Assembly: GCA_026770705.1 (NCBI GenBank)
Contig: JANJGN010001184.1
Coordinates: 1-64,000, forward strand
Reading direction: 5' to 3'
Source of the DNA: Isurus oxyrinchus
Taxonomy: Eukaryota
Length of the DNA stretch: 64,000 nucleotides
Part shown: positions 1-64,000 of the stretch, piece after piece
Position numbering within the stretch: the first letter of the stretch is position 1
How the letters are laid out: the number at the start of each line of letters is the position of its first letter
Notes under the pieces: generated by a model
The model's input: the letters and a program-made list of their open reading frames with translations, nothing else
What the model was told of the DNA's origin: nothing
Databases searched by the model: none
Position numbers and translations under genes: made by a program

Positions 1-13589: not shown

Positions 13590-13875
13590 GAGATAGGGAG
13601 GGTTACAGGGGCTGGAGGAGGTTACAGGTATAGGGAGGGGTGTAGGGGTTGAAGGTGGTTACAGAGATGGGGAGGGTTGTGGGGGTTGAAGGTGGTTACA
13701 GAGATGGGGAGGGTTGTGGGGGTTGGAGGTGGTTACAGATATAGGGAGGGGTGTAGGGGTTGAAGGTGGTTACAGAGATGGGGAGGATTGTAGAGGCAGG
13801 TGGAGGCTGCCTTAGGGAGGGTTGTAGGGGCTGGAGGAAAGGGACAGAGAGAGGAGGTTACAGATATAGGGAGGG
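13590..13875 (-). repeat. 37-bp minisatellite, inverse of the 16517-17925 array
   Basis: ggaggttacagagatagggagggttgtaggggctgga units. Confidence 0.8.
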
Positions 13876-14019
13876 AGACAGTCAGAGAGAGAGCCTCCAG
13901 GAGATAGAGAGCGATAGAGAGATTGAGAGACAGACAGAGACTGAGAGAGGGAGAAGAGAGAAGGAGAGTGAGAGAGAGACAGAACAAGTGTGAAAGATGG
14001 TGGAAGGGAAGAGTGGGGA

Positions 14020-14375
14020 GGTGTTGGCCTGATGGTATTTTCACTGGACCAGTAATCCAGAGACTCAGTGTAATGCTCCTGGGACCCTGGTTAGAATCCC
14101 ACCACAGCAGTTGGTGGAATTTGAACTCAATAAAAACCTGGAATTAAAAGTCCGATGATGACCAGGAAACGATTGCTGATTCTTGTATTTGGGTCACAAA
14201 TGCCCTTTAGGGAGGGAAATCTGCTGTCCTTACCTGGTCTGGCCTACATGTGACTCCAGACCCACAGCAAGGTGGTTCACTTTTAAAAAGTGGCCTCTGA
14301 ACAAGGGCAATTAGGGTTGGGCAATAAATGCTGGCTAAGGCAGCGATGTCCACATCACATGAAAGAATGAAATAA
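14020..14375 (+). mobile_element. tRNA-derived SINE with LINE-like 3' tail
   Basis: B-box-like ggttagaatccc and body gaaatctgctgtccttacctggtctggcctacatgtgactccaga; same family as 49905-50174. Confidence 0.65.
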
Positions 14376-14949
14376 AAGGACAGAGAGGGACAGACAGAGT
14401 CGAGAGACACCCAGAATGAAAAAAACACAGTAAACACTGGAAAATAAACATTCTGGTCTGATCTGGTCTTGTATACCTTCAAATGGAACACCAGTAAAAC
14501 AGGGAAATAAGAGTACTGGGCCAAACTGTTAGAGAGGGTCACATTAAGAGAGAGAGAGAGAGAAAGAGGGAGACACTGAAAGAGTTAAGGACAAGGAAAG
14601 AAAGAGTGAGAGAGAGACAGAGAGAGACACACAAAGAAGTAGAAAGAAAGTGATAGAGATGAAGCAGGAGAGAATGAGGAGAAAGATAGATAGATAGAGA
14701 GAGAGGATGGTAGAGAAAGAGAACGAGAGGAAAAGAGACAAAGGCAGAATGTGATGGAACACTGAATCCTTGTCTATGCGTTTTGAAATCCAGCCCAGAA
14801 CTATCATTGGAAGATTCAGCGAGTGTCCAGTACAGGGGACCCAGCCCAACCTTCTCATCCTGACCTTCCCAGTGGGGCTGAAGAGGGCAGAGAGGAAACC
14901 TTCCTCTGTTATTCTGTTGTCGAATAAACACAACAATTCTGGAACTCTG

Positions 14950-15550
14950 CCCTTTCTATCTCATGGATTAGAATATAAGGGGGCAGAGGTCATGCTTCAG
15001 TCTACATAAAGCCCTGGCTAGACCACACCTGGAGTCACTGTGAGACATTCTGGGCCCCACACCTTAGGAAGGATATATTGACCTCGGAGGGAGAGCAGTG
15101 TCAGTTTACCAGAATGAGACCGGGACTCCAAGGGTTAAATCACAAGGAGAGATTAAACACAAACTCGGCTTGTATTCCTTGGAAGTTAGAATGTTAAGCA
15201 GGAGATTTGATGAAAGTTCGCATGATAATAAGGGGAACAGATTGGGGGCGATAAAGAGAAACCATTTCCCCTGGTTGGGGGGAGTCTGGGACTCGGGGTC
15301 AGAGCCTAAAAAGGAATTAAATTAGGAAGTACAAAGGGTGGGAGAAATTTGGAACGGTCTTCCCCAAACTGAAACTGATGCACGATCAAGTTGTTCATTT
15401 TAAACCTGTGAGACTGATAGATTTTTGTTATCCAAAGGTATTAAAGGAGATGGGACAAAGGCATATGGGGCTAGTTTGCAGATCAGCCATGAACTCTTTG
15501 AATGGTGGAGCAGGCTCGAGGGCCAAATGGCCTCCTCCTACCCTTATGTA
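14950..15550 (+). mobile_element. CR1-type LINE 3' fragment
   Basis: gaatataagggg...ctagaccacacctggag...gatcagccatga...ggccaaatggcctcctcct. Confidence 0.75.
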
Positions 15551-15962
15551 ATAGAAACTTACCTGTCAGAAGCCAGTTTATGTTGATGTGAGTCTGAGTC
15601 GATGACTGAACCCAGTTGGTAACTTGTTCCATACAAAGCAAGAACGTTCATGCCCTTCAATGTTCCTGGATAAACCATGAACAAAGCTGGTGACAGACAG
15701 TCTCCACATGGTAAACACTGACCGATCAACACATGACATGGCTGTTAACCCCTAAACCTCAGCGTAAATCAGTTCCCCCTCGAGGCCCCTTGTCCGAAAT
15801 AAAAGCAACGCACACAATTTGTAAAATAGTAAGTGTCTGGCAGGAAGGAGGAGCAATGAGAGGAGTAAGGGGTTAGGGGGCGTGCGCTTCACCTGATTTG
15901 CCGACATAAGAACCAGCCCCTCTGTTTTTGCTATGTTGTGTTGCGTCAATATGAACACATAT

Positions 15963-16153
15963 TTGCACAAGGTGAAGGGCGTTGCGGAGGGACTGATAGT
16001 TCTCGGCGCCAGACAGTCAATGTCCCAGTGACCTTACTGCTGGTCCCAGGCCAGTGGGACAGGGAACATCGACACTGCAATATCCAGAAATGGGTGTGAT
16101 ACCACACAGCTACCCACCCGCGGCTGTCCCCTTCAAGTGTTTCAGGTATAAGA
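15963..16153 (+). promoter_or_regulatory. Putative hepcidin proximal promoter
   Basis: C/EBP-like TTGCACAA at 15963-15970, BMP-response-like GGCGCC at 16005-16010 followed by the SMAD box AGAC, and TATAAGA at 16147-16153, about 75 bp before the ATG. Confidence 0.6.
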
Positions 16154-16223
16154 GCAGGAAGCTCCTCTAGTTACAAACCAAAGCATCAAAGCAGAGCCAG
16201 AAGATCAGAAGAGACAGGCAGAG

Positions 16224-16315
16224 ATGGGAAGCTCCCAGATGAAATGGCGACTTGTCTTGTTCACTCTGACTTTGCTGCTCTCCCTGCAGCTGAGTCACTT
16301 CTTCTCCTTGTCGAG
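16224..16315 (+). CDS. hamp: Hepcidin exon 1 (signal peptide MGSSQMKWRLVLFTLTLLLSLQLSHFFSL..); frame is 1 nt out of phase with the donor
   Basis: Basic n-region plus Leu-rich core downstream of a TATA box; donor GAG|gttaag at 16315/16316. Confidence 0.75.
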
Positions 16316-16516
16316 GTTAAGCTAAGAGATGTCCCTCTGGGTGAGGTGTTTCTTGCACATGACTATACGTCTACCACCCAGATAGACTGGTCTCTTCCGC
16401 AGTTTGATATTATTATGTTCGTGCCTTTAATATTGTCGCCCTCTATGAATTTAACATCATTTCCTTCTGTCGTTTCCCCTGAAATTCTCATTCTTGTTTT
16501 CAATCCCTCCTCAGCG

Positions 16517-17925
16517 ACTCCCTATCTCTGTAACCTCCTCCAGCCCGTACAACCCTCCCTATCTCTGTAACCTCCTCCAGCCCCTACAACCCTCCCTATC
16601 TCTGTAACCTCCTCCAGCCCCTACAACCCTCCCTATCTCTGTAACCTCCTCCAGCCCCTACACCCCTCCCTATCTCTGTAACCTCCTCCAGCCCCTACAA
16701 CCCTCCCTATCTCTGTAACGTCCACCAGGCCTTACAACCCTCCCTATCTCTGTAACCTCCTCCAGCCCCTACACCCCTCCCTATCTCTGTAACCTCCTCC
16801 AGCCGCTACAACCCTCCCTATCTCTGTAACTTCCTCCAGCCCCTACAACCCTCCCTATCTCTGTAACCTCCTCCAGCCCGTACAACCCTCCCTATCTCTG
16901 TAACCTCCTCCAGCCCCTACAACCCTCCCTATCTCTGTAACCTCCTCCAGCCCCTACAACCCTCCCTATCTCTGTAACATCCTCCAGCCCCTACAACAAT
17001 CCCTATCTCTGTAACATCCTACAGTCTCTACAACCCTCCCTATCTCTGTAACCTCCTCCAGTCCCTATAACCCTCCCTATCTCTGTAACCTCCTCCAGAC
17101 CCGACAACCCTCCCTATCTATGTAACCTCCTACAGTCCCCACAACACTCCCTATCTCTGTAACCTCCCCCAGGCCCCACAACCCTCACGATCACTGTAAC
17201 CTCCTCCAGACCCTACAACCCTCCCTATCTCTGCAACCTGCTCCAGACCCTACAACCCTCCCTATCTCTGTAACCTGCTCCAGACACTACAACCCTCCCT
17301 ATCTCTGTAACCTGCTCCAGACCCTACAACCCTCCCTATCTCTGTAAAATCCTCCAGGCCCCACAACCCTCACAATCACTGTAACCTCCTCCAGCCCCTA
17401 CAATCCTCCTGAACTCTATAAGCTCCTCTCCACACTATAACTCTCCCTATCTCTGTAACCTACTGTGGCCCCTACAGCAGTGTCTATTTTGGTAACCTCC
17501 TCCAGCCTCTACAACCCTCCCTACATCTGTAACCTCCTCCAGCCCCCACAACCACCCCATCTCTGTAACCTCCTACAGCCCCTACACACCTCCCTACCTC
17601 TGTAACCTCCTCCAGCCCCCACAACTCCCCCATCTCTGTAACCTCCTACAGCCTCTACAACCCTCCCTATCTCTGTAACTTCCTACAGCCCTTACAACCC
17701 TCCCTATCTCTGTAACCTCCTACAGCCTCTACAGCCCTCCCTATTTCTGTAACCTCCTCCAGCCCCTACAACCCTCCCTATCTCTGTAACCTCCTACAGC
17801 CTCTACAACCCTCTCTATCTCTGTAACTTCCTACAGCCCTTACAACCCTCCCTTTCTCTGTAACCTCCTACAGCCTCTACAGCCCTCCCTATCTCTGTAA
17901 CCTCCTCCAGCCCCCACAACCCTAC
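16517..17925 (+). repeat. 37-bp minisatellite (about 38 copies) in hamp intron 1
   Basis: Unit ctccctatctctgtaacctcctccagcccctacaacc. Confidence 0.95.
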
Positions 17926-17939
17926 CTAAATCACTGGTC

Positions 17940-18545
17940 TGAGTCTCACTCCAGGGAATTCAGTCCCATAATGTAGATCAACGCTCCGTGCTGAGGGAGT
18001 GCTGCACTCTCAGAGGGTCAGTAGTGTGGAAGTGTGCACTATTGGAGGGACAGTACTGAGGGAGTGCTATACTGTCGGAGGTCAGTACTGAGGGAGTGCT
18101 GCTGTGTCGAAGGGTTAGTACTGAAATAGAGCTGCACTGACGGAGGGACAGTACTGAGGGAGCGCAGCACTATCGAAGGGTTAATACTAAGGGAGTGCTG
18201 CAGTGTCAAAGGGTTAGTACTGAGGGAGCGCAACAATGTTGAATGAGACATTAAACTGAGTCCCCCGTCTGCCCTCTCGGGCGGGTGTGAAAGATCCCAC
18301 AGCCACTATTTGGAGGAAGAGCAGGGGGTGTTCTCCCCGGTGTCCTGGGACCAATATTTATCCCTCACCCAACATCACCAAAAACAGATGATCTAGGCCA
18401 TGATCACATTGCTATTTGTGGGATCTTGCTGTGCACAAATCAGCTGCCACATTTCCTACAGTGTGAGTGCACTTCAAAAACATCCTTCAGTGGCTGTGAA
18501 ATGCTTTGGGATGTGGTGAAAGGCGTTAGAGAAATGCAAGTCTGT
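17940..18545 (+). mobile_element. Deu-domain SINE with internal 33-bp expansion
   Basis: gctgagggagtgctgcact repeats, then tgagacattaaac...aaagatccc...atttatccctca...gaaatgcaagtc. Confidence 0.75.
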
Positions 18546-18642
18546 CCTCCTCCCCCTCTCTCTCCTGTACCTCTCTCTCTCTCTCTCCCTCTCCCTCAAT
18601 CCTCCTCTCACTTTCTCCCTGATAAATTCTTTCTTTTTGCAG

Positions 18643-18699
18643 GTTGACACTGCTTTAGGTTCTTCGACGATTGAGAAATCTGTGGATTCCCCGGACACG
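18643..18699 (+). CDS. hamp: Hepcidin exon 2 (pro-region VDTALGSSTIEKSVDSPDT)
   Basis: Strong acceptor ttctttctttttgcag, 57 nt, phase 0/0, donor ACG|gtaggt; in frame with exon 3. Confidence 0.75.
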
Positions 18700-20239
18700 G
18701 TAGGTGGAAATTCATTCCTTATTTTAAGGTTTCTCCCTGCTCGTTTCTTCCACAGAAAGTTTTCTGATTTCAAGCTGATTTCAGTGGCAGTCTGTCTCGG
18801 TTATACTCAGGAGGCATGTTTGAAATCGAGCCCCCCCCGCCCCCACTTTTTTTGCAAAGCTGGGAAGAGACAATTCCAAGGAAGTGAACATGTCCCCACA
18901 GGAATTTTAAATGTAACCCACGCCGGGAATAGTGAGAGGGAGACTGATCCAGCCTGGGAGTGGGTTAAAGAGAGGCTGGGAGTCGAGAGTCGGAGAGAGG
19001 GATGGAATGGGGGAGGGAGGGATTGGAAGAGAGAGACAGAGAGTGGGACGGGGAGGGGTGAAAGGGAAAGAACATAGGTGGGAGAGAGTGACAGAGGGAG
19101 AAATTAAAGAAGAGATGCAGAGTGAGGGAAAGTGAAAAGGGAAGAGAGATTGTCCAAGAGAGAGAAATTAACAGGAAAGGGAGAGTTACAGAGTGAGCGA
19201 AAGGTACAAAAATAGTGTGAGAGAGAGGGAGAGATACAGAGTGGGAGAAGGAGACAGGGGAGAGAGAGGGAGAGAGACAGGAAAAGGGAGAGAGGAGAGA
19301 AAGATTGGGAGAGAGGGCAATTGAGCGGAAGAGTAGGAGAGAGAGAGACGGGGAGAGGAGGAGTGGATGAGAGGAAGCGAGAGAGAGATATGGAGCAGGA
19401 GAACACCTCCTCCGGTCCCGATGTTCCTCCAAAATCTCTGACATTACTGCATCTCCCGGGTCCCCCTGATTCCCATCGCTCCACCATTGGTGGCCGTGCC
19501 TTCAGCTGCCTGGGGCCCTGAGCTCCGGAATACCCTCCCTTAACCTCTCTGCCTCTCTCTCTTTCTCTCTCTCTCTTTTAAGACGTTCCTTAAAAACTGA
19601 CATCTTTGACCAAGCTTTTGGTCACCTATCCCTAATATCTCCATATGTGACTCAGTGTTAGACTTCTCTCTGATTTACGCTCCGGTAATGTGGGCTGGGA
19701 CATTTTGCAATATCAGAGGCGCTGTGTAAATGCAAGTTGTGAGTGTTATGTGGAAGGGAGACCCCAGGCGGCAGTCAGTGCCAGTGACTGGAGTCATTGT
19801 GTGCAGACCATATCTAATCTCTCCGAATGCACAATCGGTTTGACTGTCAGCCAAAGCATTTTTGATATTTGATCCTTCTAACTGTTTATAACCAGGCCTA
19901 CATCAAACACCGAGAGGCCGGTTAATCAACAGACACCTTAGAGGATCGAGTGAAAGACAAAGAGGACTTGCATTTCTCTAGCGCCTTCCAACCCATCAGG
20001 ACGTCCCAAAGTGTTTCGCAGACAATCAAGTGCTTTTTTCTTTCATGTGAGGTCACTGATGTAATGTGGGAAAAGAATCAGCCATTGGCGCACAGTAAGA
20101 TCCCACAGACAGCAGCATGATAATGACCAGCGCGCTCCCAGTACTTGCACTGCAAGTGTCAGTTCAGGGTGTCTGCTCGATTCTCTGCGATTCTCAGCTC
20201 TGAGTTAAAAGGACCACGAGGCGTAATTGAGGAATGACC

Positions 20240-20955
20240 GAGCTATCGGAGGGTCAGTATTGAGTGTGTGCTGCATTGTCAGAGGGTCAGTACTGAGGGA
20301 GTGCTGCATTGTCAGAGGGTTAGTACTGAGGGAGTGCTGCATTGTCAGAGGGTCAGTCTTGAGGGAGTGTTGCACTGTCGAAGGGTCAGTACCGGCGGGG
20401 GATGCACAGTCGGAGGGTCAGTACTGAGGGAGTGTTGCATTGTCAGAGGGTCAGTCTTGAGGGAGTGCTGCACTGTTGGAGGGTCAGTACTGAGGATGTG
20501 CTGCATTGTCAGAGTCAGTACTGAGGGAGTGCTGCACAGTCGGAGGGTCAGTACTGAGCGGGCGCTGCACTGTTGAAGGTGCTGTCTTTCAGATGAGACA
20601 TTAAACTGGGGCAACCAATCTGCCCTCTCAGGTGGATATAGAGGATTCCATGGCCACAATTTAGATGAAGTGCGTCAGGAGTTGGGGGTATGTGTGGAGG
20701 GGGTGGTGGGGGGTGGATGGGGTGGAGTTATGTCTGCTTTCCTGGGGCAAACATTTATCCCTCAACTGACATTGGTAAAAAACTGAAAATCGGGGCCATT
20801 ATCACATTTCTGTTTGTGGGATCTTGCTGTGCGTGAATTGCCTGCTGCGTTTCCTACATTACAGCGGTGAGCCCACTTCAGAAAAAGTCCTTCCTTCAGC
20901 TGTGGAACACTTTGGGCCATCCTGAGGAGGGGAAAGGCGCTATAGAAATGCGCCA
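20240..20955 (+). mobile_element. Deu-domain SINE with internal 33-bp expansion (hamp intron 2)
   Basis: About 10 33-bp units followed by the SINE body ending aaaggcgctatagaaatgc. Confidence 0.75.
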
Positions 20956-21040
20956 TCCTCCTTCCAATGACGCGCCTGATTGAAATGATGCCTTCTTTCT
21001 TTCCGGAATGTTCTCACCTATTGTGCTCCTGCTTTTCCAG

Positions 21041-21151
21041 GGCTCCTTGCTGCAGCGCCAGAAGAGAATGGGCAGATTCTGCAGATTCTGCTGTAACTGC
21101 TGTAATTCGAGAGAATCAAATGAGACTTGTGGTCTCTGCTGTAGATATTAG
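21041..21151 (+). CDS. hamp: Hepcidin exon 3: GSLLQRQKR|MGRFCRFCCNCCNSRESNETCGLCCRY*
   Basis: Acceptor gcttttccag, furin site RQKR, 8 Cys in the hepcidin C-x2-CC-x-CC-xn-CG-x-CC pattern, stop TAG at 21149-21151. Confidence 0.93.
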   Translation, partial: GSLLQRQKRMGRFCRFCCNCCNSRESNETCGLCCRY

Positions 21152-21494
21152 ACCCTGGCCTCATTCACGCAAGGTCATCCTGCACCATGCCACAGCCTCT
21201 CCCCTCCTTATCATTGCTTAGCAATCTATTTCACACAGGCCCTGTTCATTAATTCCAACTGAAACTTTACCTGCGTTTTACAGCAGGGAAAGAAGCCATT
21301 CGGCCCATCTGCTCCATGCTGGTGTTTCTGCTCCACACGAGTCTCCGCCCACCCCTTCTCCATCTCACCCCATCACCATATCCTTCTATTCATTTCTCCC
21401 TCGTGTGTTTATCCAGCTTCCCCTTAAATACATCGACACTATTCACCTCACGTGACTGTGTTTGTGTCTGTCTTTATGAGCGTGTGTGTGTGTG

Positions 21495-21945
21495 TGTGTG
21501 ACTGTCAATATGTGTGTGTCAATGTGAATGAGTGAGTGTGTCAGTGTGTCTGTGTGGGTGTGTGTGACTGTCAGTGTGTGTCAATGTGAATGAGTGAGTG
21601 TGTCAGTGTGTCTGTGTGGGTGTGTGTGACTGTGTCAGTGTGTGTCAATGTGAATGAGTGAGTGTGTCAGTGTGTCTGTGTGGGTGTGTGTGACTGTGTC
21701 AGTGTGTGTCAATGTGAATGAGTGAGTGTGTCAGTGTGTCTGTGTGGGTGTGTGTGACTGTGTCAGTGTGTGTCAATGTGAATGAGTGAGTGTGTCAGTG
21801 TGTCTGTGTGGGTGTGTGTGACTGTGTCAGTGTGTGTCAATGTGAATGAGTGAGTGTGTCAGTGTGTCTGTGTGGGTGTGTGTGACTGTGTCAGTGTGTG
21901 TCAATGTGAATGAGTGAGTGTGTCAGTGTGTCTGTGTGGGTGTGG
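21495..21945. repeat. TG-rich minisatellite, unit about 64 bp, about 7 copies
   Basis: tcaatgtgaatgagtgagtgtgtcagtgtgtctgtgtgggtgtgtgtgactgtgtcagtgtgtg. Confidence 0.9.
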
Positions 21946-23814
21946 GTGTGTGAGTGTGCAAGTGAATGTGTGAGGAATCTTATGACTAAGTCATTTGAAT
22001 GGATGTTACTGGGGTTAATGATAGTTAAAATTCAGAGAGATGTAAAGCGGGCTCCTGATTTTGCTGCTTTATGCTCCCGGGCACAGATTCACCCCGACAA
22101 TGTGTTCATGATTCACCATTATCTTGTCGGGACTTTAATTGTAAAGATTATGATTTGTAAAAAAAAATGAATAAACAACTTCTGTCTTCACAAAGTGTCT
22201 GGCTTGGTATTTCAGGCTACTTGTCTCCCCCTCACCCTCCCCCCCCACCATGCCCCCCACACCAGGGAACAATTGTCCCCCCTTCCTCTGAAGTTCTGGG
22301 TAAAGATCAGCTTTGTTCAATGCAAACTGTTCCGACATCGAGAACGTTGTTACAAATATCTCACAAAGGGCACACGCCATGATAGCCCACTTTCAACAGA
22401 TTTTACCAGTTGACCAGGTAGAAAAGCTTTTCATAAACCACAACGTAGGTGTTCAATTCTTGCTGCTGTTTGCTTAATGCTCTCATAACTGCTATAACCT
22501 CTCTAGTTCCACTACATAACAACACAAACATAAATAAACAGAAGCAGGAGTAGGCCTTTTGGCCTCCCAAGCCTGCTTGTCCATTCAATTTGAACCTGGC
22601 TCCTGCTGAAAGTTATTTAAGTTGAAGCGATAAAGCCATCAGGTGCAAGGATTAAAATGTAAGCAAAGGAAAAATAATACTTAGAGATGAGAGTTAAAAT
22701 CAGTTTCTGTCAAGTATTATAGTGAGGCCCATTGCTCTGGATTCCTTCTTTCCAGAGTGAAGGGTTTGAAACTAGGAGTCACATTCAGCAGCTGCATTGT
22801 CTTCTCTAGTCGACTGTTTGGAGGTTGCCTGTAGATGTGAATCAGCAGGTCAGCAGCTTTGAGGAGTGAGTGAAGGTCCCTTTTATTTACAGGATCTGCC
22901 ACAGGATGTGCAGGAATATTCCTGCTGAATCCCCCATCCTTGTATTCATGAAGGTTTTGAAACTGGAAGTCATATTCAGCAGCTGCAATGGCCTTTGTAG
23001 TCAACTGTCTGGAGGTTGCCTGTACAGGTGGACTCGGCATGTCAACAGCTTTGTTGGGCAGGGGACACGGGTAGTGAAGGTCCCTTTTCTTTAAAGGCTC
23101 TGCCAGTGCAACACTTGATGATCCTGGGTCAAAATCATGTATCACCCTCCCCAACAGCACTGTGGATGTGCCCTATGGAGGTTCCTTGGCTTCGACAAGC
23201 AGCCTACCAGCTCTACTCTCAATTCCTCTTCGCACTTGCTTCCTTCCTCCTCTGGTCTTTACTTTGTTATAGTGTTAGTGTCCGCTCTGCCTTTTTTGTT
23301 GCTTTCCCAATTCTTCCCACCAACTCTCTCTGGCTTGATCCTTCTCTGTGCTCATCTCATTGGTTTGAGTTTCTATCCGTTCATTGACCTGGTGTAATCT
23401 GAAACTGGTGCAATCAGGTAGGGGTGGGGGGGTTGGCGCTGGCCGTGGGTGGTGATACACGGCTACCTTTTTACCAAAATTCTTTCACGGGATGTGGACA
23501 GCGTTTGTTACCTGTTCCTGACTGACCCCTTGAGAAGGGGGTGCTGAGCTGTCTTTTCGAAGTGCTGCAGTTCACCTGGTTTGACTGGGCTGTGGCGGGT
23601 TTTGATATAACTCAGTGGCTTGCTCGGCCATTTCAGGGGCCAGTTAAGAGTCAACCACATTGCTGTGGGTCAGGAGTCACACGTAGGCCAGAATGGGTAA
23701 GGACGGCAGGTTTCCTTCCCCAAAGGGCATTAGTGACCCAGATGGGTTTTTGCAACAATTGGCCTTAGTTTCATGGTCACCATTACTGAGACTAGCTTCG
23801 CATTCCAGATGTCA

Positions 23815-24890
23815 CATCCAGTCGTGGACAATCAAACAACTCACTGGAGGAGGAGTCTCCACAAATATCCCCATCCTCAATGATGGAGGAGCCCAGCACA
23901 TCGGTGCAAAAGACAAGACTGAAGCATGCGCAACAATCTTCAGCCAGAAGTGCTGAGTGGGTGATCCATCTCGGCCTCCTCCTGAGGTCCCCAGCATCAG
24001 AGATGCCAATCTTTAGCCAATTCGATTAATTCCACGTGATATCAAGAAAGGGCTGAAGGCACTGGATATTGTAAATGCTCCAGGCCCTGAAAATATTCTG
24101 GCAATAGTACTGAAGACTTGTGCTCCAGAACTTGCTGCGCCCCTAGCCAAGCTTTTCTGGAATTTTCTAGTACAGCTGCAACACTGGCAACTACCCGGCT
24201 ATGGGGTACGTCCTGTACACAAAAAGCAGGACAAATCCAACCCAGCCAATTACCCAGCAGTCTATTCTTGATCATTACTAAAGTGATTGAAGGGGTCATC
24301 AATAGCGCTTTCAAGCAGCACCTGCTTAGCAAGAACCTGCTCACTGACGCTCAGTTTGTGTTCCACCAGGATCATTCAGCTCCTGCCCTCATTACAGCCT
24401 TGGTTCAAACATGCACAAATGAGCTGAACTCCAGAGGTGAGAGGGACTGCCCTTGACATCAAGGCAGCATTTGACTGAGTGTGGCAAATCAAGGAGCCCG
24501 AGCAAAACTGGAGTCAATGGGAATCGGAGGAAAACTCTCCGCTGCTTGGAGTCATACCCAGCACAAAGGAAAATGGTTGTGATTATTGGGGGTCAATCAT
24601 CTCAGTTCCAGGACATCACTGCAGGAGTTACTCAGGGTAGTGTCCTAGGCCCAACCATCTTCAGCTGCTTCATCAATGACCTTCCTTCCATCATAAGGTC
24701 AGAAGTGGGGATGTTTGCTGAAGTTTGCACAATGTTCAGCATCATTCACGGCTCCTCAGATACTGAAGCAAGTTATGTCCAAATGCAGCAAGACCTGGAC
24801 AACATCCAGGCTTGGGCTGACAGATGATAAGTAACATTCATGCCACACAAGTGCCAGGCAATGACCAGCTCCAACAAGAGAGAATCTCAC
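23815..24890 (+). mobile_element. Degenerate non-LTR retrotransposon RT region (CR1/L2 group)
   Basis: GVTQGSVLGPTIFSCFINDLPSIIRSEVGMFA and QQDLDNIQAWAD, with frameshifts. Confidence 0.85.
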
Positions 24891-25379
24891 TGAAGGTGCA
24901 GACTATTTGGATTTATTTTAAAGAGCCAGCCAGGACCAGCAGCTAGGGTGACAAAGCGTACACAGACAATCACATCCTTACGTGAAAGCTAAAAACCTGT
25001 ACAAAGGGTTCAGCTGTAAATTTGCAATGAGGAAATGGGAGACACACACACAAGGACACAGGGTGACTCAATCAAGAAATGGGGAAGGTTATTTCACACC
25101 CTCCGATGGCCTTGAACCACATCCAGTCAGCCTCCGGAAACCTTTTGTAGCGAACAAACATAGATTCTTTGCTGTCTCAAAAGGACAATAGCCAGTCTCT
25201 GCCCTGTAATTACTGTACAAGAACACAATTATCAGCCCACCGGAGGGTCATTGTGCTGTGGCCTTTGTCTAACTAATACCATTACCTTGTAACTGAGAGT
25301 AAAAAATATATAAACTGTGCTCATTTGAACCTCGGTGGAGAAGCACCTGGACTGCCCAGGAATGGCGGCTAAATGAGCT

Positions 25380-26300
25380 GCTGACACAAAGATAGGTTGG
25401 AAAGTAAATTGTGAAGAGGATGTAAGGTGGTTAGAAAGTGACATCGATAGGTTAAGTGAGTGGGCAAAGATCTGACAAATGGAGAATAATGTGGGCGCAT
25501 GTGAAATTGTTCATTTTGTCAGAAAGAACAAGAAGGAAGATTATTATCTAAAAGGTGAGAGATTGCAGAGCTCTGAGATGCAGAGGGATCTGGGTGTCCT
25601 CGTGCATGAATCACAAAAGGCTGGTTTGCAGATACAGCAGGTCAATCGGAAAGCTAATGGGATGTTATAATTTACTGTGGGGGAATTGAATAGAAAAGTA
25701 GGGAGGTTACGTTCAGTTGTACAGGGCACTGGTGAGACCACATCTGGAGTACTCTGTACAGTAAGGTCACCTTACTTAAAGAAAGATGTAAATGCATTAG
25801 AAGCAGTTCAGAGAAGGTTTACTAGACTAATACCAGGATTGGGTGGGTTGTCTTATGAGGTCAGGTTGGACAGGTTAGGCTTGTATCCACTGGAGTTTAG
25901 AAGAGTAAGAGGCAACTTAATTAAAACCTTTAAGATCCAGGTGAGTCTTGACAGGGTGGATATGGAGAGGATGTTCCCTCTTGTGTGAGAATCTAGAACT
26001 TGGCGGTCATGGTTTAAAAATAAGGGGTCGCTCATTTAAGATAGAGATGAGGCGAAATGTTTTCTCTCAGAGGGTAGTGAGTCTTTGGAACACTCTGCCT
26101 CAAAAGGCAGTGGAAACAGGGTCTTTGAATATTTTTAAGGCAGAGTTAGATAGATTCTTGATTAACAAGGGGGTGAAAGGTCATTGGGGGTAGACAGGAA
26201 TGTGAGGTTGAGGTGACAATCAGATCAGCCATGATCTTACTGAATGGCGGAGCAGGTTCGAGGGGCTGAGTGACCTACTCCTGATCCTAACTCAGATATC
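25380..26300 (+). mobile_element. CR1 LINE 3' portion
   Basis: QRDLGVLVHESQK, LEAVQRRFTRLIPGL, RRNVFSQRVVSLWNTLPQKAVE. Confidence 0.88.
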
Positions 26301-27642
26301 CAGATGTTCTCAAAGGCAATTGGGGATGGGCAACAAATACTGGCCTAGCCAGTGACACCAACATCCCTGAAATGAATAAGAAAAAAATGTATCAATCAAT
26401 TAAATTTATTGATTAATCGAATCGAAATTCCTCCAGCTGCCGTGGTGGGATTTGAACCCGTGCGTTCAAAGCATTCACCTGGGCCTCTGGATCACTGGCC
26501 TAGTGCCATTCCCATTGTGCGACTGTCTGCTATCATCATGGCTCTTTCACATCGATGTGGAAGTCCTGATAACAGAAGCATTGGACGAGGTACAGAAAGG
26601 TGACAAATCAGGAGCTCCATTGCTCAATATGAACGGATAATAAAGATAAATGAACATAAACCTTCCAGTCGCTAATTAGGGAGTCACTGTGGAGCCCATG
26701 AGTCCCTCGCAGCGCTATTGCAACCTTCTGGATCCCCAGTAGGGGACTCGGGGTGCAGCTGTGTCTTCCTCATCATTTGGAAAAGCCGGAATTGTTCGGG
26801 TGCCCCTTCAAACAGGCCTACGAGTGCAGTGGGTGATGTCTCCCACAGGCCCTGGGAGACCTCCACTGCCAATTTGTTTTGTAGCTTATTCTTCAACTGC
26901 GACATTGGATCAGCTTGCAAAAGGGTGGGGCTGAGGCAATACCACCAGGTAAGCGTCTATCCCCTCACACGTCACCCCCCCCCCCACCCCCGTAACCATC
27001 ACAGTCCCTCCCATCGTGCTGGAGGAGCATAATGTGCACATTCCCCTCCTTCCAATCAGTCTCCTCCCTTCCTCTCTAATCCTTGATCTTATTGTGTTCG
27101 GGGTTGACATCCCAGTCCTCCTCCCTAGACTGTCTGATGTTGACATCCCAATGCCCCATGTAGACCTGACCTCTCTCCAACTAGAGGCCCATTGTACTGT
27201 GACTTACAGAGACCACCGGCCCCCCTCGATTCCCAGCCCCACCCCTACTCTCTATATTACCTGCTCCCCACTGACAGGCTGCAGATGCCTCCCCTGACTG
27301 GGATTGTGCCACCTGCGGCCTAGTATCAAGCCACCCACCCCCAGGATGGACGTGTGTGAGCGACTGACCACGTCCTGCACACCATGCTGGGCACCACCAA
27401 CCCAGGACTGCCAGGCTGTCCCCACCACACTGGACTGGGACTAGAATAGGCATGCCAAGCACAGCTCTCTAAATCGTGGCGCAGACCCACAGCACTCGCA
27501 ATGTTTTGTGGCCCGAATCCTTGCTGAGGAACTGCCCAGCACTAAAAGCAAAAAAACTGCAGATGCTGGAAATCCAAAACAGAAACAGAAACAGAAATAC
27601 CTGGAAAAACTCAGCAGGTCTGGCAGCATCGGCGGAGAAGAA

Positions 27643-28258
27643 CTGAGGTAGTGCGGCACTGTCGGAGGGTCTGAGCTGAGGGAGTGCTGCACTGTCGGAG
27701 GTTCAGTACTGAGGGAGTGCTGCACTGTCGGAGGGTCTGAGCTGAGGGAGTGCTGCACTGTCGGAGGGTCTGAACTGAGGGAGTGCTGCACTGTCGGAGG
27801 GTATGAACTGAGGGAGAGCTGCACTGTCGGAGGGCTTGAACTGAGGAAGTGCTGCACTGTCGGATGGTTTGAACTGAGGGAGTGCTGCACTGTCGGAGGG
27901 TCTGAACTGAAGGAGTGCTGCACTGTCGGAGGGTCTGAACTGAAGGAGTGCTGCACTGTCGGAGGGTCTGAACTGAAGGAGTGCTGCACTGTCGGAGGGT
28001 CTGAAATGAGAAAGTGCTGCACTGTCAGAGGGTCTGAACTGAGAAAGTGCTGCACTGTCAGAGGGTCTGAACTGAGGGAGTGCTGCACTGTCGGAGGTTC
28101 TGAACTGAGGGAGTGCTGCACTGTCGGAGGGTATGAACTGAGGGAGTGCTGCACAGTCGGAGGGTCTGAACTGAGGGAGTGCTGCACTGTCGGAGGGTTT
28201 GAACTGAGGGAGTGCTGCATTGTCGGAGGGTCTGATCTGAGGGAGTGCTGCACTGTCT
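27643..28258. repeat. 33-bp SINE-derived tandem array (about 18 copies)
   Basis: gaactgagggagtgctgcactgtcggagggtct variant unit. Confidence 0.9.
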
Positions 28259-28988
28259 AAAGAACATTGTACAAATTGCACAAAATTTCATCTGATGCCT
28301 GTGTCTCATGCTAACATGAAGTTCATGCACACAACAGGAATATTTCTCGCTGTTTCTCTGCAGCAAGACAGCTTTGGTATCACACCACCCACTGGCAAGA
28401 GTGTGCAGTTACAATGTGACATGTTTACATTGGAAATTTCTATTATAAAGATGGACAGAGGAATTCATCTGATTGGAAAACGTGACAACAGGAAGCTATG
28501 TCTTTGAGCCAAGTATTTTGCAGCAAAACAAGAATTTTAATCTTTAAATATCTACAGAACAGGCTGAGCATTTTAATCACTTGAGTTAATCAATGTAATT
28601 TTATTCATAAGCCAAATGCTTCTTACAATCTATCGCAGCATGAAAAAGGTGCAGCATTCAGAAAGCACATTCCAATCAGAGAACAGAGTTTAGCAACGTC
28701 ACATTTCTGTTCATTCCTATTCGATGAACAATTTCAAAAGGAAATTGGATGGAAATTGGAAATAAATTTGCAGGGATACGGGGATAGAGCAGGGGATGGG
28801 ACTGAGTGGATTGCTTTACAGAGAGACAGCATAGACTCAATGGGCCAAATGTCCTCCTCCATTGCTGGAATGACTCGATGATACGGAGATGATTATAACC
28901 AGGACACTGACCAGTTTCATTACAACTTAACACAACATCACACGTTATTTGTCCGCACTGACTGACCAGATTGTTGCTGTACAAAGCT

Positions 28989-29128
28989 TCAAACAGTCTG
29001 TCGACTTCCTTTCACTGTTTGTCTCTCCCAGACACAGACTCCAGTGATAGTGATAACCACAGCCACAAGGAATATCACAGCTCGTATTCCCAGGATCAGG
29101 ATCACGTGCAGAATCTCTCCTCCACTGT
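28989..29128 (-). CDS. Siglec-like gene B terminal exon: TM with intramembrane Arg and short tail, (H)SGGEILHVILILGIRAVIFLVAVVITITGVCVWERQTVKGSRQTV*
   Basis: Acceptor ttctttctgtgtgttctctag; phase 1 matches the upstream Ig exon donor; hydrophobic stretch with CGA (Arg) at 29082-29084; TGA at 28989-28991; minus-strand AATAAA near 28600. Confidence 0.82.
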
Positions 29129-30242
29129 CTAGAGAACACACAGAAAGAAATCATCACTGACTCTCCGCTTTCAATCTCTCACTCTGGCTGAACAATCAAG
29201 CTTCATATCACTGCAACATTTGCTGTAATATTGACCCATCCACTGGGATTCAATGTGGAATGAATGTTTTCACTGTAAACACTCTAAGAGTGGACAATCG
29301 GAACTTTCCCCTTAGCGTGGAACATTGGTGAGAATGGATCATTGTGCTGTTGGACTCCCTGTCCAATGTTTCTCTCCATCGCTGTGTACAGGATTGTGCT
29401 GTAGAAAATTCTGGAAACCTTTAGTGCCGGGTGAAAATCCATCTCAGCCGTGTGTGCGAATCGGGCAGTATCGGGATGGACTCCCCCACGGACTTACACA
29501 CCCCGCTTAATAAACAGTTCCAATCTTTACCCAGAGAGAGGGGCGAATATGGAACTCGCTCCCACAGGGAGTGGTTGAGGTGAATAGTAGGAAATTAGGA
29601 AGTGAAATTGCTTGAAAAGCTTGGAGATGCAAGGGTTAAGTGTTACCGTGCTACCACTGGTGGGAGAGTGTAACTACAGCGTGATGTTTACATAGGCAAT
29701 CCCCATTATGAACATGGACATCATGTGAAAAATGGGCACTGGAAAGCTGAGAACTTGATGTAAGCTTTTCAGCAACAGGAATTCCCTTCCTAAACCTCTC
29801 CACTTTCCTCTTACTCTCAGATACTCAAACAAAATTTCACACAAAATCACGTAAGGAGGAATTGGGACAGGTGACTGGTCAAAGAGTTAGATTTCAGGAA
29901 GGTTCTTAAAGTAGGATAGAGAGTTGGAGAGGCAGAGAGTATCTGTGAGTGTCTCTGTGCATCTGAGTGTCTGTAATAGACTTTGCAATTTCCATATTCT
30001 TCCATAAATATGAAAGGGAACACAAATCCCAGAATCCAGGTCAACTCTCCGGTGCAGCACTGAGGGAGGTCAGGTAATCCACAGGGGAGTATGTGCTAGT
30101 GTGTTTGTTTGTGAGTGTGCCTTTGTGTGTGCTCATAGATGTGGGATTGTGTGTCTGCAGGTGTCTATTTAAGGCTGGATATTTATGTGTGTTTTTGTAG
30201 TGTTTCAATCTGAGAGAGATGTTGAAGTTTGTCTTAACTAAC

Positions 30243-30394
30243 GTTCCACAGTGATGGTTATGAAACCCTCCACTGCTCCATGTTCATTCTCTGAGCACAC
30301 TGATAGTCTCCAGTGTCCCTGGATGTAACGTGAGGAATCACCAACCACAGCTCATTGTTGGAACTTGTTCTGTTCATTGTGATATTCAGATGTC
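30243..30394 (-). pseudogene. Gene B third Ig exon: 5' half missing, 1-nt frameshift
   Basis: Homologous to the 3' half of the gene A 282-bp exons (HLNITMNRTSSNNELWLVIPHVTSRDTGDYQC). tgtgctcagag versus tgtgtggcagag in A is a 1-nt loss. The 5' part is replaced by unrelated LTR-like sequence from about 30391. Confidence 0.85.
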
Positions 30395-30717
30395 AGGACC
30401 GGACTCAACAAGACAGATTGCAGGTTTACCAACAGAAAGTGAACAACAATTTATATTTAAAGGGAAGAGAGTGCTGGTTAATCAGCAAGTGGTCTCTGAT
30501 TGGAGGAGGTGTTGCCATGGAAAATAATGTGTGTGAGATGTAAAGTTTAGACAGCTTGTCTCTTCATTCAGCAACAATCAAATAAAGATCAGTTAACTTC
30601 TATCGACTGTGAAGCACTTTGAGAGGCATGAGAATGTGGACACTGAGAACGGGCTGCACTGTCAGAGGGTCAGCGCTGAGGGAGTGCTGATGTAGAATGA
30701 AGGGTGTCTGTACTTAC

Positions 30718-31014
30718 CTTGCACAGTTAGTACGAGGGTCCGCTCCGATGAAACAGATGGATATCTCACTCTGCAGCTGAGAGTGTGTCCGTGGTGTTTG
30801 AGTGATGGGATCAGGGTCAGAACAGAAGTATAGGACAGAGTGACACCATGCTGAGTTACAGTGTTTGAGACTGATCCACGTACGTCAGTGGGAGTGTCCC
30901 AGGTTAAGACAGGTGCTGCTGTTCCATTGCACGTTGTGTTGAAGGTGCAGCTTACATCCACAGGCTTTCCTGCAATAATTTCAGCAGGGAATATCGTGGG
31001 TTTATCTGTGAAAT
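30718..31014 (-). CDS. Gene B C2-set Ig exon (open, 297 nt)
   Basis: DFTDKPTIFPAEIIAGKPVDVSCTFNTTC...LSCRVRYPSVSSERTLVLTVQ; ag/gt intact; differs from 51134-51430 at only 2 residues by my alignment. Confidence 0.9.
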
Positions 31015-31742
31015 CTAACAGACAGAGAATGGATCCTTTTAGAGAAATATAACGTGAAGCATCAGTTCAAATAGAAATCACAGTCCCACAAGAGAAAGCA
31101 CTTTTACAAGGATGATATCAGATCTGAGAGGTTACAATGATTAGGAGAGAATTTCCTGCTTTGAGACTTTGGTGTTTCTGTCTCTCAGCTTAATACACGT
31201 TCACTCCGAGACACTTGAACTGATAATAGTGGGTGAGGGTGGTGGAGCAGACCAGAGTTTGGAGTGCACTAACCCATCAGTCCCTCAGCGATCTGGGCCA
31301 TTTTTTACTTTGCAATTTGTGGGAGATTGCTGTGTGCAAATTGGTTGCTGTGTTTCCCACATTACAATAGTAACTACAATTCAGGAATCAGCTCATTGGC
31401 TGTGAAGTGATTTGGTCCATGCTGAGGTGGTGAAAGGTGCTACAGAAATGTGAATCTTTCCTCTGTCGCTAAGTCAGACTTCGAGACAGGATTAGAGAGA
31501 TCGATAGGAGTGGATAACCTGATAACATTGATGGACACAGTCAATACATTTAATCATTGATATTAAAGTGAGTATTAGAGGTTGCTTTAGGAGTGAATTA
31601 GAAGCGATCACCAGGTTATTGAGAATCAGACAGTGTGTTATAATAAGCTGTGTTTTGTGTTAATACGTAAACGTTACAGTTTGTGTTATTTCCCATGGAG
31701 TGTTGAATGTGAATTGTTGAGTAATTATAACACAGCACTTAC

Positions 31743-32108
31743 CAGAAACGTGAAGCTGGGTTACAGGGTAATAGTTATGGCTCGGACCATTGTCAAATTC
31801 TATTCTGAAAAAATAAGGTCCCGCATCTTCCCGTCTGATGTTGTTTATAATCAGGGAACAGTCGCCATCTTTCAGGTCTCCAGACAGCCGGGTCCGATGG
31901 TGGAACCGTGGTAACTCGTGACTGTGATCCTTGGAGTGAAAGGCTATAGACGATGTTCTCCATTCCTCATAATTAAACCAGACTCCACCTCACGGTTGGT
32001 TTTCCAGACACGATGGATAACTGTAATGACATGGAATCTGTACACACGAACCTTCCTGCACTGTCACCTCTCGTGGATTGTCACCTTTCTACTCTTGCGA
32101 GGGTTCAG
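31743..32108 (-). pseudogene. Gene B V-set exon V2 with two premature stops
   Basis: 366 nt with intact splice sites, SCVQIPC and YFFRIEF. TGG>TAG at 32089-32091 and CGA>TGA at 31990-31992. Confidence 0.92.
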
Positions 32109-32179
32109 CTGGGGAGAGAAATATCAATATTTAACTCTGAATGGTTTGTGGATCCACTGAACCCGATATTTACAGATGA

Positions 32180-32960
32180 GGCTGAATTGGGGAGATGGTC
32201 AATACTGAGGAGAATGGCAACAAATTATATTGTCAGGAAGAATAGAAAAACAGGATATAATTTAAATGGAGACAGGCTGCAGAATGCAGTACAGAGGGAT
32301 CTGGGTGTCCTGGTACATGAATCACAGAAAGTCAGCATTCAGGAACACCACGGAATGAGGAAGGCAAGTGGAATGTTGGCCTTTATTGCAAAGGGATGGA
32401 GTATAAAAGGAGGGAAGTCTTGCAACAGCTGCACAGGGTGTTCGTGATATTGTAACAGGATCATTGTGTACAGGCAGTTCAGAGAAGCTTCACTGGGCTG
32501 ATTCCTGGGATTAAAGGGTTTGTCCTGTGAGGAAATGTTGAGCAGGTTGGGCCTGTATCCATTGGAGTTTAGAAGAATGAGGGGTGACCTTATTGAAACA
32601 TATCCGATTCCGAGGGGGCTTGACAGGGTGGATGCTGGGAGGATGTTTCCCCCTCGTGGGGGAATCTAGAACCAGGGAGCACAGTTTCGGAATGAGGGCT
32701 CTCCCATTTAAGACTGAGATGAGGAGGAATTTCCTCTCTCAGAGGGGCGCTAGCCTGTGGAATTCTCTTCCCCAGAGAGCAGTGGAGGCTGGGCCATTGA
32801 ATAGACTCAAGGCTGAGTGAGGCAGGTTTTTGATCGACAAGGGAGTCAACGGTTTGGGGGACAAGCAGGAAAATGGAGTTAAGGCCGCAACCAGATCAGT
32901 GAGAGCAGGCTGGAGGGACCGAATGGCCTGCTCCTGTCCCTATTTCTTATGTTCCTACAT
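32180..32960 (+). mobile_element. CR1 LINE 3' portion between V1 and V2
   Basis: QRDLGVLVHESQK, RRNFLSQRGASLWNSLPQRAVEA, and a CR1-type tail. Confidence 0.85.
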
Positions 32961-33325
32961 TCTTACCTTCTTAAAATATTAAAGCTGCAGAATAAACATG
33001 CAAGTGACTGACCCGCTCAACCCACCTTCCATCTGGGGGTCCCATGGGGAGGACCCTTCCTGAGCCAGATCCACCAGCCAACATGGTCTGGATCTGAGCA
33101 CAGGAGACACGGGAGGGAGTGACTAACAGGCTCCTTGTGACAGGCCCCGTCTGTCCAATGGCTGGCTTTCAGCTGCCAAGGCCAGAGTTGTCCTTGCTAA
33201 AACTGGCTCAGGACAGGCCAGGACCTCTGTGCAGACCCCCTCCAGCGCTGCAGCCTCTGTACAAACCCCTCATGCGCTTGTGGAGAGACACAAACAAGGC
33301 TGCACATTACCGAGGAGAATCCCCT

Positions 33326-33741
33326 CTACGGACTAAGGGGCTGACTCATCACCTTAAACTCAGCAAATGAGGAGGCTGAAACATGAAGCTGGGTTTCAGG
33401 ACGGTCGTTGTATCTATTCCTGCTGTCAAAATCTGTTCTGAATAAATAATATCCTGCATCTTCCCGTCTGATGTTGTTTATAATCAGGGAACAGTCACCA
33501 TCTTTCAGGTCTCCAGAAAGCCGGGTCCGATGGTGGAACCGTGGTAACTCGCGACTGTGATCCTTGGAGTGAAAGGCTATAGACCATGTTTCCCAATTCC
33601 TTCTCATATACCAGATTCCAACAGGTGATCTCGGTACTAAATATGATGGGTAGCTGTAATGACACGGAATCTGTACACACGAACGTTCCTGCGCTGTCAC
33701 CTCTCGTGGAGTGTCACCTTTCCACACTTGTGGTAGTCCAG
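33326..33741 (-). CDS. Gene B V-set exon V1: open frame, splice donor lost, reads through 16 codons to a stop
   Basis: Acceptor tctccccctag; Siglec V-set homology 33741-33376 with FR (Arg) retained; GTTTCAG|cc in place of GTTTCTG|gt. Confidence 0.8.
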
Positions 33742-34132
33742 CTAGGGGGAGAAATATCAATATTTAACTCTGAATGTTTTGTCAATCCACTAGACTCAAA
33801 ATCCACCCCCTCCATCACTGGGGCACAGTGGCTGCAGTCTGGACTCACAATGAATGCCCCAATGTTTCACAACACATTGAAGAGAATCCTGGATACAGGA
33901 GTGGACAAGTTCATTCTACATTGGCTCGTGGCCCTCAGGAACCTGTTTAGTGAAGCCAGTCTTCCACCCAACACAGTGTCTACAAGACACACTAATTGAA
34001 GTGAGTTCACTGCTGATTTTCAAACTAGGACAATGGATTAGGAGCCTTCAGAATTCCCCCATTATCACCATCATGAATCATGAATTGGCCTAGCTGTCCT
34101 AGATCCTCAGTGTCTAAGGCAGTGGTTCCTAT

Positions 34133-35061
34133 TGTGATGAAAGTATAATAATTTTCATAATATTTTATAGTATATTGTGAAGTAGGTTTATGGGGGTACG
34201 CATGATGGGTCTGCATGTGATTTAAGTACATTTGGAGTTAATTAGATTGGAAGTTTAAAATGATCAAAAGGAGCTAGGTGCTTGACATGCTATTGAGTAA
34301 ACATGGATGCTGCTTAGCATGGAAGGTATGAAGAGAATTTGCATTTTTATCTCAATGAAGGGGTTGTTGGATTTCAAAGGAATCTTAGTTTGTTTACAAC
34401 TAGCCAGATAAGCAAGACTAAGGAATGTGCTTATTTTTCTCAAAGGCTCCTGGCAATATGGGCACCACAAAAGAATTTGTTATGAGGAAGATACAGTTTC
34501 AAAAACATTTGGAACAATAGAATTTTCATGTTACAAAGAGAGAAATATATATCTATCAGGGAGAATGAAAGGCTATGTGTCAGAATGCCATGTAAGATCT
34601 AACACGAGTGTGTGATATAGTCTTAATGAAACCACTAGCATTTGTGCACAAGCCTGCTATCCAACAGAACTGAAGTTGGGGAAAAGCCACTTGGAATTCC
34701 TCTGTGCAGGGTATTGCTTTTATATTGTGTTCACTTGCTGAGTTTGTTTTAAATATAAACTCTATTTTTGGACCGTTGCCTTAAAGGGAGTGTAACTGGG
34801 AGTAAGGTTATTTCGGAATTTTAAGAATTATTATTAAAATGGTAATTGTAGTGTCATGTACATGCATGATATCATTTATTCTGAGAGCAAGTATTTTAAT
34901 TTAATTTTCAAATCTCTAAAGTTCCTAGAGTAATTATTGCTTCTGAATTCAGTGCACACATCTCATAATAAATACAAATTGCAAAATCATTATGATCGTG
35001 TGACCACCTTTCTCTCATGGACTTGGTCTGCCTGGCACACATCACCTGTCAAGTGATAACA
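34133..35061. mobile_element. Probable solo LTR 1 in the gene B leader-to-V intron
   Basis: Begins TGTGATGA, ends TGATAACA; absent from the paralogous intron of gene A. Confidence 0.55.
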
Positions 35062-35065
35062 CTGT

Positions 35066-36386
35066 TGTAATATGCCTTTCAGGGATAGCAGCATGACATC
35101 ACTCGAGGGGAAGTGTGTCATGTGATTTTTAGGAACTGGGGATAGGTTAAGTAAGTTCTATGTGTATTTGTGTGTGTTAGGCATAAGGTCTATCTTTAAG
35201 TTCAAGTTTAGTTTGATTTCTGTATTTGTGTGTTAAGAAAGGGGGAAACTTGACTTTTAGTTTCATTTTTATAGAAGCCAGCAATCTAATGAGGTTTGGT
35301 GACTGTTGAAGGGAAGTCAAAACAAACACAAGGTGTAAGAAACTGTGCTGCTGCCTGGCAACAGTGATCCAGAGGGAAAGACCCATAGAGGCAGAGAAAA
35401 ACAGAAAAGTACTTTCAGTTCTGTTGAAAGGAGTTGCCAGGAGAAGCAGCAAAGGAGCGGGACAGATAGTCAGTCCCAAAGTAAAGAAGAAGCAAAAACC
35501 ATCGAGTGGAACAGGAGAAAGGGCCAAGAAGACCTTCTAGTCCAAGGAAGATCAGGAATCTGGACAAGGTCCTGTTAAGTCAAGTTAAGGTTGAGGTTCA
35601 GAGGAGGGATCCAAGCTAAAAGAGAATGGGCAAAAGGACACAGACCCAAAGCAAAAAAGGCTTATGAGAAGCCAGAAGATCCTAGGAGACACCACAGGTT
35701 GGTGACTCATTACTACGGCCATGTGAAGCCATGGTGTTCCATTGACACGGCTGAGCATTGGAGAGACAGGGCGTGGAAGGAAGGCTGAATGCACGTGGCG
35801 ATCCAGGGGACAGGAACATGGGAAGGAGAGTTTGAAATAGTGAAAGTGGTCCCTTGTGGAAGGTGTCTGAGTGAAAGTGTCATGTTGGAGAAGATTCCAA
35901 AGAGAGCACTTGTTGAGTAGAGATTGGAAACCCTCATGTGAAAGAAGCAGTTTCGTTAGACCAGTTGCCTCACGGTGTAACAAGCGTCTAGAGTCAGTTG
36001 AGGAGGGACCCGGAGCATTTGTTCCAAGTGGGCTCTGTCACTTGGTTTCAGAATGTGGTGTCCCTGACCCCAGGTCGTCTACTGTTTTACATCGACTGTG
36101 TACTTAGTGTGAACATGAGAGTATAAGTTAGTTATTGTAATTGTGTTATCCTTATGAATCTGTAAATGTATAGGTCTGGGTGAAGGAGTAATGTCATATA
36201 GTTTGTCTTTCCTAGTTTAATAAATGTTTTATTCTTTTGTTAGAAGTTCATCAGATGACTCCTGTGACTCTGTTCAGTAGCCGCACTCCACATTCCTAAA
36301 TAAAAAATATAAGTTAGGACCTATCAAGCTGAGTTCCACCCTGGGATCTGACTTGCCCAGTAGTAACATCAGCTGGGATGATAACA
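35066..36386. mobile_element. Probable solo LTR 2, abutting LTR 1
   Basis: Begins TGTAATA, ends GATAACA, internal AATAAA near 36219; absent from gene A. Confidence 0.6.
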
Positions 36387-36629
36387 CCATCCAGTCCAAG
36401 TTTCACTTTTGTCTGTGAGCAGAACACAGCTCACACAGTTTGGCTGCAGGTGTCTCCCAGCTTTCTATCCTTGTATATCTGTTCTCATGTCCCTATTCAA
36501 AATAACTGAACCCACAATGTATTTACCCAATTCCGTATCAGTGGCTGGTGCCTTTATATCATTATAAAAACACAACATGGTGATCAGCGGTGACCAAACA
36601 TTCTGGCAGCAAGATTCAGTACAATATGA

Positions 36630-38270
36630 AAATGATACCAGAAACCTCTTATTCTCTGTCCTTTTCAAAGATCCATCCCTGCAGCAGGAGCCTTAAGAGT
36701 TATTGATGTGGGGCTTAATTTATCAGATTGTAGAATGATCTGGAAGAGAAGGAAGTCATTTGGCCCATCGAGCCTGTGCTGGACCTTTGAAAGTTCTGTC
36801 CAATAAGTCCCACTGTCACCTCTGCTCTCTCCTCCACAGCCCTGCAAAATGTCCCCTTCAAGTATTTATCCAGTTCCCCTTCTGAAAGTTCCTGTTGAAT
36901 CTGCTTCCACCGGCCTTTCAGGCAGTGAGTCAATGGTCTCTCTCTGAGCTGCAAAGTGCTCAGATTCTGTGAAATTTAAACTCTGCAGCAGGTCAGAGAC
37001 AATTATGATAACTCAGAATATTTGACAGCTTTACACACAGACAGCTTTACCTCCCTTCTCTCTTTCAGTTATCTTGCTCCCTTATTGAAGTATCTAGCAT
37101 GGTGAGAATGGACAGGAAGTGTGACACTGAACAGCCTGTCTATTCTAGGAGCTGCTGTGTTGTCTTCATGGGAAATTCTGACTAAAATCAGCAAATGACA
37201 CAAAATTTCAGGGCATTGTTATCCGAGTCCTAACATCAGGATAGACCTCATTCCCCAGTTTTTATCCCTGTTTCTCTATTCAGCCTATCGCTCCCCTGTC
37301 ACTGGCTGACCTACATTGGCTCCCAGTCCAGCAATGACTCAAATTTCAAATTCTCATCATTGATTTCTTACCCGCAATCCACCCTCTCCCCTCCCTATCT
37401 CTGTAACCTCCTCCAGTTCTTACAACCCTCTGAGATCTCTATTCTCCTCCAATTCTGCTGTCAGACAGGGAGTCAGTGTATATCAGTGAGCACAGGGGTG
37501 ATGGGTGAATGGGACTTGGTGTGAATTTGTACACTGGCTCACTGCTGAATCGGTTCCCAATCACAGCTCAATAAGAATGATCTTTTACAAAGACTATTAG
37601 CCATAAATCTGTCTGAGCTGACGATGATACTACCTTGGAGAAGTGACAGGAGGAAGTAAGATTTCCCGATCATTGTCCACTCCCAGATATTCCATCCACT
37701 TCTGACTCTCAAGCTATGAAAGAGAAAGGAGTTAATGAGACCTCACCTCTTGTCCGACAGCTCTCGAGAGATCAGAACTGCTTTTAGACAATGTTTTCTC
37801 AGACTAATTTGATTATCTGTGGGATGATAGGTGCTCTGCAGAGAGTCACAAGACTTTAACAAAGAAAAACAATGAAGGGTTTGCATTTCTATAGCACCTT
37901 TCACCACCTCAAGATGTCCCAAAGCTCATGTCTCTGCTCTTCCCTCATCCCTTGAGCTAGAAAGATGTTCTGTACAACAGACTTGAGCCTCACACCCAGA
38001 TCTCAATAATCAGTAGAAATCTTTCAAAGGCATCAATCATTGGAATCTGTCTTTATAAAGTCACAACATCAACAAAGGACGGTGTTGGTGGTGGAAGTGA
38101 ATTCCAATCGTTCCGTTACTTACCCAGGACCTGTCCGACTGCTTGCCTGGGGAGGAACTGCCCACCCGCTCTGCTTGGGCAGAATGACCTCTTCCTGTGC
38201 TGCTCCCTCTGTGTGTTTAATTAGAAAGGGTTGATGTGTCACTGTGAGACAAAATGTGGAAGTGGGTAAT
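36630..38270 (-). repeat. Inverted segmental duplicate of about 46640-48215 (promoter, 5'UTR exon, leader exon, intron)
   Basis: Long near-identical reverse-complement matches, e.g. 38040-38170 versus 46745-46880, and 36860-37170 versus 47695-48030. Confidence 0.92.
37634..37673 (-). CDS. Gene B signal-peptide exon MIGKSYFLLSLLQ
   Basis: Same peptide as the gene A leader; phase-1 donor CAAG|gtagt. Upstream non-coding exon donor TGG|gtaagt at 38124. Confidence 0.88.
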
Positions 38271-38484
38271 CAGTGAGAAGATTGAGGATGTTTTGTGCTC
38301 TCAGCAAAACGTTTACCATGTGATGATCTGTCAGCTCATATTTGGGCAGCTGTAGTCATGAAGCTTCTCCAATGGCTCCGTGGGATTAAACCCCTTCCCC
38401 TCACCTCGGAGGCTGAAACTCAGGCGATAGAGTTCCCAATACAGGTCTCTGGCCATATGGTCCATGTCGACAATCTGTGGTATC

Positions 38485-39160
38485 ATTACTGAGGGAGTGC
38501 TGCACTGTCAGAGGGTCAGTGCAGAGGGAATGCTGCAATGTTGGAGGGGTCAGTACTGAGTGAGTGCTGCACTGTCAGAGGGTCAGTAATGTGGGAGTAC
38601 TGCACCATCAGAGGGTCAGTGCTAAGGAAGTGCTGCACTGTTGCAGGGTCAGTACTGAGGGAGTGCTGCACTGTCAGAGGGTCAGTGAAAAGGGAGTGCT
38701 GCACTGTTGGAGGGTCAGTACTGAGGGAGTGCTGCACTGTCAGAGGGTCAGGGCTAAGGGAGTGCTGCACTGTTGGAGGGTCAGTACTGAGTGAGTGCTG
38801 CACTGTCAGAGGGTCAGTGCTAAGGCAGTGCTGCATTGTTGGAGGGTCAGTAGTGAGGGAGTGCTGCACTGTCAGAGGATCAGGGCTAAGGGAGTGCTGC
38901 TCTGTTGGAGGGTCAGTACTGAGTGAGTGCTGCACTGTCAGAGGGTCAGTGCTAAGGGAGTGCTGCACTGTTGGAGGGTCAGTACTGAGTGAGCGCTGCA
39001 CTGATGGAGGGTCAGTTCCGAGGGAGTGCTGCACTGTCAGAGGGTCAGTGCTAAGGAAGTGCTGCACTGTACAGAGGGAGTGCGAGACTGACAGAGGGTC
39101 ACTATTGAGGATGTTCTGCATAGTCGGGGGGGTCAGTACTGAGGGAGCACTGCACTGCCA
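38485..39160. repeat. 33-bp SINE-derived tandem array (about 20 copies)
   Basis: gagggagtgctgcactgtcagagggtcagtact units; source of the RECCTVRGSVL ORFs. Confidence 0.92.
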
Positions 39161-39302
39161 TAGGTGGTTTCTTTCAGATGACATGAGAGAGAGGGTTAAA
39201 CCCACTGAGACACGACTGACACTAACGAGGCTGCACAATAATTTAACCCTATCAGTGCCAGTAATTGATGTGAGGATGTCTTCTGTTTCCATTTCTCTGT
39301 AG

Positions 39303-39551
39303 GGTAAACAGAACGTGCTGATTACTGAGCCCCGGAACACAACCAGAGACACAACTAGTGAGGGGGAGACCCCAGCTCCCCGGGGTCTCTCTGAAGGTGC
39401 ATTGGGAGGCGATGCTGGACATTGGCACATCGACAATCCCAACGGCCTTCTCTACGCCAATCCCCAAGTATTGAGGATGTCCAGTGATGATGGGTCTGTC
39501 CACAGGGATCAGGAGACGGAATACGCACAGATCAGGTTCGAGCATAACTGA
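39303..39551 (+). CDS. Orphan Siglec-type terminal cytoplasmic exon, copy 1 (..GLLYANPQV..QETEYAQIRFEHN*)
   Basis: Acceptor catttctctgtag, phase 0, open to TGA; two Tyr motifs, the distal one ITSM-like TEYAQI; AATAAA at 40101. Confidence 0.8.
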   Translation, partial: GKQNVLITEPRNTTRDTTSEGETPAPRGLSEGALGGDAGHWHIDNPNGLLYANPQVLRMSSDDGSVHRDQETEYAQIRFEHN

Positions 39552-40139
39552 ATGAAAAATGGGGAGAGGGAGTGAGGAGGTATGGGGGTGGGGGTAGTGA
39601 TTGAGATTCCTGGGAACGGGAAACAACCCACTGGGGGAGAGGGGGAGAGAGGGAGGAAGGGATGGGATTGGGCTGCGGTTGGTGTGGTTTGGAATGAAAT
39701 GCTTCTCCAGAGAGGACTGGATGCTGAGCCACTGGGGATAGAGATTCACTGTCTCTCTCTGTCTCTCTCTCTCTCTCTCTCGCTCTCTTGTTCTCTCTCT
39801 CCCTCTCTCTGTCTTTCTTTCTGTGTCTGTCACTCATTCTCTATCTCCAGCTCCTCCTTTAAGATGCCCGTTAATAACTGACTTTGTTGACTCAGCTGTT
39901 GGTCTCCTGTCCCTTATATCTCCTCATGTGCCTCAGAGTCAGGTGAAGATGTGACTAACAATTCCCGGATGAGCCTTGGGACATTTTGCTACATTAAAGG
40001 TGCTATATAAATGCAAGTAGTTGCAGTAAGTCTGATCTGCTTTGATTAACAATGGAACCACAAAGGCTCCTTCGACAGGGCGTGTGTGCAGGAGGATCCC
40101 AATAAATACATTGAGCTGTGAGATTTTTAATTCTTACAT

Positions 40140-40590
40140 CGAATGTGGCTGTCACTGGTGAAGCCAGCATTAATGCCCATCCCTAATTGCCCTTGAGAAG
40201 GTGGTGGTGATCAGCCTTCTTGACCCGCTGCAGTCCATGTGGTGTAGGTACACCCACAGTGCTGTTAGGGAGGGAGTTCCGGGATTTTGACCCAGTGACA
40301 GTGAAGGAACGGTGATATATTTCCAAGTCAGGATGGTGAGTGACTTGGAGGGGAACTTCCAGGTGGTGGTGTTCCCATGTGTCTGCTGCCCTTGTCCTTC
40401 TAGATGGTAGAGGTCGTGGGTTTGGAAGGTGCTGTTGAAGGAGCCCTGCTGAGTTGCTGCAGTGCATCTTGTAGATGGTACACACACTGCTTCCAGTGTG
40501 TGTTCGTTGTGGAGGGAGTGAATGTTTAATGTGGGGGATGGGGTGTAGATCAATCGGGCTGCTTTGTCCTGGATGGTGTCAAGCTTCTTG
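40140..40590 (-). mobile_element. LINE 3' end fragment
   Basis: Minus-strand KYITVPSLSLGQNPGTPSLTALWVYLHH; same family at 43380-43630 (+). Confidence 0.75.
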
Positions 40591-40724
40591 ATTCTGTGCT
40601 TTGTATAGAACTGATTTAAAGAGACAGTCCCAGTCGTTGGTCTAAGATTACAGTGGGCTCTGTGTCTGTGCTACACTGACTCTCTGCTATATGATAACCA
40701 CAGTGTGATATTGTGTTATTACAG

Positions 40725-40806
40725 GAGAAAGACAGCGATGGAGGAGAGAGTTTCAGGGACCAGTGACATTGCCTTGACTCCCAGTCCACTCTCTGTGAAG
40801 CACCAG
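40725..40806 (+). CDS. Small cytoplasmic exon (RKTAMEERVSGTSDIALTPSPLSVKHQ)
   Basis: Acceptor ttgtgttattacag, donor CAG|gtacag in phase 0 matching exon 42254; basic start as expected just after a TM exon. Confidence 0.6.
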
Positions 40807-40941
40807 GTACAGGAACTGTTTACACTTACACCAAATCTTCAATCTCAGTGTGTAGACAACACATGTCACAGATTCCCTGCCCAGTTACCCACTGATTTGT
40901 ACCTGTGGAGTCAGCAATGGTTCAATATCATGCTGTCTCTC

Positions 40942-41699
40942 TGTTATGACACAGCAACTGGTAAAGGCTGTTGTTTAAAATCCCAGAGGGAAACTTTAAA
41001 CAACTGTCATAACCTATATTTCCCAGTGGAATGTTTGAGATGCAGCTCTAAATTCAGGAATAAGACCACCAGTTCTTGAGATGGTTTTATATCAAACTAC
41101 ATGAGACATTTATTAATTTTCACAAGTTAATCATATGCACATGGCTACAAACTAGTACTATCATAACTTTTTAACAAATTCCCAAACTAACGTCCTCTAA
41201 GACAACCCATAGACTTTAAGCAGATTCCAAGCGAAGCATTTTCACCTCACAAATTCCAAATGAGGTTCCTTTCACTTTGGTTCCTTTGCAGACAGGTGTA
41301 GGCTTACAGCTGCTTTGATGTTACAAGCCTCTGCTCTGCACACACAAAACTGCTCAAGTTATACCCAGTGCTTCTCTTTGAATGTAAATTCTCATTGTAT
41401 CATCAGGACCTTTGAACTCCATCTCTTCTAACTATAAATCCCGTTTCATAGTATCAATTTTATTAGTAATATCAACATTGATTGGTTTAAGAATTCACTC
41501 CCAGGCTTTGAATCCTCCTTTTAAAAATGCAATATGCCTCTTTACCTCTTTGTTTACATCTCAAAACTACTATACATCAAAGTCCCCAGACCGGCTGGCT
41601 TTAATCCAATTAAAACACACACACACACACCCACAGACTAAACCTCTGTTTAAAAAGACAATTTCCAATTACAATACATACATTAATAGATTCATAACG
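40942..41699. mobile_element. Probable solo LTR
   Basis: TGTTATGA...TCATAAC ends; homologous to 45319-46136. Confidence 0.65.
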
Positions 41700-41827
41700 C
41701 TCTGTCTCTGACCCTTCATCTCTCTCTCTCTCTCTCATCCTCTCTCTGATTACAAGATTCATGTTATTGAGCCTCACACCAGGCACCTGAGTGCAGAATC
41801 CAAGCCGACACTCGCCAGAGCCTTACC

Positions 41828-42110
41828 GAGGGAGTGCGAGACTGACAGAGGGTCAGTACTGAGGGAGTGCTGCACTGTCAGAGGGTCAGTACTGAGGGAG
41901 TGCTGCACTGTCAGAGGGTCAGTACTGAGGAAGACCTGTACTGTCGGAGGGTCAGTACTGAGGGAGCGCTGCACTGTTGGAGGGTCAGTACTGAGGGAGC
42001 GCTGCACTGTCGGAGGGTCAGTACTGAGGGAGTGCTGCACTGTTGGATGGTCAGCATTGAGGAAGTGCTGCACTATCGAAGGGTCAGTACTGAGGGAGCA
42101 CTGCACTGCC
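41828..42110. repeat. 33-bp array, part of the duplicated tail module
   Basis: Same unit and same gagggagtgcgagactgacaga variant as at 39075. Confidence 0.9.
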
Positions 42111-42253
42111 ATAGGTGTTTTCTTTCATAAAACATGTGAGAGAGGGTTAAACCCACTGGCCCACGACTGATACTAACGAGGCTGCAGAATAATTTAACCC
42201 TATCAGTGCCAGTAAATGATGTGAGGATGCCTTCTGTTTCCATTTCTCTGTAG

Positions 42254-42502
42254 GGTAAACAGAACGTGCTGATTACTGAGCCCCGGAACACAACCAGAGG
42301 TACAACTAGTGAGGGGGAGACCCCAGCTCCCCGGGATCTCTCTGAAGGTGCATTGGGAGGCGATGCTGGACATGGGAACCCCGACAATCCCAACGACCTT
42401 CTCTACACCAATCCCCAAGTCTTCAGGGTGCCCAGTGGTGATGGGTCTGTCCACAGGGAAGAGCAGACGGAATACGCACAGATCAGATTCAAGAGAAACT
42501 GA
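42254..42502 (+). CDS. Orphan Siglec-type terminal cytoplasmic exon, copy 2 (..DLLYTNPQV..EQTEYAQIRFKRN*)
   Basis: Paralog of 39303-39551; same length, open, same acceptor; AATAAA at 43110. Confidence 0.82.
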   Translation, partial: GKQNVLITEPRNTTRGTTSEGETPAPRDLSEGALGGDAGHGNPDNPNDLLYTNPQVFRVPSGDGSVHREEQTEYAQIRFKRN

Positions 42503-43649
42503 GCGTGAAAAAGGGAGAGGGGGTCAGGAGGTTTGTGGATGGTGGCAGGGATGAAGATTCTTGGGAACATGAGACAAGCCACTGGGGGAGAGGAGGAGAG
42601 AGGGAGGAAGGGACTGAATGGGTCTGTGGTTGGTGTGGTTTGGAATGAAATGTTTCCCCAGTGACGACTTGATGCTGAGTCATTGGGGACAGAGATTCAG
42701 TNNNNNNNNNNNNNNNNNNNNNNNNNNNNNNNNNNNNNNNNNNNNNNNNNNNNNNNNNNNNNNNNNNNNNNNNNNNNNNNNNNNNNNNNNNNNNNNNNNN
42801 NNNNNNNNNNNNNNNNNNNNNNNNNNNNNNNNNNNNNNNNNNNNNNNNNNNNNNNNNNNNNNNNNNNNNNNNNNNNNNNNNATTAACTGGCTATGTGAAA
42901 TCAGCTTTTTGTCACCTGTCCCTAATACCTCATTATGTGTCTCAGAGATGGATTTATATGTAGGTAACAATCCCCTGAAGAGATTTGGGACAGTTTGTTA
43001 CGTTAAGTGTGCCATATAAATGCAAGTTGTTGCAGGAAAGTTTATCTGCCTCGATTCAGAATGGGAATTCAGAGGGTCCATCGACAGGGCGTGTGTGCAA
43101 CAGCCTCGCAATAAATGCATTGCACGGCAACAACTAAGCATGTCCTTTGATGCTGATGCATCCCAGTACTGCTGTGTGGACACATCACAACCGAGGGACT
43201 GCCTGACTGCGTGCAGCCAACATGGCCGAATAGTAATTAGCAGAAATGTGATGTCACTGAACATTGTTGACATTTCAGAAAGTGCTTTCTGAATTCTGCA
43301 ACTTGTTTATTCTGTGATAGATTACAAGAAGCCTTTGCATTTTCTATAATATTACATTTATTGTCACAAGGGATTGAAATGCCCAGACACCACCACCTGG
43401 AAGTTCGCCTCCAAGACACACATCATCCTGATTTTGAAATATATCGCCGTCCCTTCACTGCCACTGGGTCAAAATCTTGGACTTCCTTCTCTAACTGCAT
43501 TGTGGGTGTACCTACACCACATGGAGTGCAGAGGGTCCGGAAGGCAGCTCACCACCACCTTCTCAAGGTAATTAGGGATGGGCCATAAATGCTGGCCTAG
43601 CCAGTGATGCCCACTTCCCATGGAAGAATGAATATATAAAATATAAAGT

Positions 43650-46540
43650 TGGAACAAATGAATGAAGTTATAGCACAAATAGAGATTAATGGGTACGATA
43701 AGATGGACACTGCAGAGAGTTGGTTGCAAGGTGACCAAGGTTGGAAATTGAAAATTGAAGGATATTTGGAATCTTTGAAAGGATAGGAAAAATGAAAAGG
43801 AGGTGGGGTAGCTCTCTTAATAAAAGATGAGACCTGTAAAGTAGTGAGAAATGATTTTGGCTCAGATGTCAAGATGCACAGTCAGTTTGGGTGAACATAA
43901 GGAATTGCAAGGGAAAGAAATCACTGGTGGGTTGGTTTATACTCCCCCCTGACAGTAGTTACACTGCAGGGGTAGATTATAAATCAATACATGAGGAGGT
44001 CTGTGAGAAAGGCACCACATTAATCATGGGAGTTTTCAATCGTCATATGGATTAGACAAATCAGATTAGCAAATGTAGCTTTCAGCGAGGTTATACAGAT
44101 TGTATTCAGGACAGTATTTTAGAACAATGCAACATGGAACCAACCAGGGTAGAGGCTGTTTTAGTCCTGGCAATGTTTAATGAGACAAGACTAATTAACA
44201 TCTCATTGTAAAGGATCCTCAAGGGAAGAGTAATCATACGGTGTTGAAATTTAATATTCAATTTGGAAACTTGGGTCTGAAGCTAGTGTCATAAACTTAA
44301 CTAAAGGCAATTACAAGGGCTAAAAGTAGAGTCGGCCCAAGTAGAGTGGGACAGCAGGTTTAAGGGGGGGGGGGGGGGGGTGTAGATGAGGAGTAACAGG
44401 TGTCTAAAGAGATGTTTCATAAATGCCAATGAAGATATTTTCCAGTAAGAAAGAAAGAATCTATAAAAAGGATGGAGCATCGGCGGCTAACTCAGGAAGC
44501 TAAGGACGGTATCCAATTGTGAGATAAAGCCGGCAATGTTGGGATGCTTAGTGATAGGCTGGAGATTGGGAATATTTGAGAAACCAGAAAAGTGAGGGGA
44601 GAAATATAAGGAGGCAGAAATGATGATATGAGAGTAAACTAGCAAGAACCATAAACAATGTCTGTGAGATGTTGTACATTAAAATAAGAGAGAAGCTACA
44701 GTAATAATGGGACACATAGAAAATCAGACTGGGGAATTAATAATGGGAAACAAGGAAATGACAGAGACTTTCAACAAGAATTTTGGGTCTGTCTTCACAG
44801 TAAAAATCTCTAAAACCATCCCAATAGCAGGAGAAAGTCACGGTGCAACAAGGAGGGAGGAACATAAAACAATCACTATCACCAGAGAAAAAGTATTAAG
44901 AAAACTAATGAGACAAACGCTGACAAGTCCCATGGAGCAGACGGCCTGAATGTGAGGGTCTGAAAGGAAATGGCTGCAGAGACGGTGGATGCATTGGTTG
45001 TAATCTTCCGGAATTCCTTAGATTATGGGAAGGTCCCAGCGGATTGGAAAAACATAAATGAAACATTTCTGTTCAATAAAGGGAGGAGGCAGAAAGCAAG
45101 AAACCACAGGTCAGTTAGTCTAATATCTGTCATTGGGAAAATACCAGAATTCATTATGAAGGAGGGAGCAGCAGGACATTTAGAAAACCATAATTCAATC
45201 AGACAGAGTCAACATGGGTTTGTGAAAGGGATATCATGTTTGAAAAAATAATTAGATTTCCTCGAGGATGGAACAAGTGGATTGGATAAAGTGGAACCTG
45301 TAGACATGGTGTATTAGGGACTATGACACAGCCAAGGGTAAAGGCTGAGTTGTTCAAATCCCAGAGGGAAAATTGAAACAAATGTCATAACCCAATTTTG
45401 CTGTTTGTAATTTCGAGATGAAGACTTTGAATTCAGTAGGAATAAGACCACCGAGGATTGTGGGTTTTTTATATAAAACTAAATAAACCATTTATTAATT
45501 TAACACATACACATTGGCTACAAATAACTACTATAATAACTTTTTAACAAATCCCCCAATTAATCACCCCCATGAAAATCTCTACTAAGGCAACAATGAA
45601 CCATTGACATAATATAGACACCAGGCAAAGCACATTTGACATTACGAATTCCGAATGAGGTTCCTTTGCTAGTTGGTTGGAGGCTACAGGCTGGTTAGGT
45701 CTGAAATGCTCCTGCCTCACACACACAAACTCCTTCCTTTATATAACTAGCTTTCCCTTTGAATGTAAATTTTCCATTGTATCACTCGGTCTTCTGAACT
45801 CCAGCTCGTCGAACAATAAAACCCCATTTCATAGCACCAATTTCATTAGTAAAAACAAGAAAAAACACATCTTTTGGTTCCTTCTAACTAGGTGCAAGAT
45901 TTTACCCCCAGTCTGGAATGGTTTATTCAACAATTGCAAATGAACACTTTACTGTTCTCCTCACAATTCACCCAATTAACATCTCAAAACTACTAAACAT
46001 CAAAGCACACAGACCAGCTGGCTTTAATCCAATTAAGACACACACAGACACACACCTATACATGGACCACCACTAGAATTCTATTTTAAATAATAATTTC
46101 AAAGCACATTTTACACACAAATATCTCTTCATGACATTGGATTTCCAAAAGGCATTCGATAAGGAGCCACATCAAAGGATACAGCACAGGGTGAAATTGG
46201 ATGGTGTTGGGGGGGATATATTAATACGGATAGAGGACTGGCGAACTGACAGGAAACAGAGAGCCAGGATAAATGGGTGATTTTCAGCTTGGTAAACTGT
46301 AACTAGTGGAGAGCCACAGGGATCAGTGCTGAGGCCTCAACTATTCACAATCTACATTAGTGACTTGGATGAAGAGACTGACTGTACTGTAGGCAGATTT
46401 TCTGACTGTATGGTGAAGATAGGTAGGAAATATATCAGCTGTGCAGGAAAGCAAGTTGTGAGGAGGACACAAAGAGGCTGCAGAGGGAGATAAATAGTTT
46501 CAGTGAGTAGATAAAAAAATGAGTGGATGGAATACAAGGA
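43650..46540 (+). mobile_element. Long degenerate CR1 LINE (endonuclease plus RT), interrupted by an LTR
   Basis: gaaaaggaggtggggtagc endonuclease motif, KVPADWKN, SQHGFVKG; the VYLDFQKAFDK motif is split by the 45319-46136 insertion. Confidence 0.85.
45319..46136. mobile_element. Probable solo LTR nested in CR1
   Basis: Ends tcatgaca; flanks tagg/ttgg; homologous to 40942-41699. Confidence 0.65.
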
Positions 46541-46639
46541 ATGAAAATGTCAGGGTGTCCAGCTGATCCTACTTGTTCTGTTCTTATATTCTTATACAGA
46601 CACAGGGTTTGCTGACAGTGCACAGCTAAGTGCTGTTCA

Positions 46640-46793
46640 CTCACTTTGTTCCAACTTCCTCATTTTGGCTCACAGTGACACATCAGCCTTTTCTAATTTA
46701 ATACACAGATGGATCAGCACAGGATGAGGTCATTCAGCCCAAGCAGAGCGTGTGGGCAGTTCCTCCCCAGGCGAGCAGTCGGACAGGTCCTGG
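46640..46793 (+). promoter_or_regulatory. Gene A putative promoter and non-coding first exon
   Basis: ETS/PU.1-like ACTTCCTC at 46654-46661; donor TGG|gtaagt at 46793/46794; conserved in inverted gene B. Confidence 0.5.
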
Positions 46794-47225
46794 GTAAGTA
46801 ACGGAACGATTGGAATTCACTTCCACCACCAACACCGTCCTTTGTTGATGTTGTGACTTTATAAGGACAGATTCCAATGATCGATGCCTTTGAAAGATTT
46901 CTACTGGTTATTGAGATCTGGGTGTGAGGCTCAAGTCTGTTGCACAGAACATCTTTCTAGCTCAAGGGACATGAGCTTGGGGACATCCAAGGTGGTGAAA
47001 GGTGCTATAGAAATGCAAGACCTTCATTGTTTTTCTTTCTGAAAGCCTTGTAACTCTCTGTAGAGCACCTATCATCCCACAAAGAATCAAATTAGTCTGT
47101 GAAGATATTGTCTAAAAGCAGTTCTGATCTCTCAAGAGCATTCGTACAAGAGGTGAAGTCTCATTAACTCCTTTCTCTTTCAGAACTTCAGAGTTAGAAG
47201 CTGAGGAAATATCTGGGAGTGGACA

Positions 47226-47265
47226 ATGATCGGGAAATCTTACTTCCTCCTGTCACTTCTGCAAG
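47226..47265 (+). CDS. Siglec-like gene A signal-peptide exon MIGKSYFLLSLLQ
   Basis: Acceptor ctttctctttcag at 47183, acaATG start, phase-1 donor CAAG|gtaat. Confidence 0.88.
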
Positions 47266-49904
47266 GTAATACCATTGTCAGCTCGGACAGATTTATGGTT
47301 AATAGTCTTTGTTAAAGATCATTCTTATTGAGCTCTGATAGGGAACTGATTCAGCAGTGATCCAGTGTACAAACTCACACCAAGTCCCATTCACCCATCA
47401 CCCCTGTGCTCACTGATGTACACTGACTCCCTGTCTGACAGCAGAATTGGAGTAGACCAGTGGTCTTGAAGGGTTGTAGGGGCTGGAGGAGTTTACAGGG
47501 ATAGGCAGGTTTGTAGCAGCGAGAGCAGAATCTTGAAATTCAGGTGCTGTCGGACGTTGGTCAGTGAGCGATGGGGATTGATGTGTTGAATAGAGAAGCA
47601 GGGATAAAACCTTGGGGGTGAAGCCTATCCTAATGTGAGGTCTCCGATAGCAATGACCTGAAATTTGTGTCCTTTGCTGCCTTTATTCAAAACTTCCCAT
47701 GAAGACAGCACAGCAGCTCCTAGAATAGACAGGTTGTTCAGTGTCACACTTCCTGTCCATTCTCACCTTGCTAGATACTTCAATAAGGGAGCAAGATAAC
47801 TGAAAGAGAGAAGGAAGGCAAAACTGACTGTGTGTAAAAGTGTCAAATATTCTGAGTTATCTGATGAGTGTCTCTGATCTGCTGCAGAGTTTAAATTTCA
47901 CGGAATCTGAGCACTTTGCAGCTCAGAGAGAGACCATTGACTCACTGCCTGAAAGGGCGGTGGAAGCAGATTCAACAGGAACTTTCAGAAGGGGAACTGG
48001 ATAAATACTTGAAGGGAAATTTGCAGGGCTGTGTGAAAGGTGCTGGAGAGGAATTGGGAAAGAGCCAGCACATGCACGATGAGTCAAATGAGCTCCTCCT
48101 GTGTTGTATCGTTCGACAATCAGACAATTTTAGATCCTTATCAACAAATCTTCAGAATCCTGCTGAATCACAGATATTTCAGAAGGACAGGGAACATGAG
48201 GTTTCTGGTATCAACGCTTCATGTGGGGCCCAGTTCAGTTTGAACAAAAAAAATGACAACAGCATCTTTGAAAGTCATGAACCCACCACAGCGGCACCTG
48301 CGACACATGCAGAGCTCAGGCTAGAGGCGCTTTGTTAGTGTGTTTCACAGTGTCTGCTGGAGTAGGGTCAGTGCTGAGCTTGGGGACAAGTCAGTCTACA
48401 ATGCTGCATTGGAATCAACAATACAACAATATGGGGTTTGCATCAGAAATAATCCCTTAGACAATGAGGATACAAAGAGATTCTTCAGACAATGAGGATC
48501 CAAAGAGATTCCTTAGACAATGAGAATCCAAAGAGATTACTTATTCCATCGGTTGTCTAACTGGGGTCCATGATTTTCCAAGGGGTCCTTGGCAGAATCA
48601 AATTATCGAGCAATAGTGTGTAAAATACGGGAGAGAACGGGAAAGGTGGGATCAATGGAAAACTGTTCACTCTGTTTACACTAATGGGAGTTAGTCTCAG
48701 TAATGGAGACCATGAAACTATCATCGATTGTCATACACACCCATCTGGTTCACTAATGGCCTTTAGGGAAGGAAATCTGCCGTCTATATCTGGTCTGGCC
48801 TACATGTGACTCCAGACTCATAGCAACGTGGTTCCTCTGAAATGTCCGAGCAAACCATCCAGTTCTCACCATGCTAGAAACTTCAATAAGGGAGTAAGAT
48901 AACTGAAAGAGAGAAGGAAGGTAAAGCTGCTCATGTGGATAGATGTCAAATATCCTGAGTGATCATGATTGTCTCTACTCTGCTACAGAGATTATGTCAC
49001 GGGACATTAGAGATGGGCAGCAAATGCTGGCCTTGGCAGCGACGCCCACATCCCATGAATGAATACATTTACAAAATCTTATTACTTGGAGGGATAAAAG
49101 GGTTAAAGAGTTGCTGATGGAGGAACAGGCACCCAATTTTTTTCGTAATTTACAGTTAGGAACCAATAATATTTTGTTTCAAGTAGACGAGGTTTGAGAT
49201 TTAAGATGCTTGTGAAGAGAATAAAGCTACAAGATTCCATGGCTTTTAAACAAACAAAAATAAACTTTACTGCACCAGCTCAGAAAGATAAAATAATTCA
49301 CAATATCCACCTTATACCCTAACATTCTGGATTAATATGAGCTCATGTGAATTAACAGGCAAACTGTGGTCTCACAGCCACATTACTCATTAAATTGTAA
49401 ACGCGACCAAGATAGAGCCCATGGATTTCACAACAACCCACCCGGACATCAGTGAACACTGTCAGTCAACCAATCTCACTGAAACTCTGTTTCTCTCATG
49501 AGGGATTCCAGTCTTCAACTTCGAAGATCTTGCCTTGGAATTCTCTCCAAAAGTCGCTTCAACTCGGATGGCCTCAGTGACGTTCCACCTCACAGGGTTT
49601 CCATCTCTTCTCCTGAGGCTCCATTGCCCTGGATTCCCGACTATATACTCAAGTACCACTAGGTTTAGATGAAAGGTTTTGATTGACTGGGTAGACAGAG
49701 AATGTTCCCTCTTGTGGGCAGGAGAATAACTAGAGGCCGAGTGATTGGTGATTCCTTAAACATTGAAGAGGGAATGAACACCAATCAGATTGAATCAGAT
49801 TAGCCAATCAGCTGTGTTGAAGAGCAGACAGGAATGTTAGGCTAATTAGTGATTCATGACGGTGATAATGGGGGGAGTTCTGAGTGGAAGACTGGCTTCA
49901 CTAA

Positions 49905-50174
49905 GGGGAAGCGGTAGCAGAGAGGTATTGTCACTGGGCTAGTATTCCAGAGGCCCCGGGTGATGCTCTGGGGCCCTGGGTGTGAATCCCATCACAGCTG
50001 ATGAATGGAATTAAAAAGCCTGGTTCACTGATCACCTATAGGGAAGGAAATCTGCCACTCTTACCCAGTCTGGCCTACATGTCACTCCAAACCCAAAGCA
50101 ATGTGGTTGACTCTTAAATGCCTCTGATGGACATGGGATGGGTAATAAATCCCATGAATGAATAATTCGAAAAA
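49905..50174 (+). mobile_element. tRNA-derived SINE inserted in gene A only
   Basis: Flanked by ACTAA repeats (49900-49904 and 50175-50179); the empty site is present in gene B near 33945. Confidence 0.75.
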
Positions 50175-50396
50175 ACTAAACAGGGTCCTGAGGACCATGA
50201 GCCAATGTAGAATGAACTTGTCCACTCCTGTGTCCAGGATTCTCTTCCAACCATTGTGAAACCTTGGGGAGTTCCTTGTGTGTCCTGTAGATGGTCCACA
50301 CTGCAGCCACTGTGCCCCAATGATGGAGGCAGTGGAGATCAAGTCTAATGGAACTACAAACCGTCCAGAATTAAATATTGATATTTCTCTCCCCAG

Positions 50397-50762
50397 TTGG
50401 ATGGTCACAAGAGTGGAAAGGTGACACTCCACGAGAGATGACAGCACAGAAAGGTTCGTGTGTACAGATTCCGTGTCATTACAGTTATCCTTCAAATTTG
50501 GAAAACCAACAACGAGGTGGAGTCTGGTTTAATAATGAGGAACGGGGAAGATCGTCTATAGCCTTTCACTCCAAGGATCACAATCATGAGTTACCACGAT
50601 TCCGCCATCGGACCCGGCTGTCTGGAGACCTGAAAGATGGCGACTGTTCCCTGATTATAAACAACATCAGACGGGAAGATGCAGGACCTTATTATTTCAG
50701 AATAGAATTTGACAGCAGAAATAGTTACAGCTACTATCCTGTAACCCAGCTTCACGTTTCTG
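50397..50762 (+). CDS. Gene A Siglec V-set (sialic-acid-binding type) exon
   Basis: VGWSQEW..GSCVQIPCHYSYP..GVWF..RTRLSGDLKDGDCSLIINNIRREDAGPYYFRIEF..YSYYPVTQLHVS: Siglec Cys pattern, F-strand Arg, G-strand aromatics; ag/gt phase 1/1. Confidence 0.95.
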
Positions 50763-63416: not shown

Positions 63417-63698
63417 ATGCACCACAGGATGTCTCAATTACATCACTTGGTATGATTAACGCTTCATCGATCAATATAATTGAGGGGAATCCTGCAGTGA
63501 TAATCTGCTCTGTCGAGAGCTTCCCAGCTTCTAACCTGACGTGGCGACATCTTAATGTCCCAGTGAACAGAACAAGTTCCAACAATGAGCTGTGGTTGGT
63601 GATTCCTCACGTTACATCCAGGGACACTGGAGACTATCAGTGTGTGGCAGAGAATGAACATGGAGCAGTGGAGGGATTCATAACCATCACTGTGGAAC
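63417..63698 (+). CDS. Gene A tandem Ig exon 12 (gene continues beyond the window)
   Basis: 282 nt, tttag/gtgagt, APQDVSITSLG..GNPA..PVNRTS; no TM exon seen before 64000. Confidence 0.92.
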
Positions 63699-63724
63699 GT
63701 GAGTTACACAGACCTCAACATCTT

Positions 63725-63786
<62 letters not shown>

Positions 63787-64000
63787 ATGTGGGGGCACAT
63801 ACATGCACATTTACACACAGTCATACATGTGCATAAACCTACACAGAAACATACACACAGTCAACTCACACACACACACTCACACGTGCACACACATACA
63901 CATACACATGTACACACATTCACTTATGCACAGAAATATACACAAAGACACACGCACATTTGCGCAAACACATACACACATGCACACACAGACACATGTG

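What the first reader, a model, noticed from the sequence alone, without database searches (positions are those of the whole stretch)
16224..21151. Hidden three-exon hepcidin gene missed by the ORF track
Seen: TATA, a leader exon, a 57-nt pro-region exon, and a last exon with RQKR followed by an 8-Cys hepcidin pattern, spread over 5 kb with minisatellite- and SINE-filled introns. Known: this is the canonical hamp three-exon prepropeptide layout. Exons this small are easily missed by annotation, and a probable cartilaginous-fish copy is informative for the origin of iron hormone versus antimicrobial function.
Basis: partly seen in the sequence, partly recalled or inferred. Interest (0 to 1): 0.85.

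Follow-up and report, generated by a model that had tools for sequence, protein, structure and literature searches.

The report
Shark hepcidin gene copy, one base short
This is a genuine three-exon copy of the hepcidin gene family (small cysteine-rich iron and defence peptides) in a shark-like genome. It is only one of many copies in that genome, it is an atypical long-loop type, and as assembled it lacks one base at its first exon junction, so it may be a dead copy or an assembly slip.

Summary
These are TATAAG (16147), a signal-peptide exon (ATG 16224 to 16315), a 57-nt exon (18643-18699), and a last exon (21041-21151). The last exon encodes RQKR followed by a 27-residue, 8-Cys peptide.

- **Family match:** exon 3 alone scores 26.8 bits (E 6e-6) on Pfam Hepcidin, against a cutoff of 27. 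Its best solved relative is bass hepcidin. The Cys pattern appeared in 0 of 300 shuffles.
- **Expression:** RNA-like runs of the same species cover all three exons 100 to 10,000 times deeper than the introns. They confirm the 18699|21041 junction exactly.
- **Frame defect:** With GT-AG splicing the frame stops in exon 2 (TAG 18656-18658). The RNA contigs skip 2326 bases, not 2327, so they carry one extra G that restores an 86-codon frame. That RNA may come from paralogues.
- **Peptide type:** it lacks the ferroportin-binding N-terminus and has a doubled loop with an N-E-T sequon. A canonical type (…SHLSICMYCC) is co-expressed.
- **Context:** Siglec V-set exons flank the gene, as MAG and CD22 flank human HAMP.

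This scan has already met many hepcidin copies elsewhere in this genome. This is a new member of a known kind.

The parts
16005..16034 (+). Candidate BMP/SMAD-responsive element GGCGCC fused to CAGAC (16005-16014), with a TGACCT nuclear-receptor half-site at 16029-16034. It lies about 140 nt upstream of the TATA box. This is a lead, not a shown function.
   Evidence: GGCGCC occurs only once in the 64-kb window, and it is here. About 0.01 would be expected in the 526 nt scanned. That the BMP-RE of mammalian HAMP promoters is GGCGCC is my own knowledge.
16147..16153 (+). TATA box (TATAAGA). The transcription start was not mapped.
   Evidence: RNA depth rises from about 143 to about 53,000 in the bin 16094-16290.
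16224..16315 (+). Coding part of exon 1 (92 nt). It encodes the signal peptide MGSSQMKWRLVLFTLTLLLSLQLSHFFSLS plus two bases (AG) of the next codon.
   Evidence: The sequence shows basic residues K7 and R9 followed by the uncharged core LVLFTLTLLLSL. RNA joints leave from 16315/16316.
16316..18642 (+). Intron 1 as assembled (GT..AG, 2327 nt). RNA contigs skip only 2326 nt. It contains the 37-nt minisatellite (16518-17928) and one interspersed repeat (17960-18560).
18642..18643 (+). Site of the one-base shortfall. The assembly reads gcaG|Gttgac (two G). The RNA reads TCGAG-G-GTTGAC, one G more. I infer the missing G lies at this acceptor rather than at the donor.
   Evidence: Joint 16315->18642 'skips 2326, GT..CA, both=1', depth 25,037 (X1) and 10,270 (X2). 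The single listed DNA contig of a related species across 16031-16434 has its only two gaps at 16149 and 16161, so none at the donor. The inference is mine.
18643..18699 (+). Exon 2 (57 nt), pro-region VDTALGSSTIEKSVDSPDT. In the frame imposed by GT-AG splicing of the assembly it reads LTLL* (TAG 18656-18658).
18700..21040 (+). Intron 2 (GT..AG, 2341 nt). It holds GA-rich low complexity and a second copy of the interspersed repeat (20230-20960). A minor alternative acceptor lies at 19895/19896.
   Evidence: Joint 18698->21040 '(cut +1) GT..AG', depth 26,316 (X1) and 2,475 plus 13,928 (X2). Minor joint 18698->19895, depth 844 in X2..
21041..21067 (+). Start of exon 3: end of the pro-region, GSLLQ, then the RQKR proprotein-convertase site (21056-21067).
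   Evidence: Pfam Hepcidin alignment covers residues 5-35.
21068..21151 (+). Mature peptide of 27 residues, MGRFCRFCCNCCNSRESNETCGLCCRY, plus stop. It has 8 Cys, an 8-residue loop (21104-21127) and an N-E-T sequon (21119-21127).
   Evidence: Cys pattern 1 observed versus 0 of 300 shuffles.
21152..21600 (+). 3' UTR. Its end was not determined. The first AATAAA is at 22170, beyond a 64-nt minisatellite (21485-21948).
   Evidence: Depth of 1.6e5 to 1.15e6 through 21600 in X1 and X2..

Best explanation
The locus is one copy of a multi-copy hepcidin (HAMP) gene family in a shark-type genome, lying among Siglec genes.

How the family works:
- A TATA promoter drives a three-exon transcript.
- Exon 1 gives a signal peptide, exon 2 a short pro-region, and exon 3 the rest of the pro-region.
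- A furin-type RQKR site follows, after which a small 8-Cys peptide is released. That peptide should fold into the four-disulfide hepcidin hairpin.

What is shown: the exons, the splice sites, the family match, and very strong spliced transcription of this gene type in the same species.

What is inferred:
- This copy's 27-residue peptide has no H/F-containing N-terminus, an 8-residue loop with an N-glycosylation sequon, and the CRFCCNCC core of bass hepcidin. It is therefore a defence-type (hamp2-like) peptide rather than the ferroportin-binding hormone. A canonical-looking sister (…KRMSHLSICMYCC…) is expressed in the same animal.
- As assembled, this copy is one G short at the exon 1/exon 2 junction. 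GT-AG splicing would give a roughly 35-codon dead end. The RNA contigs carry the extra G.

I put about even odds on two readings. One is a real lesion, meaning a young pseudogene or null allele. The other is a one-base consensus slip in the assembly, which would leave the living gene intact.
For: - Exon translations.
- Pfam Hepcidin PF06446 on exon 3 alone: 26.8 bits, E 6.3e-6, profile positions 24-52 of 53.
- Best PDB hit is bass hepcidin 1S6W, aligned as CRFCCNCC…CG.CCR with a 3-residue insertion. Human hepcidin 1M4F is also listed.
- The Cys pattern is unique in the window and absent from 300 shuffles.
- RNA-like runs X1 and X2 show exon bins at 5e4 to 1e6 depth, against 10 to 2,000 in most non-repeat intron bins. 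The canonical joint 18699|21041 has depth up to 26,316. The joint 16315->18642 skips 2326 bases at depth 25,037 and 10,270.
- The assembled exons sum to 260 nt, and the shifted frame reads LTLL*.
- Sister transcripts appear as loose ends at 21070 (…AGCCACCTCTCGATCTGCATGTACTGCTGT = SHLSICMYCC) and at 21076/21078 (MGRQQLC, MDRQQLC).
- Siglec V-set exons lie on both sides: 10352-10714 (sialoadhesin 2e-9, MAG 4.5e-8) and 31663-31989 (Siglec-5 1.4e-6; Pfam V-set and Ig_CD22).
- Earlier scan notes report many such copies in this genome.
Against: - The Pfam score is 0.2 bits below the curated cutoff. Only exon 3 could be scored, because the joined product was left out by rule.
- The RNA contigs may stem from near-identical paralogues. 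Nothing shows that this particular copy, with its 27-residue F form, is transcribed. The runs are labelled RNA only as a guess and come from one sample of one study.
- No canonical 2327-base skip was among the joints shown, but 739 joints were not shown.
- Function (defence versus iron) is inferred from sequence alone. F4, C5 and F7 resemble I6, C7 and F9 of human hepcidin, so ferroportin binding is not excluded.
- No close relative was retrieved from the protein libraries.
Confidence: 0.85

Rival explanations
1. The living gene is intact, and the missing G is a consensus or polishing slip of the assembly in a short G run at the intron 1 acceptor (or a rare allele of the sequenced individual). 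The locus then makes an 86-residue prepropeptide like its sisters.
For: - Every other signal is intact: TATA, a strong start context, the signal peptide, both splice-site pairs, RQKR, 8 Cys and the stop.
- All RNA junction variants shown carry the extra base.
- The premature stop would lie only 41 nt before the last junction. By the usual 50-55 nt rule (my own knowledge) it should escape nonsense-mediated decay, yet no 2327-base skip is among the joints shown.
- The difference is one unit of a G run, a typical long-read consensus error (my own knowledge).
Against: - No DNA read of the assembled individual was seen across 18642.
- RNA may come from paralogues, and 739 joints were not displayed.
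- Large tandem families usually hold dead copies.
Confidence: 0.42
2. The copy is really broken. A one-base deletion at the acceptor shifts the frame, so this is a young pseudogene or null allele in a birth-and-death gene family, and the RNA seen comes from intact sister copies.
For: - The assembled exons sum to 260 nt and the frame stops in exon 2.
- The copy also differs from the expressed variants by a 6-nt shorter N-terminal segment: F in place of QQL (loose ends at 21076/21078).
- Many paralogues exist.
Against: - There is no second disabling lesion.
- No frameshifted junction was shown in the RNA.
- The G-run context also fits a sequencing slip.
Confidence: 0.43
3. A leaderless isoform. 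With GT-AG splicing of the assembly, the third ATG (16244) is in frame with exons 2 and 3 and would give a 79-residue product without a signal peptide.
For: Frame 2 reads MATCLVHSDFAALPAAESLLLLVE up to 16315, which is phase 0 and so compatible with exons 2 and 3.
Against: - Two upstream ATGs in the other frame, the first in a strong context, would be used first.
- The product has no hydrophobic leader. A furin site and four disulfides make no sense in the cytosol.
- RNA shows the +1 junction that serves the signal-peptide frame.
Confidence: 0.03
4. The peptide is an iron hormone after all. It would bind ferroportin despite the altered N-terminus, as a shark-specific form of hepcidin.
For: - F-C-R-F around the first Cys resembles I-C-I-F of human hepcidin (the comparison is my own knowledge).
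- The only GGCGCC in the window sits in the promoter, where mammalian HAMP has its BMP element.
- The thiol Cys of ferroportin needed for hepcidin binding first appears in cartilaginous fish (PMC8235187).
Against: - The residues matching H3 and F4 are lost, and only 4 residues precede the first Cys.
- A sister transcript with the fish hamp1-type SHLSIC motif is expressed in the same runs.
- The loop is doubled and carries a glycosylation sequon.
Confidence: 0.12

Closest known systems
Teleost hamp2-type (antimicrobial) hepcidins, for example hybrid striped bass hepcidin (PDB 1S6W)
   Same: The core CRFCCNCC and the tail CG.CCR[F/Y] are identical. There are 8 Cys and a very short N-terminus without the Q-S-H-L-S-L or DTHFPI motif. 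Both are multi-copy and diverge in the mature peptide while the prepro part stays similar (for this genome; for teleosts, my own knowledge).
   Different: The loop between the second CC pair and the next Cys has 8 residues (NSRESNET) instead of 5, and it carries an N-E-T sequon. Net charge is only about +2. The lineage is cartilaginous fish, so the resemblance to teleost hamp2 may be convergent.
Human hepcidin-25 / HAMP (PDB 1M4F, 2KEF)
   Same: Both have the three-exon prepropeptide gene, a furin-type site before the mature peptide, 8 Cys in the order C-x2-CC-x-CC-…-C-x2-CC, and a position beside Siglec genes (MAG and CD22 on human 19q13; my own knowledge, with the locus partly described in PMC4453067). 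The PDB match is weak (E 3.2).
   Different: The DTHFPI N-terminus needed for ferroportin binding is absent. The loop has 8 residues rather than 4. The gene is one of many copies rather than single.
Canonical (hamp1-like) hepcidin of the same species, seen only as a transcript fragment
   Same: It shares the first 30 nt of exon 3 (…QRQKRM) and the 3' end from 21148 with this copy (joint 21070->21148 and loose end at 21070).
   Different: Its mature peptide starts MSHLSICMYCC, the fish iron-hormone type of N-terminus. Its locus is not in this window.

Membership tests
Hepcidin (Pfam PF06446) | Match to the family HMM at or above the curated cutoff | tested here: inconclusive
Exon 3 alone (36 aa) scores 26.8 bits, E 6.3e-6, against a cutoff of 27 bits, over profile positions 24-52 of 53. 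Exons 1 and 2 alone give no Hepcidin hit.
Hepcidin (Pfam PF06446) | Eight cysteines in the order C-x2-CC-x-CC-x(4-5)-C-x2-CC | tested here: met
   The peptide reads C-RF-CC-N-CC-NSRESNET-C-GL-CC. Order and all short spacings are kept, but the loop has 8 residues instead of 4-5. The alignment to 1S6W needs a 3-residue insertion.
Hepcidin (Pfam PF06446) | Proprotein-convertase site R-x-(K/R)-R directly before the mature peptide | tested here: met
   RQKR at 21056-21067.
Hepcidin (Pfam PF06446) | Three-exon gene: signal peptide, pro-region, mature peptide | tested here: met
   RNA joints at 16315/16316->18642/18643 and at 18699->21041.
Hepcidin (Pfam PF06446) | Continuous open reading frame from signal peptide to mature peptide in this copy | tested here: not met
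   The assembled exons sum to 260 nt, and GT-AG splicing gives LTLL* in exon 2. The RNA of the species carries one more G, which restores the frame.
Hepcidin (Pfam PF06446) | Linkage to MAG/CD22-type Siglec genes (the HAMP locus of mammals) | tested here: met
   Siglec V-set exons at 10352-10714 (+) and 31663-31989 (-), and a C2-set exon at 30665-31066 (-). USF2 was not found in the window.
Iron-regulatory hepcidin (hamp1 type) | N-terminal ferroportin-binding segment (DTHFPI / QSHLSL before the first Cys) | tested here: not met
   Only MGRF precedes the first Cys, with no His. A sister transcript does have SHLSIC.
Iron-regulatory hepcidin (hamp1 type) | Liver expression induced by iron/BMP and inflammation | not testable with these tools
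   The tissues of runs X1 and X2 are coded. The only lead is a GGCGCC-CAGAC element in the promoter. No STAT-type TTCNNNGAA site lies in 15700-16225.
Antimicrobial hepcidin (hamp2 type) | Direct antimicrobial activity of the mature peptide | not testable with these tools
   Only sequence resemblance to bass hepcidin is available.

The most novel reading that the evidence does not exclude
The long-loop peptides with an N-E-T sequon are a shark-specific, possibly N-glycosylated branch of hepcidin. This branch would have been amplified together with Siglec genes, would be expressed at very high level beside a canonical hormone-type copy, and would still carry a BMP/SMAD-type promoter element. That would be an independent split into iron and defence hepcidins in cartilaginous fish, parallel to hamp1/hamp2 of teleosts. 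This window's copy would be one recent, perhaps disabled, offshoot of that branch.
Probability: 0.3. Interest if true: 0.55.

Novelty: new member of a known kind. Interest (0 to 1): 0.33.

Why it matters
Hepcidin is the master iron hormone of vertebrates and also an antimicrobial peptide. Cartilaginous fish sit at the base of jawed vertebrates, where the hepcidin-binding cysteine of ferroportin first appears (PMC8235187).

A family of atypical hepcidins next to a canonical one would show that the split into hormone and defence forms is older, or more repeatable, than teleost data alone suggest. I found no paper on shark hepcidin genes in the library. The only mention is hepcidin among nurse shark plasma proteins that had no counterpart in the annotated whale shark genome (PMC9207270), which fits such small exons being missed by annotation.

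This single copy adds little beyond that. Its main practical lesson is that the exon model must be checked for frame before it is annotated.

Tried and rejected
- **Spliced product:** the joined (spliced) product was never built or searched. Exons were searched one by one, by reference. In one search only exon lengths were summed.
- **The search for homologous proteins:** the stop-free 55-aa reference (region 16-55) and a 40-aa reference both returned no candidate. Teleost hepcidins with the same CRFCCNCC words were not returned either, so these blanks say little.
- **The search of protein representatives:** the exon 3 peptide gave one hit, a repetitive 105-aa protein that is not a hepcidin. 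The query is too short for a library that size.
- **ESM Atlas:** no usable hit (after three busy answers).
- **AlphaFold2:** run without an alignment on the 36-aa exon 3 peptide, it gave two helices at pLDDT 76, with the other four models at 50-62. I treat this as uninformative for a disulfide-locked hairpin and made no fold search.
- **Pfam:** exon 1 and exon 2 gave no relevant hit.
- **Rfam:** no family in 15000-23000, so the intron repeats could not be named as SINEs.
- **Promoter scan:** the sigma-70 promoter/terminator scan is irrelevant to a vertebrate gene.
- **Other copies:** no second hepcidin exon lies in the window.
- **Literature:** five searches found no study of shark hepcidin genes.
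- **Run X5:** this is another study of the same species. It has no depth on the exons, but contigs show presence, not absence.
- **Run X14:** its lack of depth over exon 3 is not a finding, because the tool filters conserved stretches.


Full report

Yes. Reading 16000-21400 shows the features below.

- A TATAAG box lies at 16147.
- An ATG at 16224, in a good start context, opens MGSSQMKWRLVLFTLTLLLSLQLSHFFSLS. Two basic residues are followed by a 12-residue uncharged core, as in a signal peptide. A GT follows at 16316.
- A 57-nt exon at 18643-18699 sits behind a long pyrimidine tract and AG, and is followed by GTAGGT. It is open only in frame 1, as VDTALGSSTIEKSVDSPDT.
- A last exon at 21041-21151 encodes GSLLQRQKR, then MGRFCRFCCNCCNSRESNETCGLCCRY and a stop.

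The introns hold a 37-nt x 38-copy minisatellite at 16518-17928. They also hold two copies of one interspersed repeat, 79% identical to each other. The 33-nt sub-repeat block of that element hits 9 loci in the window, these two among them. Rfam did not name the repeat.

The hepcidin-type Cys pattern occurs once in all six frames of the window and in none of 300 block shuffles.

**2. Is it hepcidin?**

- Exon 3 alone (36 aa) hits Pfam Hepcidin PF06446 with E 6.3e-6. The score is 26.8 bits against a curated cutoff of 27, over profile positions 24-52 of 53.
- The best solved relative is bass hepcidin 1S6W. The alignment is CRFCCNCCNSRESNETCGLCCRY against CRFCCNCCPNM---SGCGVCCRF. Human hepcidin is also listed.
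- Exons were searched one by one, by reference. Exons 1 and 2 give no family hit on their own.

**3. Transcription and splicing**

Runs X1 and X2 are one sample of one study, same species label. They are labelled RNA only as a guess, but they behave as RNA.

- Exon bins reach depths of 5e4 to 1e6, while most non-repeat intron bins lie between 10 and about 2,000.
- The contigs are spliced.
The contigs skip 2326 bases (16315->18642, with one base fitting either side), not the 2327 of a GT-AG intron. The RNA therefore reads TCGAG-G-GTTGAC, one G more than the assembly would give.
- Two minor junction variants (…TCGCG-G-G… and …GGG-G-TGAC…) have the same length.

**4. The frame problem**

- After GT-AG splicing of the assembly, the signal-peptide frame reads (R)LTLL and stops at TAG 18656-18658.
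- With the extra G seen in the RNA, the frame runs …FFSLSR|VDTALG… through to the stop, giving 261 nt and 86 codons.
- The single listed DNA contig of a related species (X14) across 16031-16434 has its only two gaps at 16149 and 16161. The donor therefore reads GAG|GT there too. I infer that the missing base is one G of the run at the acceptor (18642-18643).
- The stop lies only 41 nt before the last junction, so a frameshifted mRNA should be stable by the usual rule (my own knowledge). None was among the joints shown, but 739 joints were not shown.
- Because the genome holds many near-identical copies, the in-frame RNA may come from sisters.
- I therefore leave about even odds between a real lesion and an assembly slip.
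- A leaderless product from the third ATG (16244) is possible on paper but biologically implausible.

**5. A family, not a lone gene**

The RNA contigs show sister transcripts that leave the window's sequence inside exon 3.

- One continues after …KRM with AGCCACCTCTCGATCTGCATGTACTGCTGT, which is SHLSICMYCC. This is the N-terminus typical of fish iron-hormone hepcidins.
- Others read MGRQQLC… and MDRQQLC…, two residues longer than this copy's MGRFC….

Earlier notes of this scan report many three-exon hepcidin copies on other pieces of the same genome. Most are described as the long-loop type with a 29-residue peptide, beside Siglec genes, and some as flawed. These are leads. What I verified myself is the existence of the variant transcripts, and that this window has only one copy.

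**6. Context**

- Siglec V-set exons lie on both sides. Upstream is 10352-10714 (+), with best PDB hits sialoadhesin at 2e-9 and MAG at 4.5e-8. Downstream is 31663-31989 (-), with Siglec-5 at 1.4e-6 and Pfam V-set and Ig_CD22.
- A C2-set exon lies at 30665-31066.
- In humans, HAMP lies beside MAG and CD22 on 19q13 (my own knowledge; the locus is partly described in PMC4453067). The linkage therefore looks ancient. USF2 was not seen in the window.

**7. How it most likely works**

- Shown: promoter-proximal TATA, three exons, and splicing.
- Inferred from family knowledge: signal-peptide removal, furin-type cleavage after RQKR, and a four-disulfide hairpin.
- The mature peptide lacks the residues matching H3 and F4 of human hepcidin and has only four residues before the first Cys. 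Its loop is doubled to eight residues and carries an N-E-T sequon. Its net charge is about +2.
- A canonical-type sister is also expressed. Together these points make a defence-type role more likely than ferroportin control. No function was tested, and F-C-R-F around the first Cys keeps some likeness to I-C-I-F.
- One lead points the other way. The only GGCGCC in 64 kb lies at 16005-16010, fused to CAGAC and 19 nt before a TGACCT half-site, about 140 nt upstream of the TATA box. GGCGCC is the BMP-responsive element of mammalian HAMP promoters (my own knowledge). No STAT-type site was found.

**8. Novelty and literature**

- I found no paper on shark hepcidin genes in five searches.
- Hepcidin is listed among nurse shark plasma proteins that had no counterpart in the annotated whale shark genome (PMC9207270).
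- The ferroportin cysteine that binds hepcidin first appears in cartilaginous fish (PMC8235187).
- Protein-library searches were blank or uninformative. An alignment-free AlphaFold model was not informative either.

**Verdict**

It is a new member of a known kind, already met many times in this genome by this scan. Interest for this copy alone is modest.

Noticed in passing
window 21070-21148 (loose ends and joint): A sister transcript shares exon 3 up to …KRM and the sequence from 21148 on, but encodes SHLSICMYCC, the N-terminus of fish iron-hormone hepcidins. Other variants read MGRQQLC and MDRQQLC. Their loci are not in this window.
   Followed up: partly
window 16005-16034: The only GGCGCC of the 64-kb window sits in the hepcidin promoter, fused to CAGAC and close to a TGACCT half-site. 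This is a possible BMP/SMAD-responsive element.
   Followed up: partly
window 18698-19896: A minor spliced form joins the exon 2 donor to an AG at 19895 inside intron 2 (GT..AG, depth 844, one contig in X2).
   Followed up: no
window 10352-10714 (+): A Siglec-type V-set exon lies upstream of hepcidin (sialoadhesin 2e-9, MAG 4.5e-8). Long open frames without a Pfam match follow at once (10665-11237, 11696-12505). It may be an orphan or interrupted exon.
   Followed up: partly
window 21485-21948: A 64-nt minisatellite of 7 copies, 97% alike, lies inside or just after the hepcidin 3' UTR. RNA contigs show a TG insertion after 21568, and a T insertion after 21212 in about half (X1) to a third (X2) of the depth. 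These are allele or paralogue markers.
   Followed up: no
window 13589-13875 and 16518-17928: The 37-nt minisatellite of intron 1 also occurs 2.3 kb upstream of the gene.
   Followed up: no
window 24441-24824 (+): A reverse-transcriptase fragment (Pfam RVT_1, E 7e-5, below the cutoff) lies between hepcidin and the downstream Siglec genes. It is probably a decayed retroelement.
   Followed up: no
window 53392-59310: Four N runs of about 200-300 bases recur about every 1870 bases inside a tandem array of near-identical open frames.
   Followed up: no

What the first reader, a model, noticed from the sequence alone, without database searches (positions are those of the whole stretch)
21068..21148. 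Atypical mature hepcidin: no His-containing N-terminus, doubled loop with an N-glycosylation sequon
Seen: predicted 27-mer MGRFCRFCCNCCNSRESNETCGLCCRY. Known: human hepcidin-25 has six residues (DTHFPI) before the first Cys, needed for ferroportin activity, and a 4-residue HRSK loop. Here only four residues precede Cys1, there is no His, and the loop is 8 residues (NSRESNET) with an N-E-T sequon. Inference: an antimicrobial-type (teleost hamp2-like, possibly convergent) or functionally novel, perhaps glycosylated, hepcidin.
Basis: partly seen in the sequence, partly recalled or inferred. Interest (0 to 1): 0.75.

Follow-up and report, generated by a model that had tools for sequence, protein, structure and literature searches.

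The report
Fast-evolving, multi-copy shark hepcidin variant
This is a shark gene for the iron hormone hepcidin whose long loop is normal for sharks and rays, but whose front end and charge have changed quickly; it is likely one copy of a multi-copy family that probably no longer controls iron export and may instead serve in defence against microbes, a split so far described in bony fish.

Summary
The 27-residue peptide is real: eight cysteines in hepcidin spacing, behind a furin-type site in a three-exon gene. A DNA contig matches exon 3 exactly. The long loop is not special: 6 of 7 database shark and ray hepcidins have it. The short, His-less start is special: 7 of 7 have six residues there and 6 of 7 have His3. 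The leader is 52 of 58 identical to basking shark hepcidin, but the mature non-Cys sites only 3 of 15, and the loop charge falls from +4 to -1. Laid contigs show several variants; most have six residues before Cys1, still no His3, and the same sequon. In two DNA runs these types lie 12-90 times deeper than a second, shared low-depth type, which suggests tens of copies (no single-copy control laid). Best reading: an independent, hamp2-like radiation in mackerel sharks; function untested. As assembled, this copy is one base short at the exon 1/2 junction, so it may be a pseudogene. Glycosylation is possible but unshown. The scan noted a similar hepcidin on another piece of this genome (e1-9564625).

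The parts
16005..16010 (+). GGCGCC, resembling the BMP-responsive element of hepcidin promoters (motif recalled), 142 bases before the TATA box
   Evidence: a single 6-mer, function not tested
16147..16152 (+). TATA-like box
   Evidence: X1 depth rises steeply from about 16192
16224..16315 (+). Exon 1 coding part: signal peptide (ATG at 16224 or 16239); donor GT at 16316
   Evidence: 29 of 30 residues identical to Cetorhinus hepcidin P0003; X1 depth up to 178,753 here and 4.8 in the intron
18643..18699 (+). Exon 2, 57 bases, pro-region; as assembled one base out of phase with exon 1
   Evidence: AG and GT borders; 16 of 19 residues identical to P0003; its first letters are the loose end behind 16316 in one X1 contig, with one base more than the window supplies under GT-AG splicing
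21041..21067 (+). Exon 3 start: end of pro-region with the furin-type site (21056-21067)
   Evidence: X1 depth steps from 128 to over 100,000 at the acceptor
21068..21148 (+). Predicted mature peptide, 27 residues, 8 Cys, net side-chain charge +2
   Evidence: exact DNA contig in X6; cleavage inferred
21068..21079 (+). Four-residue His-less start; 6 bases shorter than the majority type of organisms A and C
   Evidence: tables 3, 4 and 7
21104..21127 (+). Eight-residue loop, charge -1, ending in the N-E-T sequon (21119-21127)
   Evidence: no difference listed at 21119-21127 in any of 4 runs at 2% share
21152..21275 (+). 3' untranslated part (at least this far)
   Evidence: high X1 depth to the end of the laid stretch
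24370..24824 (+). Broken LINE reverse-transcriptase piece; matches the tail of Cetorhinus isoform X3
30665..33763 (-). CD22/Siglec-like Ig exons (neighbour, not part of the gene)
   Evidence: Pfam V-set, Ig_CD22, C2-set_2
50375..64000 (+). Second CD22/Siglec-like gene with tandem Ig exons (neighbour)

Best explanation
This is a three-exon shark hepcidin gene whose mature peptide has evolved fast; it is likely one copy of a duplicated and probably amplified family that would no longer act as the ferroportin-controlling hormone and most likely serves as an abundant secreted host-defence peptide, a shark parallel of teleost hamp2. Shown: gene anatomy, spliced expression of the family, the elasmobranch-wide long loop, the derived start and loop charge, co-existing variants. 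Inferred: signal peptide removal, furin cleavage behind the R-Q-K-R site and a four-disulphide hairpin as in other hepcidins; duplication after the mackerel-shark lineage split from catsharks; retention of a low-copy canonical hepcidin that keeps the iron job; loss of the copper-binding His3 and of ferroportin potency. Because the peptide lost positive charge, a simple membrane-lysing action is less likely than for canonical shark hepcidin; action by abundance and variety (binding microbes or viruses, immune signalling) is the more likely mode. The loop sequon could be glycosylated after translocation, but this is unshown.
For: Leader groups with Cetorhinus at 99/100 with branch 0.1, while the mature branch is 1.92. 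Leader 52 of 58 identical, mature non-Cys sites 3 of 15, Fisher p 3e-7; the control pair Cetorhinus/catshark shows the reverse, 37 of 58 and 13 of 15. Relative-rate count from Cys1 on: 10 changes on the window's side, 1 on Cetorhinus', p 0.012. His3 in 6 of 7 database proteins, in none of the types aligned. At least four start or loop variants in X1 and two in DNA run X7. DNA contig depth: X7 464-1081 and X17 149-612 on promoter, exon and intron, against 11.6-27.7 and 12.6 for contigs of a second intron-1 type; X1, X7 and X17 share that type at 8 listed sites. One X1 contig of depth 6460 aligns to 21070, cannot be aligned over the mature part and resumes at 21148; a minor exon-1 type of depth 6350 carries the Cetorhinus residue. 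Teleost precedent: sea bass Hamp2 does not lower ferroportin (PMC5665920, passages); the first nine residues carry the effect on ferroportin (bioRxiv 2020.03.16.993006, passage).
Against: No activity was tested. Net charge +2 and loop charge -1 against +4 to +6 and +3 to +5 in the six canonical proteins; in croaker, Hamp2 forms with fewer arginines had no antibacterial effect and one raised cell iron (PMC6240063, passages). Among copies, 7 replacement against 1 silent difference is no more than neutral expectation (p 0.51), and two of the seven sit beside indels. The tool states that contig depth is no copy number, and no single-copy control was laid. X6 shows only the window type, at depth 2.6. 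The letters of the 6460-depth contig were not shown, so a canonical paralogue is inferred. A BMP-type element is kept and no STAT-type site was found in 14,901-16,240. The window's copy is one base short at the exon 1/2 junction. Only one hepcidin copy lies in the window.
Confidence: 0.5

Rival explanations
1. This particular copy is a decaying member of the family. The one-base shortfall at the start of exon 2 is real, so its mRNA stops 30 residues after the start and no mature peptide is made; the shortened start and changed loop are neutral drift.
For: Spliced as assembled at GT-AG, the frame stops 41 bases before the end of exon 2. The donor side reads as in the window in an X7 contig (28 letters beyond it, under the tool's 31) and an X1 unspliced contig, so the shortfall is not there. 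The window type differs from both the organism A majority and organism C at four single sites and two indels in 326 bases. It makes up about 8,000 of 193,815 X1 depth at 21108. Replacement changes do not exceed neutral expectation.
Against: The missing base would lie in a short run of G, where sequencing slips are common (general knowledge). All eight Cys, the furin site and the stop are intact, and the 6-base loss keeps the frame. The window-type loop is in X1 RNA, although a stop this close to the last junction may escape decay (50-55 base rule, recalled). Even if true, the expressed majority type is also derived.
Confidence: 0.25
2. The derived peptides remain ferroportin ligands with changed potency or lifetime. 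High expression and a glycan on the far loop would give a long-lived, weak iron regulator, with copy number making up for low affinity.
For: BMP-type element kept in the promoter. The majority types keep six residues before Cys1 and a hydrophobic residue just before it. The family is the dominant hepcidin signal in X1. One croaker Hamp2 form raised macrophage iron (PMC6240063). Docking places the disulphide-rich end facing outwards, where a loop glycan could be tolerated (the authors call the pose speculative).
Against: The start that mediates ferroportin binding is nearly invariant across sharks and rays (5-6 of 6 residues between pairs) yet is the most variable part among these copies. A hormone is not expected to diversify so. 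A low-depth second type could carry the role.
Confidence: 0.18
3. There is a single hepcidin gene that evolved fast in this lineage; the variants are alleles or species differences and the depth contrast is a library artefact.
For: The window holds one copy in the same arrangement as the Cetorhinus locus. Depth is summed, flat and filtered. X6 shows one type.
Confidence: 0.07

Closest known systems
Elasmobranch hepcidin-1 in RefSeq (Cetorhinus maximus XP_078389754.1, Scyliorhinus canicula XP_038670190.1, S. torazame XP_072325013.1, Mustelus asterias XP_078092315.1, Hypanus sabinus XP_059813392.1, Mobula hypostoma XP_062912710.1)
   Same: Leader (52 of 58 identical to Cetorhinus), furin site, Met at mature position 1, Cys spacing, 8-residue loop; same neighbouring sequence as the Cetorhinus locus.
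   Different: They have six residues with His3 before Cys1 and a basic loop (+3 to +5). The window has four residues, no His and a loop of -1; 3 of 15 non-Cys core sites match Cetorhinus.
Teleost hamp2 hepcidins (bass hepcidin, PDB 1S6W; sea bass Hamp2; croaker Hamp2-1 to 2-5; seabream Hamp2A-J)
   Same: Short or variable His3-less start, several copies, wide charge range (-2 to +6.25 in seabream, PMC11043163). The first eight residues from Cys1 are identical to 1S6W.
   Different: Separate origin: the leader is nearly that of basking shark hepcidin-1. Loop 8 against 5 residues in 1S6W; sequon; copy number possibly tens. Function untested here.
Human hepcidin-25 (PDB 1M4F, 6WBV)
   Same: Cys spacing apart from the loop; three-part precursor.
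   Different: Human has His3 (ATCUN copper site, PMC6121404) and a 4-residue loop.
Second Scyliorhinus canicula hepcidin (XP_038669797.1, P0006)
   Same: A duplicate with an almost unchanged leader and a long mature branch (1.16), no His3, low charge (+1), a sequon.
   Different: Independent event in catsharks; 4-residue loop, His at 4, sequon at the start.

Membership tests
Hepcidin (HAMP, Pfam PF06446) | Eight cysteines spaced C-x2-CC-x-CC-loop-C-x2-CC at the C-terminus | tested here: met
   Spacing 2,0,1,0,8,2,0, identical to six named elasmobranch hepcidins
Hepcidin (HAMP, Pfam PF06446) | Three exons giving signal peptide, pro-region and furin-type site | tested here: met
   caveat: this copy is one base short at the exon 1/2 junction as assembled
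Hepcidin (HAMP, Pfam PF06446) | Pfam score over the 27-bit cut-off | tested here: inconclusive
   Mature peptide alone 22.3 bits, E 1.6e-4; the 35-residue piece 21042-21148 read in the wrong frame gave no such hit; the spliced precursor was not scanned; 7 of 7 relatives score 44.8-50.9
Hepcidin (HAMP, Pfam PF06446) | Locus beside CD22/MAG-like genes and USF2 (human order recalled) | tested here: inconclusive
   CD22-like exons downstream and Cetorhinus isoform tails map in order; no bHLH hit upstream in the frames scanned
Hepcidin (HAMP, Pfam PF06446) | Four-disulphide beta-hairpin fold | tested here: inconclusive
   AlphaFold2 model unusable, mean pLDDT 55.8, pTM 0.23
HAMP1-type iron-regulatory hepcidin | Six residues before Cys1 with His at position 3 | tested here: not met
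   Four residues, no His; majority types have six residues but no His3
HAMP1-type iron-regulatory hepcidin | Drives ferroportin internalisation | not testable with these tools
   Needs a cell assay
Teleost HAMP2 clade | Descent from the ray-finned fish hamp2 duplication | tested here: not met
   Leader is sister to Cetorhinus hepcidin-1 at 99/100; no teleost row was in the tree; HAMP2 is reported only from ray-finned fish (PMC3978493, passage)
Teleost HAMP2 clade | Works like hamp2: multi-copy beside a single hamp1 | tested here: inconclusive
   Variant number and depth contrast point that way; no single-copy control; canonical copy's letters not seen
Teleost HAMP2 clade | Works like hamp2: accelerated mature-peptide evolution | tested here: met
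   Relative rate 10 to 1, p 0.012; branch 1.92 against 0.1; positive selection itself not shown (p 0.51)
Teleost HAMP2 clade | Works like hamp2: antimicrobial, no effect on ferroportin | not testable with these tools
   Needs synthesis and assays

The most novel reading that the evidence does not exclude
A lineage of mackerel sharks independently split hepcidin into one low-copy iron hormone and an amplified family of tens of copies that dominates hepcidin expression, has lost the His3 copper and ferroportin motif and the basic loop, and carries a loop N-glycan: a second, cartilaginous-fish origin of the hamp1/hamp2 division, and a glycosylated hepcidin.
Probability: 0.35. Interest if true: 0.8.

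Novelty: new variant of a known kind. Interest (0 to 1): 0.6.

Why it matters
The hamp1/hamp2 division is described as special to ray-finned fish (PMC3978493, PMC6240063, passages). An independent repeat in sharks, with a smaller repeat in catsharks, would give natural replicates for asking which residues of hepcidin are held by ferroportin and which change once that job is covered by another copy. Canonical and derived peptides share an almost identical leader, so they can be synthesised and compared directly. The long loop as the shark and ray norm also bears on what ancestral jawed-vertebrate hepcidin looked like.

Tried and rejected
Word search with exon 3: no candidate. phmmer of exon 3 over 1.84 billion representatives: 1 hit, P0002, a low-complexity repeat protein with no Pfam family, rejected as chance. 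ESM Atlas: no usable hit. No whole genome is held for this window, so copies outside it could not be counted. No RNA holder on record was listed; X1 is treated as RNA from its exon-bound depth and joined exon letters. X6 laid nothing on exon 1, which proves nothing. Alternative exon 3 in one gene: rejected; Cetorhinus isoforms X1 and X3 end in non-hepcidin sequence and the window has one exon 3. An in-frame ATG at 16244 gives an open frame as assembled but is not homologous to the relatives' signal peptide and is less hydrophobic (1.9 against 2.5); not favoured. AlphaFold2 model too poor for a fold search. Sequon as a selected feature: not shown; it needs one change next to a Thr that 6 of 7 relatives have, and recurs in Mobula. 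Mature-peptide tree is unresolved (0 of 4 inner branches supported) and its window-Mobula pairing is not used. Neighbour scan: 220 of 254 long frames (5 low-complexity and 29 in repeated units left out) and 138 of 143 short upstream frames were sent to Pfam. Literature: searches listed no paper whose title or abstract start describes a cartilaginous-fish hepcidin sequence or expansion; two searches were swamped (25 of 276 and 40 of 599 listed, none of those about hepcidin). The nurse shark supplement could not be read and may hold a shark hepcidin peptide.

Full report
Observation. It has eight cysteines, four residues before the first, no His, an 8-residue loop and one N-x-T sequon. The cysteine pattern occurs once in the six frames of the window. 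Pfam Hepcidin matches at E 1.6e-4, and the best solved match is the 21-residue bass hepcidin 1S6W at E 0.12. One DNA contig of run X6 covers 20971-21180 without a difference, and a contig of the RNA-like run X1 matches 21079-21146.

Gene. Exon 1 (ATG 16224 or 16239, donor 16316) encodes a signal peptide behind a TATA-like box; exon 2 is 18643-18699; exon 3 starts at 21041 and carries the furin-type site. X1 depth is 1e5-3e5 over most of the exons and 4.8 or 128 in the introns, and one contig runs from exon 1 into the first letters of exon 2. CD22-like Ig exons lie downstream. The tails of two basking shark isoforms map in order at 24370 and at 33794 and 34642, though one also matches the inverted copy near 50,200. 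One flaw: by the window's letters exon 1 ends in phase 2 and exon 2 starts in phase 0. The X1 junction holds one base more, which restores the frame seen in relatives. The donor side matches the window in two contigs, so the shortfall is probably at the acceptor, in a short G run. I could not test that. As assembled, the frame stops after 30 residues.

Relatives. An exon-1 search found basking shark LOC144671611. A profile search returned 8 proteins among 58 candidates, and cluster look-up added two from Scyliorhinus torazame. I dropped the two non-hepcidin isoforms and one truncated duplicate, leaving seven hepcidins from six species. Six of seven have the 8-residue loop, seven of seven have six residues before Cys1, six of seven have His3, and one of seven (Mobula) has a sequon at the same loop place. 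The short His-less start and the acidic loop are derived.

Rate. Against basking shark the leader is 52 of 58 identical and the mature non-Cys core 3 of 15 (p 3e-7). Basking shark against catshark gives 37 of 58 and 13 of 15. With catshark as outgroup, 10 core changes fall on the window's side and 1 on the other (p 0.012). In trees the leader is sister to basking shark (99/100, branch 0.1) and the mature branch is 1.92. The window is therefore most likely from a mackerel shark (inference). Net charge is +2 against +4 to +6, loop charge -1 against +3 to +5.

Copies. Four runs from four studies were laid on exon 1 and exon 3. In DNA run X7 (organism A) all aligned depth at the start carries six more bases, giving six residues before Cys1 with no His, and two loop residues differ from the window; a minor type of depth 55-73 differs further. 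In X17 (organism C) the one contig also has six residues, with His at position 4. In X1 the window-type loop is about 8,000 of 193,815 depth, and 13,820 of the 26,687 depth aligned across 21077 lacks the listed insertions. No difference is listed in the sequon codons. DNA contigs of these types lie at 464-1081 in X7 and 149-612 in X17, also on promoter and intron, while a second intron-1 type, shared by X1, X7 and X17 at 8 listed sites, lies at 11.6-27.7 and 12.6. That is a ratio of about 40-90 and 12-47. A run that assembles 3-4 billion letters is unlikely to have 500-1000-fold single-copy depth (inference), so tens of copies are likely. The tool warns that depth is no copy number, I laid no single-copy control, and X6 shows only the window type at 2.6. 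One X1 contig (depth 6460) aligns up to the mature Met and again from 21148, with the part between unknown; a minor exon-1 type has a matching depth (6350). I read this as a low-level paralogue with a very different, probably canonical, mature peptide; its letters were not shown, and the two marker letters also occur in organism C's derived type. An earlier, unchecked note of this scan reports a similar hepcidin with a sister copy on another piece of this genome, 117 letters long, which equals exon 3 plus six bases (the length match is my inference).

Mechanism. Most likely the gene duplicated in a mackerel-shark lineage, one low-copy gene kept iron control, and the other copies multiplied and diverged in the mature peptide. 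The first nine residues carry hepcidin's effect on ferroportin (bioRxiv 2020.03.16.993006, passages), His3 forms a copper site (PMC6121404, passages), and sea bass Hamp2 does not lower ferroportin (PMC5665920, passages). Loss of ferroportin potency is thus predicted, not shown. A defence role follows by analogy with teleost hamp2. Against it stand the lower charge, the croaker forms that lack killing activity or still raise cell iron (PMC6240063, passages), the kept BMP-type element with no STAT-type site nearby, and among-copy changes that do not exceed neutral expectation (7 replacement, 1 silent, p 0.51), although they are denser than in the flanks (8 in 81 against 6 in 215 bases, p 0.026). 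The sequon lies nine residues from the C-terminus. Such sites are handled after translocation, N-x-T better than N-x-S, and a site 14 residues from the end was modified less efficiently (PMC3613688, passages). Glycosylation is possible and unproven.

Comparison and novelty. It is a hepcidin, not a HAMP1-type one (His3 test failed) and not a member of the teleost HAMP2 clade (separate origin), but it may work like hamp2. The second catshark hepcidin shows the same pattern independently. Eight literature searches listed no description of shark hepcidin sequences or expansions; subscription journals are not covered. Hepcidin is named once as a nurse shark plasma protein (PMC9207270, passage; supplement unreadable). 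PMC6795676 and PMC3832898 mention it only in passing or in references (passages). PMC3978493 and PMC11043163 were seen as passages.

Verdict. Real, and a new variant of a known kind. Interest 0.6; 0.8 if amplification, a retained canonical copy and a changed function are confirmed.

Noticed in passing
window 16316 and 18643: The exon 1/2 junction is one base short under GT-AG splicing; the X1 transcript has the base. Assembly slip, real null copy, or a rare non-canonical intron starting at 16317.
   Followed up: partly
window 21065-21076: A second minimal R-x-x-R site (consensus recalled) overlaps the start of the mature peptide; cleavage there would leave one residue before Cys1, as in the 21-residue bass hepcidin.
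   Followed up: no
P0006 (Scyliorhinus canicula XP_038669797.1): An independent duplicate with unchanged leader, long mature branch, 4-residue loop, His at 4, charge +1 and a sequon at its start.
   Followed up: partly
P0003, P0004, P0008 (Cetorhinus LOC144671611): RefSeq calls this locus uncharacterized; isoform X2 is a canonical hepcidin, X3 runs into a LINE piece and X1 into unrelated downstream sequence.
   Followed up: yes
window 52190-64000: CD22-like gene with many near-identical Ig exons; three 1666-base units between N gaps are 99.9-100% identical, either a recent tandem expansion or a scaffolding artefact.
   Followed up: no
window 30686-33951 against 50175-51462, and 36633-38277 against 46640-48213: Inverted duplication of CD22-like exons and flanks, 83-98% identical; hepcidin is not within the duplicated part inside the window.
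   Followed up: partly
window 16080-16190: X1 has contigs of depth 143-1900 upstream of and across the TATA-like box, perhaps upstream starts or DNA of a multi-copy gene in the run.
   Followed up: no
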